DNA from: Spirochaetaceae bacterium
Lineage (GTDB): Bacteria > Spirochaetota > Spirochaetia > DSM-2461
Direction of reading: 5' to 3'
Length of the DNA stretch: 64,000 nucleotides
Assembly: GCA_965224705.1 (NCBI GenBank)
Contig: OZ245056.1
Coordinates: forward strand, 2,656,001 to 2,720,000
In this document: positions 1 to 64,000 of the stretch, piece after piece
How the letters are laid out: each line of letters starts with the position of its first letter
Numbering within the stretch: the first letter of the stretch is position 1
Program-made: the position numbers and the translations under genes
The notes under the pieces: model-generated
The model's input: only the letters and a program-made list of their open reading frames with translations
What the model was told of the DNA's origin: nothing
Databases searched by the model: none

Positions 1-252
1 GCAAAACCCTATCATCAGGCATGGTATAAGGGTGTAAAAATCATAGGTGCAACGGCCCATTTTGCCAATGAAACCCTGGATCAGGGCCCAATAATTACGC
101 AGGAAGTCATCAATGTCAGTGATCGCTCCTCAATAAAACAGCTTGTGCAGATGGGGAAGAATATTGAACGCCATACACTGCTGGATGCCATTGTGCTCTA
201 TCTGGAGCATTCAATTTTTGTGCATGAAAATCGTACTTTTATCATACGCTGA
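1..252 (+). CDS. purU: formyltetrahydrofolate deformylase, C-terminal part (truncated by window edge)
   Basis: Frame 1 reads AKPYHQAWYKGVKIIGATAHFANETLDQGPII...IIR*; the GVKIIGATAH and LDQGPII motifs are typical of PurU. Confidence 0.9.
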   Translation, partial: AKPYHQAWYKGVKIIGATAHFANETLDQGPIITQEVINVSDRSSIKQLVQMGKNIERHTLLDAIVLYLEHSIFVHENRTFIIR

Positions 253-403
253 CCCGGGCCTGCATCCGTGATTGTCTTCGTCCTGCCGCCATCATGGAAA
301 TCAGGGAGTTTCTGTGAAACTGTTTTTTGAATCGAAGTTGACCCAAAGCCGGTGATTGTGTTATTTTATCGGACAGATTCAAAATTCTTCATGGTAGGTA
401 AGA

Positions 404-1921
404 ATGTCATCAAATAAGAAAGTCATCCCTTTCAAAAAAGGAGCCGCACCCAGGGAGGGGAGTGGTTTCTTAAAATATACTGGATTAGCAATTGTAGCTC
501 TGGCTGTTATCGGACTTCTGTTTTCCTCGCTATTCTCTGGAATATCGGGTTTTGGGAGTGGAGATCTGGTTTTTGGCCGGTACGGTGATAAAAGCATTGT
601 GTATAACTATAACAATTCCTTCGGACGCAGTGTGATCAGCAGAATGGAAGAAGGAGGCAATGACCAGGAGGGACAGTACTTTGACTTACTCAGGCGCATG
701 ATATGGCAGCAGGAGTTTTCCAATGCGGTTGTTCGCACTGCAATTGCCTATCATCTGGAAGAAGTCGGCTATGTCCCCAGCACCCAAATTGTTGATCTTG
801 AAATCATCAGGGACTCTTCGTTTCAAACTGAAAATAGATTCGATGAAGAAAAATATAATAATGCATCTGCTTCCACGAAGAATAATCTCAGAGAGTCCTT
901 AAGAGAGAATATTGCCCTGAATACCTGGACTGAAGACTCCATCCTCAGCCTGAAAAGATCGGATGCCCAGCTTGATTTTTTGAACAGTTTGAAGGAAACC
1001 GTTCGCAGCTATGATTACATCGTCCTTCCCTACAGCGATTATCCAGATGAAGATGTTATTGCTTATGCAGGGGAGAATGAACAATTATTCCGCACACGGC
1101 CAATAAGTCGAATTACGGTGGAGGATGAAGAAACTGCCCGGGAGATAGTGTCTCTATTCAACGAGAAGAGACAGGATATTGATGCTTTTGCCACTCTGGC
1201 CAGGGAGTATTCTACAGACAGTTTCGGTGAAGAGGGAGGAGGCATGGGGTCAACTGAATACTACAAAATCCTTGAGCTCATTTCTGCCGAAAATACCGAT
1301 ACAGTCTTTGCCCTTGATGTCGGTGAGATCGGTGGTCCTTTTGAGTCAGAATACGGGTGGATTGTATTTCACACTGATGGTGAGATTAAAGAAGCCGACC
1401 CGGAAGAAATTGTCGATGAAGTCCGCAGCTACATGCTGAGGAACGAAGTTGGGATAATTGAAGACACTCTTCTGGCCAGGGCGGAACGCTACAGAGATAA
1501 GGCGATTTCTGCCGATTCATTTCAGGAAGCCATGTCGGCTGAAGGAATTGAAGTGAAATCAACAGAACCCTTCCCTTTTAACTATGGAGGTGATGTTCTT
1601 CTTGGTAACTCTCCGGAAAGAACAGATGATCCCGCACTTGCGGGAACAACATCCTCCGAGGACTTCTGGAATAACATTGTTTCACTGGAGCAGGAAGGAG
1701 ATATTACCCAGCCCATTGTCCTTTCTGAAGCAATTGGACTCTTCACTCTTGTCAAAACAGAAACCCAGGAAAGACCGGAAACATGGAATGATACAGTGGA
1801 TATTGAGTTGAATAATACTGTTGTGGAACAATTTCAATCCATTATTCTTGCTGAAGACTCCAAACTCTTTGATGATAATTTCTCCAAAACCTATGATAAA
1901 ATCTATCGAGATCAAGGATAG
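404..1921 (+). CDS. PpiD/SurA-like membrane-anchored periplasmic chaperone / parvulin PPIase
   Basis: N-terminal TM helix, SurA_N-like region, rotamase-like segment FATLAREYSTD...GGGMG...GPFESEYGW. Confidence 0.75.
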   Translation: MSSNKKVIPFKKGAAPREGSGFLKYTGLAIVALAVIGLLFSSLFSGISGFGSGDLVFGRYGDKSIVYNYNNSFGRSVISRMEEGGNDQEGQYFDLLRRMIWQQEFSNAVVRTAIAYHLEEVGYVPSTQIVDLEIIRDSSFQTENRFDEEKYNNASASTKNNLRESLRENIALNTWTEDSILSLKRSDAQLDFLNSLKETVRSYDYIVLPYSDYPDEDVIAYAGENEQLFRTRPISRITVEDEETAREIVSLFNEKRQDIDAFATLAREYSTDSFGEEGGGMGSTEYYKILELISAENTDTVFALDVGEIGGPFESEYGWIVFHTDGEIKEADPEEIVDEVRSYMLRNEVGIIEDTLLARAERYRDKAISADSFQEAMSAEGIEVKSTEPFPFNYGGDVLLGNSPERTDDPALAGTTSSEDFWNNIVSLEQEGDITQPIVLSEAIGLFTLVKTETQERPETWNDTVDIELNNTVVEQFQSIILAEDSKLFDDNFSKTYDKIYRDQG

Positions 1922-1926
1922 GGTTA

Positions 1927-3519
1927 ATGGATGTGCCTCGGCTGGAGGACACTGGCCGTGGCCTTACAGTTTTTTACGATAGGTATTTGTATTCAAAAAG
2001 AGATCCAGCCAGACGTTCTATTTCAGTTTCGGAAACCGCTCCAGTCAAACCCCGCACCCTGTATATTATTCCATCTCCCCTGCTGGGATATGGACTCAAG
2101 GAACTGCTGAATCGTATTACGGATGATTCCTTCATCATTGCCATTGAAGTATCACAGGCTCTTTTTCATCTTTGCTCCCCTTTCATCAGCAATGAGTTGT
2201 CGAATCATCCGCGATTATCCATTGTAAGGCTGTCTGATGAGAATAACCTGAAAGCTCTCCTCGACAATCTTGGATACTGGAGATTTCGCCGGGTACATCG
2301 TATTGATCTCAATGCCGGTTCTTCCCAATTCCCGGAGAACTACAATCGCCTTACTGAATTTGCAATCAATGCCCTGGCAGCGTACTGGCGCAACAAACAT
2401 GTTCTTCGTGCATTGGGCCGTCATTGGGTTCGGCATCTTTTTGCCAATCTATCCTCTTCTTCTTCCCTGCAATCTCCCCGGTCATGGACTGGAAAACCCA
2501 TCGTTGTCACTGGTGCCGGTCCTTCCCTGGAGGATTCACTGAACTTCCTCATACAGTACCGGGAACTTGTTGAAATCTGGGCTACTGATACATCACTTGG
2601 AACTCTGCTGTCAGCAGGCATCAGGCCGGATGTGATTTCCGTTCTTGACACACAGTTCTGGAATCACATGGATTTCCATGGGGCCGCAGGTACAGGAATC
2701 AAAATCATTGCGGATATCACTTCCTATCCCGGCAGTCTGAGTATTACAGGAGGCCGTACAGCGGCTTACTTCTCCTCCTTTGCTGAATTAAGTGTTTTGA
2801 AGCGGCTGGAAAAAACTGTCCCGGGAATCCGTAAAATTCCACCTCTGGGTTCCGTTGGTTTATCGACTGTTTACCTTGCTCTTCACTGCAGCAATGTCCC
2901 CATATTTCTTACCGGATTGGATTTTGCCTATACACCTGGAAAAACCCATGCCAGAGGGTCATCAATGCATAAATGGCAATTGATCAACCTGTCCCGTATT
3001 AATCCATCGCCAGGTTGGTCTTCCATCATGCAGCGCCCACGAATGAAAGCCGATGGATATGGTCAGCAGGCGATAAAAACCGACAGGGTACTTATGGGAT
3101 ATGCTGAATTGTTTAGAGATCGCTTTGAAGAATCAGAAAGGCTTTACATGCTCACCGGCGGCGTGGATCTCGGCATCCCATCTGTTGACAGCTCAGAAGC
3201 CCTGAAATTGATGATTCAGGTTAAAAAGCCTGAAGAATCCGTGGAGAAGCATCCCGATCACCAGGAAGAAGTCAGGATTTTCCTCCAGAATGAGCTGCAG
3301 GGATTGAACCAGATTATCGAAAACTGGGACAACTACAATGAGAAAACCGAAGATGCTGCGAATCTAAGGAGAAGCCTTGAAGAATATGAACATAGTTTCT
3401 GCGACTTCCCGAACGAACATCTGTTCCCGGAAGTTGATGATGTTTTTCTTTTCCAATCAGTGAAACGCTGCCGGGAACTGAAACGCTTCATACAGCGAGT
3501 GAGCGGGTTTCATGACTGA
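1927..3519 (+). CDS. Maf (motility-associated factor) / MptE-like DUF115 family protein
   Basis: Motifs LYSKRDP, VVTGAGPSL, GIRPD, GSVG, LTGLDFAY. Confidence 0.75.
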   Translation: MDVPRLEDTGRGLTVFYDRYLYSKRDPARRSISVSETAPVKPRTLYIIPSPLLGYGLKELLNRITDDSFIIAIEVSQALFHLCSPFISNELSNHPRLSIVRLSDENNLKALLDNLGYWRFRRVHRIDLNAGSSQFPENYNRLTEFAINALAAYWRNKHVLRALGRHWVRHLFANLSSSSSLQSPRSWTGKPIVVTGAGPSLEDSLNFLIQYRELVEIWATDTSLGTLLSAGIRPDVISVLDTQFWNHMDFHGAAGTGIKIIADITSYPGSLSITGGRTAAYFSSFAELSVLKRLEKTVPGIRKIPPLGSVGLSTVYLALHCSNVPIFLTGLDFAYTPGKTHARGSSMHKWQLINLSRINPSPGWSSIMQRPRMKADGYGQQAIKTDRVLMGYAELFRDRFEESERLYMLTGGVDLGIPSVDSSEALKLMIQVKKPEESVEKHPDHQEEVRIFLQNELQGLNQIIENWDNYNEKTEDAANLRRSLEEYEHSFCDFPNEHLFPEVDDVFLFQSVKRCRELKRFIQRVSGFHD

Positions 3520-4790
3520 CTCATTCCGGATGACTGGATCTGATCTTCGGGTACCCTTTCACGCCTGGCGAGGAAGGCAAATGGCAGGGCAAGAACCTGT
3601 ATCGCCGCAGTCGTAAGATAGGACATCCCGTAGCCGTGGATATCTGCAATTCGGCCAAGGATGGGTTGTCCTGCAACTCCGCCAGAGGATGCAATCAATG
3701 AATCGAAGGAAAGAACTGTGGCGCGTTCGCTTGAGGGTATGAGGCTGTTGAGATAGGCCTGACGGATTGGCATAACAGTTGAAGATGATAATGACCATAA
3801 AATGAGACCCACTGCAGCCACCTGAAAACTGTTTGTCAATCCGATGACGGCAAGCATACACGTACTGAGAGAGGTTGCGAGAATGATGACGGTAGTTCGG
3901 CGTTTGAAAATTCTTTTCATCTGCCCGGCAAGTATACCGCCAATGATTTGAGTTCCTGCCATTGCTGCTGCCGCCAGTCCGGCAATACCATAAAAATCAG
4001 GGTTTCCGTAAAGCTCCAGAAGGTATGGCTGCAGGGCGTAAAAAGCGTAGATAAGCGTTCCGATTGTAAATGGTGCCATAAGCATTACCCATCGAACCGG
4101 GCGATTTCTTAATCCATTGTCAATAGAAGCTTTGAAAATCCTGTTTATATTGCCCATCATTGTCTTGCCTGTGACAGGCTTGAAACCAATGTCTTTCATG
4201 AATATCTGTATAATGAGGAAGGTTAGCATGAGCAGAAAAGCCCGAATAATGTAAGGAACACCCAGATTGGTCAGTTGAGCAATGAATCCCCCGGCAATTG
4301 AACCGGTCAACATGGCAATCCCGGAGACAACCTGACCTTTTGAGAAAACAGATTCCAGATTCCCCCTATATCCAGAGACATTGAGAGCATCGACCAGCCA
4401 TGCTTCTGTAGCACCGGAAAAAAATGTGAATCCCAATCCAAGAAGAATTGAAGTGAGGGCCCATCCCCATAATGGAATTTTCAAATACCAAATCAAAAGA
4501 TATAGAAGAGTTGATATGAAAAGAGTCAGTGTACCAACGATGCAGGATGCACGCCGACCCCATGTATCGGCAACGATACCTGTTGGAACTTCAAAGAGAA
4601 GTGTTCCCAGAGTAAAAAACGCATTGGCAGTAAACGCCTGTACATTGTTTAGACCGGCATCCAGAAGAAAGAGGGTATTGATTCCCCAGATGAAGGATGC
4701 CGCCAGTGTTGACGAAAGAGTCAATCCCAGATAAACCTGCTGGATGCGGCGTATTGCCCTGGGAATTGAAGGATCATTTTCTGGACCCAT
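3510..4790 (-). CDS. MFS transporter
   Basis: About 12 hydrophobic segments and the motif FEVPTGIVADTWGRR; start moved to ATG 4790 because the longer ORF runs into an IS remnant. Confidence 0.9.
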   Translation of the reverse strand: MGPENDPSIPRAIRRIQQVYLGLTLSSTLAASFIWGINTLFLLDAGLNNVQAFTANAFFTLGTLLFEVPTGIVADTWGRRASCIVGTLTLFISTLLYLLIWYLKIPLWGWALTSILLGLGFTFFSGATEAWLVDALNVSGYRGNLESVFSKGQVVSGIAMLTGSIAGGFIAQLTNLGVPYIIRAFLLMLTFLIIQIFMKDIGFKPVTGKTMMGNINRIFKASIDNGLRNRPVRWVMLMAPFTIGTLIYAFYALQPYLLELYGNPDFYGIAGLAAAAMAGTQIIGGILAGQMKRIFKRRTTVIILATSLSTCMLAVIGLTNSFQVAAVGLILWSLSSSTVMPIRQAYLNSLIPSSERATVLSFDSLIASSGGVAGQPILGRIADIHGYGMSYLTTAAIQVLALPFAFLARRERVPEDQIQSSGMSQS

Positions 4791-4843
4791 AATGAAAAGA
4801 ATATATAGTCTATTGAATATCCTGCATAGACCCTGCCGGGTTC

Positions 4844-4980
4844 CCCGGCAGCCGCATCTAAAATCCACAACAACTTCAGACAGATAATCATTATCCCATC
4901 CATCTTCCTACGCCTGGCGGCGATACCAAACTTCCCATGCTGACGAACCTCACTCTCAATCAGCTTCGCGTTCATCTCCA
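4844..4980 (-). pseudogene. decayed ISAs1-family transposase C-terminus plus degenerate terminal repeat
   Basis: Minus strand reads KFGIAARRRK and, after a frameshift, GWDNDYLSEV, resembling the ISAs1 C-terminal GIxxKRxxAGWDNDYL motif; shares cgcatctaaaatccac (4853-4868) with the MITE end at 7001. Confidence 0.7.
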
Positions 4981-5033
4981 GGTCCCCATGCCTCTGTGAG
5001 AAACTCTCCGATAAGCCCCCCAAAAACCTCCCC

Positions 5034-5062
5034 TTGCATAAACACCAGAACTTCCGTAATGT
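5034..5062 (+). promoter_or_regulatory. putative sigma70 promoter for rpn copy 1 (leaderless)
   Basis: TTGCAT-17nt-TAATGT ending 6 nt before ATG 5069; no SD. Confidence 0.55.
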
Positions 5063-5068
5063 AAAGTC

Positions 5069-5935
5069 ATGGAAACAACCAGACCATTCGATCCGCTGTC
5101 TGACTTGTTTGCCCGTGCCCTTCTGGGCGATGAGAAAAACACCAGCCTGCTGACGAATTTCATCAATGCATTTCTAACCCCAAAGAAATTAGGCCCGGTC
5201 ACCAGCGTCGATATACTCAACCCCTACAACCTGAAAGAATACTTCAGCGACAGGGAAACCATCCTGGATGTCAAGGCAAGAGACAGCCGCAATCGCATCA
5301 TTAACGTCGAGATACAGATCTCCACCGGCAAGTATTTTGCCAATCGAAGTCTGTTATACTGGGCAAAAAACTACCAGAGCCAGCTGCGTGAATCAGAGGC
5401 CTACTCCAGACTCAATCCGGTTATTTGCATCAATCTGGTTGGCGAGCCCCTTTTTCCACAACTGGAGGAGTACCACACCTGCTTTCAACTTACCGAAATG
5501 GATCATCCCGAACAGATCTTGACCGACCATCTGTACATCATGTTCATGGAACTCTCGAAAATGACATTTCCCGATGAAGCCCACCTGGCTATTGGAAGCG
5601 ACTTTGAACGATGGTGCTATTTTTTTAAGTACGAAGGTTATTTGAAGGAGGACGAGATGCCCGTGCTATTGGGAGACAACCCATATATTCAGGAGGCTCA
5701 TAAACTTTACACAACATTCACCGCCGATCAAGCCATGCTTGACAGGCTGGAAGCCAAAGAGAAATGGAGAAGGGATTATCTAAGCGGTCTGGATGAATCC
5801 TGGAACGATGGCAGGGAAAAAGGCCGAGAAGAAGGCATAGCCCAAACAGTCAAAGACTTCAAGGCTGCCGGAGTTTCCATTGATATCATCATCAAGGCCA
5901 CCGGCCTGAGCGAAGAAGAGATCCAGAAACTCTAA
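5069..5935 (+). CDS. rpn: Rpn-family (PD-(D/E)XK nuclease / putative transposase) protein, copy 1
   Basis: ILDVKARD...INVEIQ PD-(D/E)XK core, RSLLYWAK, C-terminal GREKGREEG repeat and IIKATGLS HTH tail. Confidence 0.9.
   Translation: METTRPFDPLSDLFARALLGDEKNTSLLTNFINAFLTPKKLGPVTSVDILNPYNLKEYFSDRETILDVKARDSRNRIINVEIQISTGKYFANRSLLYWAKNYQSQLRESEAYSRLNPVICINLVGEPLFPQLEEYHTCFQLTEMDHPEQILTDHLYIMFMELSKMTFPDEAHLAIGSDFERWCYFFKYEGYLKEDEMPVLLGDNPYIQEAHKLYTTFTADQAMLDRLEAKEKWRRDYLSGLDESWNDGREKGREEGIAQTVKDFKAAGVSIDIIIKATGLSEEEIQKL
5657..5935 (+). CDS. putative in-frame internally initiated Rpn C-terminal protein (92 aa, candidate antitoxin)
   Basis: AAGGAGG at 5645-5651, 5 nt before in-frame ATG 5657. 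Confidence 0.55.
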   Translation: MPVLLGDNPYIQEAHKLYTTFTADQAMLDRLEAKEKWRRDYLSGLDESWNDGREKGREEGIAQTVKDFKAAGVSIDIIIKATGLSEEEIQKL

Positions 5936-5971
5936 CAGAAACAGATCACTCCCAGACCAAAAACCCCCCCC

Positions 5972-6000
5972 TTGCATAAACACCAGAACTTCCGTAATGT
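5972..6000 (+). promoter_or_regulatory. putative sigma70 promoter for rpn copy 2 (leaderless)
   Basis: Duplicate of 5034-5062 at a 938-bp period. Confidence 0.55.
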
Positions 6001-6006
6001 AAAGTC

Positions 6007-6885
6007 ATGGAAACAACCAGACCATTCGATCCGCTGTCTGACTTGTTTGCCCGTGCCCTTCTGGGCGATGAGAAAAACACCAGCCTGCTGACGAATTTCA
6101 TCAATGCATTTCTAACCCCAAAGAAATTAGGCCCGGTCACCAGCGTCGATATACTCAACCCCTACAACCTGAAAGAATACTTCAGCGACAGGGAAACCAT
6201 CCTGGATGTCAAGGCAAGAGACAGCCGCAATCGCATCATTAACGTCGAGATACAGATCTCCACCGGCAAGTATTTTGCCAATCGAAGTCTGTTATACTGG
6301 GCAAAAAACTACCAGAGCCAGCTGCGTGAATCAGAGGCCTACTCCAGACTCAATCCGGTTATTTGCATCAATCTGGTTGGCGAGCCCCTTTTTCCACAAC
6401 TGGAGGAGTACCACACCTGCTTTCAACTTACCGAAATGGATCATCCCGAACAGGTCTTGACCGACCATCTGTACATCATGTTCATGGAACTCTCGAAAAT
6501 GACATTTCCCGATGAGGCCCACCTGGCTATTGGAAGCGACTTTGAACGATGGTGCTATTTTTTTAAGTACGAAGGTTATTTGAAGGAGGACGAGATGCCC
6601 GTGCTATTGGGAGACAACCCATATATTCAGGAGGCCCATAAACTCTACACAACATTCACTGCCGATCAAGCCATGCTTGACAGGCTGGAAGCCAAAGAGA
6701 AATGGAGAAGAGATTATCTAAGCGGCCTGGATGAATCCTGGAACGATGGCAGGGAAGAAGGTGAAAAAGAAGGTGAAAAAAAAGCCATAGCCCAAACAGC
6801 CAGGCGCTTAAAAGCCGCCGGAGTTTCCATTGATATCATCATCAAGGCCACCGGCCTGAGCAAAGAAGAGATCCAGAAACTTTAA
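6007..6885 (+). CDS. rpn: Rpn-family protein, copy 2 (tandem duplicate with variant C-terminus)
   Basis: Protein identical to copy 1 up to about residue 250 except one I/V change; the tail differs. Confidence 0.9.
   Translation: METTRPFDPLSDLFARALLGDEKNTSLLTNFINAFLTPKKLGPVTSVDILNPYNLKEYFSDRETILDVKARDSRNRIINVEIQISTGKYFANRSLLYWAKNYQSQLRESEAYSRLNPVICINLVGEPLFPQLEEYHTCFQLTEMDHPEQVLTDHLYIMFMELSKMTFPDEAHLAIGSDFERWCYFFKYEGYLKEDEMPVLLGDNPYIQEAHKLYTTFTADQAMLDRLEAKEKWRRDYLSGLDESWNDGREEGEKEGEKKAIAQTARRLKAAGVSIDIIIKATGLSKEEIQKL
6595..6885 (+). CDS. putative internally initiated Rpn C-terminal protein (96 aa)
   Basis: Same AAGGAGG-acgag-ATG signal, in frame. Confidence 0.55.
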   Translation: MPVLLGDNPYIQEAHKLYTTFTADQAMLDRLEAKEKWRRDYLSGLDESWNDGREEGEKEGEKKAIAQTARRLKAAGVSIDIIIKATGLSKEEIQKL

Positions 6886-6940
6886 CAGAATCAAATTTTT
6901 CCCACTCCGTATCCTCCATACCTCCGTGAGAAACTCCCCA

Positions 6941-6990
6941 GAATCAGTGGTTTTTCATTTTTTCAGATGGCATTAGTTGTGATTGCCCTG
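6941..6990. mobile_element. degenerate opposite end of the old ISAs1-like element
   Basis: aatcagtggtttttcatt...ttagttgtgattgccctg resembles the MITE end aatcagtgtttttcatt...ttagatgcaattaccctg. Confidence 0.65.
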
Positions 6991-7000
6991 GTTCCTGACC

Positions 7001-7398
7001 CAGGGCAATCGCATCTAAAATCCACTAGCCAGAGTGTTCTTCAAAGCCTTATTCATGGGTTTTTAACCGCAGAGGACGCAGAGAGCGCAGAGTGTTCAAG
7101 ATAAATGTTGACCAATCTGTTTATGCTATAGAGACGAAAAAACCCGGACTAAAGTAAGACTTTTTCTCCATTTTTGGGCGTTTTGCCCAAAATGTGGGTG
7201 CGTCCATGCGCCCACGGGCAGCTCTAAGCGGTTTTAAGAGCTGCCCTATATCTCTCTGCGTACCTCTGCGTTCTCTGCGGTTTAATGCCGCTTTGAGGAG
7301 ATTCCACATTCTTTGAGACACTGGATAAAAATTTCCATTGACCTCGAAAATCAGTGTTTTTCATTCTATTTGGGACAGAATTAGATGCAATTACCCTG
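7001..7398. mobile_element. 398-bp ISAs1-derived MITE, copy 1
   Basis: Imperfect TIRs cagggcaatcgcatctaa / ttagatgcaattaccctg; flanks gttcctgacc / gttcctgaac (10 bp, 1 mismatch); near-identical copy at 28813. Confidence 0.9.
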
Positions 7399-7473
7399 GT
7401 TCCTGAACCATATAACCTTGACTGCATCCGGTTTTGCAGGATAGATTTTATTCTTCCTGGGTTCTCTTGAAGC

Positions 7474-8271
7474 ATGATCAGTAATTCCAATTTCATACGC
7501 ACAACCGGATTCTTCCTATTCGTATGGGCCGGACTCACTCCCCTGTTCGGAATTAATAATTCAACCAGGCATTCCCTGTCCCTGACAACATCCTTCCTGA
7601 ATCCAAATTTTTCGGATCATCTTGTATCTCCCCTCCATCTTCATGGTCTGGGTGCCGGCGGTAGATTGAGTTACAGTGTGAGAGCTCCTCGATTTGATTT
7701 CAATCTTTTAATTGGCGGGGGAGGTGGAGTGCTGTATAGTAAAAATTCAGGTCTTTATGATGGAGATAATTACTTCGTTCATGCTTCATTCAATATGAAT
7801 TCCAGTTACCGCCTGCCAGTCATTCATGATAAGGGACATCTACTTTTTGGATTGCAGGTCAGCTACATGCTGGAAGGTTATTTCCTTGGATATATAACTT
7901 CACACAACTGGTTTGCTGATCTTTCCTTCCTCCCATCTATTGGTTTTGAATATGATTTCAAGAAGGGCCGGTTAAGGTCTTCTTTTGCTTTTTCAATATT
8001 CAGTATTGTCAATCGTCCCCCATGGACAAACTATAATGATGAACTGGATTTCAAACTGAGTGAATCTCCACTGAGAATTCTGTTCAGAGGTGAACCTGTT
8101 ACGATTAATCAGTATGCTCGCTTCAACTGGAATGTTCACTGGGATACAAAACTTTCACCACACTTCGATTTGATCAGTGGATTCTCCTGTCAGTATATAA
8201 AAACAACCCTCCCATTGGATGCTTCTTCCTTTTCTTTATCCATTGATGTTGGGATTCGATATGTTTTCTAG
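7474..8271 (+). CDS. putative outer-membrane beta-barrel protein
   Basis: Signal peptide, alternating amphipathic strands rich in aromatics/Gly, C-terminal VGIRYVF. Confidence 0.6.
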   Translation: MISNSNFIRTTGFFLFVWAGLTPLFGINNSTRHSLSLTTSFLNPNFSDHLVSPLHLHGLGAGGRLSYSVRAPRFDFNLLIGGGGGVLYSKNSGLYDGDNYFVHASFNMNSSYRLPVIHDKGHLLFGLQVSYMLEGYFLGYITSHNWFADLSFLPSIGFEYDFKKGRLRSSFAFSIFSIVNRPPWTNYNDELDFKLSESPLRILFRGEPVTINQYARFNWNVHWDTKLSPHFDLISGFSCQYIKTTLPLDASSFSLSIDVGIRYVF

Positions 8272-9328
8272 GAGCCTGTTGGACTTACGCCTCACGCCTC
8301 GAAGTCTTGAAGTCCGACAGACTTCCAGGATCCTGTTGGGAATCCTCACTGTTATGCTGAGTAATTGTTCCCTGTTTCTCGGGCCGGAAATCGGAACTGA
8401 TAATGCTTCTATATTCAACTACTTCTGGAGTACTTTTGACAGGCAATATGCTCTCTTTGATCTCAAGGGGTTGGATTGGAACAGTATAGGAGACCGTTAC
8501 CGTGATGATGCCGTCAATGCTGAATCAAGTGATGAACTTCTCAGTATTCTAACTGAGATGATTCGGCCAATGAATGATGCTCATGTATCGATATGGGGTT
8601 CCCAATCAGGTATACTGGCTGAAAGTTGGATTCAACCCATTGACTACAGTCATCATACTGATTCCGTCTTATCCTATCTTGATTCTGCCCGGGTTACCGG
8701 ATCTGGAATTGTCTTATATGGAATGGTGAAGGATTCCAATGTCGGCTACATGCATCTTTCATCCTTCTCCAAAGAACTCAATACGACACAAATTCTGGAA
8801 TCATGGGTTTTTGATGCAGACGCTGTCATTTCCGAATTCCTTGACACAGATGCCCTTATTATTGATTTAAGAGGAAATAATGGAGGATTTCGGACGAACG
8901 CATTATATATCGCCTCTCGTTTTGTAACGGAAAGAAGCCATTACATGACCACAAAAACACGAACGGGTTCTGGTTATTCGGAATTCAGTGCTGAAACAAA
9001 TCACTACATCGAACCCAGAGGTATAATTTATACAGAGGAAGTCTACATAATTACCGATATTCTGACCATCAGTGCCGGTGAGTGGTTTGTATTGATGCTG
9101 AATGATATGGAGCATGTACAGCATGTAGGGTGGAGAACAACAGGAGCATTGGGAATGGTTGTTTTTCATGAATTACCCAATGGCTGGGGATTTTCTACAA
9201 CGATCGGGTATACAACCGATGAGAATGGAGAAAACTATGAAGGTGTGGGAATTCCCCCCGATATTCCAATCACATATGATATCTCTGTCTCTGATCCCGT
9301 TATGGAATGGTTCAAGGTAAACCGGTGA
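8261..9328 (+). CDS. S41-family peptidase, predicted lipoprotein
   Basis: F..FW..FD..YALF N-domain, [21 protein letters not shown] (catalytic Ser), EGVGIPPD; lipobox-like LSNC. Confidence 0.85.
8272..8324. repeat. short (53-bp) form of palindromic MITE family B
   Basis: gagcctgttggactt...aagtccgacagactt, flanked by ctag/ccag. Confidence 0.85.
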
Positions 9329-10985
9329 CTGTTTTCTCAATCCGCAGAGTTTCAGTTGTTTTGTCGCATACTTCCGGAGGACCAAAGTACTGTATAGCTC
9401 CGGGAAATTTATAGGATCCTTCCAGAATCCATGAATTGCGCCTCTCCGCAAAGGTTTTAAAGGCGGCATTGTCCATTTCAACCAGAGCTTTTTTTATTAC
9501 CGGCTTGAATTCCCCATGGCGGAGTTCCATGTTCATCATCATCGTGAGGGGTATACCCCCAGGAATCCACTCTTCTGCGGGTTTATGAAGATCTCTGATA
9601 CTGGCGATGTAACCTGTAAGACCTGCATCTATAAGCAGAAATGCTGAATATCCAAGACTGTAGCAGTAATCCGAGTCAAAATTTGAAGGAAATGCACAGC
9701 GGCCTTCATAGCCGAAGAAATGGGCCAGTCCACTGAAATTGCCCCTGTATTTCCCTTTTTGTTTCAGGTGTTTCAAACGCTCGCCAACGATTTCCATGAG
9801 CAGTTTTTCAGTGTCAATACGGGAAACCTGCACGTTCCCATGAGGATCCCGGTCATCAAGAAGCTGTGTTTGAATTCCTCTGGGAAGTGATGAATAGACG
9901 TAGGATGAATCCTTTGACAGTTCATGATTGATCCATTCACACTGGTCATCAATGGTTTTCAGACTCTCAAAGTATCTGGATTCTTTTGTCAACAATTCGT
10001 TGATTTCCGTTATGAGTTTTCCCACTTCAGGAATAAATTCAATGAGCCCTTCGGGTATGAGAATCACACCAAAGTTCATATCCCTTTCAGCTCGTCTGAC
10101 AACAATGCAGACAATCTCGCCCACAACTTCATCCAGGGACATGGCTCTGGCTTTCACTTCTTCCGAGATGATACAGATATTGGGCTGGGTCTGGAGAGCA
10201 CATTCAAGTGCAATATGGCTGGCACTTCTTCCCATGAGTTTAATGAAATGCCAATACTTCCCGGCTGAACAGGCATCTTTTTCAATGTTGCCGATGAGTT
10301 CACTGAAAACTTTGGTGGCTGTATCAAAACCAAACGAGGTTTCAATGCATTGATTCTTCAAATCACCATCGATAGTTTTTGGACAGCCGACAACGGAGAT
10401 TCCGGCATTTCTCTTGAGAAACCATTCAGCCAGAATGGCACCATTGGTATTGGAATCATCACCGCCGATAATAACAACAGCTGTAATATCGTATTTCTGA
10501 CAGGTTTTAAGGCTTTTCTCAAACTGTTCTACAGTTTCCAGCTTTGTCCGCCCCGAGCCAATTATGTCAAACCCGCCAGTGTTGCGGTAGGAATCCATGA
10601 TTTCGGCAGTTATCTCCATTGTATCATCATCAATAATACCGCTGGGCCCGCCTCTGAAACCGTAAAGTACACTTCGTGGATCAGCCTCTTTAAGAGCATC
10701 GAATATTCCGGCAATAACATTGTGTCCTCCGGGGGCCTGTCCCCCGGAAAGGATAACTCCAATGTTAACAGGTTTTCTGGTAGAGCTCTGTGTTCCTCTG
10801 GTAAATGTGACTGCCGGGACACCATACGTTTTGGGGAATAGCATACGCAGCTGTTTCTGATCAGTCCCGGCTTCAGTTGGTTCGCCATAATCAACATTGA
10901 TGTATTCTGTTTTGCCCTGGAAGACGGAAGGGAGTTTGGGTTTGTATTCATAGCGGAATTTTTGCAGTGATGAGATATGTGACAT
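9312..10985 (-). CDS. pfp: pyrophosphate-dependent phosphofructokinase
   Basis: [35 protein letters not shown]. Confidence 0.95.
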
Positions 10986-11201
10986 GGGAACTCCTGGTAA
11001 TTCCGGGCATTATCATCCCTTGATATGATTCATATTGATCTGAAAACGAGGAGATTGGTCAAGGGAAAACAGTGTCAGAAATCCTTTTTGTTTCGATTTT
11101 TACATTGTTCCGGAATTTTTCTGCACTCATCCGATGAGATTCAAAAATCCCGGTACCGGCACTTCTGTGAGTACGGCAGATCTGTGCTGTCCAGAAAAAG
11201 A

Positions 11202-13028
11202 CTAATAGCTGATGCGTTCAAATTCCCTGGCAAGTATCCTGGCATTGATTATCTCAGGAAAGACATGGGGTTCTTCATTTTGACGGTAGAGGACATACAG
11301 AGGAACTCCTGCCCTGTTAAAACTGGCCAGCCAGCGGGTAAGAGTTTCATCGTAAGTGGTGAGATCTCCTGTGATATGGACTATATTCCTATCGGCCATC
11401 AGATTTTGAATCCGATTACTTCTTATAATTCGTTGATTGAGTTTGCATGTGGTACACCAGGAAGCGGTGAATTCCAGAAATATGGACTCACCGCCTTCTA
11501 TTCGCCTGAGTAGGTCAGTTTCATCAAAGTCAACAGTTCGGTCGCTGGCATCCTTCGGCATGGAAATACTTTCCCCTCCGATACTGGATGCTCGGGTTCT
11601 GCTTACGATGGCGTATCCAGAAGTCAATACGATGCATACCGCTATAATCTGACCTGCAATGCGGAAGCTGTTTCCAGCGGAAGGATTCCGTGCCTTGCCG
11701 AACAGCCAGGATGAAACTCCCAGAAGAAGCAGCCACCATAGAACAAGAGGAACAACTCCAGGAGCCAGTTTCATAAATGTTGTAAACAGGTAAACAGCAG
11801 TACCCAGAAGGATGAAACCTGTCACTTCCTTCACAGTATTCATCCAGTTTCCAGGTTTCGGGATTTTCTTTATGACACCCGGCCAGATTCCCAGGAGAAG
11901 GAAAGGTAATCCAAATCCCAGACCGGTGATTGAAAAGATTGTGACTATCACTGCAGGTGATTGGGAGAAGGTAAAACCCAATGCCGCACCCAGAAATGGA
12001 GCCGTGCATGGAGTCGCCACCAGAACAGCAAAGATTCCTGTCAGGAAACTGCCAGTATATCCCCCCCGTGCACTGGCCGCAGAAGCTCGTCTCATTCCTT
12101 TTTCTGGTGCCTCAATAACAAACACATCAAACATGCTCAGCGCAAAAACCCATATCACCGCTGTCAGAATCAAGACGAAAACAGGTGATTGGAACTGGAA
12201 TCCCCAGCCCATGAGTTTCCCGGAGGATTGAAGGAGAATAACAATGCCGGCCAGAACCCAGAATGATACTTCAATACCTGCTGCATAAAGCCAGGCATGG
12301 CCCAGTATCGCTCTGTCGTTTGAACCGGACATCCTGACGAGGCTCAATGTTTTAACGGAGAGGAGGGGAAGTACACAGGGCATGATGTTCAACAAAATTC
12401 CGCCAACAAAGGCCATAAGGGCGAACAACAGCAGGGAACTGATACTTTTTTTTACCGCTCCGGGGGATTCTGTCTCTACGAATTTGGATTGCTTTTCCTC
12501 ATTCCATAGCAGAATGGTACTGGTTTCTACATCAGGTTTCATGGCTGAAGCAGAAGCTGGATTAAATACTATTTCATGGTAGTCAGAGTCGGGCAGCAGG
12601 CAAATCCCGGCTTCATCGCAGAGTTGGAAATGAGCATGCAGGGCTAGAGTGATGGTCTCTTCATTCAGAGACGCACTGAATTCCAGCAGGACAGTCGTTT
12701 TATCATAGTAACTGAGAATTTCATCAGTACTAACCGGTTCTGCCTTGAGCACGGCTCCATAGTTTACATGCTCTGTCCTCTCTGGTTTTATGGTAAACAA
12801 ATCAGGTTCATCGTTCTGGTGATAGCCCTGGGGAAAAGTATAATGAACAGCAATATGACCAGAACCGGCAGCAGGATCCCAGGAGGCAATTTCAGCCAGG
12901 GTTTCAGCGGTCGGGACATCAATTCCGAAAAAATTCTCCTGGGCATCCAGATGTCCGGAGGAGAATTGGAATAGAATTAATAGGATACAGGAAGTCGCCA
13001 TGTATAATGTCGGGCGATTGAGGTTCAT
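11202..13028 (-). CDS. dsbD: DsbD/ScsB-family protein-disulfide reductase
   Basis: CDEAGIC N-domain, LNIMPCVLP and ATPCTAP TM motifs, thioredoxin WCTTC. Confidence 0.85.
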   Translation of the reverse strand: MNLNRPTLYMATSCILLILFQFSSGHLDAQENFFGIDVPTAETLAEIASWDPAAGSGHIAVHYTFPQGYHQNDEPDLFTIKPERTEHVNYGAVLKAEPVSTDEILSYYDKTTVLLEFSASLNEETITLALHAHFQLCDEAGICLLPDSDYHEIVFNPASASAMKPDVETSTILLWNEEKQSKFVETESPGAVKKSISSLLLFALMAFVGGILLNIMPCVLPLLSVKTLSLVRMSGSNDRAILGHAWLYAAGIEVSFWVLAGIVILLQSSGKLMGWGFQFQSPVFVLILTAVIWVFALSMFDVFVIEAPEKGMRRASAASARGGYTGSFLTGIFAVLVATPCTAPFLGAALGFTFSQSPAVIVTIFSITGLGFGLPFLLLGIWPGVIKKIPKPGNWMNTVKEVTGFILLGTAVYLFTTFMKLAPGVVPLVLWWLLLLGVSSWLFGKARNPSAGNSFRIAGQIIAVCIVLTSGYAIVSRTRASSIGGESISMPKDASDRTVDFDETDLLRRIEGGESIFLEFTASWCTTCKLNQRIIRSNRIQNLMADRNIVHITGDLTTYDETLTRWLASFNRAGVPLYVLYRQNEEPHVFPEIINARILAREFERISY

Positions 13029-13214
13029 GCATTCATGATACTCATACTTTCCTCAATCCATCTACCCTGATTACATAACTGTATGCTGATAGCGGACAGG
13101 GCGGATGAATCGATTGAGCGTTGTTCTGATTGATGGACACCTCATCACAGATTTGAATCTGGAGTTCAAACCGGAACGATCCTGTCGAGCTTCAGCGAAA
13201 AACGATCCGTCATC

Positions 13215-13243
13215 TTGTCAGAGCTTTCCTCATTTCATATACT
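13215..13243 (+). promoter_or_regulatory. sigma70 promoter upstream of tRNA-Val
   Basis: TTGTCA-17nt-TATACT, 7 nt before the tRNA. Confidence 0.7.
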
Positions 13244-13250
13244 CCATGCA

Positions 13251-13324
13251 GGGTGGATAGCTCAGTTGGCTAGAGCGTCGGCTTTACACGCCGGATGTCC
13301 TGGGTTCGAGTCCCAGTCCGCCCA
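13251..13324 (+). tRNA. tRNA-Val(TAC)
   Basis: Cloverleaf with AGCTCAGTTGG D arm, TCGGC-TTTACAC-GCCGG anticodon arm, GGTTCGAGTCC T arm; CCA not encoded. Confidence 0.95.
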
Positions 13325-13372
13325 TTGAAATGACCCATGCAGACAGGTCGTTCAGTGATTTGTAGTAAAACG

Positions 13373-14452
13373 ATGAATAAGAAAACGATTGCTTTTACGG
13401 GAGGAGGAAGTGCAGGCCATGTTTATCCAGCATTTCCAATTATTGATCGATTAACTGGAAACGGTTATGAGGTTTTCTGGATTGGGTCGACTGAATTGGA
13501 ACGTCATCTGGTAGAACAGGCCGGGATTCCCTTTGTCAGTATATCAGCCGGAAAGCTGCGAAGGTACTGGTCCTTGAAAAACATTGCTGATCTGTTCCAT
13601 ACTTTTTGGGGACTGCTGCAGTCCATCCGAATCCTCAAAGTCAGACAACCTGACTTACTTTTCTCCAAAGGAGGTTTTGTCTCCGTCCCCCCGGTGACAG
13701 CCGCTCGAATACTTGGAATTCCATCATTTACTCATGAATCCGATGTCAATCCAGGCCTGGCAACGCGGCTGAATATCCAGATGAGGGCACTTCCCCTTGT
13801 GACATATAGGAAAACTGTTGACTATATGAAGAAGTCCCTGCGTTCCATCACCACCGTAGTTGGAAATCCGGTTCGGGACGTCATCTTTGAGGGGAATAGA
13901 GTTACCGGACGTGAGATTGCTGGTCTCTTACCAGAAGATACTCGTCCTCTGCTTCTGGTTCTTGGCGGGTCGCAGGGGGCCGAAGAAATCAATGATCTAA
14001 TCTACAGTATTGTGGACGACCTCCTTCCATTTCTTGCCATTGTCCACCAGACTGGCACCAAAAACCCCGTGATAGCAAATCGGCCGGGTTATTTCAGCAA
14101 GAGTTTCTTCAATGACGATGAAATCCCACATCTGCTGGCAGCAGCTGACCTGGCTCTATCCCGTTCCGGGGCGGGAGCTGTATGGGAACTGGCCGCCAGT
14201 TCAACACCAACTGTATTCCTGCCGTTGAGAACAGGAACCCGCGGTGATCAGGTTCTCAATGCATCCATGGCAGAGAAGGCTGGTTTCTCATGCACTCTTG
14301 CGAAAGATGTTAAACCCGAAGCACTGGCGGCACTGCTAAGGGATCTTCTGTCAGACGATGCAAAAATGAAAAGCATGAAGGAAGCGGCAGAAAAGATACC
14401 TGCCAGAGATGCCGCTGACAGTATAGTTGCTGAAATCGAGAAATTCTTATAA
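13373..14452 (+). CDS. murG: undecaprenyl-PP-MurNAc-pentapeptide GlcNAc transferase
   Basis: TGGGSAGHVYP, KGGFVS, HESD, GNPVR, GGSQGA. Confidence 0.95.
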   Translation: MNKKTIAFTGGGSAGHVYPAFPIIDRLTGNGYEVFWIGSTELERHLVEQAGIPFVSISAGKLRRYWSLKNIADLFHTFWGLLQSIRILKVRQPDLLFSKGGFVSVPPVTAARILGIPSFTHESDVNPGLATRLNIQMRALPLVTYRKTVDYMKKSLRSITTVVGNPVRDVIFEGNRVTGREIAGLLPEDTRPLLLVLGGSQGAEEINDLIYSIVDDLLPFLAIVHQTGTKNPVIANRPGYFSKSFFNDDEIPHLLAAADLALSRSGAGAVWELAASSTPTVFLPLRTGTRGDQVLNASMAEKAGFSCTLAKDVKPEALAALLRDLLSDDAKMKSMKEAAEKIPARDAADSIVAEIEKFL

Positions 14453-14500
14453 TGAATGATTCGCATACCTCCAGCATAATTCTGCTGATTGGGGCAGGCC

Positions 14501-15664
14501 ATGTATGAAAACCTTCTCCATCAGGATGACATTTCAAACCGCCTTCAGCATGATTTAAGAGAGGGTTCTGCCCCTCCTGCCATGTTGTTCTCCGGCCCTG
14601 CGCTGACAGGGAAACTGACAGCCGCCCTGGAAACAGCTCGAATCCTATCGTGTAGAAATGCCGGAAACTGGAATTGTACCTGCAGCATGTGTGTTCAGCA
14701 TCGATCATTGGCTCATTCCCACACAGTACTTGCAGGATCGAGAAACTTTGCCCCGGATATTGCCGCATCAGTCGATCTTCTTCGAAGGGATAACACTGGT
14801 ATCCCGCGATTCATACTGGTAAGATCAGTCCGAAAACTTCTCCGTCATTTTGATCCCATTCTATGGGAGGGTGAAGATAAAAAGATCTCCAGGGTTTATC
14901 CAATGCTGGAACAGCTTTCAGAAATCATGGACTCCCTGATCTCCGGCGCGGAACTCCTCTCAGGGAATAGAATAGAGAAAACCTTGAAATCAATAGTGGA
15001 TTCTTGTACTGCCGTTCAGAAATTTCTTCCAGGGGCACTGCCTGTTTCCCATGTGAGAAACATCACACACTGGGCGGCTCTTTCAGCAGGAAATGATCAT
15101 AAGACCGTCATCATTGACTCGGCTGACCGTATGATGCCATCGGCCAGGAATGCCCTGCTGAAATTCCTTGAAGAACCGCCAACCAGCACAACGGTCATCC
15201 TTATAGCAGAAAGAAAGGCTCTGCTGCTGCCAACCATAGTATCCAGAGTCAGAGATTATGCCTTCCATGCTAGGAAACCTGAAGAAGAAATGCAGATCAT
15301 AAAAAGAGTGTTCCGTGAGGATGGAGGGGATTACACAGGTCTGGCAGATTTTTTTCAAAACAAGCTGACAGGTCAATCTGGAGAAACGGACAAACTCGCC
15401 CGGAGTTTTCTTGAAGGTGTAGGGAAAGGGATTTTTCCAGCAGAATTGAATCAGGTAAAGGATTCTATTCAACTCAAGTCATTGCTTGAGGCTGTGAGCA
15501 GCGCAATGGAGTCGCACTGGAAGGACGATGAGGCATCCTCACCATTAATTCAATACAGAAAAATGAAGTATTTGAATGAAGCTGAATTTCGAGCTGTCAA
15601 CCTGAATCTTCCCATAAGTCTTGTATTGAATCACCTTTATCTGTCCCTGAGGGATCTCAGGTGA
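14501..15664 (+). CDS. DNA polymerase III delta-prime-like clamp-loader subunit
   Basis: FSGP..GK, Cys cluster CTCSMC, NALLKFLEEPP, LLPTIVSR. Confidence 0.75.
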   Translation: MYENLLHQDDISNRLQHDLREGSAPPAMLFSGPALTGKLTAALETARILSCRNAGNWNCTCSMCVQHRSLAHSHTVLAGSRNFAPDIAASVDLLRRDNTGIPRFILVRSVRKLLRHFDPILWEGEDKKISRVYPMLEQLSEIMDSLISGAELLSGNRIEKTLKSIVDSCTAVQKFLPGALPVSHVRNITHWAALSAGNDHKTVIIDSADRMMPSARNALLKFLEEPPTSTTVILIAERKALLLPTIVSRVRDYAFHARKPEEEMQIIKRVFREDGGDYTGLADFFQNKLTGQSGETDKLARSFLEGVGKGIFPAELNQVKDSIQLKSLLEAVSSAMESHWKDDEASSPLIQYRKMKYLNEAEFRAVNLNLPISLVLNHLYLSLRDLR

Positions 15665-16821
15665 GAAGGATTTTTAAACGTGTTCTTAAGAGTCTTAACA
15701 AACTCAATCCTGAAAGATTGCGTGTTCTGGTACGGGATCTTGTTGTATATAATGAGCACCTGGAAATGGTGCTGTCTTCCATCCCCGGAGGAGTTGTCGT
15801 CATAGGTCAGAATAATAGAATCTGGATGCTCAATAATCCTGCCCGGCGCCTTTTACCCCTTCTTTACTCCGACCCTGTTGGAAAAAAAGCCTGGGAAGTT
15901 CTTGCATTGCAGGAACTCGCCAACTACGTGAAAACAGCATTGGAAGAGGATAGAGGAGCATCAATGAGGGATTTTTCTGTCCGTTCCAAGGGAGGGAGTA
16001 TAACGCTGAGCTGCGGTGTTCTTACCCTGGTCGACCGGGGGAAAATCAAAGGAAGTATGCTGTACGTTGAGGATGTTACAGAAGTAAGAGCCGAGGAAGC
16101 AAGGCTTAAAAGGGCGGAAGGCTTGGCTTCTCTTACAACAATGGCCGCAGGTGTTGCCCATGAAACTAAAAATCCACTGGCATCAATGGGGATTCATATC
16201 CAGCTTATTCGCCGAAAAATCGAAACAGGCAATGTCCGGCCTGATGAGTTTTATGATACTCTGGAAATCCTTGAAGAAGAAGTTGAGCGATTGAATAACA
16301 TTGTTTCAGATTACCTTTTTACCGTCCGTCCCATTACTCCCAATCCTCGACTTGCCGATATAAATGCAATTATAACCGATCTTCTTCAATTCCTTCGATT
16401 TGAAGTCGAAAAAAATGAGGTTCATGTAATTCTGCTTCTGGACGATACAATCCCGGCCATTCCCCTGGATGAAAGTGCCATGAAACGAGTCTTGCTGAAT
16501 CTCGTAAAAAATGCCCTGGCCGCTATGCCGGATGGAGGCGAGATTCGATTTGAAACTCGTCTTGAAAACGAAAACATCTGCATTACTATTGCTGATACCG
16601 GTCATGGCATTCCTGCAAGTATTCAGGGAAAAGTATTCGAGCCATATTTCACGACTCGAGATACAGGATCCGGACTGGGTCTTTCCGTTGTCTACAAGGT
16701 AATCAAGGAGCATGGAGGTGATCTCCAGATGGATTCTGTCAAAGGAAGGGGAACAAAATTTCATATAACGATCCCTGTACCGCAGAGTGAAAGAAAGCTA
16801 TTGATTGGAGGTTCAACATGA
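15661..16821 (+). CDS. PAS sensor histidine kinase (Hk2-like)
   Basis: AHETKNPL H-box, NLVKNA, DTGHGI, FEPYFTT, GSGLGL. Confidence 0.9.
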   Translation: MRRIFKRVLKSLNKLNPERLRVLVRDLVVYNEHLEMVLSSIPGGVVVIGQNNRIWMLNNPARRLLPLLYSDPVGKKAWEVLALQELANYVKTALEEDRGASMRDFSVRSKGGSITLSCGVLTLVDRGKIKGSMLYVEDVTEVRAEEARLKRAEGLASLTTMAAGVAHETKNPLASMGIHIQLIRRKIETGNVRPDEFYDTLEILEEEVERLNNIVSDYLFTVRPITPNPRLADINAIITDLLQFLRFEVEKNEVHVILLLDDTIPAIPLDESAMKRVLLNLVKNALAAMPDGGEIRFETRLENENICITIADTGHGIPASIQGKVFEPYFTTRDTGSGLGLSVVYKVIKEHGGDLQMDSVKGRGTKFHITIPVPQSERKLLIGGST

Positions 16822-18209
16822 ATTTTCGCATCCTCATCGTCGATGACGAGAAAAACATAAGAAATGGTCTGGCAAAAGCCATGGAAATGGACGGTTACGA
16901 GGTTCTTCAGGCCGAAGATGGCCAGACTGGATTGAAGACTGTACTGAAAACCGACATTGATCTGGTCATTACCGACCTTCGAATGCCCGGATTATCGGGC
17001 GAAGAACTCTTGAAGAAGGTAACGGCTTCCTACCCAAATATTCCCGTAATCATCCTTACGGGACATGGTACTGTTGATAATGCCGTTCAGGCAATGCGGG
17101 ACGGTGCCTATGATTTTATAACCAAGCCAGTCAATCTGGAGCGCTTGAGTCTGCTCATAAAGCGAGCATTGAGCCGCAGGGAACTGGCTTTGAAGCACAG
17201 GGAACTTCAGGCCGAAGTGAGCAGGCTTGAACGTCGCAGGCAGGGCCGGGAGATGCTTGGGAAAAGCTCTGCCATGGTGCAGATTTTTCAATTGATCAAT
17301 CAGGTGGCCCCCACCAAAGCCGGTGTTTTGATTTCTGGCGAAAGCGGTACTGGAAAGGAACTGGTCGCCAATGCCATTCATGCCCAATCTCCAAGAAGTA
17401 ATGCCCCTTTAATCAAGGTTCACTGTGCCGCCCTGACAGAATCGCTCCTTGAATCAGAACTATTTGGCCACGAAAAAGGTGCCTTCACTGGTGCAGCAGG
17501 ACAGCGTAAGGGACGATTTGAACTGGCTGACAGGGGAACTATTTTCCTGGATGAAATCGGTGAAATCAATCAATCGGTTCAGATCAAAATTCTCAGGGTT
17601 CTCCAGGAAAAGGCATTTGAAAGGGTGGGGGGAGAAGAAACCGTGACAGTTGACGTCCGGATTATCGCAGCTACAAACCGGGACCTTAAAACGGAAGTGG
17701 CCATGGGACGCTTTCGAAAAGATTTGTATTACAGATTGAACGTTGTTAACATCAATATGCCGCCACTGAGGGAACGGGCGGAGGATATCCCCTTACTCGC
17801 CGCTCAATACCTTAAGTCCAGTGCGGTGGAACATGCAAAGAAAATAGAAGGATGGAAACCAAAAGCCATTGCCATGCTTCGGAGTTACTCCTGGCCTGGC
17901 AATGTCAGAGAGCTCCGAAATGTTATTGAAAGTGCGGTCATTCTCTGTAAGGGGGAATATATTGATGTAGAGGATTTGCCGCCCCAGCTCAGTGATGGCA
18001 GGAATGAGAACAATGTCGTTGTTCCTCTCGGGATTTCCATGGCTGAAGTGGAAAAAATTGTGATTCGGGCAAATCTCAATTCCCTTGGCGGGAATAAAAG
18101 CCGAACATCTGAAATCCTTGGAATAGGGCGAAAAACACTCCATAGAAAGATTCACGACTATGGAATGGAAGCCGAATTCCTGAGTAACAATAATGATGTT
18201 TCTACTTGA
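16818..18209 (+). CDS. sigma54-dependent response regulator (NtrC/Rrp2-like)
   Basis: Receiver domain, [23 protein letters not shown], Fis-type HTH. Confidence 0.95.
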
Positions 18210-18241
18210 CAGTACAGTCAAACTCAAGCAGTATTCAATCT

Positions 18242-18553
18242 ATGAGCAGTGGAGTTGATTCAGCACCTCTTGCCGAGCTATCCCGTGTACTGGCTCTGGA
18301 AAAGGATCCAGAAATGATCAGGGAGTTTCTATTGAGTTTGCTCACTGGAGCAGAGGCGGCAGAAATATCTTCACGCTGGACACTGGTTCGTTTGATGAAG
18401 CAGGGCATGAGCCAGCGGATGATATCCCGGGAACTGGGGCTGAGCCTCTGCAAAATAACCCGTGGATCAAAAGAGCTCAAAAAGGATAATTCACCCTTTG
18501 ATTACATGATAGATATTCTCCAGAAGTCCCTGAACAATCATGAAAAAAACTGA
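18242..18553 (+). CDS. Trp-repressor-family (TrpR/YerC-like) DNA-binding protein
   Basis: LLT..E...ISSRW...SQRMISRELGLSLCKITRGSKELK. Confidence 0.85.
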   Translation: MSSGVDSAPLAELSRVLALEKDPEMIREFLLSLLTGAEAAEISSRWTLVRLMKQGMSQRMISRELGLSLCKITRGSKELKKDNSPFDYMIDILQKSLNNHEKN

Positions 18554-18561
18554 TGCCGGAA

Positions 18562-19560
18562 CTATTGCCGTTTGACAAAACTGGTCAACTTTTCAACCTT
18601 GGTCTCAACCAGACCCCGGGCCTCAGCCGATGAAATAAATTTCTTGAACTGACTGAATCCCAACGCTTTTGTATTGATGTTCTTATCCCTTAATCTGGAA
18701 CTGACCACACCATATCGATGGAAATCCGGCTCTGCTCCTTCATCCATTTCCTGAAGAGTTTCAGCCAGAGTTTTAAGAGCTATCTGCAAAGATCCGGTTT
18801 CCTGCTTGAACTGACGTCCAGGGATTATTTCTGAACGCTGATCATCTGATTCCATACTGACATACCCTGCCCGGGAAGCCTCGGCAATGAAATCCCCCCA
18901 GCGTTTGTAGCCAAGAGCTTTTTCATCAAATCCCTGATTCAGTTTTTTCATTGTTATTTTGACATTACCGGCATCGGTTCCTTTTTTTTCTTTGCGCAGT
19001 ATGGATGCTGTTTCCGCAAGGCGTTCAAACCAGTATTCCCGGGAATACGTAGGGAGACTGTCCTTTTTGCCGGGGTCTTCATCTCCACTGTCATCATCCC
19101 CCAGGGGATACATATCCCTGAAGTCTGTAAAACTGTCGGCAAGCCTCAATAAATCGTTGCTGGCATTTTTGATATCGCAGACAATGTGAGTCACCTTGCC
19201 TGCCTTTCGAAGGTTCATCACCAGAGGCCGGAAGTCACTGTCACCCGTTAACAACACATAAATATCGATGTGATCCTGAAACCTCAGAAGATCCAGGCAG
19301 TCATTGGTAAGGTGCATATCGGCACTGTTCTTGTCTCTTCTTCTTCCTCTATAAGGGACGTGTACCATGTTGAAATGAAGGGCCGCCAGGACGGGACCCA
19401 GTGATTTATACCCCATTTGACTCCAGTCAGCATAGGCATGGGAGCTGACGACCCGGCCAAGCCCCTCAGAATAATCCCAGAGTCCCTGGACAAATAGATT
19501 CTTGGAGCTCGATGGCTTGACATTTTCAACATCCCAGAAGATTGCTACATTATGATTCAT
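18562..19560 (-). CDS. NYN-domain protein with C-terminal OST-HTH/LOTUS domains
   Basis: AIFWDVEN, KNSADM, LLTGDSDF; two LGY/LGF..F..F-type repeats. Confidence 0.85.
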   Translation of the reverse strand: MNHNVAIFWDVENVKPSSSKNLFVQGLWDYSEGLGRVVSSHAYADWSQMGYKSLGPVLAALHFNMVHVPYRGRRRDKNSADMHLTNDCLDLLRFQDHIDIYVLLTGDSDFRPLVMNLRKAGKVTHIVCDIKNASNDLLRLADSFTDFRDMYPLGDDDSGDEDPGKKDSLPTYSREYWFERLAETASILRKEKKGTDAGNVKITMKKLNQGFDEKALGYKRWGDFIAEASRAGYVSMESDDQRSEIIPGRQFKQETGSLQIALKTLAETLQEMDEGAEPDFHRYGVVSSRLRDKNINTKALGFSQFKKFISSAEARGLVETKVEKLTSFVKRQ

Positions 19561-19611
19561 ACTGTATTTTAACCTGTATAATTCCAACTGTTGAGTGAGG
19601 AAAACAGTTTT

Positions 19612-19932
19612 ATGTATAAAATCTCATTCTATGTGCCCATTTCCGATGCAGAAAAGGTGAAAAACGCAATGTTTTCGGCCGGAGCCGGCATTATAGGCGA
19701 CTATGACAGGTGCTGCTGGGAGACGGCAGGTATTGGACAATTCAGACCACTGCAGGGCAGCCATCCTTCCGTTGGAACTCAAAACTCTGTTGAACGACTG
19801 GAAGAACTCAAAGTTGAAATGGTCTGCGACAGGGCCCACCTGAAGAACGCACTCAATGCGCTTATTAGCTCCCACCCATATGAGGAAGCAGCTTATGGTT
19901 TCTGGGAGATTGGGAATTTGGGGAGCATCTGA
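19612..19932 (+). CDS. NIF3-associated PII-like (YqfO-type) small protein
   Basis: AGAGIIGDYDRC, GQFRPL, HPYEE. Confidence 0.85.
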   Translation: MYKISFYVPISDAEKVKNAMFSAGAGIIGDYDRCCWETAGIGQFRPLQGSHPSVGTQNSVERLEELKVEMVCDRAHLKNALNALISSHPYEEAAYGFWEIGNLGSI

Positions 19933-19983
19933 AAGGATTCCCGGGCATTGGATTCCTGCGGCTTCACTGAAGCTTTCCAGCCT

Positions 19984-21297
19984 CTACTCCCTTAGATATG
20001 GAGCAAGGGCATTGTACCAGAAATTACTGCTGTCCAGGTAGATATCCATGGCATGATTCAACCTGTCTCCGGACAGGCTGAATTTTGTTTTTTCCGCATC
20101 CTCAAAAAGAAACTCTGTCTCCAGTGGCCGGGCACCATGTATAAGGGTAAGAATATCGATAACCCGCTGGGAATCCAGGGAATGGACATCGGAATAGACA
20201 ATTCTCTCGAAATCCGGGGATTCTTCCTCCGATAAATCCAGCACCTCCAGTTTGTCAAAATCTTCCAGGAACATTGCATAGAAAACAGGGGCGGAAAACA
20301 GAGCCTCAACCAGAGAACTGGCATCGTAACCTAAAATCTCAATGGCCAGTACCACGGCAAGATAATCGGAAACGTCTTCTTCCATGCCAACAAACTGAAG
20401 ATCAAAAATATCAATAAATGCATGTCCCAGTTCATGAAGGATTACATAGAATACACTGTCAATCAAAATTTCTTCATTTTCACTTGCCGAGTTCAGTTGT
20501 TTTTTTAAATTTCTGTATATGAAATCCATCAATTCATAGCCTATGGTAATATTCTGAGTATCCGGACTGTAATAGGCGTTTATTTCCTCGATTTCGGCGA
20601 AGGTGATGTAATGAACATTTTCGAAATACAGCATTCCATTGATCGCCTCTATCAACGAATCATAGGGAACTGATTCTATTAATGCCCTGTAGTACTTTTT
20701 CATTGCAGGATGAATCGGTTCTTCGTATTCCAGTACAAATTTTCCATCCGTTCCGGCCAATTCCCTGGCTCTGGCAAAATACTGGGTATAGGGGATTCCC
20801 TGCACCCGCATCAAGTAGGAAAGACTTCTATCCAGTTCACGAAGTATCTGGAGGTTTTTGAAAACCTGGAAATGCTCTTCCACAAGTTCCAGATCATCAT
20901 CGTCTGCATTTTCCCTGTAGTAATTCTCAGCCAGTTCCTTCAAGATCCTCATGTTTTCCTGAATTTCGGCTCCCAATGCTTGAAAGCTGTCCATATCAAT
21001 AGAAGATACATCCAGAATACCGTCTATGGTATCATCGACGGTCTTGTTGAGTACCTGAACCCGGTCATGGTTTAAACTGGCAAGAGCGGTGTTCAAGTCA
21101 TCATCATGAGTTACATAGAACGGTGTATTATCGATTTGCTGTCCTTCTATTCTGGGCACAATAATCTGCTGTTCCTGCTGATCTGAAAAATCTATAAACA
21201 TCACAGTCAGACCAATACCAAAGCACAGGATACAGATGAGCAGGAATCGGAGCAATTTCTTAATCGTACCTCGTTTGTTTTTTTCAGGATTCATCAT
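19984..21297 (-). CDS. membrane-anchored DUF4344-like putative metallopeptidase
   Basis: N-terminal TM; NAYYSP, HELGH, EEDVSD, HSLDSQR. Confidence 0.75.
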   Translation of the reverse strand: MMNPEKNKRGTIKKLLRFLLICILCFGIGLTVMFIDFSDQQEQQIIVPRIEGQQIDNTPFYVTHDDDLNTALASLNHDRVQVLNKTVDDTIDGILDVSSIDMDSFQALGAEIQENMRILKELAENYYRENADDDDLELVEEHFQVFKNLQILRELDRSLSYLMRVQGIPYTQYFARARELAGTDGKFVLEYEEPIHPAMKKYYRALIESVPYDSLIEAINGMLYFENVHYITFAEIEEINAYYSPDTQNITIGYELMDFIYRNLKKQLNSASENEEILIDSVFYVILHELGHAFIDIFDLQFVGMEEDVSDYLAVVLAIEILGYDASSLVEALFSAPVFYAMFLEDFDKLEVLDLSEEESPDFERIVYSDVHSLDSQRVIDILTLIHGARPLETEFLFEDAEKTKFSLSGDRLNHAMDIYLDSSNFWYNALAPYLRE

Positions 21298-22627
21298 TAT
21301 CTTCCTCGGGATAATTGAAATACGGCTCCACGGAATTGTACCAATAGTTACTTGCCCGCAGATAATTATTGGGAGATCTTATACTCGCAGTCGGGTAAAT
21401 CTTGTCGATTAAATAGTCATATTCATTGAGCACAGTATAGAGTGAAAACAAGTCGGCCCGATAGCCCACGAGCATGTCCAGAATTGAATAAAAACGTTGT
21501 TTACCCAGACGTAAGGAGTGGTCATAAGTATCATTGAAAATCAGCAGGCCCTGCTCGGAAGATTGGACCTCTTCGTCCTGTTTTCTTATTTCATGGATGC
21601 GGTAGAGGGCCTTGGCATACGGCATCACAGTTTTCTGAATCGTGCTCCAATCATAGCCAAAGACTTCAGCCGTCAAAATTACAGCCAGCTGATCGACTGT
21701 ATCCTCCATTTTTCCTGCATAAGGAATGGAAAAAATCTCATGAAAAGAATGGCCGAATTCCCGCAAGAGCACCATGGCGGTGATACGCATAATCTGATCC
21801 CTTACTTCACTCTCGGGCTTTAGTTCTGCATGGAAGATCTGCTCAATGTAGGCAATCTGTTCATAACTGATATTGATGGAATCGGTCGTCTGATCGTACA
21901 CCGGAATTTCAGTTTCGTCGTGCTCCAGAAACGTTACGAAATGCTCCTGATCCAGAAGAAATAGCTCATTGATTCGGTCAACAATTAATGGGAAGCTATC
22001 TTCCTGTGTTACCATATCGTAATAACGGTTGAGATCTGGTGTTTCCGGTTCCTGTATGCGCAGTACCCACCGTCCTTTTCCCGAAGGAACCCTGGCTGGT
22101 CGCTGAAAGAAGGTTTCCGTATCGTCTCCTGAAGCCAGCAGCCTGCGCGTGATTTTCCGATCCATGTCCCGGAGACGGTACAGCGTGAGGTAGTGATTCT
22201 TGTCCAGACGGACAAGTGCCCTGCCTTTAAAACCCTGAATATGCCGGTAAACAATCGATAACAGGGCCTCTACTTCATTCTTAAGATCCCGGAGCTTATC
22301 GACGTTCTCAGTCTCATATTCTCCTTCCTCATTGTAACGAACAATGAATCGGTGAACACGTTCGGTGATCTCTGTGTCAAAAAGATTGAGTTTTGTGTAG
22401 GGCTGTTTGGCCGGTTGATTAAGTGCTGTCAGAAGTTTTGACCGATCCAGCTTCAAGGTTTCTGAGATATAAGGTGATCCTACCCACATTTCCTGTTCAT
22501 AATCATAGTATTCCGGGTATTCGGGACTGAATACATGGGATCCGATCAGCAGGCCAAATGCAACAGTACCCAGCAGTACCAACAATTGAAAGAAAATCCG
22601 GATCCATTTCCACTTCTTGCTTTTCAT
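21284..22627 (-). CDS. paralogous DUF4344-like protein with degenerate HExxH
   Basis: N-terminal TM; REFGH, MEDTVD, KQRF align to the neighbour's motifs. Confidence 0.7.
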   Translation of the reverse strand: MKSKKWKWIRIFFQLLVLLGTVAFGLLIGSHVFSPEYPEYYDYEQEMWVGSPYISETLKLDRSKLLTALNQPAKQPYTKLNLFDTEITERVHRFIVRYNEEGEYETENVDKLRDLKNEVEALLSIVYRHIQGFKGRALVRLDKNHYLTLYRLRDMDRKITRRLLASGDDTETFFQRPARVPSGKGRWVLRIQEPETPDLNRYYDMVTQEDSFPLIVDRINELFLLDQEHFVTFLEHDETEIPVYDQTTDSINISYEQIAYIEQIFHAELKPESEVRDQIMRITAMVLLREFGHSFHEIFSIPYAGKMEDTVDQLAVILTAEVFGYDWSTIQKTVMPYAKALYRIHEIRKQDEEVQSSEQGLLIFNDTYDHSLRLGKQRFYSILDMLVGYRADLFSLYTVLNEYDYLIDKIYPTASIRSPNNYLRASNYWYNSVEPYFNYPEEDNDES

Positions 22628-22739
22628 AATCAGCTTTCCTTATTCTGTTCCCGGCGGTTATGACAGTAATGGCAATTTGACATTTCCATCATGCAGACAC
22701 AATATTTCACTACATGCCTTGTTTCAAGTATCATGAGAC

Positions 22740-23654
22740 TCAGCATCCCTGCAATGAGCATACCCTGCCTATTTCAGGGTTCACTGCTGATGGGAACTTC
22801 AGTGTTACATCGGCAGCCGCTGCTGCAATTTTCAGGGTTTGTTCTATGGAGAGGTGCATGATTTCACTGTAGACGAGTCCAGCCATAAAAGCATCCCCGG
22901 CACCGGTGGCCGAAATGGGTTTGATTTTTTCAAATCTGTGACAGCCCTCCCTGGATTTCCTGTTCCAGTAGACACCCCGGGCACCCATTGTTATGAAGAG
23001 GCTGTTCAATCCTCTGTCAATCAGCATCCGGCCCGCCCTGGCCGCACTATCCTGATTATGAATTGAGATACCTGTCAGGACTTCGGCTTCCAGAGCATTG
23101 AGTTTCAGGGTATGAATGCGGCTAAGAATATTGACAAGTTTTCCGGCCTTGGCGGCTGATACGGGATCAACAAATAATGGTACTGAGTGAAATTCCCCTG
23201 CCAGATACTCCAGTGTGGTTTGCGGTAGATTTCCATCCATCACCAGGACTGCCGCAGCTGCAAGCAGGGAGTGTTTTCTCCCCAGTTCCGACGGGGTAAT
23301 GCGAGAAACAGCTTCCATATCGGAGAGTGCCAGGACCATGTCACCATCTTCATCAGTAACAGCAATGTACTGCGGCAATGCTGCTCCGGGAACAGTAATG
23401 CTGTGGGACATGCCCACTCCGGCACTTTTACATTGTTCCTGAACAAGACGGCTGGGAGAATCATCGCCTGTAACGCATATCAGCTCGGTTCGGATACCCA
23501 TCCTGGCAAGGTTCTCGGCAATGTTGCGTCCTACTCCGCCGGCGTTCATGCGAATACATCCCGGATTGGAATCCTTCATCTTCAGTGCTTGAGACGCAAG
23601 GCCAATGGTATCCAGAGCCGCCGCACCGACAACGATCACCGGGGGTTGCTTCAC
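22740..23654 (-). CDS. psuK: PfkB-family kinase, likely pseudouridine kinase
   Basis: DSNPG, GGVGRNIAENL, ATGAGDAF; adjacent to psuG. Confidence 0.8.
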   Translation of the reverse strand: MKQPPVIVVGAAALDTIGLASQALKMKDSNPGCIRMNAGGVGRNIAENLARMGIRTELICVTGDDSPSRLVQEQCKSAGVGMSHSITVPGAALPQYIAVTDEDGDMVLALSDMEAVSRITPSELGRKHSLLAAAAVLVMDGNLPQTTLEYLAGEFHSVPLFVDPVSAAKAGKLVNILSRIHTLKLNALEAEVLTGISIHNQDSAARAGRMLIDRGLNSLFITMGARGVYWNRKSREGCHRFEKIKPISATGAGDAFMAGLVYSEIMHLSIEQTLKIAAAAADVTLKFPSAVNPEIGRVCSLQGC

Positions 23655-24593
23655 TTAGTTTTCCTCTGGATTTCTTCGTAATGCTTCATAGGCTGCTGCG
23701 ATTCTGGCTCCCAGACGGACATTGTTTTCCACCAGAGCGATATTGGCTTCCAGGCTTTTCCCGTCGGTCAATTCAGCTACCCGGGCAAGGAGATAGGGGG
23801 TAAGCCCTTTACCCGTTATACCCTGGACAGCAGCATCCTGGACTGCCGTTTTGACAGCTGCATTAATCTGCCGACTGTCCATACCACGATCTGCCGGAAC
23901 TGGCTGGGCAATAAGAAGACCGCCGCCTATGCCCAGCGACCATTTCGCCAGCATAACAGCTGCCGCCGCCTCAGGGGTATCAAGGCGTTGATCTACCCCA
24001 AAGCCGCTGTCCACCGAGTAGAAGGCCGGCATCCTGTCTGTACCAAAACCCAGGACCGGGACTCCCCGTGATTCAAGGCATTCCAGGGTAAGCCCGATGT
24101 CGAGGATGGATTTTATTCCGGCACAGATAACAGCCACGTCAGTACGAGCCAGTTCGTCAATATCGGCTGATATATCGAAGCTTTCCTGAGCCCCCCGATG
24201 GACTCCACCGATGCCGCCGGTTGCAAAGACCCGGATGCCCGCTATCGCGGCAATAATCATGGTGCCTGCCACCGTCGTTGCCCCATCCTTTCCGCTGGAA
24301 ACAAGAATGGGGATATCTCGTCGACTGGCCTTGGCCGTCTTATTGCCTGATCGGCCAAGCTTTTCTATTTCATCGATAGTCAGGCCTGCAGCGGGGCGGC
24401 CTTCCAATATTGCCATGGTGGCGGGAATCACACCGTTACTCCGCACAATGCGTTCCATGCGCAATGCTGTTTCCACATTGGTGGGCCAGGGCATTCCATG
24501 TGTGATAATCGTGGATTCCAGTGCCAGCACCGGTTTGTTGGATGCCAGGGCGTCAGCTACTTCGGGGGTCGTTCTTACAGTTATATTGTTCAT
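23655..24593 (-). CDS. psuG: pseudouridine-5'-phosphate glycosidase
   Basis: ALESTIITHGMP, ATTVAGTM, TGGIGGVHRG, FDISAD, TPYLL. Confidence 0.95.
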   Translation of the reverse strand: MNNITVRTTPEVADALASNKPVLALESTIITHGMPWPTNVETALRMERIVRSNGVIPATMAILEGRPAAGLTIDEIEKLGRSGNKTAKASRRDIPILVSSGKDGATTVAGTMIIAAIAGIRVFATGGIGGVHRGAQESFDISADIDELARTDVAVICAGIKSILDIGLTLECLESRGVPVLGFGTDRMPAFYSVDSGFGVDQRLDTPEAAAAVMLAKWSLGIGGGLLIAQPVPADRGMDSRQINAAVKTAVQDAAVQGITGKGLTPYLLARVAELTDGKSLEANIALVENNVRLGARIAAAYEALRRNPEEN

Positions 24594-24613
24594 CGATATA
24601 ATTTAAATTGTGA

Positions 24614-24724
24614 GTGTCAGAAAGCTTGTTGAACTCTCATTACTTCCAGTAATTGCAAGGTTCTAAGTCATCAAAACAGCCGTATTAAAGAAATACTTTT
24701 CTAATTTAACAAGCTTTCTGACAC
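24614..24724. repeat. ~111-bp element bounded by a 17-bp perfect inverted repeat (MITE/IS remnant)
   Basis: gtgtcagaaagcttgtt (24614-24630) and aacaagctttctgacac (24708-24724). Confidence 0.7.
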
Positions 24725-24891
24725 CTGTAATACCTCCGCAAATATGTTCAGTTTTTCAGAGAATCAGGCACATTGACACAGCCGATTTATGACCGGAACT
24801 GCTGCAGCAATACCCGGTATTTTCTCCTTTCTCTCTGAGATTTGATTCAATCATAATCTGTTTTGGAAACAGCGCCAAGTATTGCATTCTT

Positions 24892-25668
24892 TTACTCGCG
24901 GAACTGGATGTGAGGTTGAGACCCGGTTTGATGTAATGGAGAGGATGAATAAATCCCCATCTGTTCAAGCACAAGTCCCACCCCCACCAGGCAGGCTGTT
25001 TCCGTTCGCAGAATTCTTCTTCCAAGCTGAATCAAGGTGAATCCAGTTCCTTCCAGAATTTCTCTCTCCCTGTCAGACCATCCCCGTTCCGGCCCAACGG
25101 CAAGAACAACCTGACGGAAATCTGCCGCCATCCCGGAGAGGGACATGGCCTTCTGACTGTTATCCAGGGCAATGAGCCGGATGTTCCTTCCCTTCGGCAG
25201 CACGTTCAGTGAACTGTTAAGATTTTTTCTGATAATGACCGATGGAAGGTGGGTGACGGCACCCTGCATGGCTCCTTCAAGAAGGGCAGACCGATACAGT
25301 TCATCCCGCCACAGCCTGGAGGAAAGATAGGACTTCTCATTGAGATCCGTTGAGCAGAGAATGATTTCCCTCACTCCCAAAGTACTCAAATCCTTCAGTA
25401 ATCGACGGGCCACTGGCGGTCTGGGACATCCTAAAAGAACTGTAACAGGGTAAGTGCCTGTTGAATCCCGTACAGGATTGAATCGAATTCTCCACCTGTT
25501 CATCTTCCGGGATATCAACGATGCATAGCCAACCTGCCCGCCGACAATGCCGGCCAGAAACTCATCGTCCACATTTAATTTCAGTATTTTCATAATATGA
25601 ACCATTCTGACATCATCACAGGGAATCCCATCAGCCAATTCATCTTCATCAAACAGAATAAGATTCAT
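24892..25668 (-). CDS. rsmE: 16S rRNA m3U1498 methyltransferase
   Basis: AVGPERGWS, LGRRILRTETA. Confidence 0.9.
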   Translation of the reverse strand: MNLILFDEDELADGIPCDDVRMVHIMKILKLNVDDEFLAGIVGGQVGYASLISRKMNRWRIRFNPVRDSTGTYPVTVLLGCPRPPVARRLLKDLSTLGVREIILCSTDLNEKSYLSSRLWRDELYRSALLEGAMQGAVTHLPSVIIRKNLNSSLNVLPKGRNIRLIALDNSQKAMSLSGMAADFRQVVLAVGPERGWSDREREILEGTGFTLIQLGRRILRTETACLVGVGLVLEQMGIYSSSPLHQTGSQPHIQFRE

Positions 25669-26162
25669 CAGGTACGGTGATCAGTGTATGACTGAACTTC
25701 ATCATGCACAAATGTCACATGGATGCCTGCCTGGGCAAAGAGTTCTTCAGATTCCACACCGGCCTGGTACTTGCGTTCACACAGAACACGGGTAACACCG
25801 CAGGAAATGATTAACATGGCACAGGTGCGGCAGGGGGTCATTCTACAGTAGAGAGTTGCACCATCGAGGGAAACTCCCCGTCTGGCGGCCTGGCAGATAG
25901 CATTCTGCTCGGCATGGACAGTTCGGACACAGTGCTGTTTTTCAACCCCATCGCTGTGAAGAACGGTGTTGTACAGATGGCCTGCTTCATCACAGTGGGG
26001 CAGGCCCGGAGGGGCTCCCACATATCCGGATGCAAGAATTTGACGGTCTTTCACAATGACACAACCGCTGCGGCCTCTGTCGCAGGTTGCCCTCTTTGCG
26101 ATGGCGTTGGCCACCTGCATGAAGTATTCATCCCATGACGGGCGTCTATGAGTGCTTTTCAA
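25668..26162 (-). CDS. dCMP deaminase family (ComEB-like)
   Basis: RPSWDEYFM, HAEQNAI, PCRTC. Confidence 0.9.
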   Translation of the reverse strand: MKSTHRRPSWDEYFMQVANAIAKRATCDRGRSGCVIVKDRQILASGYVGAPPGLPHCDEAGHLYNTVLHSDGVEKQHCVRTVHAEQNAICQAARRGVSLDGATLYCRMTPCRTCAMLIISCGVTRVLCERKYQAGVESEELFAQAGIHVTFVHDEVQSYTDHRT

Positions 26163-26201
26163 AGGCTTCCCTCCTTTTTCCTGACACTATATCATGCTTA
26201 C

Positions 26202-26570
26202 ATGGAAGGTGACCTTCTACGGACATGGAAAAGATCAAAAAAGGAGAGGGGCTGGAATAATTACGGCGATATTGCGGCAGATCTTCGGGAGAAATTGTAC
26301 CGAATCGCTCCGATTCCACGAAATATGGCCGTAGAACTGGCCGACTACTTCCTGCCCGGTCCCATTGATGAAGATTCCATCTATCGATTGGAAGAAGTAC
26401 TGGATATCATCGCCGGGCAGTGGAATGCGGAAAACAGTCTGTTGAACGATTCTGATTATGAATTCATCAAGGACCTCGCCAATGCCTGGGCACTGGAATT
26501 GGATATAGGCGTGCTGAATCAGATCATGCAGGTGATTGTAGAGATGGGAGGTTTTTCCAGCAATTCCTGA
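26202..26570 (+). CDS. hypothetical protein
   Basis: Acidic ORF co-oriented with the cbi genes; no motif recognised. Confidence 0.6.
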   Translation: MEGDLLRTWKRSKKERGWNNYGDIAADLREKLYRIAPIPRNMAVELADYFLPGPIDEDSIYRLEEVLDIIAGQWNAENSLLNDSDYEFIKDLANAWALELDIGVLNQIMQVIVEMGGFSSNS

Positions 26571-26589
26571 GGGAACTCCAGAGGATGTT

Positions 26590-27342
26590 ATGAAAGTCTA
26601 TTTTGTTGGTGCCGGGCCTGGTGATCCAGACCTGATTACGGTTAAGGGCCGTAATCTACTTGAACAGGCAGATGTTGTTATATATACAGGGAGTCTAGTT
26701 TCCTCCAGGCTCCTGGAATACTGTGATCCCGATGCTGAGTTGATGGATTCGGCCGGCATGAATCTGAATGAAGTAGCCCATGTCTACCAGAAGAAGAAGG
26801 AGGCAGAGGGTATCATTGTCCGCCTGCATACTGGTGATCCATCCGTATACGGAGCCATTCAGGAACAAATTGACCTGCTCAATTCCTGGGATATCCCCTT
26901 TCTCATCGTCCCCGGAGTTTCATCCTTTCAGGCAGCTTCTGCGGCTCTGGAGAAGCAGTTTACTCTGCCGGGAGTGAGTCAGACTGTTATCCTCACCCGG
27001 GTGGAAGGACGTACCGCAGTTCCTGAATCCGAACGCCTGGAAGTTCTGGCGGAAAGCCATGCCACTCTTGTCATCTTCCTGTCTGTGGATAGGGCCGGAG
27101 ATATTCAGAGGCGTCTGACTCCCATCCTTGGCCCTGACATCCCGGTGGCCGTGGTGTATCGGGTAAGTTGGGATGATCAAAAAACAATAACAGGCCGATT
27201 AGGCAATCTTGAGACGATGGTCAGGGATTCCAATATTACCAGACATGCCCTGATTATTGTCGGTCAGGTTCTCAACTCGGAATATGAGAAATCGAAACTC
27301 TACGATGCCGCCTTCAGCCATGGATACCGCCGAGCAGAATGA
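26590..27342 (+). CDS. cbiF: cobalt-precorrin-4 C11-methyltransferase
   Basis: GAGPGDPDLIT, RLHTGDPSVYGAIQEQ, SKLYDAAFSH. Confidence 0.92.
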   Translation: MKVYFVGAGPGDPDLITVKGRNLLEQADVVIYTGSLVSSRLLEYCDPDAELMDSAGMNLNEVAHVYQKKKEAEGIIVRLHTGDPSVYGAIQEQIDLLNSWDIPFLIVPGVSSFQAASAALEKQFTLPGVSQTVILTRVEGRTAVPESERLEVLAESHATLVIFLSVDRAGDIQRRLTPILGPDIPVAVVYRVSWDDQKTITGRLGNLETMVRDSNITRHALIIVGQVLNSEYEKSKLYDAAFSHGYRRAE

Positions 27343-28085
27343 TTGCCCTGAGTTTCATTACAGAGAATGGCCGACAGACGGCCGAAGAGCTTCTCAAACG
27401 GCTCCCCCGGAGTCAAATAGTTGATCTTCGAGGCAGGGGACAACTCCGCAAATGGGTTGAAATCCATTTCCATACATTCAGCGGCCATGTGTTCATTATG
27501 TCTCTTGGAATTGTGTACCGAATGATTGCCCCATTCATTAACAGTAAATACACCGATCCAGCTGTGGTGGTTGTGGATGATGCACGCCGCTATGCCATTG
27601 CGGCTTTGAGCGGCCATGAGGGGGGTGCCAATGTACTGGCCTGGAAGGTGGCGAGTCTGCTTGACTGTGAACCCGTCATCACAACAGCCTCCGACAGTAA
27701 TCGTCGGATTACAATGGGTGTGGGCTGCCGCCGAGGAATTTCCTCAAAAACAGTGGAAAAAGTAGTTCGAGAAGTTCTTGACAGGAACAATATAGGGATT
27801 GGTGAAGTGCGTATTGCCGGAAGTGTCGATATCAAAAATGGAGAATCAGGTTTGATTGATGCCTTTGAGACCATGGGTATCCCACTCGTATTTCTACACT
27901 CAAACCGCATAAGAACTTTCTCAGGGAGTTCCAGTATCTCAGAGCCTGCCTGGAAGCATCTTGGATTGCCCGGTGTGAGTGAACCATGTGCCCTATTGTT
28001 GGGAAGAAGGGCGGTACTTGTGCAGTCAAAAATTGCCGTTGATGGTGTTACCATCGCTTTAGCCAGGGAGGATGAACAGGTATGA
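27339..28085 (+). CDS. cbiG: cobalt-precorrin-5A hydrolase (compact form)
   Basis: KYTDPAVVVVD, LSGHEGGAN, PVITTAS, GVGCRRG, GVSEP. Confidence 0.88.
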   Translation: MIALSFITENGRQTAEELLKRLPRSQIVDLRGRGQLRKWVEIHFHTFSGHVFIMSLGIVYRMIAPFINSKYTDPAVVVVDDARRYAIAALSGHEGGANVLAWKVASLLDCEPVITTASDSNRRITMGVGCRRGISSKTVEKVVREVLDRNNIGIGEVRIAGSVDIKNGESGLIDAFETMGIPLVFLHSNRIRTFSGSSSISEPAWKHLGLPGVSEPCALLLGRRAVLVQSKIAVDGVTIALAREDEQV

Positions 28086-28840
28086 AAGGAACCATGAGTG
28101 TCGCCGGGACAGGACCGGGCAATCTAGGGAATCTCACCCCAATGGCACAGGAAAAAATCAGATCAGCCGAAGTGGTCGCAGGGTACGGTGGTTATCTTGA
28201 GCTGATCAGTCCCCTTCTCAAAGGTAAAACAATCATCTCAAGTGGTATGCGAAAGGAAGTGGAACGCTGCAGTGAGGCATTGGAGCAGTACCGGCAGGGC
28301 AGGCATGTTGTTCTGGTTTCAGGCGGGGATGCCGGGGTGTACGGTTTAGCTGGACTGGTACTGGAACTGATGAGTCCGGACGAACAAAGAGATCTTATTG
28401 TGGTGCCGGGCATTACTTCAGCGACAGCCTGTGCGGCTCTGCTGGGAGCTCCACTCGTCCATGATTTTGCCGTCATATCCCTCAGCGACCTTCTTACCGA
28501 AGTCAATCTCATCGAGAAACGCCTTCGACTGGCGGCTGAAGGAGATTTTGTAGCGGTCATATACAACCCGAAGAGTCTGAAACGTCATCGACTTTTTCAA
28601 TTGACTTCTGAAATATTTCTTCAGCATCGTCAACCTGAAACTCCGGTAGGTTTAGTTCAAAACGCCTACAGGAATGCTCAGAGGGTAGAGATTACTTCTC
28701 TACAGTACCTTGGAAATCAGAACTGGGTGGATATGAAAACAACTTTGATTATCGGCAGCAGTCAAACCAGGGTGAGCGGAAACAGAATGATAACTCCAAG
28801 GGGGTATTCTCTCAGGGCAATCGCATCTAAAATCCACTAG
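28082..28840 (+). CDS. cbiH: precorrin-3B C17-methyltransferase; last codons supplied by a MITE
   Basis: VSGGDAGVYG, GAPLVHDFAVISLSDLLT, YNPKS, MITPRGY. Confidence 0.92.
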   Translation: MKGTMSVAGTGPGNLGNLTPMAQEKIRSAEVVAGYGGYLELISPLLKGKTIISSGMRKEVERCSEALEQYRQGRHVVLVSGGDAGVYGLAGLVLELMSPDEQRDLIVVPGITSATACAALLGAPLVHDFAVISLSDLLTEVNLIEKRLRLAAEGDFVAVIYNPKSLKRHRLFQLTSEIFLQHRQPETPVGLVQNAYRNAQRVEITSLQYLGNQNWVDMKTTLIIGSSQTRVSGNRMITPRGYSLRAIASKIH

Positions 28841-29375
28841 CCAGAGTGTTCTTCAAAGCCTTATTCATGGGTTTTTAACCGCAGAGGACGCAGAGAGCGC
28901 AGAGTGTTCAAGATAAATGTTGACCAATCTGTTTATGCTATAGAGACGAAAAAACCCGGACTAAAGTAAGACTTTTTCTCCATTTTTGGGCGTTTTGCCC
29001 AAAATGTGGGTGCGTCCATGCGCCCACGGGCAGCTCTAAGCGGTTTTAAGAGCTGCCCTATATCTCTCTGCGTACCTCTGCGTTCTCTGCGGTTTAATGC
29101 CGCTTTGAGGAGATTCCACATTCTTTGAGACACTAGGAGTCTGTCGGATTTACGTCTCACGGCTCGATTTTTGCCCTTTTTCCCTGCTGCTGCGTTGCTA
29201 AAACACTCACGTAGCCCAGCTACGCTCCGTTTTTGTCGCCTTGCATCAGGAAAAAATCATCAAAAATCGCCTCAAAGCCTTAAAATCCGACAGACTCCTA
29301 GATAAAAATTTCCATTGACCTCGAAAATCAGTGTTTTTCATTCTTTTTGGGACAGAATTAGATGCAATTACCCTG
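28813..29375. mobile_element. ISAs1-derived MITE, copy 2, with nested family-B element
   Basis: Perfect 10-bp TSD ggtattctct (28803-28812, 29376-29385); 398 bp + 165-bp insert. Confidence 0.93.
29137..29297. mobile_element. 161-bp palindromic MITE family B (full form)
   Basis: TIR gagtctgtcggattt / aaatccgacagactc, CTAG on both sides; absent from MITE copy 1. Confidence 0.93.
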
Positions 29376-29430
29376 GGTATTCTCTGGACAAAGCAATGCG
29401 AATGTGCTAATCGTTGTAAATCTGTTCAAC

Positions 29431-29606
29431 CCCACAGTGCCCGGGATTAGTAATTGAGAATTACGGATTCGGGTTAAAAGGGAATCCGGTGCAAATCCGG
29501 AACGATCCCGTCACTGTAATTGGATTATCCACCATGAATGTCACTGTTCCATTGGAATGGGAAGGCGGTGGATGTTAATCATAAGTCAGGAAACCTGCTG
29601 TATGGG
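29431..29606 (+). promoter_or_regulatory. cobalamin riboswitch
   Basis: AAAAGGGAAtccggtgcaaatccgg, cccgtcactgtaa, gtcactg...gggaaggc, agtcaggaaacctgc; upstream of cbiK/btu genes. Confidence 0.92.
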
Positions 29607-29719
29607 TCCCACAGATAACACTCTTCGAGGAGAGAGTCGTTATCACGGATGCCATTCCGTCGTCGATTATCTCCTCCAATTCATTGGAGGTATCGGGTTG
29701 ATATCAGCCTGTCGTATTT

Positions 29720-30601
29720 ATGGTAAACAAATTAACAGAGTCATTGCCCCTGTTAGTGGGATTATTCATTCTCATGAGCTGTGTTTCAACTGAGTCCGAT
29801 AATTCAGTCAGGGTTGCAGAGCCTGTAATCCTTATCGCAGGTTTCGGAAGCAGTTACGATACGGGAATTGCCAACCTGGAAGATTTTGATGTCCGTATAC
29901 GGCAGAGTTTTCCAGACAACGAGGTTTTATGGGGTTTTACATCTTCCTTCATTGTCAACAAACTGCGCAAAACCGGCACAACAACTCTCTTTGATTCCAG
30001 AGTTCCCCTCTTCAGTCTTGAGGAAGCCTATCATCACCTTCTGGAACAGGGCCGCAGAAATGTACTGGTTGTTATATTCCACATCATGAGGGGAGTCAAG
30101 CATAAGCAGGTACTGGACACACCGACTCCTGGTCTCAATGTAAAATACATCCACCCCTTACTCTATTATGAGGAAAACATTGAAAACTCCGTTCTTGCCC
30201 TTGAGGATAAAATTGCCAGTACCGATGAAACGGCTACTGTATTCTGTGCTCACGGTAATGGAAAAAACCCCCAGTACAATGCTGAACTGGAGATGATCAA
30301 CAACTACCTGCAGTTCCATTATAAAAACACGTATCTGGTCAGCCTGGAAGGAACTCCATCCTGGGAACCAATTCGCAGAAAAATTCTCGAGTCAGGGGTT
30401 TCGAGAGTACAGTTTATTACTTACATGCTGACCTTCGGGGATCATATGCTGAATGATGTCTCAGGAGATGAAGACGATTCCCTGAAGAGTCAGCTGGGAC
30501 TTCCGGCCGAAGTTACCGATGGATTGGCTGCCATGCCCGGTTTCCAGAACATGTTCATCGACAGAATTGAGGACACTCTGGAACAGTTCAAAGGTCTGTA
30601 G
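29720..30601 (+). CDS. cbiK: CbiK-family cobaltochelatase, predicted lipoprotein
   Basis: GFGSSY, GFTSSFI, PLL, AHGN, EGTPS, GDHMLND; signal ending ILMSC. Confidence 0.8.
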   Translation: MVNKLTESLPLLVGLFILMSCVSTESDNSVRVAEPVILIAGFGSSYDTGIANLEDFDVRIRQSFPDNEVLWGFTSSFIVNKLRKTGTTTLFDSRVPLFSLEEAYHHLLEQGRRNVLVVIFHIMRGVKHKQVLDTPTPGLNVKYIHPLLYYEENIENSVLALEDKIASTDETATVFCAHGNGKNPQYNAELEMINNYLQFHYKNTYLVSLEGTPSWEPIRRKILESGVSRVQFITYMLTFGDHMLNDVSGDEDDSLKSQLGLPAEVTDGLAAMPGFQNMFIDRIEDTLEQFKGL

Positions 30602-30613
30602 GCAGATTCAAAC

Positions 30614-31645
30614 ATGAGGATGCTGATCCTTTGCCTGATTACCGTATCATCTTTTCTGTGGGGAGGGGGAAGAGGTGAGTCTGGCAGCATGCTGTCCAAT
30701 GATCCTCCTTCCCATGTTACAGTGACTGATTTCTTTGACAGGGAAGTTCGGGTTCCTCTTCCCGTCGAAACGCTGATAACCTTGAACTCCGGGATGACTG
30801 AAATTGTAGCGGCTCTTGGGGCTGTCGATCGTACAGTGGGAAGGGATAGTTTCAGCACCTTCCCATCCTTCATGAAGAGTGTCCCTGTTACAGGAAAAAA
30901 CTCCTCAAGTCCCAATATGGAAAGAATCCTTGCTCTCAAACCTGATTTACTGCTTGCTGATGCCATGTTTGATGAGGACAGGATAGCGATACTTGAAAAT
31001 CGGAATATCTCAGTCATTATTGAGTCAACCAGCAATCCAGAGCGGCTTCCCAGCCTTGTCAGGAACCTGGGCGCCATCCTTCAGGAAGAGTCCCGTGCGG
31101 AAAAGGTTTTGAGCTTCACGAACAAAACCCTCAAAGACGTATTAAAAGAGGTGGCGGCCATCAATCCCGAAAATCGAAACAAACCCTCCGTTTATTTTGA
31201 GAATCGAAAACAGAATAAAAGTGTCTCCGTACTTTCCGGCCATGATGTTTTTATCGGCTATGCCGGCGGTATGAACATTGCAGCCGACGAACCGGTAAAA
31301 TTCCCTGAACTAAGCCCGGAATTCATCGCGATGTCGAATCCTGATGTTATTATCCGCAGGGTAAGCGGAGATATAACCAGCAAGGCGATGGAAGCTATGC
31401 GATCATCCATCATGGCCAGACCAGGATTGAAATCGGTGGATGCTGTACGAAATGACAGAGTCTACATAATTAAATCCGACCTGTTTATTTCCCTTCGCTA
31501 TCCCGTGGGGATTGTGTATCTGGCCAGCCGCTTTCATCCCGATGTGTGGACATTGAGTCCTGAAAAAATCCATAAGTACTATGTCGATACCCTTTTCGGG
31601 GAGGACGAGTGGAGAAACATAGAGGAAGATTATGTCTATCCCTGA
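30614..31645 (+). CDS. cobalamin/Fe-siderophore ABC transporter substrate-binding protein (BtuF-like)
   Basis: TVTD..REV, PNMERILALKPD, AVRNDRVY. Confidence 0.85.
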   Translation: MRMLILCLITVSSFLWGGGRGESGSMLSNDPPSHVTVTDFFDREVRVPLPVETLITLNSGMTEIVAALGAVDRTVGRDSFSTFPSFMKSVPVTGKNSSSPNMERILALKPDLLLADAMFDEDRIAILENRNISVIIESTSNPERLPSLVRNLGAILQEESRAEKVLSFTNKTLKDVLKEVAAINPENRNKPSVYFENRKQNKSVSVLSGHDVFIGYAGGMNIAADEPVKFPELSPEFIAMSNPDVIIRRVSGDITSKAMEAMRSSIMARPGLKSVDAVRNDRVYIIKSDLFISLRYPVGIVYLASRFHPDVWTLSPEKIHKYYVDTLFGEDEWRNIEEDYVYP

Positions 31646-32687
31646 TCACTCCATAAGCAGGAAACTTCTTCTTCGACGGCATAGAAGACGCTGGATACTA
31701 TCCGGTACATCCCTGATACTTCTCTGCATGGCTGTCCTGTCCGCCGGCCTTGGTTCTGTCCGGATATCACCGGTTGATGTGTGGGCTTCCATCAGAGCTG
31801 GATTGAACGGAAACAGGCCTGAATCCCTGAACCCCGGGATCGTATCAGTCATCTGGGACATCAGACTGCCCAGAATCATGATGGCTCTGTTTGCCGGGAT
31901 GAGTTTATCTCTGGGAGGAGCGGCCATGCAGGGTATAATGCGTAATCCCATGGTCAGTCCCTATACGCTGGGTATATCGGCCGCTTCAGCTTTTGGGGCA
32001 TCTCTTGCCATCGTTCTGGATATTCCAGGGTTTATAATTCCAATGGCATTTCTAACAGCACTTCTGTCCCTGTTTCTTGTACTGCTGTTCTCGCAGAAGG
32101 ATAAAATGCAGGTGGAAAGCCTGATTCTTGCGGGTATAGCTGTGATGTTTGCATTTTCTGCCGGCACATCCCTGCTTCAATACCTGGCCAGCCAGGATGA
32201 ATTAACCCGCATTGTTTTCTGGCTTATGGGATCTCTTGGTTCCACCACCTGGCTTGAATCGGCCACAGCGGCTCTGATCTTTCTGATCTTCGGACCTTTC
32301 ATTTATTCCTTATCCTGGCGTATCAACATCCTTTCCTCCGGTGATGATGGGGCTGGAAGTCTGGGAATCCATCCGCAATTTCTACGTATGGCGGTTATTC
32401 TGGGTGTTACTCTGGTGACGGCAGTCATCGTCAGTTTTTCGGGAGTAATCGGTTTCATTGGATTGGCCTCACCCCACATAGCCCGCATTCTCTTCGGCAG
32501 TGATCACCGTCTTCTCTTCCCTGCTTCCGCTCTGACAGGAGCATTGTTTCTTCTGGTATCCGATACTCTGGCCCGGACACTGTTAGGGAACACGGAATTG
32601 CCCATTGGTATAATAACATCCTTTATCGGTGTCCCATTCCTCATCGCCATTCTCATGAACCGCCGCAAGTTTCGGAATGTGCTGTGA
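31632..32687 (+). CDS. FecCD/BtuC-family permease
   Basis: IRLPR, QGIMRNP, PYTLGIS, GFIGL..PHIAR. Confidence 0.9.
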   Translation: MSIPDHSISRKLLLRRHRRRWILSGTSLILLCMAVLSAGLGSVRISPVDVWASIRAGLNGNRPESLNPGIVSVIWDIRLPRIMMALFAGMSLSLGGAAMQGIMRNPMVSPYTLGISAASAFGASLAIVLDIPGFIIPMAFLTALLSLFLVLLFSQKDKMQVESLILAGIAVMFAFSAGTSLLQYLASQDELTRIVFWLMGSLGSTTWLESATAALIFLIFGPFIYSLSWRINILSSGDDGAGSLGIHPQFLRMAVILGVTLVTAVIVSFSGVIGFIGLASPHIARILFGSDHRLLFPASALTGALFLLVSDTLARTLLGNTELPIGIITSFIGVPFLIAILMNRRKFRNVL

Positions 32688-33454
32688 GTATTCAGGTCCA
32701 CAATTTCAATTTCTCCTACAATCAAAAACCCTTTCTGAAAAATCTTTGTTTCAGCTGCCCTGGCGGTCAGGTTGTTGCCCTTCTCGGAGAAAACGGTTCG
32801 GGCAAATCCACACTGATTTCATGTCTGGCCGGAATGAAGTCAGTCAGAGGTATAAATTGGATGAACAGACCTCTCCAGGACTGGTCAATAGCGGATCGGG
32901 CAAAACACAGGGCTCTGGTTCCTCAGCATTCCATCTTTGAGCCTTCCATGATTCTCTATGACTTTGTTCTCCTGGGGCGTAAACCATGGTTCAGATGGTA
33001 TGAAGGCCCTGGAGACCACAGTGTGGTCAGAGAAGTATTGAATCTGTTTGAATTAACGCATCTTTCCTTTCGTCCACTGGCGGATGTCAGTGGAGGGGAG
33101 CGGCAGAAAGCTGTACTGGCCCGGGCATTTGCTCAGGATACACCTCTTCTTCTCCTTGATGAACCCTTGAACAATCTGGATCTTCGTTTTCAAATGAAAT
33201 TCATGAACTTATTGAAGGAGCGAAGTCAGAGTAAAAATGTATTGATACTCATCGCTCTGCATGACATCAATGCCGCCCTGAGCTGGTGCGACTCCGCCAT
33301 TTTATTGAAAGACGGGTCTCTTGTGGCTCAGGGACCCAACAATGAATCCATCAGTGAAGAAAGTGTCCATCAGATGCTTGATATTAGAATTGACTTCGTC
33401 GAAATCAACGGGAAGCGTCAGATGTTCCTTCCCCTGGAAGAAGTTTCCTCATGA
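32684..33454 (+). CDS. ABC transporter ATPase (BtuD/FecE-like)
   Basis: GENGSGKST, SGGERQ, LLLDEP, LHDIN. Confidence 0.9.
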   Translation: MSIQVHNFNFSYNQKPFLKNLCFSCPGGQVVALLGENGSGKSTLISCLAGMKSVRGINWMNRPLQDWSIADRAKHRALVPQHSIFEPSMILYDFVLLGRKPWFRWYEGPGDHSVVREVLNLFELTHLSFRPLADVSGGERQKAVLARAFAQDTPLLLLDEPLNNLDLRFQMKFMNLLKERSQSKNVLILIALHDINAALSWCDSAILLKDGSLVAQGPNNESISEESVHQMLDIRIDFVEINGKRQMFLPLEEVSS

Positions 33455-33456
33455 AA

Positions 33457-33966
33457 TCACATCTCAATTCCAATTCTGGCCGACACCCCGGACTGGTAGT
33501 AGTGCTTGATCGGTTTCATTTCAGTCACCAGATCAGCTCTCTGGATGAGACGGTTCGGGGCTCCTCGTCCAGTGCAGATTACTTCCATCGTTTCTGGCCG
33601 TTTGTCAAGAATTCTATGAAAATGAGATTCATCCACCAGATTTCGGGAAAGAGCAACATTGATTTCATCCAGAATAAGGAGGTTGAATTCCGCATCAGCA
33701 AAGAGACAGTCAATTCTCTTCAATCCTTCATTGGCCCTGTCCCTGTCCTGATTTGTCACGGATCGGTCAAACATAAGCCCGCATCCAAATTGCTCAACCG
33801 ATACGCCGATTTGATTCAGGATTTTTATCTCAGAATAAGATTTATTCTTGATGAACTGGATGAGTTTTACTTTGAGATCAGCTCCTCTGGCCCTGAGAGC
33901 CAATCCAAAGGCTGCGGTCGATTTTCCTTTGCCGCCGCCCGTGTATACATGAAGGTAACCATTCAT
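33457..33966 (-). CDS. cobO: cob(I)yrinic acid a,c-diamide adenosyltransferase
   Basis: YTGGGKGKSTAAFG, ILDEI, CTGR, ADLVTEM..KH. Confidence 0.92.
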   Translation of the reverse strand: MNGYLHVYTGGGKGKSTAAFGLALRARGADLKVKLIQFIKNKSYSEIKILNQIGVSVEQFGCGLMFDRSVTNQDRDRANEGLKRIDCLFADAEFNLLILDEINVALSRNLVDESHFHRILDKRPETMEVICTGRGAPNRLIQRADLVTEMKPIKHYYQSGVSARIGIEM

Positions 33967-34076
33967 GTCAAAATACTAGCACATCTCAGCCGAAGATAGA
34001 CAGGTGGAGGTAGATGTATGGTTATGTTTTTTCTGACAAATTCAAAACACACCACATCCAGGGTGTTCTTCAGACA

Positions 34077-35048
34077 ATGATGCTTTTTAATCACGACCGC
34101 CCCCTGCTTTTTCTGCTCATTCTGCTGACGGCCCTGGCCCTTGATCTTCTGGCAGGAGATCCGCCAACCCGATACCATCCAGTTGGCTGGCTGGGTCAGG
34201 TTATACAATGTATCTGGGCCGGAAGACTCAGCAGTAAAAAGGTACATCTACTCTTCTGCGGAACTCTTATCCTCTCTACAGGACTTCTTCTTACGACGAT
34301 GATTTCATGGCCGCTGCAGAGATTTCTTCTCTCACTCAGGGGCATACCCCTGTTTGTCGCCATCATAATATCAGCCATTGTTTTCAAATTGTCTTTTTCA
34401 TTGAAGGGGCTCCTTCACGCTAGCAGTAGCGTAAAAAATGCCCTGGACTCTGGAAATCTCCCCAGAGCCAGGCAGTTGGCCAGTCAGAAACTGGTCAGTC
34501 GAACTATGGAAGATGCCGACGAAGCAGCTGTTGTGTCAGCTGTTATTGAATCCCTGAGTGAAAACTTTACAGACAGCCTGGCTTCCCCCATTTTCTATTT
34601 CTCGATCGGAGGACTCCCTGCTGCCTGGGGGTATCGGTTCATTAATACGGCCGATGCCATGCTTGGTTACCATGGGGGGGATAAGGAATGGGGAGGAAAA
34701 ATAACGGCCCGGCTGGATGATGTACTGAATTGGATACCGGCAAGAATTTCAGGCTGGATATTTATTATCGCCTCAGGCCTGACATCTCTGGAGGGCAGGC
34801 TGTCGTCAAAATGCATGCTGACTGATGCCATGAAATGTGCGAGTCCAAACTCAGGATGGACCATGGCGGCGGCCGCTGGAATTCTGGGTATCAGGCTGGA
34901 AAAGAAAGGGCATTATGTTCTTAACTCTCATGGGAGGCTTCCTGTATCTGCGGACATAGACCGATGTATCAATCTTGTCAGAATATCATCTGTGCTACTG
35001 CTGATATCTGTTATATTGTGTATAGTTCTTGTATTGATAGTCCAATAA
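34077..35048 (+). CDS. cbiB: adenosylcobinamide-phosphate synthase
   Basis: GDPP..HPV, ESLSENFTD, INTADAMLGY, ARLDDVLNWIPAR, SPNSGW; start uncertain (34014 or 34077). Confidence 0.92.
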   Translation: MMLFNHDRPLLFLLILLTALALDLLAGDPPTRYHPVGWLGQVIQCIWAGRLSSKKVHLLFCGTLILSTGLLLTTMISWPLQRFLLSLRGIPLFVAIIISAIVFKLSFSLKGLLHASSSVKNALDSGNLPRARQLASQKLVSRTMEDADEAAVVSAVIESLSENFTDSLASPIFYFSIGGLPAAWGYRFINTADAMLGYHGGDKEWGGKITARLDDVLNWIPARISGWIFIIASGLTSLEGRLSSKCMLTDAMKCASPNSGWTMAAAAGILGIRLEKKGHYVLNSHGRLPVSADIDRCINLVRISSVLLLISVILCIVLVLIVQ

Positions 35049-35079
35049 ACCTATATATAGCGTTATTGGAGGGAGTATA

Positions 35080-35622
35080 ATGACGTTGATACTTGGTGGA
35101 ATAAAGAGTGGTAAAAGCTCATTTGCAGCCCGGTTAGCCAGGGACAGAGAACAGCTTGGGCCGGTTGTTTATCTGGCCACGGCGTATGCCGGTGATGAAG
35201 AAATGGCTCAGCGCATCCGGAATCACCGTGCTGACAGACCGGAGAATTGGGAAACAATTGAGGAAGAATTGAATCCGGCCGGGGTGATTCCTAATCTCTC
35301 AGGAGTAAGAACACTGCTTCTGGATTGTGTCACTTCATGGCTCAGCAATTTAATTGCTCCCCTTGGAAAAGAACCGGATCATGACGAAGTCATTCAGTTC
35401 GGACGGAAGGAGGTCAACAAGCTCATGGCCAGTATTAAAAACTGGGAGAAGGGCGGAGGGGAGGCCTTTCTTGTCTCCAACCTGGTGGAACTGGGCCTGG
35501 TATCAGCCTGGCCATTGGGGAGGGTTTTTCAGGATCTGTCGGGCTTCGCGCATCAATTAATTGCTGCGGCCGCCAGCAGAGTCTATCATGTAACAGCGGG
35601 TCTACCTCTCAGATTGAAATGA
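35080..35622 (+). CDS. cobU: adenosylcobinamide kinase / phosphate guanylyltransferase
   Basis: GGIKSGKS, YLATA..DEEM..RI..H...RP, LLDC, AGLPL. Confidence 0.92.
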   Translation: MTLILGGIKSGKSSFAARLARDREQLGPVVYLATAYAGDEEMAQRIRNHRADRPENWETIEEELNPAGVIPNLSGVRTLLLDCVTSWLSNLIAPLGKEPDHDEVIQFGRKEVNKLMASIKNWEKGGGEAFLVSNLVELGLVSAWPLGRVFQDLSGFAHQLIAAAASRVYHVTAGLPLRLK

Positions 35623-35674
35623 AACCTGTCCTGGAACTGATCCCGCCTGATCTTCATTGGGAGTCTCTCCGGGG

Positions 35675-36751
35675 ATGAACAGGGAAGAAGTGTTTCTAAA
35701 CAGAATCAAGGCTTCAGTACAACCCATTGATGAAGATGCGATGAGGAGAGCTGCCTCAAGAATGGATGCTTTGCTGAAACCTCCCGGCTCCCTGGGCCGA
35801 CTGGAAGATCTTGGAATTCTTCTGGCCGGAGTTCAGGGAAACGAAAAGCCTGTGATTGACTCAAAGCTTTCTCTGATTTATGCAGCAGACCATGGCGTTG
35901 CCGCTGAAGGGGTAAGCCTTGCTCATCCTGATGTAACGGGAACCATGGTAAAGGCCTTCTGTTCGGGCAGGGCTGGTATCAATGTTCTGGCATCCCGTGC
36001 CAAATCAGAAATCAGAGTTTTTGACATTGGGGTATCCAGTAACTACGATGCACCCGAATCTGTGCATATCTGCCGTATTCGCCGTGGGACCGGGAACATA
36101 AGAATCAAAGAGGCCATGAGCAGAGATGAGGCCGTCAGGGCTGTCGAAACAGGAATCAAAACGTCACAAACAGCCATCCGGGAAACAGGGGCCCGGTTAG
36201 TTGGTATTGGTGAAATGGGAGTCGGTAACACGACTCCTGCTGCGGCCCTGACATCTGTATTCACCGGTAAAGAAATTGAAAGCGTGACTGGAAGCGGAAC
36301 AGGACTGACATCTCTGGAAATAAAAAAACAGGTTATAAGAGAAGCCTTGCAGCTTCACCAGCCGAACCCGGACGACATAATTGGCACACTGGCCAGAATT
36401 GGAGGTCTGGATATTGCCGGAATGGCAGGAGCCGTGATAGGGACGGCCGAACTGGGATCCCTGGCATTGATTGATGGATTCATCAGCGGGGTTGCCGCAC
36501 TTGTTGCCGTGAAACTGGCTCCCAATGTGCGGGAGCGGATGGTATTCAGTCATCTGTCAGCAGAACCAGGTCATGGAATAATTGCTGATATGCTGGGACT
36601 TCTGCCAATACTTGATCTGAACCTCCGTCTGGGGGAGGGAACAGGCGCTGCCCTGGCCATGCCCATCGTTGAGGCTGGAGCGGCCCTGCTTTCCGAAATG
36701 GGAACAATGACATCAGAACTCGTTCAACTCCAGTTGCCAAAAAGTCGTTGA
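35675..36751 (+). CDS. cobT: nicotinate-nucleotide-DMB phosphoribosyltransferase
   Basis: KPPGSLGRLE, ADHGV, GEMGVGNTT, RLGEGTGA. Confidence 0.95.
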   Translation: MNREEVFLNRIKASVQPIDEDAMRRAASRMDALLKPPGSLGRLEDLGILLAGVQGNEKPVIDSKLSLIYAADHGVAAEGVSLAHPDVTGTMVKAFCSGRAGINVLASRAKSEIRVFDIGVSSNYDAPESVHICRIRRGTGNIRIKEAMSRDEAVRAVETGIKTSQTAIRETGARLVGIGEMGVGNTTPAAALTSVFTGKEIESVTGSGTGLTSLEIKKQVIREALQLHQPNPDDIIGTLARIGGLDIAGMAGAVIGTAELGSLALIDGFISGVAALVAVKLAPNVRERMVFSHLSAEPGHGIIADMLGLLPILDLNLRLGEGTGAALAMPIVEAGAALLSEMGTMTSELVQLQLPKSR

Positions 36752-36782
36752 ATGCATGATAATTATCACATAGGGGTAGACA

Positions 36783-37601
36783 ATGTATAGATCGATGGCA
36801 TTTGCATTATTGGCGACCTGCATTCTAATTAAAATGATGGCCGAGGAATCGCAATACGATGATGCAGTGACTGGCATGACACTGAATGGCTCCACAGGAT
36901 TATTCGTCGTTCCCGATGCTCAAATTGGCTGGGACAGGACCGATATTGGATTGAATTCAGGCTATGGCTTTGTCTGGACAGGGAATCTGGATCATCTACC
37001 GCGTTTTTCAATCAATCTGTTTAGAAAAATTGAAGTCTCCGGGCTGCTGCACTTTAACAGCAGTGGAGTGAAGAACGGTGTCCTGGGAGCAAAGTTTCAG
37101 TTTTTTGAGAAGCAGGGTGCATCCCTGGCCATGGGGGGCGATTTCGAAATCACAGATACCAGTCACTATACCGGCCATAATTCCAAAGTTTATACTTCCG
37201 TAACCTACAGTGGAGACTTCTTCAGCATGCCGGCAACAACTTCTCTGGCATTTGGATGGCAATTCTTGAGTCTGGGTAAGTTCAGCAGCCAGTTGATATA
37301 TGGTATGGGCTTTACGATAGGATTGTTTCCCAACATACTCCATAACTATCTTATGTGGGTCACGGACTTTTCCAACTTCTCCTATGCGGTGCATGGTTCT
37401 GAATTGAATGCAGGAGTCCGGGGGGCATTGAATACAGGTCTGAGAATACATCCTGTCAAGAAGGGGGCATTCAATCTTGTTATCGACATCATTGGTACGG
37501 ATCTCCTGGATACAACTCGCGGACTTACTGTCTCACTGAGTGCCGGCATTGGACTGAAAACTTCCCAAACCAGACTTTCTCTTCCAGAAGGGATGGAATA
37601 A
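36783..37601 (+). CDS. exported hypothetical protein, possible beta-barrel
   Basis: Signal peptide, NGSTGLFVVPDA, amphipathic strand pattern. Confidence 0.5.
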   Translation: MYRSMAFALLATCILIKMMAEESQYDDAVTGMTLNGSTGLFVVPDAQIGWDRTDIGLNSGYGFVWTGNLDHLPRFSINLFRKIEVSGLLHFNSSGVKNGVLGAKFQFFEKQGASLAMGGDFEITDTSHYTGHNSKVYTSVTYSGDFFSMPATTSLAFGWQFLSLGKFSSQLIYGMGFTIGLFPNILHNYLMWVTDFSNFSYAVHGSELNAGVRGALNTGLRIHPVKKGAFNLVIDIIGTDLLDTTRGLTVSLSAGIGLKTSQTRLSLPEGME

Positions 37602-37603
37602 CC

Positions 37604-38671
37604 TTGAGTACTGATGAGAATTTCATCCTCAGAGCAAGGGATTTAGACGGTGTTCTTACAGAAAATGACAGGCAGAACATACTTGGAATGCATGAGTATT
37701 ATGAAGAAGCGATGGAGTCCTTTCAGGCATTGGATGCTGGTGAATCGAAGCCTTCCCTTGTTTCCTCTGAGACGGACAGGATCATACGTTCATATGAAAA
37801 GATGGGGAAATTCATGCAGGAAATTACAACAGACGAACCCAACATCCATGTCTATGGTTTTGAAACTCCATCAACCCAGCATGGAGAAGTTTCCCGCCTC
37901 ATAGCCAAGATCAGGGATATAAGAACCGGGAACGATGAGTTTGTTTATTACATACAGAGAGCCTATGAACTCCTATTCAACCTTGCCTGGGGCGGAGGCG
38001 GAAGAGGACAGAAAAACTACCTGGTCGTAAAGACACCTGTCAATCAGCCATTTACAAATTATGCTGTCCACAAAATCCCTGATGTTGATGAATACATCAA
38101 AAATACAGTAATGTGCGTGATGCTCCGGGGAGCCCTTCTCCCTTCCATGATATTGAGTAAGGAGATACAGGAGTACAGTTCCACTGGTTTTGTAACCTCA
38201 TTTGCCCTTTTTCGCATCAGTCGAAATGAGTCCAAATCGAAAAAAAACATGGAATACATACTGGAACCTGACATGTCCTATTTTAACATCGAATCCCTGA
38301 ATGAAAAGAATCTCATCTTTGCTGATCCAATGAATGCGACGGGAGGGAGCCTGGTTGCCGTTGTCAAGTACCTGCATTCCCGGGGGGTTCATCCAAAATC
38401 TGTCAAAGCATTCAATGTTATTTCTGCTCTTCAAGGAACTCTGCAAATCGTCAGGTCAATTGAAAATGTTGAAGTTTTTACATTGTGGATGGATCCTGTA
38501 CTCAATGACTCAGCATACATTCTGCCGGGTCTTGGGGATGCGGGAGACAGGATTAATGGAAGGGATTCGAACCATCGTCGAAACATAATTCAGCTTATTG
38601 CTGATTATGGGAGCAATCTGGCTGCTCTGTATCGTTCCCAGGTGAGAGAAATTGAGCGAATGGTTTTATGA
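37604..38671 (+). CDS. upp: uracil phosphoribosyltransferase, long spirochaete form
   Basis: MLRGAL, FADPMNATGGS, YILPGLGDAGDR. Confidence 0.88.
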   Translation: MSTDENFILRARDLDGVLTENDRQNILGMHEYYEEAMESFQALDAGESKPSLVSSETDRIIRSYEKMGKFMQEITTDEPNIHVYGFETPSTQHGEVSRLIAKIRDIRTGNDEFVYYIQRAYELLFNLAWGGGGRGQKNYLVVKTPVNQPFTNYAVHKIPDVDEYIKNTVMCVMLRGALLPSMILSKEIQEYSSTGFVTSFALFRISRNESKSKKNMEYILEPDMSYFNIESLNEKNLIFADPMNATGGSLVAVVKYLHSRGVHPKSVKAFNVISALQGTLQIVRSIENVEVFTLWMDPVLNDSAYILPGLGDAGDRINGRDSNHRRNIIQLIADYGSNLAALYRSQVREIERMVL

Positions 38672-38722
38672 GCCTGTCGGACTTACGCCTCACGGCTCGA
38701 AGTCTTAAAGTTCGACAGACTC
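38670..38722. repeat. short (53-bp) form of MITE family B
   Basis: gagcctgtcggactt...aagttcgacagactc, flanked by ttat/ctat, overlapping the upp stop. Confidence 0.85.
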
Positions 38723-38730
38723 CTATAAGT

Positions 38731-39630
38731 ATGAAGACTTATTACGCAAGGCAATGGGTATTCATCATACTGGCAGCCATTATAAGTACTTCCTGCCGCA
38801 CCTGGTCTCGGGCTGATATTGCTGCTGTCAATGCCTTTAATGCGGGCAATGCCTTCCAGGAAAAGGGGGATTACATCAGTGCAGCAGCAGCTTACAGGGA
38901 GGCCCTCACTGTTAAACCCAGGATGACCGCAGCGTCATACAACCTGGCAGTCACCTTAGCCAGATCCAGACAATATGATGAATCAATAAGAATTCTCAAT
39001 GAACTACGGAGACGAAATCCAGAAAGTCTTAAGATCATCAGAACTTCTGGATGGGTGTTGTTCAGGAGTAATGAACTTGAAAAAGCTCTTTCCCAGTACT
39101 TTGAAGCTCTGGCTGTGCTGGAAACTGATGCTGAGACTCTTAAAAGCATTGTTGAAATCTATAAACAACTCCAGCAGTTTGATGATGCTATTAAATATCA
39201 GAAGGATCTTCTTCAAGTTGAAGATACGGACGAAAACCATCTGATTCTTGCAGAATTGTATGCAATGAGTGGATATGCTCAGGAGGCAATCTATGAATAC
39301 GAATGGGGATTCACAAAAGACACTCCAGAGCCAGAGGCCCTGCTTTCTGCTGGAGAGATGGTTGAAAAGCTTGGGTTATACAGCAGGGCAGCAGAGTATT
39401 ATCAGCGTGCCGGCAGGGATGATTCCAGTGCCGGTGCGGCGGCCAGTTTCAGATTGGCTCGATTACAGCTTCTTGAGTTCACTGATTTTGAAGTCGGTAT
39501 CGATTTATTGAAAGCTGCCTTTCAAAAGGGCTTCGATGATGATGAAGCCCTTCACAATCTCCTCCTTGAGATTCCGCCTGAGTTGATTCCAGTGATCCAG
39601 GAGTTGATCAGCCCTGAAGAAGCTTCCTGA
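38731..39630 (+). CDS. TPR-repeat predicted lipoprotein
   Basis: Signal ending ISTSC, TPR motifs (FNAGNA..., SYNLAV...); an in-frame ATG at 38668 is created by the repeat. Confidence 0.8.
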   Translation: MKTYYARQWVFIILAAIISTSCRTWSRADIAAVNAFNAGNAFQEKGDYISAAAAYREALTVKPRMTAASYNLAVTLARSRQYDESIRILNELRRRNPESLKIIRTSGWVLFRSNELEKALSQYFEALAVLETDAETLKSIVEIYKQLQQFDDAIKYQKDLLQVEDTDENHLILAELYAMSGYAQEAIYEYEWGFTKDTPEPEALLSAGEMVEKLGLYSRAAEYYQRAGRDDSSAGAAASFRLARLQLLEFTDFEVGIDLLKAAFQKGFDDDEALHNLLLEIPPELIPVIQELISPEEAS

Positions 39631-40237
39631 TTGAATTGAATACTTCCTCCGGTGCTGGCGATGCATCGACTGTCCGCAAAAGGTTCTGATCACCATACCA
39701 GTCAATCAATGGAGATGTCGCCTCATCATAGACCTTCAGCCTGTTTTCAACGGCATCCAGCGTGTCATCCTTCCGTGTTTGGAGAGCAGCGGCATCATCA
39801 TCGCATATGCCTTCGGATTGCGGTGGAAAGAATTCAATATGGTAGATGCGTCCGCAGACCGGACAGGAGCGTCTGCCGGTGAGGCGCATAATCAGATCCT
39901 TTTTTGAACATTGCAAATTGATTACATGATTGAGTTCTGCTACCTTTGAGAATGCCTTTGCCTGGGATATTGTTCTTGGAAACCCATCAAATATGAATCC
40001 ATCCACGGCATCATCTTTCCTTAATCGATCCTGAACCATTGAAATCGTTATTTCATCAGAAACTAAATCCCCCCTTTCCATAATGGCTTTCACCTGACGG
40101 CCAAGTTCCGTGTTATTGCTGACATGGTACCGGAACAAGTCTCCAGTTGAAATGTGGGGAACCGACAGGAGTTGCTGGGTTTTGACGGCCATTGTTCCTT
40201 TACCGGCTCCAGGGGGGCCAAGAAAAACTAATCGCAT
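39608..40237 (-). CDS. adk: adenylate kinase
   Basis: GPPGAGKGT, STGDLFR, FDGFPRT, RKDD; SD AGGAGG before ATG 40237. Confidence 0.95.
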   Translation of the reverse strand: MRLVFLGPPGAGKGTMAVKTQQLLSVPHISTGDLFRYHVSNNTELGRQVKAIMERGDLVSDEITISMVQDRLRKDDAVDGFIFDGFPRTISQAKAFSKVAELNHVINLQCSKKDLIMRLTGRRSCPVCGRIYHIEFFPPQSEGICDDDAAALQTRKDDTLDAVENRLKVYDEATSPLIDWYGDQNLLRTVDASPAPEEVFNSIRKLLQG

Positions 40238-40289
40238 TGCATTACCTCCTGCTGGATATGATCTGTTTATACTATCCCTGTCATGCGGA

Positions 40290-41597
40290 TCAATCAAGTA
40301 TCAGCACTCTATTGATTCGTATAAACACCGGGAGATCGTTCGTGTCGGCATGGAGGGGAATGGACAATTCCATCGGAAAAATTCGCCGCTCACCCCCTGC
40401 CATCGGAGGAACTTGATCCTTCAAAATACTGTATTCAGTGGGTGTCCAATCTGGATTGAGAAGTACTTCAAATGACAGTTCCTCAATTATCGCCACACCC
40501 GTATTCTCCAGGGCCAGATCCATCAGCAAAACCTGGCGGTCAAAGGCCTCAATTGTACGGCGATTGCGGACTTCGGCTTCCAGGGTACACCCAACCGGCC
40601 TGAGAGTATCCCAGTTGATTCCCACATCAGTTGAAGCTGGGTTAACAAATTCGTTTGAGAATTCTGTTTCCAGGGGCAGTATCTCAATACCCTGTAGATT
40701 TTCTTCACTTTCTGCCAGCCAGCGGAAGGTGTTGAAAGGGAGGGTATCTCCGGAGAGAAGGGAAGGGGTTTTTTTATCCAATACCACCCATGGCATCGAA
40801 AAAAGAACCTTACTGTCCATACCCCTGCCTCGTACGAGTAGTTCCAATTCTTCAATATTGTGTAACTTTGATTTAAAACGTCCAATCATATGGAGATAGG
40901 AATCCTCATTTCGCCGGCCTGTTTCAGAAAATGTGATTTCAGTATTGAGAATGTCATTGTTAACAGATTCAGTGTCTACTGGAACTGGCCGAGGTTCCAG
41001 AACAAATGATTCATACACCTGATCGTTTTCAACCCCTGGCGGAGCTGCGCCGTTCAGGGCCGATACAATGAAATCCCACTGCCACCACATCACCCCGGAA
41101 GAAGAAAGAAACAGCAGTAAGGCTGCAAGGATTAACCGATGCTTTCGGTTTCTGCCAGTATGGAGTCTGATCCATTTGTTTTCAAGAAGAAAGCGGTGGA
41201 GTTCTGAATTACTGGGTTGTAATTCCGATGCGATTCTGACTAACTCAATGATTTTTTTTCTATCCCGAAGAGAGGATCCTCTTCTTCGGGATCGTTTTAG
41301 ATATACTTCAGCCAATTCCACTCTTGGTGCCGCATCTCTGGGCCGCAGTTGAGATGCACGGGCAAGTTCCGCAATAGCCTGCTCGTAGTTTTCTCTGGCA
41401 AATGCCTTTCTGCCTCTGCGAAGATGATTATGCGAGAGTTTGTTCAGTGTATCCGTTTCCCTGCGTGTCAGCCGAAATTCATGCTTGAGAGAATCTAATT
41501 CTGACCTGGAGGGAGGATTGTCTTCCGACCAGTTTTTAAGCCGTTCAATGAATCTTCGAAGAAAGCTTTTTTCCTCTGAAAGATCTTCTTCAATCAT
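40290..41597 (-). CDS. membrane protein with N-terminal TPR-like region
   Basis: TPR-like helix pair, single TM, periplasmic beta-rich region. Confidence 0.6.
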   Translation of the reverse strand: MIEEDLSEEKSFLRRFIERLKNWSEDNPPSRSELDSLKHEFRLTRRETDTLNKLSHNHLRRGRKAFARENYEQAIAELARASQLRPRDAAPRVELAEVYLKRSRRRGSSLRDRKKIIELVRIASELQPSNSELHRFLLENKWIRLHTGRNRKHRLILAALLLFLSSSGVMWWQWDFIVSALNGAAPPGVENDQVYESFVLEPRPVPVDTESVNNDILNTEITFSETGRRNEDSYLHMIGRFKSKLHNIEELELLVRGRGMDSKVLFSMPWVVLDKKTPSLLSGDTLPFNTFRWLAESEENLQGIEILPLETEFSNEFVNPASTDVGINWDTLRPVGCTLEAEVRNRRTIEAFDRQVLLMDLALENTGVAIIEELSFEVLLNPDWTPTEYSILKDQVPPMAGGERRIFPMELSIPLHADTNDLPVFIRINRVLILD

Positions 41598-41674
41598 GTC
41601 TACCTCTTTCCATCAGGCATTCTCAAAAAATGACCGATATACTAGTATGATTAATGGAGCGGTGTTACTCAAGA

Positions 41675-41992
41675 ATGAAAATAGAATTCTTATGTGAGGC
41701 ATGCGGAGCATCTGTGAACTCAAGAGCAGTATCATGCCCGGCCTGCAATCGTCTCTTCAGCGGGGTGCAATGCCCACGATGTCACAGTCGGGGGAATTTC
41801 AGGAAATTCCTTCATGGCTGTAAAACCTGTGGTTTCACAGCCGATACAATTCCTCTGGAGATGATTGATGGCCGTTTTCTTGAAAGAAGATGGTACAGAA
41901 GACCTTCCTGGCCTGCATCCCGTTATTGGACATACAGTGTTCTGCTTCTGATCTCCATAGCAGCAGTTTTGCATTTCTGGATGAATAATTGA
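41675..41992 (+). CDS. zinc-ribbon membrane protein
   Basis: Four CxxC pairs and a C-terminal TM. Confidence 0.7.
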   Translation: MKIEFLCEACGASVNSRAVSCPACNRLFSGVQCPRCHSRGNFRKFLHGCKTCGFTADTIPLEMIDGRFLERRWYRRPSWPASRYWTYSVLLLISIAAVLHFWMNN

Positions 41993-42011
41993 ATTTCGGA
42001 AGAGTTGGCCA

Positions 42012-42563
42012 ATGACTGAGAATTGTATTAACCGTTTAATCATTATGCTCCTCCTGCTTGGATTCAACCTGGCTGTTACTCCCGCCCAGGAATCCGGGAA
42101 ACCCCTGCCGCGAGATTACAGGAGTATTGGACTCGGCATGCCGGTCGGGGAAGTCAAGGATTTACTGTCAAGGGATCCATGGTTTACCTACAGAGGTGAG
42201 GAATCAGTCAGTCTGCTTGAAAGACCGGGAGCTTCCCTGATCGAAGCTGGCGGTTCATTATTCATTCTGCGGGGACTTTTTCATTTTGAAGATGATAAAC
42301 TGGCTTCCATTATATTGGAATTAAATCCTGCGGCGATAGACTGGTATACTGTGTATACGAACCTTGAGGAGAAATACAAAGTTCCCCTTGAAATGAATCC
42401 AAGAAAGGTATGGTGGGAGGATGGATCGACCCGCATGGCATTGGAACGTCCCCTCACAGTGAAATATCTGGACCTGCAGGTCTTTGATGCAGTTCAGGAG
42501 GATGAAACAGACCGAATCGCATGGAGGGAAAGTGCCAGACAGGAATTTATTGATGAATTTTAG
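42012..42563 (+). CDS. exported hypothetical protein
   Basis: Signal peptide; coherent ORF in the operon. Confidence 0.7.
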   Translation: MTENCINRLIIMLLLLGFNLAVTPAQESGKPLPRDYRSIGLGMPVGEVKDLLSRDPWFTYRGEESVSLLERPGASLIEAGGSLFILRGLFHFEDDKLASIILELNPAAIDWYTVYTNLEEKYKVPLEMNPRKVWWEDGSTRMALERPLTVKYLDLQVFDAVQEDETDRIAWRESARQEFIDEF

Positions 42564-43338
42564 GAGTCTGTCGGACTTACGCCTCACGGCTCGATTTTTG
42601 CCCTTTTTTCCTGCTGCTGCGTTGCCAAAATACTCACGTAGCCCAGCTACGCTCCGTTTTTGTCGCCTTGCATCAGGAAAAAATCATCAAAAATCGCCTC
42701 GAAGACTCAAAGTCCGGCAGACTCCTGGGAGCCTGTCGGACTTACGCCTCACGGTTCGATTTTTGCCCTTTTTTCCCGCTGCTGCGTTGCCAAAATGCTC
42801 ACGTAGCCCAGCTACGCTCCGTTTTTGTCGCCTTGCATCAGGAAAAAATCATCAAAAATCGCCTCGAAGACTCAAAGTCCGGCAGACTCCTGGGAGCCTG
42901 CAGATTTCTGGAAGATTCTCTCCATGTGTTTATATTCTTATGGCCGTTCTTATTTCCTGCGGAACCCCGCTGTCAACACAGGAAATCATTGTCGGCGGGC
43001 ACACTCTCAGTGTGGATATTGCGGACACTCAAGAACTTCGCAGCAAAGGACTCATGAACCGCCGCAGTTTACCTGATAATAAAGGCATGCTTTTTGTGTT
43101 TGAGTCTGAATCAAAACCATCCTTCTGGATGAAAGACACAACGATTCCCCTGTCAATAGCATTCATAGCAGCCAATGGAATGATACGTCAGATTGATAGG
43201 CTGGAACCATTATCACTGGAGTCGGTTGTATCAAGGAGAACTGTCCTTTATGCCCTTGAGGTCAACCGCGGATGGTTTGAGGAGAGAAATATTACTCCCG
43301 GGGATATGGTTCAATTTCAGGAGTCCCTCCGCCGTTAG
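42553..43338 (+). CDS. DUF192-family predicted lipoprotein; N-terminus carries two in-frame MITE copies
   Basis: IADT..LRSKGLMNR..GMLFVF..FWMKDT.IPLSIAF..ALEVN.GWF; lipobox-like LISC; real start uncertain. Confidence 0.75.
   Translation: MNFRSLSDLRLTARFLPFFPAAALPKYSRSPATLRFCRLASGKNHQKSPRRLKVRQTPGSLSDLRLTVRFLPFFPAAALPKCSRSPATLRFCRLASGKNHQKSPRRLKVRQTPGSLQISGRFSPCVYILMAVLISCGTPLSTQEIIVGGHTLSVDIADTQELRSKGLMNRRSLPDNKGMLFVFESESKPSFWMKDTTIPLSIAFIAANGMIRQIDRLEPLSLESVVSRRTVLYALEVNRGWFEERNITPGDMVQFQESLRR
42564..42889. mobile_element. two tandem full copies of MITE family B (42564-42724, 42729-42889)
   Basis: 165-bp period, matches 29137-29297; junctions ttag/ctgg/ctgg. Confidence 0.93.
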
Positions 43339-43525
43339 TCTCCGGTGAATTGACAAGCTGATAAACCTTCCTCTCATAGCCCTGCAGCTCTTCTTCAAGA
43401 TCCCGGGATATGGATGATCCTTCGTCAAATAGAGTCATAACTTCTTCCAGGGGGACCTCCCTGTCCCTCATCTTTTCAGCGATTTCCTCTAACCGCAGCA
43501 GCCGCTTTTCAAATCCTTCCATCAT
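43292..43525 (-). CDS. xseB: exodeoxyribonuclease VII small subunit
   Basis: FEKRLLRLEEI..M....PLEE..LFDEG; follows xseA. Confidence 0.88.
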   Translation of the reverse strand: MMEGFEKRLLRLEEIAEKMRDREVPLEEVMTLFDEGSSISRDLEEELQGYERKVYQLVNSPETNGGGTPEIEPYPRE

Positions 43526-44741
43526 TTCCAATCTCCCTTTGATCGGTTTCAATAACTCTGGCCGAAACTTCATCCTCACTGAACCGTATCCCAATGACAT
43601 CCCCTGCGGTCAGCATTCCGGCCGAATAGATGCCCCTGCTATTCTGTGTAACCCTTGCATAGCCTCTCGCAAGAATGGACTGTGGTGACGCATTTGAAAT
43701 AGTTCCAGAAGCTGAATCCAGTCTTTTACGCAGAATTGCCAGCCGTTCATCCGTCCTCATACAGAGTTGACGGAATGCATCATCACTTTGTCTCAGCGCC
43801 AGTTCAATCCTACTCTTGATAAATGAGTTCATTCGGTCAATTGAACAGTGTTCCAGACGGCGGTGGGTGTCGGTGATCCGTTGTGAAAGTACATCGGCAG
43901 CTTCACGGCGAAATCCTCTGACCCGCATCAGGAGATCTTCAGAACGATCACTGACCAGTTCTGCTGCTGCAGAAGGAGTAGCCGCCCTAACATCTGCTGC
44001 AAGGTCGGCCAGACTCACATCAATTTCATGTCCGATACCACAAACGATGGGGATTGGAGATTCAGCAATGCCGCGAACAACAATTTCTTCATTGAATGGC
44101 ATGAGATCCTCCAGAGTTCCACCGCCCCTGGCAAGAATTATCACATCGCCCAGCCTGTAATTCACAGCCCTCTTAAGCTGGTCTGCAATCATTTGTGCTG
44201 CTTCCATTCCCTGGACCGGTGTCGGTAAAATCGTTATCCGGGGTGCGGCTGCCCGCCTGGAAAGCACCTGAAGGATGTCTCTCACAGCGGCACCGGTGGG
44301 GGAGGTTATTACAGCGACTCGCCGGGGGTAGGGAAGCAGGGGACGTTTTCTGTCCTGTTCAAACAATCCTTCCGATGCAAGCTGCTGTTTGCGCTTTTCC
44401 AAAGCCTCCAGCAGAGCCCCGCGTCCAGCTTCCCGTAAGCTGTCAATTATTATCTGATAGCTGCCCCTGGGCGGGTAAACTTCAATTCGTCCCCTAACAA
44501 TAACATTCCTGCCATCAGTCGGCTGAATTCTGATTCCAGCCGCCTGGCCGCGAAACAGAACTGCTGATATCACCGCATGGGAATCCTTAAGAGTGAAGTA
44601 TTGATGTCCGGCACCTGAATGCCGCAGATTTGAAATCTCCCCTTCCACCTCCACCAGTGGGAATGCGGATTGGAGCTGAGTTTTGATGGCATGGGTAAGT
44701 TTACTGACCGACCAGACTGATTGTGTATCATTGTACAGCAT
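43509..44741 (-). CDS. xseA: exodeoxyribonuclease VII large subunit
   Basis: VEGEISN, ITSPTGAAVRD, ARGGGTLEDL, GIGHEID, TPSAAAE. Confidence 0.95.
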   Translation of the reverse strand: MLYNDTQSVWSVSKLTHAIKTQLQSAFPLVEVEGEISNLRHSGAGHQYFTLKDSHAVISAVLFRGQAAGIRIQPTDGRNVIVRGRIEVYPPRGSYQIIIDSLREAGRGALLEALEKRKQQLASEGLFEQDRKRPLLPYPRRVAVITSPTGAAVRDILQVLSRRAAAPRITILPTPVQGMEAAQMIADQLKRAVNYRLGDVIILARGGGTLEDLMPFNEEIVVRGIAESPIPIVCGIGHEIDVSLADLAADVRAATPSAAAELVSDRSEDLLMRVRGFRREAADVLSQRITDTHRRLEHCSIDRMNSFIKSRIELALRQSDDAFRQLCMRTDERLAILRKRLDSASGTISNASPQSILARGYARVTQNSRGIYSAGMLTAGDVIGIRFSEDEVSARVIETDQREIGNDGRI

Positions 44742-44953
44742 TTTTTAATTATCCCGATTTTTAACGAATTTGGGAACAGAGGGTTCCGGTTAAATGTTAT
44801 CAACTGTATCATTGTCAGGATCTAATCGCAGCGGATAAGCCTGTCCCGTGAACCGTCATACTGCATGTCAGCAGCCTGGTGACTTACGGCACCGGATACT
44901 TCTCATTGGGACAGACATCTGAAATATCTCTAAATGCGATAATGGGAGAACTC

Positions 44954-46477
44954 ATGGGCAATCTTGCTGTAATTAACATGATTGGACTGACACCGCACGC
45001 TTATGAATCAGTCTTTGGGGGTCCATCATCTTTGAAGCGGGTTATAAAATGGGCAGAAAATACTCCGGATTATCAGGGAATCATATTCCTTAAAGATTCT
45101 GAATTAAAGCTCATTGAGGTTGAAGAGGGGTATTCCGAGGTGATTCAGCGGGACAGCTGGACAGAAACGGAGTTTATAGATGCTCTGCTTGAGGGACTTT
45201 CCAGATCCAGGGAAAAGAATCCAGAGGCTTTATTTCATATATGGGGAGATTGTCCCCTGGTGGATATTGAATTGACGAAGACATTGTGGGAACTGCATTA
45301 CAAGTACGATGCCGAATACACATTCGCTGATGGATATCCCCATGGACTGACCCCGGAAATTCTTTCACCAGGGTTACTGGCCAGGCTTAAACCTCTTGCC
45401 GTTCAGCGCAGCTGCAGCCTGGAAAGGAACAGTATATTTGAAATTCTCAAAAAAGACATCAACGCCTTTGATATTGAAACGCATCTGTCGCCAATAGACC
45501 TGCGAATGGAGAGAGTTTCCATCTCCTGCGATACGGTGCGCAACAGGAACATTACCGAGGACTTATATGCTGCCGGAGGTATTGATGCAGAAACCCTGTG
45601 CCGGGTTATTCCTGAAAATCGCCATTTACTGCGCAATCTCCCCAGTTACTTTCCCATACAGATAACGAACTACTGCCCCCAATCCTGTTCCTACTGTCCA
45701 TTCCCGCAATTTTCAGGAAATCCAATGGAGGGCAGAGATTTTATGGATCTGTCAAAGTTCAATGATCTATGCCGCCGGATTCACGAATTCGCCGACGATG
45801 CTGTTATAGTTCCTTCCCTGTGGGGCGAACCGGCATCTCATCCTCAAATCGGAGAGATGATTCGCCATGCCCTGAGTTTGAGCAGTACAATTCGTGTTTT
45901 GATTGAGACCTCCGGGATTGGCTGGGACAGGAGTTTACTGGCCGATCTTGCCGGGGAATTCAATGCCGGCCGCCTCATGTGGATTGTCAGTCTTGATACG
46001 GCGGATGAAGGCCTGTATCACACACTGCGCGGAGATGGAATGCATGAGGCTGAAAAAATGGCTGAAACCCTGGCAGAACTCTTCGGCCGCCATTGCTGGA
46101 TGCAGGCCGTAAGGATGAATGAAAATGAAGAAGCCCTGGAAGATTTTCATCATAAGTGGAAGGATGTCGGCGGCGGAGTCATAATCCAGAAACATGATTC
46201 ATACTCTGGTTATCTTGAGAATCGTCAACCGGCAGATCTTTCACCATTGGACCGTTTCCCCTGCTGGCATCTCAAGAGGGACATGCCCATATTGATTGAT
46301 GGTACAGTTCCCATCTGCCGTACCGATCTGGGCCGCAGAGAGAATTCAGGGAATGCTTTTGAAGAGGATTTAGAATTGATATGGTCTCGCGGCATGAAAC
46401 TATACCAGGCTCATGTTGAAAAGAAATACCCTGGGCCCTGTGAGAATTGTGATGAGTTCTACACCTTCAATTTCTAA
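44954..46477 (+). CDS. spiro-SPASM radical SAM protein
   Basis: N-terminal cytidylyltransferase-like GDCPLVD, CPQSCSYC, C-terminal PCWHLKRD..PIC..CENC, ends FYTFNF. Confidence 0.85.
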   Translation: MGNLAVINMIGLTPHAYESVFGGPSSLKRVIKWAENTPDYQGIIFLKDSELKLIEVEEGYSEVIQRDSWTETEFIDALLEGLSRSREKNPEALFHIWGDCPLVDIELTKTLWELHYKYDAEYTFADGYPHGLTPEILSPGLLARLKPLAVQRSCSLERNSIFEILKKDINAFDIETHLSPIDLRMERVSISCDTVRNRNITEDLYAAGGIDAETLCRVIPENRHLLRNLPSYFPIQITNYCPQSCSYCPFPQFSGNPMEGRDFMDLSKFNDLCRRIHEFADDAVIVPSLWGEPASHPQIGEMIRHALSLSSTIRVLIETSGIGWDRSLLADLAGEFNAGRLMWIVSLDTADEGLYHTLRGDGMHEAEKMAETLAELFGRHCWMQAVRMNENEEALEDFHHKWKDVGGGVIIQKHDSYSGYLENRQPADLSPLDRFPCWHLKRDMPILIDGTVPICRTDLGRRENSGNAFEEDLELIWSRGMKLYQAHVEKKYPGPCENCDEFYTFNF

Positions 46478-47435
46478 ACAGAGTCACTTGAATGATGTTA
46501 TCTCCTATACAATTCTTGGTGGAGAAACCCTTGACAGAAAAAAAAAGCCTCAGAATGGTTTTTCAATAATACTTCTCAATAACTGTTCCAATCCTTACAG
46601 AACTCCACTTTTTGATGAACTCGAAAAGATGCAGGCGGTGGAAGTATTGTCTATAGAAACAGACCCTTCCCCCAGGGATGTACTCATGTTGATTCAACAT
46701 TATGACAATTTAAGATTCATTATCTTCAAAAAAGGAACGGATACTGGACACCGTCTGGATACAGCATTCAGTGAAGCCCTCTGTAACCACTGCTATGTCA
46801 TATCACCTGACATGCAGGTGAAGCGGCCCGATGCCATGAATCATCTTTTAACCGAAACAATGGAAAGAGAACAGATTTGCACTGTTCCCGTGATTCAAAA
46901 TCTTGACGGAGAAATCCTTCATACAACTGTTGGTCCGATGCCGACCGCTAGAAACAGGTTTCAAGTTCTACCAACAGCTCCTGGGAAACGGGAGACTCCA
47001 ACACTGTTCCCATGGGATTACTACGGGATGTATAACCTGGAAAAGCACAGGAAACTTGGTGGTTTCGATCATTCAATAAAGGAAAGCTGGTGGCAGCTGT
47101 TGGAGTATGGAATGCGAGCCTGGCTATGGGGGGAGAAGCTGTCGACTCATCCTGAACTCAAGATTGGGCTTCTGGTCGACCTGCCATCCGTCAACACATC
47201 ACCGGGGATGGGGTATCGCCGTTTCTATCTGAAAATTCTTGCCGTTCATCGCCGCAATGGTGGCGGCCGCTTGAGTCGTCTGCAATGGTGGGCTTATCTG
47301 ATAAAATCCGGCGACAGGGATCATTCTGCCAGCTCCGATTGGAAAGAAATCCATCACTGGGTAAGGAAAAACAGCCATCGTTATAAACTTGATGCAATGG
47401 AGCTCAGTGAGCATTGGATATGGGAGGAGAGGTGA
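46452..47435 (+). CDS. glycosyltransferase family 2-like protein
   Basis: GT-A-like pattern (LGGFD..I), overlaps the end of spiro-SPASM. Confidence 0.55.
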   Translation: MSSTPSISKQSHLNDVISYTILGGETLDRKKKPQNGFSIILLNNCSNPYRTPLFDELEKMQAVEVLSIETDPSPRDVLMLIQHYDNLRFIIFKKGTDTGHRLDTAFSEALCNHCYVISPDMQVKRPDAMNHLLTETMEREQICTVPVIQNLDGEILHTTVGPMPTARNRFQVLPTAPGKRETPTLFPWDYYGMYNLEKHRKLGGFDHSIKESWWQLLEYGMRAWLWGEKLSTHPELKIGLLVDLPSVNTSPGMGYRRFYLKILAVHRRNGGGRLSRLQWWAYLIKSGDRDHSASSDWKEIHHWVRKNSHRYKLDAMELSEHWIWEER

Positions 47436-48112
47436 CGGGGGTTTTTCTCCAGGTTCGGCTTGATTCTACCCGCCTCCCTGACAAGGCCCTGCTAAAACTT
47501 GCCGGGAAGACGGTACTGGAACATACAATGAATGCATTAAGCAGTGTTGAAGCCAGCGTTTTCAGCCTTTTAACAACGGAAGATGCGGCTGAAAGACTGC
47601 GGCCCTATGCTGAAGAAGCAAACTGGAACCTCTTCACCGGTCCGAAAGATGATGTTCTGGCCCGCTACCATTCAGCCGGCAGGAAATTCGGGGTTGATCG
47701 AATTGTCAGGGCAACAGGTGATAATCCTCTGGTTTCGGGGGAAATGGCAAACAGGGCATTGGAACTGGCTTCAAGAACAAAGGCTCACTACACAGGCTTC
47801 GCCAGATTACCCCCGGGCTCAGGAGTTGAAATCCTTGATGTCAGTGCACTGAATGAAGCCTTCTTTGAATCGGTCGATACTTATGAACGGGAGCATGTTT
47901 CTCCATTCATCTATCGCAGACCCCATCGATACAGGATTGAAAAACCGGATGCCCCTGTCGACATGCAGGCTCCTGGAACCCGAATCACCCTGGATACGAT
48001 GGATGATTATCGCTTTCTTTCTTCATTGTTCAATGATTTATACTGCGGAACTCCCCCTGAGCTCACCGCTGTTGTACGATGGCTTAAAAAGAATTCTCCT
48101 CATGAAAGCTGA
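47432..48112 (+). CDS. SpsF-like cytidylyltransferase
   Basis: QVRLDSTRLPDKAL, DDVLARY, RATGDNP, EREHV, TLDT.DD. Confidence 0.88.
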   Translation: MTGVFLQVRLDSTRLPDKALLKLAGKTVLEHTMNALSSVEASVFSLLTTEDAAERLRPYAEEANWNLFTGPKDDVLARYHSAGRKFGVDRIVRATGDNPLVSGEMANRALELASRTKAHYTGFARLPPGSGVEILDVSALNEAFFESVDTYEREHVSPFIYRRPHRYRIEKPDAPVDMQAPGTRITLDTMDDYRFLSSLFNDLYCGTPPELTAVVRWLKKNSPHES

Positions 48113-49889
48113 TCAACTGTATCTACGGCCGCTGGATGTAAGGGGAAAGGGATCGGGACATTTCAGACGTTCATACAGTCTGGCCTGTGAATTGCATGCC
48201 GCGAACAACCTCCTGTGTACTCTTATTGTGGACAATCCAGATTCATGGGCCCGGGAAATACCCGGATTTCCGGGAGAAATCCATACAGAATCATTTCAAA
48301 ATATCATCCCGGATACACAGAAAACCACTCTCATCCTTTCAGACATGAGAAACACCCCCCTGTTTGAGCTTCAGCACTTCTCCAGATTCGGCATGCCGGT
48401 GCTTCTGGATGATGATGGCCCTTCCAGGCTCTATGCTCCATTCGTTATTGACAGCATACCCGGTCCCCGTCAAAGTGCGGCCAATATTTCATCTGCATCT
48501 TTGCTGAACCTGCCTCCGCCAAAAAGAATGCCGAATCCTGATGGAGAAATTCTCATAAGTTTTGGAGGACAGGACCCCCATGATCTATCTATTCCTGTTC
48601 TGGATTTCCTGATCAATGTCATGAACATAGAAAGAACGCGAATCTCTGTGACTCTTCCTGCCGGAGCATGGCCGGAAGAACCCCGCCCGCTCTACAATGA
48701 CGTAAAGGTTATCGAGGCACCGGAGAATCTCAAAGAGAAACTTCATCAATACGGCATGGTGTTCTGTTCGTTTGGACTGACCGCCTTTGAGGCATTGGCT
48801 GCCGGCTGCGGTGTGATAATGGTCAATCCCGGTCCGTATCATTCAGCACTTTCAGAATTCACAGGCTTCCCCGGAATAACACATACCGATCAAACAGAGA
48901 TGCGCTTAAGCAGGAAACAGAGCAGACGCCTTAAAACATTACTGGGGGATCCTGAGACGTTGATGAAAACATGGAATGGAATATCAAAAAACTACATGGA
49001 CAATGAGGACAGGCAGGAAATGAGTCATCTTATTCAGAGCATAAATGTCGTTACACCTGTATGTGCCGCCTGTGGAGCATTGCTGCCGGAAGTCATTGCC
49101 CGCTTCTGTCATCGCAGTTATTACAGGTGCAGGGAATGCCGTATGCTGGGATTGTACCTCTTTGAAACCAGAGAAGTGAATTATGGACATGATTACTTTG
49201 GTGAGGAATACCGTCAACAATATGGCCGTACATATCTGGAAGATTTTGATACAATCAAGGCCATGGGTCATTCCCGGCTGAGGCTTGTCAAAAAGTATAG
49301 ACCGGAGGGGAGTCTGCTTGATATCGGCTGTGCATTTGGGCCATTTCTTCAAGCCGCAGAGGAGGATGGATTTGAAGTGTACGGCACCGACATATCCGAA
49401 GTTGGAATAAATCACGTAAAAAACGTGCTTGGTTATCCAGTATTACAGGGACAGTTTCCTGCGATAAATCCTGCGGAAGAATTCAATGTTTTGAGTTTTG
49501 ATGTCGTTTCACTCTGGTATGTCATAGAGCATTTTCCCCAGCTTCATCCTGTCCTTTCCTGTTTATCAACAATTATCTCCCCGGGCGGGATACTGGCTTT
49601 TTCAACTCCCAATGCCTCAGGAGTATCAGCCCGGCTTTCATTAACAGATTTCCTGGAGAACAGCCCTGATGATCACTACACTCTATGGTCTCCACGCAGT
49701 GCGAAGCTGTTCCTAAAAAAATACGGCTTCAAAGTACTCCGGACACGGGTAACAGGGCATCATCCCGAACGTTTTTTCAAAGGAGTGGGAAACAGGTCAA
49801 TCCTGTACAGGATCCTCATGATTTTCAGCAAACTCTTCCGCCTTGGCGATACATTTGAAGTCTATGCCATTAAAAAAAATGGGGACTGA
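48102..49889 (+). CDS. PseG/SpsG-like GT-B domain fused to Zn-binding + class I SAM methyltransferase
   Basis: GSGHFRR, ISFGGQDP, GLTAFEA; CAAC...CREC; LLDIGCAFG, VIEH, STPN. Confidence 0.8.
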   Translation: MKADQLYLRPLDVRGKGSGHFRRSYSLACELHAANNLLCTLIVDNPDSWAREIPGFPGEIHTESFQNIIPDTQKTTLILSDMRNTPLFELQHFSRFGMPVLLDDDGPSRLYAPFVIDSIPGPRQSAANISSASLLNLPPPKRMPNPDGEILISFGGQDPHDLSIPVLDFLINVMNIERTRISVTLPAGAWPEEPRPLYNDVKVIEAPENLKEKLHQYGMVFCSFGLTAFEALAAGCGVIMVNPGPYHSALSEFTGFPGITHTDQTEMRLSRKQSRRLKTLLGDPETLMKTWNGISKNYMDNEDRQEMSHLIQSINVVTPVCAACGALLPEVIARFCHRSYYRCRECRMLGLYLFETREVNYGHDYFGEEYRQQYGRTYLEDFDTIKAMGHSRLRLVKKYRPEGSLLDIGCAFGPFLQAAEEDGFEVYGTDISEVGINHVKNVLGYPVLQGQFPAINPAEEFNVLSFDVVSLWYVIEHFPQLHPVLSCLSTIISPGGILAFSTPNASGVSARLSLTDFLENSPDDHYTLWSPRSAKLFLKKYGFKVLRTRVTGHHPERFFKGVGNRSILYRILMIFSKLFRLGDTFEVYAIKKNGD

Positions 49890-49890
49890 C

Positions 49891-51465
49891 ATGGAACGCA
49901 TGATTTTCATACTGGGATGCGGCGAGATGCAGATTCCTGCATTGAAATTATCAAAGGAGCAGGGCTGGAAAGTTGCTGCGGCTGATGGAAATCCTGATGC
50001 GCCGGGCCGTTTATACTGTGATGAATTCTATCATATTGACCTCAAAGACACCCGGAACCTTGTTTCAGCAGCAAGGAACTTAAGGAAGGGCAGGGGACCC
50101 GATGGTGTTTTTACTGCTGGAACTGATTTCTCCCATGCGGCAGCCCTTGTTGCCTCAGAACTGGGACTGCCCGGCCACAGAGTGGAAGCAGCTTTTTCGG
50201 CAACGGACAAAGTTCAGATGAGAAAGACTTTTGCGGCGGCTGGAGTGCCCTCTCCACCGTTCGCGGAGATTACGGCCGACACTGACCTGAATGAAGCTCT
50301 TCAGAATGTACCCGGGCCATGGGTTGTAAAACCCGTCGACAGCATGGGGGCCCGTGGTGTTGTGCGGATAGATGAAACGGATTTGCATGGGCATGAGATT
50401 CTCAGGGCTGTAGAGCGTGCAGGCAATTACTCACGCTCAGGACGGGTATTGGTCGAAACATACGTGGAAGGTCCTGAATTCAGTCTGGACGCATTGATTG
50501 AAGGGGATCGGATTATTCGATGCGGTCTTGCCGACAGGATAATCAAGTATCCTCCATATTTTGTTGAAATCGGTCATACAATTCCATCCGCTGTCAACAG
50601 GGAATCAGCAGAATCGATCTGGAAGGTCTTTGAGGATGGAATCAATGCACTGGGACTGACCTGGGGTGCGGCCAAGGGTGATATCAAGCTGACTCCCCGG
50701 GGACCTGTGATTGGAGAGATTGCCGCAAGACTGTCAGGAGGCTATATGTCCGGGTGGACCTGGCCGGAAGCTTCTGGAGTGAAGCCGACACTGGGAGGCC
50801 TGTATCTTTCAATGGGTTTGAAACCGGGAGACATGTCACCGAAGCGCAGTCTCATCTGCGCGGAGAGGGCATTAACAGGGATCAGCGGCACTGTCCAGAG
50901 AATTGATGGCAGGGAAGATGCCTTGAAACTTCCTGGAATTCAAGAAGTCTTTCTGCGGTGTAAACCTGGAGATACTGTTAAATTCCCTGTCAACAATGTT
51001 GAAAAAGTTGGCAGTATTATCGCGGTTGGCGATGGGTATATTGAAGTGGGGAATCGAGTGAAGAAGGCCCTGCAGACTCTGAGACTCATTCTTGAACCAT
51101 CAGATGGAACGACCGGGGATTTTCTGGATTCCTTTGATAAATTCCCGCCAGATGCTTTTGCTGTCAATGGTTTTTTCGACCGCCTGTGGCAATCGCACCC
51201 TCCCTGCCCGTCGAAAGGAAGTTCATTGATCAAACCTCCAGTTTTTATTCCCATGAATCTACCAGAATGCAGGGACTACACTGGACGAACTATGGAAGAT
51301 GTCATATATCTCATGGAAAAAGAAGGCTGTTTGAGTATCGTAAAGGAAGAAAAAAGAGAGATGGATTATTCGTATCAGTCCAGTTTCTGGAAAGCACTGG
51401 TTCGCGGCAGTTCTCCGGGACTGAGGTGGTTTCTCGATAAGGGAAAACAGTGCCTCACCCGGTAA
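49891..51465 (+). CDS. ATP-grasp domain ligase
   Basis: TDKVQMR, VVKPVDSMGARGV, VETYVEGPEFS, GEIAARLSGG. Confidence 0.85.
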   Translation: MERMIFILGCGEMQIPALKLSKEQGWKVAAADGNPDAPGRLYCDEFYHIDLKDTRNLVSAARNLRKGRGPDGVFTAGTDFSHAAALVASELGLPGHRVEAAFSATDKVQMRKTFAAAGVPSPPFAEITADTDLNEALQNVPGPWVVKPVDSMGARGVVRIDETDLHGHEILRAVERAGNYSRSGRVLVETYVEGPEFSLDALIEGDRIIRCGLADRIIKYPPYFVEIGHTIPSAVNRESAESIWKVFEDGINALGLTWGAAKGDIKLTPRGPVIGEIAARLSGGYMSGWTWPEASGVKPTLGGLYLSMGLKPGDMSPKRSLICAERALTGISGTVQRIDGREDALKLPGIQEVFLRCKPGDTVKFPVNNVEKVGSIIAVGDGYIEVGNRVKKALQTLRLILEPSDGTTGDFLDSFDKFPPDAFAVNGFFDRLWQSHPPCPSKGSSLIKPPVFIPMNLPECRDYTGRTMEDVIYLMEKEGCLSIVKEEKREMDYSYQSSFWKALVRGSSPGLRWFLDKGKQCLTR

Positions 51466-52499
51466 AGGCTCTCAGTCACACTTCCGGTTTCCTGTTGACA
51501 GCCCTTGTTTTGTTGACAGTAGCCCAGTCGGTAGAGCTTTACGGAGAATCAATGTCCCTTGAGGAACTCCTGCAAAAGACAGGAGTTACGATGAAATGGG
51601 ATTCTCTTCGATCTGCAGGGCGGTTAAGTCGGGATGGAAATACGGTTGTATTTCGTCCAGGTGATCCCTGGATGGTTCTGAACGGTAGAAAACTCCTGGT
51701 ATCCGGCACTGTCATCGAAAGAAATGGCCAGTTGATTTTTTCCGAAGAAGCTGTGAACACACTGCTGGAGATATACAGAGTTGAAACAGAGCCTTCCGGC
51801 TACAAACTGACCACAATACTGATCGATCCAGGACATGGCGGCCGGGATACAGGTGCTCTGAGGCATTGGACGGTTGACGGTGTCCAGATTCCACTTGCTG
51901 AAAAAGATGTTGTTCTGGATATAAGTCTGCATCTGGCTGAAAAACTCCGGGCTCTCTATCCCGGCAAAAGCATAATTCTAACACGCGACAAAGATGTGTA
52001 CCCAACGCTGGAGGAAAGGGTGCACATGGCCAACAATGTCAGTCTGGCAGCCCGTGAAGGAATGGTTTATCTCTCCATACATGCCAATGCTTCTTTGAAT
52101 TCCAGGGCAGAAGGCTATGAAGTATGGTATCTTCCAAGGAACTACCGCCGTAACATCGTTAATGCCTCCCTGTTCGGCCGCAAGGCAGATTCAATCGCTT
52201 CCATTATCAATGCACTCTGGGAAGAAGAGTATACACATGAAAGCATACATCTTGCGGACTTGATTCTTGAAAATCTGCAAACCTTACTGGGGCCCGATAT
52301 ACCAAACCGGGGCCGCCGGGAAGAAAGCTGGTTTGTTGTCAGGAATGTCAAAATGGCATCCGTACTCATTGAGGTAGGATTCATATCGAATCAATATGAG
52401 GCATCCCGCCTTGCCCATCTTGATTACTTGAGATTGATTACCGAAGGTATATATAATGGAATCCGTGACTTTGTCAACTATTTTGAAAACAGGGAGTAA
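51450..52499 (+). CDS. N-acetylmuramoyl-L-alanine amidase (Amidase_3)
   Basis: IDPGHGGRD, EKD, LTRD, SIHAN, LIEVGF. Confidence 0.92.
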   Translation: MPHPVKALSHTSGFLLTALVLLTVAQSVELYGESMSLEELLQKTGVTMKWDSLRSAGRLSRDGNTVVFRPGDPWMVLNGRKLLVSGTVIERNGQLIFSEEAVNTLLEIYRVETEPSGYKLTTILIDPGHGGRDTGALRHWTVDGVQIPLAEKDVVLDISLHLAEKLRALYPGKSIILTRDKDVYPTLEERVHMANNVSLAAREGMVYLSIHANASLNSRAEGYEVWYLPRNYRRNIVNASLFGRKADSIASIINALWEEEYTHESIHLADLILENLQTLLGPDIPNRGRREESWFVVRNVKMASVLIEVGFISNQYEASRLAHLDYLRLITEGIYNGIRDFVNYFENRE

Positions 52500-52511
52500 T
52501 AGACAGTTTTA

Positions 52512-52994
52512 ATGCAGCAAAGGAAATTCTCTGGACCTCTCATCCCATTATCCCTGATAGCTTTATTTTATTTTACAAGCATTCTTCTATACTTCATCCT
52601 GCCGCCCGATACTCGCGGGTATGTTTTTAGATATCCAGTCAATACAGGAGAATCCAATGGATCTGAAAGGAGAGATGTCCCGTCCAGAGTTAATCTTGAG
52701 GAGCAGATTGAGGTGTATCTCAAAGAGTTGTTCACAGGCCCAATTACCCTGGCTCTTTCACCAACAGTTCCCCGGGGTACGAAGCTGAATCATGTCGCAG
52801 TAATCGAAAGAATCACCTACATTGACCTTGGAATCAGGATGTTGTCCGCAGCTTCTGAGTTGTCATTCTCATTTGATGCCGCTCTTGAAAACATACGATT
52901 TAATCTGCTTTTCAATTTTCCAGGACTGAAGGATGTTGTGTTCACAATTGAAGGCCAACAAGTTAATACAACCCCTTTTTTTCAAGAAAAGTAG
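52512..52994 (+). CDS. GerMN-domain membrane protein
   Basis: TM, ELFTGP...P.GTKL...YIDL...VFTIEG. Confidence 0.7.
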   Translation: MQQRKFSGPLIPLSLIALFYFTSILLYFILPPDTRGYVFRYPVNTGESNGSERRDVPSRVNLEEQIEVYLKELFTGPITLALSPTVPRGTKLNHVAVIERITYIDLGIRMLSAASELSFSFDAALENIRFNLLFNFPGLKDVVFTIEGQQVNTTPFFQEK

Positions 52995-53033
52995 AAAAAA
53001 AATGAAAAAGCCTGAAAATTTCGAGCTGATTCG

Positions 53034-53062
53034 TTGACAGTTGGGTTTCAAAATTGTAGTTT
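53034..53062 (+). promoter_or_regulatory. putative sigma70 promoter of flaA
   Basis: TTGACA-17nt-TAGTTT. Confidence 0.55.
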
Positions 53063-53107
53063 TTACAGGTAAATATCCAAATCTTCATTTTGAAAAAGGA
53101 GCCTTCT

Positions 53108-54082
53108 ATGAAAAAGTTTTTCTTTTCTCTCATCGCTATTCTACTCTTAACAGGTATTGCATTTTCCGAGGAGAGCGTTTTACTTGATTTCAGTGAGTTG
53201 ATTGATGACTATCAGGGGGAACATCAGGCAACAGTTATAGACTTCAGTATGTTTGCAGGGACTCAGTTCACTGAGGATGAAAAACAGAAAATGATAACAT
53301 CATTATTAATCCCCAACTGGGAAGTCAAGTTCTCATCTTCATCTCAAACAGTCCTCAATAATGAATTGTCCTACACAAAATCTGTTACTGTCGCGGATAC
53401 ATCTTCTCAATTTGCCGGAGAGCAGGTTATGGGAGTACGAGTCCATTTTCCAGAACTTCCATTTAATTCCTATGCATGGGTAAAACCACCATTTGTAATT
53501 CCCGCATTTTCAACCAATTCCGTTGTGAATGATGCACCCAGAGGTACTCAGTTCAATGAATTGGGCACTGTGAAGAATGTCGGTGTATTGAGATCTCTTG
53601 AAATCAATGTATACGGCATGAATTACCCGATTGGTCTTGCCGTAGTCTTGAGAGATCAGGACGAACAATTCCACGAAGTGAAACTGGGTTATCTTGACTT
53701 TGATGGCTGGCGCAAGCTGGTATGGCAGAATCCAAATTATGTTCAGGATGTGCGCAACCGTGTTCTGGTAAGAAAATCACTTTATCCCCGCGAAGTCCCC
53801 TACGTGGTTCTGGACAGTATTCAATACTACAAAGATGCCATGAAAGAAGGCGGCGATTTCATAAGTTATGTTAAGGATATCGCAGTCACCTATGATCTTG
53901 CTGTGGTAACCGATGTGGATGAGGATCTTAAGCATGAAGAGATCTGGGGAATCCTGGCCGAAAGAGAGGAGGAACGCCGCAGATTTGAAACTTCTCGTTT
54001 AACCGACAAAGAAGTATTGCGGTTCCTTGAAGCGAAGAAAATGCATAAAGAAACTGAAGAACCTCAAGATGCAGTTCAGTAA
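53108..54082 (+). CDS. flaA: flagellar filament outer-layer (sheath) protein
   Basis: Signal peptide, GVRVHFP..FNS, KNVGV, GYLDFDGW..L.W.NPNY; SD AAGGAG; precedes cheA. Confidence 0.92.
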   Translation: MKKFFFSLIAILLLTGIAFSEESVLLDFSELIDDYQGEHQATVIDFSMFAGTQFTEDEKQKMITSLLIPNWEVKFSSSSQTVLNNELSYTKSVTVADTSSQFAGEQVMGVRVHFPELPFNSYAWVKPPFVIPAFSTNSVVNDAPRGTQFNELGTVKNVGVLRSLEINVYGMNYPIGLAVVLRDQDEQFHEVKLGYLDFDGWRKLVWQNPNYVQDVRNRVLVRKSLYPREVPYVVLDSIQYYKDAMKEGGDFISYVKDIAVTYDLAVVTDVDEDLKHEEIWGILAEREEERRRFETSRLTDKEVLRFLEAKKMHKETEEPQDAVQ

Positions 54083-54096
54083 TTGCTGAATTCCTG

Positions 54097-54130
54097 AAAA
54101 AGATCCGACAAAAGTCGGATCTTTTTTTTT
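54097..54130 (+). terminator. rho-independent terminator after flaA
   Basis: agatccgac-aaaa-gtcggatct hairpin followed by a T run, preceded by an A run. Confidence 0.85.
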
Positions 54131-54184
54131 GTTACAGAGTCATCATCTTCTAAAGAAATTGATTATCCAGTATACTCTTCCTGT

Positions 54185-56494
54185 ATGAGTGACTATTTGG
54201 ATCCAGGGAATGAAGAATTACTCAAGGATTTCTTTGTTGAAGCCCAAATGCAGGTTGAGCTGATAGAACAAAATGCCTTGGAGTTGGAGGATAATCCCGG
54301 GGATGAGGCTGCAGTTGATGAGATCTTTAGAGCGGCCCATACCCTGAAAGGCGGATCCGCAACTGTTCAAATGGATGAATTAACAGGTTTTACTCACAAA
54401 CTTGAAGATCTTCTGGATGAATTGCGGAAAGGACAGATTTCCATTGGGGAAAACCACATCAATGTTTTGCTCTCATCAGTTGATGTTCTCAAAGAGATGC
54501 TTTCCTCCAGAATGGAAGGCAATGTTTACAAGGATGATTACACAAGTGTTCTCCAGAATCTTGAATTAGTCTCGAATCAGTCTTCATCAATTCAAGCCGC
54601 CCCTCAAGTCACCCCGGAGAAGCCAGAAAAAACACTCCTGCCTGAGAAAATATCGGAATATGACAAACTGGAGATGATGTCTCTGGTCGGCGAAGATGAA
54701 AAAGTCCTCAAAATCCAGGTGTATTTCGACGAATCAAATCCGATGAAGACAGTCGGAAGTATTCAAATGATTGCCAAACTGAAAGATGTTGGCCAGATCC
54801 TGAAAACTGTTCCGGATTTTGATCTGCTCTATCAGGAAAATTTCTTCCCTGTAGTCGATTATTTTGTCTCTGTAAATAAAAGTGATTCGGTTCCAGAGAG
54901 TTTATTTCGTATCCCGGATGTTACTTCCAACATTGTCGTGCAAAGTATTGAAGATAGTATTGATAAAAGTGAACCCTCTTCCTTGAAACTTCAGTCAGAA
55001 CCTCAGAAAGAGACAAAACCACCAGAAACCCCGCCTGTAGCCGAAAAACCTGAAGCAAAAGTAGAAAAGCAGCCCAATCCTTCCCGTGATAACAGCGATG
55101 GTTCCATACTGAGAGTAAACAGTATGCGTATTGATAAGCTCCTGAATCTTGTCAGTGAATCAGTGATAACCAAAGCTTCAATTAATCAGATTGGTATTCG
55201 TTTTCAGAATATCATCCATGACTTGAACAGTAATGATTCAACCGCCAGTACCAGAAACAGTGCTCAGCTGAGTCGATTGCTGTCTCAATTGGAAAATCAG
55301 GCTGGATCCGGTCGGCAAACTGAACTTCCCAGAGAGGAGGTTCAGTCATTGTTTGATGATTTACACCAGAATTTTTCTAATCTGAAAACTGAGTTGAAGA
55401 GTGTTATTGACGATTTTCGTAATACATCGGCAGTACTGGCTCGTAACACCGGCGATCTTCATGGGGCTATACTGAGAATCCGTATGGTTCCTATCCGCCA
55501 GATATTCGGACGTTTCCCAAGATTGGTCAGAGACCTTTCAAAGAGCCTTAACAAAAAAATTGAGCTGATTGTTGAGGGAGAAAACACTGAGCTTGATAAA
55601 TCAGTTGCCGAAGAACTGCTTGACCCATTGATGCATTGCGTAAGGAATTCCATGGATCATGGTATTGAATCGGCTGATGTCCGCCGGGCAAGCGGCAAGT
55701 CAGAGCAGGGAAAACTGTGGCTGAAGGCTTCCAATGAAGGAAATAAGATTGTAATCGAAATTGAAGATGATGGAGGGGGGATTGATGTCGAGAAAGTAAA
55801 GCAGAAAGCTATTGACAGAAAGGTTATTCATCCGAACAAGATTCTGTCCAATATTGAGGCTTTTGACCTGATTTTCAGCCCTGGTTTTTCCACGGCATCA
55901 GAGATTACAAATATCTCAGGACGCGGTGTCGGCCTTGATGTAGTCCGCAAACAAATAGAAAAACTCAATGGCAGTGTCACAGTGAAATCAACACTGGGAG
56001 AGGGAACTGCCTTCATTATAAGATTGCCTCTTACAATGGCAATCATCCAGGGGTTGTTGATCAGTGTCGGTAAAGAAATCTATGCAATTCCTGTTACCAG
56101 CGTTTTAGAAAGCCACAGGATCAAATCCAATGAGATTGAGATTCTTGAAAACAATGAAGTAATCAATGTACGCGGCACCATTACAACTCTTCTCCGCCTG
56201 CATAAGCTTTTTAGAATTGAATCATCTGTAGATTCGGAGTATAGTAATGTTGTCATTGTGGGCAATGGAGACACCAAGATGGGTCTGATGGTTGACTCTC
56301 TCGTCGGCGAGGAGGATGTTGTTATAAAACCACTCAAAGATAGATATACAAACGCTCCGGGGATAGCAGGAGCAACAATTCTCGGAGACGGCACTGTTGC
56401 TCTTATCCTTGATATCAATCAATTATTGAGCATTACCCGCAGACCTGAACTGGAAAATGGAAATTGGGAAAAGATGAGTAATGGATCACGATAA
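54185..56494 (+). CDS. cheA: chemotaxis histidine kinase
   Basis: FRAAHTLKG, RNSMDHGIE, SGRGVGLDVV, C-terminal CheW domain. Confidence 0.96.
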   Translation: MSDYLDPGNEELLKDFFVEAQMQVELIEQNALELEDNPGDEAAVDEIFRAAHTLKGGSATVQMDELTGFTHKLEDLLDELRKGQISIGENHINVLLSSVDVLKEMLSSRMEGNVYKDDYTSVLQNLELVSNQSSSIQAAPQVTPEKPEKTLLPEKISEYDKLEMMSLVGEDEKVLKIQVYFDESNPMKTVGSIQMIAKLKDVGQILKTVPDFDLLYQENFFPVVDYFVSVNKSDSVPESLFRIPDVTSNIVVQSIEDSIDKSEPSSLKLQSEPQKETKPPETPPVAEKPEAKVEKQPNPSRDNSDGSILRVNSMRIDKLLNLVSESVITKASINQIGIRFQNIIHDLNSNDSTASTRNSAQLSRLLSQLENQAGSGRQTELPREEVQSLFDDLHQNFSNLKTELKSVIDDFRNTSAVLARNTGDLHGAILRIRMVPIRQIFGRFPRLVRDLSKSLNKKIELIVEGENTELDKSVAEELLDPLMHCVRNSMDHGIESADVRRASGKSEQGKLWLKASNEGNKIVIEIEDDGGGIDVEKVKQKAIDRKVIHPNKILSNIEAFDLIFSPGFSTASEITNISGRGVGLDVVRKQIEKLNGSVTVKSTLGEGTAFIIRLPLTMAIIQGLLISVGKEIYAIPVTSVLESHRIKSNEIEILENNEVINVRGTITTLLRLHKLFRIESSVDSEYSNVVIVGNGDTKMGLMVDSLVGEEDVVIKPLKDRYTNAPGIAGATILGDGTVALILDINQLLSITRRPELENGNWEKMSNGSR

Positions 56495-57809
56495 TAACAT
56501 AATTGTAAAAGAAACAATCAGTTCTCCTTCTCCATCCATGAGTTTCAAGATGGTAACTTTCACACTTGCCGGCAAGGATTATTCAATTGACATCATGAAA
56601 GTGAAGGAGATTATCAAGGCGTCAAAGTTCACATTCGTACCCAACTCAGCACCATTTGTCAAAGGTGTTTACAATCTTCGGGGAGATATTATTTCCGTCA
56701 TAGATCTTCGGAAGTTTTTCAATTTAACCTTTGAGGAATCGAAGTCCACCCTGGACAGTCTTATCATACTGCAATTGGAAAGCCTGGTCATTGCAGTTGT
56801 TGTTGACAAAATTGACAGCGTCTCAATCATTCCCTCCAGCGCACTACAGCCCCCACACCCACTCTTTGCTGATATCAATTTGAAGTATATAAAAGGCCTG
56901 ATTGAAGACAATGGCAAGATTTTTCTTTTGCTTGATGTAGAAAGAATCTTCGATCCGGAAAAACCGCTTGAAGGTGATGATCAGAAAAGAACTGATATCA
57001 CAGCACCAGCTTCATCCTCCACGCCTGACAGCATGAATGAGGAAGTTGATATTGGGTTTATTATTGAGACTCTGGCGAGGTTTGTATCCTTCCACGCTAC
57101 TTCGGTTAATCAGGATTGGGTGAGAAATCGCCTTAAATCATGGAAGGAATCCCATAACAGTAAAAATTTCCAACTCACCAGTGCTGCTGATGCCGAGAGT
57201 TTTTTGAGTTCATTCCATTCTCCTTATTCTGGAGCCTTCTGGAGTGAAGAATACATTGAAATCATAGCTTCTTTTCTGGATCCTGATACTCAGGGCGTAT
57301 TCCAGGTATGGAATCCTGGCTGTGGACGCGGATATGAAACTTACTCACTGGCCTGCATGCTGAAAAGACTTCTACCAGATGTTCATCTGCGCATCATTGC
57401 CCAGGATAATGATCTCATCAATATCTCCATAGCACCAAGTCTTTCAGTCGAACAAAAAGAAATCCCACCAGGTCCACTATATGAAAAATTTCTGGTGGAG
57501 AGTGTTAAAGGCCGACAATTCTCAAAGGAAATCAAGGATTCCATTCTATTTGAGTACCATGATATAACACATGAGCATACATTACCGGAACTGGATTTTG
57601 TTGTTATAAGAGATACTGTTTCCTATCTTACTCGTGAGCAGCAGAAGAAGCTGTTCTCAGTGCTGGATGAACAGATGAAACCCGGGGCACTGCTGCTGGC
57701 GGGAAAAAATGAAGTGCCATTAGATCAGGATGACTGGGAAAGGCTTGCAAAATCTGGAGTAGTAATGTATAAGAAGAAACTGAGTGGTAAACAGGAGGTT
57801 TTGCTGTGA
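56481..57809 (+). CDS. cheW: CheW with C-terminal CheR-like domain
   Basis: VPNSAPFVKGVYNLRG; WNPGCGRGYETYSLA. Confidence 0.88.
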   Translation: MDHDNNIIVKETISSPSPSMSFKMVTFTLAGKDYSIDIMKVKEIIKASKFTFVPNSAPFVKGVYNLRGDIISVIDLRKFFNLTFEESKSTLDSLIILQLESLVIAVVVDKIDSVSIIPSSALQPPHPLFADINLKYIKGLIEDNGKIFLLLDVERIFDPEKPLEGDDQKRTDITAPASSSTPDSMNEEVDIGFIIETLARFVSFHATSVNQDWVRNRLKSWKESHNSKNFQLTSAADAESFLSSFHSPYSGAFWSEEYIEIIASFLDPDTQGVFQVWNPGCGRGYETYSLACMLKRLLPDVHLRIIAQDNDLINISIAPSLSVEQKEIPPGPLYEKFLVESVKGRQFSKEIKDSILFEYHDITHEHTLPELDFVVIRDTVSYLTREQQKKLFSVLDEQMKPGALLLAGKNEVPLDQDDWERLAKSGVVMYKKKLSGKQEVLL

Positions 57810-58288
57810 GAGTTGAATACATCAATCCATTTGTTGAGTCAGCGTACGATGTCCTCAAAGAAGTTTTGAAGATGGAAGTTCATCGGAAAGATCTTTATTT
57901 GAAAAAGACATCCCAGCCAATAAATGGTATTGGAGCACTAGTTGGATTAGCAGGGGATGTTGAAGGTTGGGCATTGCTTGATATGGGCAGTGAAACAGCT
58001 ATAAGAATTGCATCCAGAATGAATGATGAAGAACTGACTGAGATGAATGATTTAGTTCAGGCAACTATCAGTGAACTGGCGAATATGATTACTGCCAAAG
58101 CTGTCACAAAGCTGTATGATCTTGGATTTAAGTTCGATTTAACACCGCCTTCCATTATAATAGGGAGTGAGATGCGTGTGACCAATGCCAATGTTGAAGC
58201 ACTTATAGTACCCCTGGAAGTCCCTCAGGGAGTTCTGGAAATAAATATTGCAATTAGCGAAAGAGATGGCAGGAGATCGTTGAAATGA
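57806..58288 (+). CDS. cheX: CheY-P phosphatase
   Basis: EYINPFV, ISELANMI, DLTPP. Confidence 0.92.
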   Translation: MRVEYINPFVESAYDVLKEVLKMEVHRKDLYLKKTSQPINGIGALVGLAGDVEGWALLDMGSETAIRIASRMNDEELTEMNDLVQATISELANMITAKAVTKLYDLGFKFDLTPPSIIIGSEMRVTNANVEALIVPLEVPQGVLEINIAISERDGRRSLK

Positions 58289-58722
58289 TTGATTCAAAGA
58301 GATTATTGACAGCCGGTGATGGTGTCCCTGGAGGAATCAGCAGCTCGGGAAAATCCTATCGAGTATTAATAGTGGATGATTCCATGTTTATTACCAAGCA
58401 GATTACCCAGATTCTTACTTCGGATGAATTTGAAGTCGTTGGAACAGCAGTCGATGGAATAGACGGTTTGTCAAAATACAAGGCACTTCATCCTGGCGTC
58501 GACCTGGTTACAATGGACATTACAATGCCCAAGATGGATGGTGTAACAGCACTTGAGAAAATTCTTGAGTTTGACAAAAATGCAAAAGTTGTTATGATCA
58601 GTGCTCTGGGTAAGGAAGATCTGGTTAAGAAGTCTTTACTTATTGGTGCAAAGAACTACATTGTCAAGCCCCTGGATCGAATCAAGGTGCTTGAACGCAT
58701 TACAAGTGTTCTGAATTCATAG
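58285..58722 (+). CDS. cheY: chemotaxis response regulator
   Basis: IVDDS, MDITMPKMDG, ISALG, YIVKP. Confidence 0.92.
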   Translation: MIDSKRLLTAGDGVPGGISSSGKSYRVLIVDDSMFITKQITQILTSDEFEVVGTAVDGIDGLSKYKALHPGVDLVTMDITMPKMDGVTALEKILEFDKNAKVVMISALGKEDLVKKSLLIGAKNYIVKPLDRIKVLERITSVLNS

Positions 58723-58739
58723 ACTTTTTCTACTGTTAA

Positions 58740-58813
58740 GGGCGGCTAGCTCAGTTGGTTAGAGTACGTGCTTGACATGCACGGGGTCACTGGTTCGAAT
58801 CCAGTGTCGCCCA
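58740..58813 (+). tRNA. tRNA-Val(GAC)
   Basis: Cloverleaf; CGTGC-TTGACAT-GCACG anticodon arm, GGTTCGAATCC T arm. Confidence 0.95.
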
Positions 58814-58859
58814 AAATCACAGCACATTCCGCAATTGCCGTCAGAACAGAAGTGGGCAG

Positions 58860-60905
58860 TCAGGAATGCCCTCTTTCTTTATTAGAAGTAATTATATCCT
58901 GGGCGATTTTCCCGGTCACTGGTTCGTAATGACTGAATTCCATCTCATAGGCACCTGTTCCCGACGTAATGGCTTTTATGTCTATGGAATATGTCAGAAG
59001 TTCCCCCTGAGGAATGATTGCCTTAATGCATTGAATCCCCCCGCCGATGGGGGTTTGATCCTGCACACGTCCCCGTTTTGTTGACATATCGGACAGGATA
59101 TCACCGAGGTAACGTTCTTCTACATAGACCGTAAGATTAACTAAGGGCTCAAGTAATACCGGACCCGATTTCTCAAATGCCAGTTTCAATGCCATCTTTG
59201 CGGCAAGTTTAAAGGCCATTTCTGAAGAATCGACACTGTGTTCCTTGCCATCATAGACACTGACTCCTATATCCACCATAGGAAAATTGGCCAGATACCC
59301 TTCTGCCATGGCTTCACGCAGACCTTTTTCAATTCCGGGAAAATATCCCTTACTTATGGCTCCACCCCGGATATCATTGGTCAGGACAAAATCTTCTCCA
59401 CGCTGCAATGGTTTAACATTTATGAAGACTTTGCCGTATTGTCCATGTCCTCCTGATTGCTTCTTATGTGTGTATTCAGCGGAAGACGCCCTTGTAATAG
59501 TTTCTCTATAGGGGACACGGGGTTTACGGGTAAGAACCTTGATTCCAGATTCCTTCATGAGTTTTTCAAAAATATTGTTGATGTGCATCTCACCCATACC
59601 GGCAATGACTGTTTCCTGCGTTTCCTCATTATATCCAATCGTGAAGGTGAGATCCTGCTCTGCAATCTTATGCAGGAAGTCATTCATTTTGTCTTCATCT
59701 TTCTGTTTTTCCGTACTGACAGCCAATGTGTGAACAGGTACGGGGAGGGCCAGGGGTTTGAAATGCACGCCCGGCAATGAGGATGTCAGAGAATCGTTCG
59801 TATGGACGGAATCCAGTTTGATAACGGCTCCCAGATCACCGGCAGGCAACAGCGGTGTTTCTTTGAGATGTCTGCCATTGACATGAAATACTTTCGAAAT
59901 TCGTTCTTTCTTCTCAATGCGGGAATTGTATACTTCACCGGGTTTGAGTTGACCGCTTACAACTTTTAGATAGCTTATTTTCCCGGAAAACCTGTCAATG
60001 GAAGTTTTGAAAACGAAACCTGAAAATCCCTCGGAATCCGAGTATTCGATGGGCTCACCATCTTCAACCGGTTCTGATTCTCTTCCTGGAGCAGGGCAGA
60101 GCTCTGTCAGGATGTCCAATACATTGGTTATTCCTGAACCCAGGTCAGCAGATCCGCAAAGAACTGGAACAAAGGTATTCCCGGCCATGCCTTCCAGGAG
60201 GCCTTTTGTTATATCGGCACCTTCAAGGGTGTCGTTGTCAAAAAACTTTTCAGTGAGTTCATCATCACCTTCTGCAGCCATCTCTATCAGTTTCTCGCGC
60301 CATTTGTTCACTTCGTCCATTAAGTTCTCAGGGATTTTTGTTTCTTCTCCTCCTGTCTTGATTGCTTTCATATGGAGGAGATCGACGATTCCCTCATGAG
60401 ATGTCCCCTGGCCCAGCGGCAGGGTCAGGGGAACCGCCATTACATCGAAAGCTTCCTTCACCTGATTCAGTGACTGTTGAAAGTCAGCCCTTTCCTGATC
60501 CATTTTATTAACAAAGACCACACGGGGGAGATTTCGGTTATCCAGCCGCCGCCATAGTTTAATTGTTTCTATCTGTATTCCCGCCGGAGCACTTATTAGC
60601 ATCACAGCTGTTTCCGCTGCACGGAAAGAGGCAACGACTTCTCCAACAAAATCTGCCGAACCTGGAGTATCAAGGACATTGATTCGAACATCCTTCCATG
60701 GAATATTCATCAGGCTGGTATGCATGGAAAACCTGTGCTGGATCTCAGTATCGAGATAATCGCTGACAGTTTTTCCCGAATCAATTGATTCAGCTCTGGA
60801 GATTACACCAGCTCTGAACAGCATCTGTTCAACGAGCGTTGTTTTTCCTGTCCCGCCATGCCCACAGATTGCAACGTTACGGATAGAGTTCCTGCTATCA
60901 GCCAT
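58860..60905 (-). CDS. fusA: elongation factor G paralogue with divergent G domain (EFG II-like)
   Basis: GHGGTGKTT, HRFSM in place of RGITI, DTPG, NKMD; intact HKKQSGGHGQY and HSVDSSEMAF. Confidence 0.85.
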   Translation of the reverse strand: MADSRNSIRNVAICGHGGTGKTTLVEQMLFRAGVISRAESIDSGKTVSDYLDTEIQHRFSMHTSLMNIPWKDVRINVLDTPGSADFVGEVVASFRAAETAVMLISAPAGIQIETIKLWRRLDNRNLPRVVFVNKMDQERADFQQSLNQVKEAFDVMAVPLTLPLGQGTSHEGIVDLLHMKAIKTGGEETKIPENLMDEVNKWREKLIEMAAEGDDELTEKFFDNDTLEGADITKGLLEGMAGNTFVPVLCGSADLGSGITNVLDILTELCPAPGRESEPVEDGEPIEYSDSEGFSGFVFKTSIDRFSGKISYLKVVSGQLKPGEVYNSRIEKKERISKVFHVNGRHLKETPLLPAGDLGAVIKLDSVHTNDSLTSSLPGVHFKPLALPVPVHTLAVSTEKQKDEDKMNDFLHKIAEQDLTFTIGYNEETQETVIAGMGEMHINNIFEKLMKESGIKVLTRKPRVPYRETITRASSAEYTHKKQSGGHGQYGKVFINVKPLQRGEDFVLTNDIRGGAISKGYFPGIEKGLREAMAEGYLANFPMVDIGVSVYDGKEHSVDSSEMAFKLAAKMALKLAFEKSGPVLLEPLVNLTVYVEERYLGDILSDMSTKRGRVQDQTPIGGGIQCIKAIIPQGELLTYSIDIKAITSGTGAYEMEFSHYEPVTGKIAQDIITSNKERGHS

Positions 60906-60976
60906 ATTAGTTTTTCTCCTTGATTAAATACTATTCTACATCCTGCATCGGACTTTGACTATGCTAAAACTATAGT

Positions 60977-63028
60977 TTATTGTGACTCAGCGAAATGGCT
61001 GAATTCCATGCTGAAAGTACCTCTCCCCTGAGTGATGTTACGCAAAATCGTTGAGTAACCAAACATCTTGACTAATGGGACTTTTGCCCTGATAAGATCA
61101 TAGGATGGCCGGGATTCCATACTCTCAATTTGCCCCCCGCGCTGACTGATGCTGCTCATTACATCCCCGACTTTCTCTGATTGGCACATAGCATCCACAT
61201 CCATCACTGGCTCCAGCAGTACTGGAGACGCTCCCCGGCACAATTTATCGAACCCTAATGATGCCGCAGCTTCCAGTGCTGTATCACTCACAGTGGCTTC
61301 ACTGAATTGCACATCTGTCAGCGTAATTTTGATGTCAACACATGGATAACCCAGTACAATACCTGTAGGGAAGGCCGATTCAACACCTCTTTTTACAGAT
61401 TCCTGGCAGCCAGCAGGCAGTGTACGTAAATCTATATCGGATACAAATTGATTTCCCTTCCTTCCAGGCAGGGGTTCTGCTTTCAATGTAACCGTTGCTT
61501 CATGGACCTTGCCGGCAAGCGTCTGTTGATATGTTTCAGTATGAGAGTTCTCCTTCTTGATTGTTTCCCTATATGTTACCTGAGGATGGCCGATGTTCGT
61601 TTCCACCCCGTATTCCTCCAGGATTCTGGTAACCAGGATGTCAAGATGCAGTTCTCCCATTCCTGATATGATGAGTTGTCCTGTTTCTTTGTTTTCCCGT
61701 ACTGCGAATGTGGGATCCTCTTTCAGTAGATTATCCAGGGCTGACTTCAATTTCCCCTGATCACTCATAGTTCTGGGTTCAATGGAGACTGAGAGTACAG
61801 GTTCTGGAAATTCCATTGTTTCCAGGGCGACCGGGTATGATTCATTGACCAGGGTTTCACCAGTTCTTGCAAGCTTCAACCCAATCGCAACGCCAATATC
61901 ACCGGCCTTCAGCTCAGAAATTTGTTCATGATTATTGGCATGCATTCGAAGAAGCCGATTTATACGAGCCCGTTTTTTGCAGCTGGCATAGAGAACTGAA
62001 GAGCCGGATTTCAATACCCCTGAATACACTCTCAAGTAGCAAAGAGCTCCCATTTCCCTATCATGCTGAATTTTGAAAACCAATGCGGTCAGTTTACTGT
62101 CCCTACTCCGGGGAATGTCCACATGTTCTCCACTTTTTGTAGACAGGGCTTTGACGGATGGTATTTCTTCCGGTGCCGGCAGGTAGTTGAGAACGGCATC
62201 CAGAACTGGCTGTACACCTTTGTTTTTCAGTGATGAGCCTGCAAAAACTGGAACAATCAGTTTTGAAATGGTGGCCTTCCTCAGGGTCCTGTGAATTAAT
62301 TCAGCACTGACGGCTTTGCCCTCGATATACAATTCTGTGATTTCATCGCTGTAAGCAGATAAAGAGTCGAGCAGTTTGTCCCTCCATTCCCCAGCCAGAG
62401 GCTGCAATTCCTCTCGAATCTCACTCTGACGGATTTGAGCACCGGCCGGATCGAGATCCCAATGGAGTTCAACCATGTTGATGAGGTCAATATTGCCCTC
62501 ATAGGAGGATTCTGCCCCGATAGGAAGAGCAACAGGTACGGGATTGGCTTTGAGATTCTGGCGGATTTCATCAACTACAACATAAAAATCTGCTCCAATT
62601 CTATCCATTTTATTGATGTAGACAATTCGGGGAATATTGTAGCGGTCGGCCTGTTTCCAGACGGTTTCAGATTGAGGTTCAACGCCGCCAACCGCACAAA
62701 ATACGCCAATGGCACCGTCGAGGACCCTCAGGGATCTTTCTACCTCTGCCGTGAAATCGACATGACCCGGGGTATCAATGATGTTGATCTGCACATCATT
62801 CCAGTAGCAGGTTGTTGCGGCAGAAACAATAGTAATACCCCGATTTTGTTCCTGGGACATCCAATCCATGGTTGCAGTGCCGCTATCCACTTCCCCTATA
62901 CGATGATTTTTATGGGTGTAGAACAGAATTCTTTCAGTCGTGGTTGTTTTTCCAGCATCAATGTGTGCAATTATGCCTATATTTCTGATTTCTTCATTGG
63001 ATCGAGTCATTAAAGGAAATACTATCAT
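60977..63028 (-). CDS. fusA: elongation factor G paralogue with divergent domain IV (spirochaete EF-G2-like)
   Basis: AHIDAGKTTTTERIL, RGITI, DTPGHVDF; domain IV loops replaced by YQQTLAGKVH and FSEATVSD. Confidence 0.88.
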   Translation of the reverse strand: MIVFPLMTRSNEEIRNIGIIAHIDAGKTTTTERILFYTHKNHRIGEVDSGTATMDWMSQEQNRGITIVSAATTCYWNDVQINIIDTPGHVDFTAEVERSLRVLDGAIGVFCAVGGVEPQSETVWKQADRYNIPRIVYINKMDRIGADFYVVVDEIRQNLKANPVPVALPIGAESSYEGNIDLINMVELHWDLDPAGAQIRQSEIREELQPLAGEWRDKLLDSLSAYSDEITELYIEGKAVSAELIHRTLRKATISKLIVPVFAGSSLKNKGVQPVLDAVLNYLPAPEEIPSVKALSTKSGEHVDIPRSRDSKLTALVFKIQHDREMGALCYLRVYSGVLKSGSSVLYASCKKRARINRLLRMHANNHEQISELKAGDIGVAIGLKLARTGETLVNESYPVALETMEFPEPVLSVSIEPRTMSDQGKLKSALDNLLKEDPTFAVRENKETGQLIISGMGELHLDILVTRILEEYGVETNIGHPQVTYRETIKKENSHTETYQQTLAGKVHEATVTLKAEPLPGRKGNQFVSDIDLRTLPAGCQESVKRGVESAFPTGIVLGYPCVDIKITLTDVQFSEATVSDTALEAAASLGFDKLCRGASPVLLEPVMDVDAMCQSEKVGDVMSSISQRGGQIESMESRPSYDLIRAKVPLVKMFGYSTILRNITQGRGTFSMEFSHFAESQ

Positions 63029-63091
63029 GGATTGTACTTCACGACAATGTAGTGCCTTGATTCCCGGTTTATATCCAGGTAGGCTTTGTCA

Positions 63092-63637
63092 ATGTACAGA
63101 GCCAGAGATATAGATCCGCAACAATGGGTGCCTGCCGATGAGGCAGTTCTATGCTTCATCAGAAATATACAGTCCAGACAATTGCTGCTCATGCACAAAA
63201 AGACTGGTTTGGGGGCGGGTTTGATCAATGTGCCTGGAGGCAAGATTGAATCAGGTGAGACAGCTGCTGAGGCGGCCGTCAGGGAAACGCAGGAAGAAGT
63301 TGGACTAAAAGTGAGAAATCTGAAGCACAGCGGGGAACTGTATTTCCAGTTTATTGACGGGTATTCCATCCATGGTTCAGTTTTTGAAACCCATGAATGG
63401 AGTGGTAATCCAGTTGAAACTCATGAAGCTGCTCCTTTCTGGTGTAGCGAAGGGGAGATACCCTATAGTAAGATGTGGATTGATGATTCCTGGTGGATAC
63501 CCCACCTGTTATCGGGATGCCGGTTTCTGGGCAGATTTGTGTTTGACGGGCAGAGCATGCTGAGCATGTGTATGGAAGTTGAAACGGACGAAAAGAATGG
63601 AATACCGGGGAATTTTACTGGAGGAAGCTATGGATGA
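63092..63637 (+). CDS. Nudix hydrolase, 8-oxo-dGTP diphosphatase (MTH1-like)
   Basis: GGKIESGETAAEAAVRETQEEVG, IPYSKMW.DD..W. Confidence 0.88.
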   Translation: MYRARDIDPQQWVPADEAVLCFIRNIQSRQLLLMHKKTGLGAGLINVPGGKIESGETAAEAAVRETQEEVGLKVRNLKHSGELYFQFIDGYSIHGSVFETHEWSGNPVETHEAAPFWCSEGEIPYSKMWIDDSWWIPHLLSGCRFLGRFVFDGQSMLSMCMEVETDEKNGIPGNFTGGSYG

Positions 63638-63974
63638 TACTGTATTTGATAAAGTAGTAAAGGGATCTATTCCTGTCGATCTGGTTTATGAGGATGAGTC
63701 ATTACTGGCATTCAGAGATATCAACCCACAGGCACCTGTACATGTACTGGTAATACCCAGACAAAAAATTGCCCGCCTGGCAGAATTGGATCAGTGGTCA
63801 GTTGAAGATACTGGAGTTTTCTTTCAGGGTGTCTCAAAAGTTGCCAGAGAGCTCAAATTGAATGGGAGCGGTTATCGAATCGTCATCAACAATGGAAGGG
63901 ATGGGGGCCAGGATGTTGAATACCTGCATGCTCACATACTTGGCGGAAGGAAATTAACCTGGCCTCCAGGTTAG
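63630..63974 (+). CDS. HIT-family nucleotide-binding protein
   Basis: AFRDINPQAPVHVLVIP, GQDVEYLHAHILGG, WPPG. Confidence 0.92.
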   Translation: MDDTVFDKVVKGSIPVDLVYEDESLLAFRDINPQAPVHVLVIPRQKIARLAELDQWSVEDTGVFFQGVSKVARELKLNGSGYRIVINNGRDGGQDVEYLHAHILGGRKLTWPPG

Positions 63975-64000
63975 GTTCAGGGTAAGGTCATGCAAAAAAC

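Follow-up and report, generated by a model that had tools for sequence, protein, structure and literature searches.

What do two adjacent genes encode when each carries, in frame and deep within its coding sequence, a perfect Shine-Dalgarno (SD) sequence followed by an ATG? The question is raised by a tandem gene pair of a Spirochaetaceae bacterium (contig OZ245056.1), located in the window of 64,000 nt. A gene-within-gene toxin-antitoxin design has already been published, and was shown experimentally for RpnA-E and RpnP2 of Escherichia coli (Zhong et al. 2023, PMC10400941); the accompanying commentary of Koonin (PMC10400984) raises the questions of how widely the principle holds and what frees the toxin. 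The initial annotation regarded the window pair as a spirochaete version of the enterobacterial Rpn systems, with the ratio of toxin to antitoxin set by weak leaderless and strong SD-led translation of a single mRNA.

The tandem genes and their family

The promoter boxes, the SD-less start ATGs, the AAGGAGG motifs and the internal ATGs (Table 1) are exactly where the initial annotation put them, and the lengths of the two C-terminal products follow from the internal ATGs at 5657 and 6595. Only two differences separate the copies in the 588 nt before Met197. By sequence they are a single recent duplication, and are therefore counted as one observation. The 71-nt spacer (5936-6006) contains no terminator-like site on the + strand. 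The window neighbours encode an MFS transporter, an S41 peptidase and a PPIase; they are of housekeeping type and do not form a defence island. For a repeat at 7000-7400 of the window no plasmid match was found.

Table 1. Coordinates of the tandem Rpn-type genes and their parts, as positions in the window.
Feature	Position	Strand	Remarks
Predicted -35 box, copy 1	TTGCAT 5034..5039	+	TTGCA(T/C) in 10/10 class-A paralogues; 3/6 to consensus
Predicted -10 box, copy 1	TAATGT 5057..5062	+	17 nt after TTGCAT; 6 nt before ATG 5069
rpnL, copy 1	5069..5935	+	288 aa, PD-(D/E)XK-type nuclease; stop 5933-5935
Internal Shine-Dalgarno, copy 1	AAGGAGG 5645..5651	+	codons K193-E194-D195; 5 nt to in-frame ATG 5657
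Predicted rpnS, copy 1	5657..5935	+	92 aa, in-frame C-terminal product from Met197
4-aa (12-nt) repeat tract, copy 1	5813..5845	+	differs between copies; one unit more in copy 2
HTH tail, copy 1, last 96 nt	5840..5935	+	81-84% identical across three nuclease classes
Predicted promoter, copy 2	5972..6000	+	TTGCAT 5972-5977, 17 nt, TAATGT 5995-6000
rpnL, copy 2	6007..6885	+	292 aa; stop 6883-6885
Internal Shine-Dalgarno, copy 2	AAGGAGG 6583..6589	+	upstream of ATG 6595
Predicted rpnS, copy 2	6595..6885	+	96 aa

Membership of both ORFs in the Rpn family is supported by profile searches with the window proteins, which exceeded the cut-offs of PF12784 (E 1e-47, 163 bits against 27.4) and TIGR01784 (E 6e-42, 144 bits against 52.1). 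These families (PDDEXK_2 and T_den_put_tspse) are annotated as putative transposase, and their descriptions mention neither an internal nor a leaderless start. The genes differ in family from E. coli Rpn: PF04754 (Transposase_31) had no match on the window proteins or anywhere else in the genome, and was found in four of five genomes of the same genus. Among 81 homologues, D12, D67, E81 and Q83 were invariant and R93 was conserved in at least 90%. The order D..D..ExQ..R is that of the catalytic residues of RpnA, given as D11/D63/E82/Q84/R94 in PMC5350276, and the spacing is similar; the equivalence is one of order and spacing, not of alignment.

The AlphaFold model of full-length copy 1 (pLDDT 89.9) places in the predicted small product two short helices, a long helix with the 4-aa repeats, and a helix-turn-helix (HTH). 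Model residues 242-287 overlay the small E. coli protein RpnA-S (7TH0; Z 7.0, rmsd 1.7, 46/46 residues), the top structural match among 48,161 chains, with a Z score that is modest for a helical bundle. The predicted fold thus bears out an Rpn-type C-terminal tail, and PF27070 (HTH_Rpn_C) is present in many homologues. The window protein gave no match in a sequence search of the PDB, Foldseek returned no match at E<=0.001 for its model or for that of the class C protein described below, and PADLOC contains no model for the window protein.

The internal start is under selection at the nucleotide level

An in-frame internal AAGGAGG-N5-ATG occurs in just one of 1866 non-family genes of the genome (6/1866 with spacers of 4-9 nt), and of 1708 first ATGs only 32 follow a perfect AAGGAGG, which is complementary to the 16S tail of this genome. 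Among 98 homologues at <70% identity, column 197 is ATG, GTG or TTG in 64, another codon in 33 and a gap in one; in some homologues that lack a start in this column the start is shifted, and one deep group has none. Of 83 SD-start matches, 66 lie at positions 190-209. The SD duplex reaches -9.5 kcal/mol, against -5.3 in synonymous shuffles, and is the stronger in 59/64 cases. Within the SD window GAG accounts for 67/98 glutamate codons, against 414/1267 elsewhere. Fisher p-values for such homologue counts are too strong, because the homologues share descent. At 477 other ATGs, used as a control, the SD excess was absent. The same SD is encoded by different peptides (KED, EEE, QED, MED and WEE), followed by ATG or GTG. 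The initial annotation had made its reading depend on conservation of the SD at synonymous positions; the GAG excess and the comparison of duplex energies with shuffles reveal such conservation. From these sequence patterns we conclude that the internal SD-ATG is not incidental but under nucleotide-level selection, and that the internal start is very probably used.

The predicted small product has a median length of 107 aa in the homologues (range 84-135). A product of E. coli RpnS size, starting at Met224, was considered and rejected, as the window has no SD there and the column has no conserved SD-start. An mRNA hairpin around the internal SD is weak (z -1.5, not significant).

The full-length start and the question of an internal transcript

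No SD precedes the full-length ATG: the duplex energy is 0 in copy 1, and the upstream sequence of copy 2 is the same. The promoter hexamers each match the sigma-70 consensus at three of six positions and were not listed by a promoter scanner. TAATGT or TAGTAT ends 6 nt before the ATG in 10/10 class-A paralogues, and TANNNT lies 6 nt before the start in 24/90 homologues, where other offsets give about 4; the predicted promoter is therefore supported by positional conservation, not by score. Leaderless-type starts were found in 31/58 homologues and in 34/169 neighbour genes. TA-led leaderless genes lack an SD and carry TANNNT some 12 nt upstream of the start (Zheng et al. 2011, PMC3160421), and the window genes have both features, with a predicted transcription start site (TSS) at about 5069 in copy 1. 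The full-length mRNA is thus likely leaderless, as judged from its upstream region. The hairpin at this 5' end is weak (z -1.7, not significant).

The reading of the initial annotation stood in part, and a weakly translated leaderless start as the ratio-setting device of Rpn is only a possible element of it. The predicted start is conserved, but it is not specific to Rpn. The DUF1703 family (PF09820 + PF08011), an ATPase-nuclease of other architecture with 44 full-length copies in arrays in this genome, shows TANNNT at 5-10 nt upstream of the start in 42/44 genes, an SD in 0/44 and an internal AAGGAG start in 0/44. The locus could therefore also be read as the same toxin-antitoxin pair, with a separate internal transcript mainly setting the ratio and with leaderless starts as a lineage habit of single-gene defence-type cassettes; we regard this as possible, if rather doubtful. 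Besides the DUF1703 genes, clustering speaks for such a habit, since 35/64 homologues in one clade have the leaderless-type start, against 2/26 outside it. Within that clade, by contrast, the leaderless start accompanies the internal SD more often than its absence (31/50 against 4/14, p 0.035, not phylogenetically corrected). Co-evolution of the two features was rejected: the raw co-occurrence (31/50 against 6/40 homologues) comes mostly from the one clade, and phylogenetically independent pairs, few in number (FastTree tree), gave a median p of 1.

For the internal transcript, there is precedent in the internal TSS of all E. coli rpn genes (PMC10400941), and in the window TG-n-TATTTT, which resembles an extended -10, lies 33 nt upstream of the internal ATG. 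Against it, TANNNT 30-39 nt upstream was observed 29 times in 53 homologues, with 27.7 expected from synonymous shuffles, and 10 times with -35 or TG support, with 7.5 expected; the motif occurs there because of W-x-Y-F codons. The sequence gives no hint of an internal promoter here, in contrast to E. coli, and the lack of a synonymous -10 excess neither proves nor excludes an internal TSS. Metatranscriptome contigs from three runs of one study, 85-99% alike, cover minor parts of the region; their summed depth is greater in the 3' part, and such contigs cannot rank gene parts or show starts. The 3' depth was rejected as a signal of rpnS, as shared tails and deletion derivatives would look the same.

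Three nuclease classes with shared tails

The scale of the system was understated in the initial annotation. The window pair represents two of about 30 copies and fragments, which fall into three nuclease classes and lie in arrays (41 matches in the genome). Intact SD-led small ORFs number 28 and intact full-length genes 18, and the small ORFs outlast loss of the nuclease at 10 loci. In two class-A deletions, about 440 and 380 nt of the nuclease are gone and the sequence resumes 23-35 nt upstream of the internal ATG; one of the two has its SD altered to AAGGAAG. From these sequences, the stand-alone small genes probably come from deletion of the nuclease with the upstream promoter kept. The class-A small ORFs differ in length by steps of 4 aa (88, 92, 96 and 100), and most of the diversity between copies lies in the repeat tract and tail.

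In all 19 class C representatives an SD-ATG lies 63-125 codons before the end, and the small product predicted for a class C gene of this genome has 58-78 aa. The predicted model of this class resembles AF1548 (Z 8.5), NucS (Z 8.2) and McrC (Z 7.4), and its tail overlays 7TH0 (Z 6.6, rmsd 1.6, 46 residues). This family has no Pfam match in its N-terminal, catalytic part, is unannotated and large (655 clusters at 50% identity), and in this genus S replaces the E of its ExK. Class C is thus a predicted nuclease, which in its model combines a PD-(D/E)XK fold with an RpnS module that has its own internal start. The HTH tails appear to have been exchanged among the classes by recombination, and the recurrence of tail and internal start on a differently built nuclease family suggests a portable safety switch.

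The same census can be read in terms of a selfish module that serves addiction or promotes recombination and multiplies through tandem duplication and gene conversion, with phage defence a by-product. The many arrayed copies and the tails homogenised across classes would agree with this, as would the patchy presence in relatives (13/41 genomes), the non-defence neighbours and, according to PMC5350276, the promotion of RecA-independent recombination by Rpn proteins in E. coli. Specific defence-type neighbours within 3 kb occur at 5/39 homologous loci, a count that has no control set, and a phage collection contained distant homologues in 8/50,697 records, too few to be informative. We nevertheless judge such a module unlikely, as diversity sits in the repeat tract and tail, a pattern also described for the E. 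coli genes with defence activity, protection against T-even phages is known for RpnP2 (PMC10400941), and DUF1703, a second nuclease family, is also expanded in this genome.

Discussion

We consider it probable that the locus encodes tandem Rpn toxins, each with an antidote made from an internal start that blocks the nuclease, probably in the service of anti-phage defence. The full-length protein would be a toxic DNA endonuclease, and the internal ribosome-binding site would give a C-terminal protein of 92 or 96 residues that binds and blocks it. By analogy with Rpn of E. coli (PMC10400941), the small protein would dimerise via its long helix and inactivate the full-length protein by complex formation; cognate specificity would depend on the number of repeats, and phage would be restricted once the nuclease is set free. 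The full-length protein is predicted to be made from an SD-less leaderless mRNA and the small protein from one of the strongest SDs of the genome, so that the inhibitor is likely to be in excess; as no terminator-like site separates the copies, transcription running on from copy 1 into copy 2 would yield more inhibitor and hardly any more nuclease. The two further nuclease classes appear to use the same cassette logic. The small product is likely an inhibitor of the nuclease, and phage defence is, by a narrower judgement, the favoured main role of the system.

That the small product instead serves as a structural or activating partner, like Cas11 for Cascade, seems to us improbable. About 45 extra residues (helices 194-201 and 205-219, together with half the long helix) are absent from RpnA-S, and internal-start products with complementary roles are known, namely Cas10d/Cas11d (cited in PMC10400941), but the tail overlays RpnA-S, a crystallised inhibitor, and the small ORFs persist after nuclease loss, like the E. 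coli RpnSs genes. It is very improbable that K-E-D-x-M codons in ordinary putative transposases produced the SD-ATG by chance: K-E-[DEGAV] is indeed written AAGGAGG in 123/822 cases in the genome and the family carries the transposase annotation, yet the shuffle test, the control ATGs, the varied peptides with one SD, the start kept as GTG and the deletion end points just before the SD all speak against accident, and Zhong et al. argue against transposition (PMC10400941).

The system shares with E. coli Rpn the PD-(D/E)XK-type N-terminal domain with its D..D..ExQ..R residues, the in-frame internal SD-start, the long helix and HTH with variable 4-aa repeats, tandem direct duplications and stand-alone small-gene copies. 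It differs in that the repeats begin about 50 residues after Met197, against 8-20 residues after the RpnS Met in E. coli, and in the SD-less, leaderless-looking full-length start, whereas the legend of Fig. S1A in PMC10400941 marks an SD for RpnA-L. The design has been seen beyond enterobacteria: for a Clostridioides difficile Rpn (WP_009902002.1), production of RpnS on expression in E. coli was shown, and expression only, and RpnS alignments are given for B. cereus, B. fragilis and the spirochaete L. interrogans, the last named for repeat variation (PMC10400941, Figs 4B, S2 and S6). These four may overlap with PF12784 or class C. In our literature search, which had subscription journals outside its scope, Rpn internal starts were described only by Zhong et al. 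(2023), in the preprint of that paper and in Koonin's commentary; no paper linked leaderless transcripts, toxin-antitoxin systems and internal translation initiation, and none linking Rpn, recombination-promoting nucleases and spirochaetes was found under the spelling 'spirochet'.

Three features are new. At roughly twice the size of E. coli RpnS (about 50 aa, 5.4 kDa), the predicted small protein is larger than any described so far. Small ORFs outnumber full-length genes, and deletions end just before the SD. Three nuclease classes have an apparently swapped tail, each with its own predicted internal start. We further offer, as a speculative and rather unlikely extension, that RpnS is a portable self-inhibition cassette swapped among PD-(D/E)XK families: with a leaderless toxin and an SD-dependent antidote, any infection or stress that lowers SD-led but spares leaderless initiation would by itself free the nuclease. 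If true, this would answer the question of the trigger, which both Zhong et al. and Koonin leave unanswered, and the asymmetry of the two starts makes it directly testable.

The locus provides a controlled comparative test of an internal start under selection across the wide PF12784 clade, and the design would extend to a nuclease-fold family without a Pfam model for its catalytic part. Natural nuclease-deleted genes for the predicted antidote exist here. Across the three classes, tails and repeat numbers occur in varied combinations in some 18 intact predicted toxin genes and 28 predicted antidote ORFs, a matrix in which cognate specificity may be resolved.

The window genes and their family

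The two tandem genes (see table) encode Rpn-family nucleases, as the initial annotation had proposed: both proteins score well above the cut-off for PF12784 (PDDEXK_2) and TIGR01784 (Rpn family), and their nearest named homologues, among the matches listed, are spirochaetal. In an alignment of 81 sequences (the query and 80 picked from 120 listed matches), D12, D67, E81 and Q83 never vary and R93 hardly does; the residues tested in RpnA include D11, D63, E82, Q84 and R94 (PMC5350276). The AlphaFold model (pLDDT 89.9) has an alpha/beta core followed by helices at 194-201, 205-219, 221-266, 271-278 and 282-287. Of 48,161 chains compared with it, E. coli RpnA-S (7TH0) fits best, overlaying model residues 242-287 (Z 7.0, rmsd 1.7, all 46 residues). 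Full-length distant homologues (29-30% identity) are present in Wolbachia phage WO records (H1-H4).

Tandem Rpn-family genes in the window
Feature	Position	Strand	Product
Copy 1 ORF	5069-5935	+	288 aa
Copy 2 ORF	6007-6885	+	292 aa

The promoter boxes, starts and internal SD-ATGs assigned to each copy in that annotation all lie where it placed them. The promoter has 3/6 + 3/6 consensus matches and is absent from the consensus-scan listing, so the promoter call rests on conservation. The copies lie 938 nt apart, with 2 differences in the 588 nt that lead up to the internal start (Met197 in copy 1); divergence is mostly in the repeat tract, where copy 2 has one more 12-nt unit, and the tail. The 71-nt spacer has little structure, and no terminator-like site was found in it on the + strand. 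One contig from an RNA run joins window 5943 to 6913, skipping 969 nt with 28 letters on its short side, possibly representing a one-copy allele or another paralogue.

Neighbouring genes in the window encode an MFS transporter, an S41 peptidase and a PPIase. At 7000-7400 (G000:C1:2663040-2663300, in the source genome) lies an inverted-repeat element that is non-coding and has CGCAGAG arms, with a second at ~28852-29112; the genome has 15 near-full copies at 96-100% identity and 75 matches. In three class C genes (see below) a related element, at an identical position, takes the place of the promoter and the initial ~22 codons.

Selection on the internal start

An in-frame internal AAGGAGG-N5-ATG occurs in 1/1866 non-family genes of the source genome, where K-E-[DEGAV] is written AAGGAGG in 123/822 cases. 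The homologue pool comprised 184 loci (24 from relatives, 80 genome, 80 metagenome; own-genome loci excluded). Its 194 matching ORFs, 164 of them covering the domain, gave with the query 98 representatives below 70% identity, among which SD-start matches fell at query positions 190-209 in 66/83. The codon at column 197 is ATG in 56, TTG in 6, GTG in 2 and another codon in 33, with one gap.

The internal SD might have been incidental to the codons it overlaps; it proved to be conserved at synonymous positions. For the 64 representatives with a start codon at column 197, the anti-SD duplex has a mean of -9.5 kcal/mol, compared with -5.3 for synonymous shuffles; it beats its own shuffle mean in 59/64 and individually reaches p<=0.05 in 18, although the homologues are related and p-values therefore overstated. 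Within the SD window Glu is GAG in 67/98 (414/1267 elsewhere) and Lys is AAG in 20/33 (397/1254 elsewhere); no SD excess was found at 477 other ATGs. The SD is encoded by differing peptides, the start may be GTG, and the effect persists at 30-47% identity. Predicted small products span 84-135 aa (median 107; 59 closed ORFs), and in more distant lineages the start is shifted (positions 192-207) or none was seen.

Three nuclease classes and their small derivatives

Within its own genome the window protein gives 41 matches, which fall into three classes: A (the window type), B (PF12784, 36-41% identity) and C (without a Pfam match; TIGR01784 covers residues 221-277 only, below cut-off). Every class has its own internal start, at K-E-D-E-M in A, K-E-D/N-N-M in C and, ~nine codons further on, K-E-D-P-V(GTG) in B. 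With duplicates removed from 51 census rows, 28 different SD-led small ORFs are intact, compared with 18 full-length genes (A 7, B 2, C 9). The nuclease part is broken and the small ORF intact in ten copies; the small ORF is broken in three fragments, near C1:1039504, 1268610 and 1658924.

Putative antidote-only derivatives are present. Two class A copies keep the promoter and have lost ~440 nt (C1:1274614-1275082; SD AAGGAAG) and ~380 nt (C1:1402115-1402656); the sequence picks up again 23-35 and 30-31 nt ahead of the internal ATG, respectively, and both resemble the stand-alone RpnSs genes described for E. coli (PMC10400941). In a class B copy (G000:C1:537661-537960), an in-frame deletion has fused ~10 initial codons to ~70 C-terminal aa, leaving a small gene that would rely on the upstream promoter in place of the internal SD.

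Tandem class C arrays (L001-L003) lie at G000:C1:222869-233335, 998714-1004894 and 1947704-1950880, two including a class A gene; in another genome (G012) the array is longer and its 4-aa repeat tracts are very long. Beside the first, a class A/C array, two ORFs (G000:C1:221.5-222.6 kb) encode, at L001:49-363, a C-terminus that by its motif appears like that of formylglycine-generating enzyme and, at L001:758-1126, a small HRDC-domain protein; such neighbours bring to mind diversity-generating retroelements.

A profile of five class C N-terminal domains retrieved 655 cluster representatives at E<=0.001 and 85 at 1e-10. Clusters listed in the Atlas are unnamed; in one of them 13% of the proteins carry PF27070 HTH_Rpn_C. 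Among 83 aligned members, each matching Pfam family is limited to five or fewer, and TIGR01784 weakly matches 41/83 (best E 7e-12). Because profile comparison links class C to class A from ~residue 94 onward (probability 98.4%), the two may be remotely related. The class C model (pLDDT 93.5) matches the PD-(D/E)XK proteins AF1548 (Z 8.5), NucS (Z 8.2) and McrC (Z 7.4), and its residues 231-276 superpose on RpnA-S (Z 6.6, rmsd 1.6, 46 residues). In this genus S replaces the E that the wider family carries in ExK, so nuclease activity is not assured.

In 76/83 class C members a Met is no more than six columns away from the internal start (background mean 10, max 20). SD-ATG exceeds the shuffle mean in 19/19 representatives with DNA (L266 at another position), a figure inflated by choosing the best start per gene. 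Class C was found in 11/401 genomes of the phylum sample (six candidates scored per genome). PF04754-type Rpn genes occur in 4/5 same-genus genomes, mostly with leaderless-type 5' ends, and an internal SD-start was flagged in 4/8 of the ORFs listed. Locus L231 (G002:C36) represents another Rpn-like type: its 5' end is leaderless-type, and translation from an internal GGAGGT-ATG would yield 91 aa.

Over the final 96 nt, identity between classes is 81-84%, similar to the 82-86% within them, and in a tree of 29 tails A and C each fall on both sides of the main split (support 92/99; 14/24 inner branches open). From these patterns we infer that tails were exchanged among classes by recombination.

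The full-length start

All three classes are SD-less at the full-length start, with a -10-like box close by: 6 nt away in A (10/10), 5-7 nt in C (9/9 with a 5' end) and 9-10 nt in B, behind TTGACA-17 (6/6). Genome-wide, TANNNT peaks 6 nt before first ATGs (73/1708 vs ~28), in agreement with the TA-led genes that Zheng et al. describe, which make up 3.9% in spirochaetes where detected (PMC3160421). Among homologues, TANNNT ends 6 nt before the start in 24/90 and 7 nt in 11/90 (~4 at other offsets). Leaderless-type scores were obtained for 31/58 spirochaetal homologues (not dereplicated) against 34/169 first-in-operon neighbours.

Three observations argue against a special role for the leaderless start: the trait is concentrated in one clade (35/64 vs 2/26), an independent-pairs test gave no support for its coupling to the internal SD, and DUF1703 genes share the SD-less start. 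The 44 DUF1703 loci of the source genome (e.g. C1:1716799-1723379) have an SD in 0/44 and an extended -10-like TANNNT 5-10 nt before the start in 42/44, against a genome background of 346/1253 (control window 266); an internal AAGGAG start was found in 0/44. The 5' design thus looks common to the expanded nuclease cassettes of this genome, and the internal start is specific to Rpn-type genes as compared with DUF1703.

Proposed mechanism and significance

The observation is real and well supported. By analogy with E. coli Rpn, in which silencing of the nuclease by its own fragment and repeat-tuned pairing are established (PMC10400941), the full-length nuclease is most likely silenced by an excess of its C-terminal fragment. 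Both products would come from a single mRNA with a leaderless 5' end; the strong internal RBS would supply the small protein in excess, this would inhibit the nuclease, and the repeat tract would tune cognate pairing. Leaderless translation is described as inefficient in E. coli and, in mycobacteria, as comparable to SD-led translation and better sustained under stress (PMC8485053). A role in phage defence is plausible; the defence context is weak: with PADLOC at 1e-30, 13 of 140 flanking proteins matched in 8 loci, five with specific defence-type families, a count without a control set (140/151 proteins from 39/42 loci).

Expression from a C. difficile gene, repeats in L. interrogans, tandem arrays and RpnSs are already published (PMC10400941). 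A leaderless long form, a ~100-aa small form and tail exchange between nuclease families were not found in the available text of that paper, whose supplementary text lacks the word 'leaderless', nor did a literature search beyond it find a paper on them. The core gene-within-gene idea is published; the additions made here are a controlled conservation test, an unannotated nuclease-fold family, swapped tails and a testable trigger hypothesis, in which a fall in SD-led initiation that spares leaderless initiation would free the nuclease.
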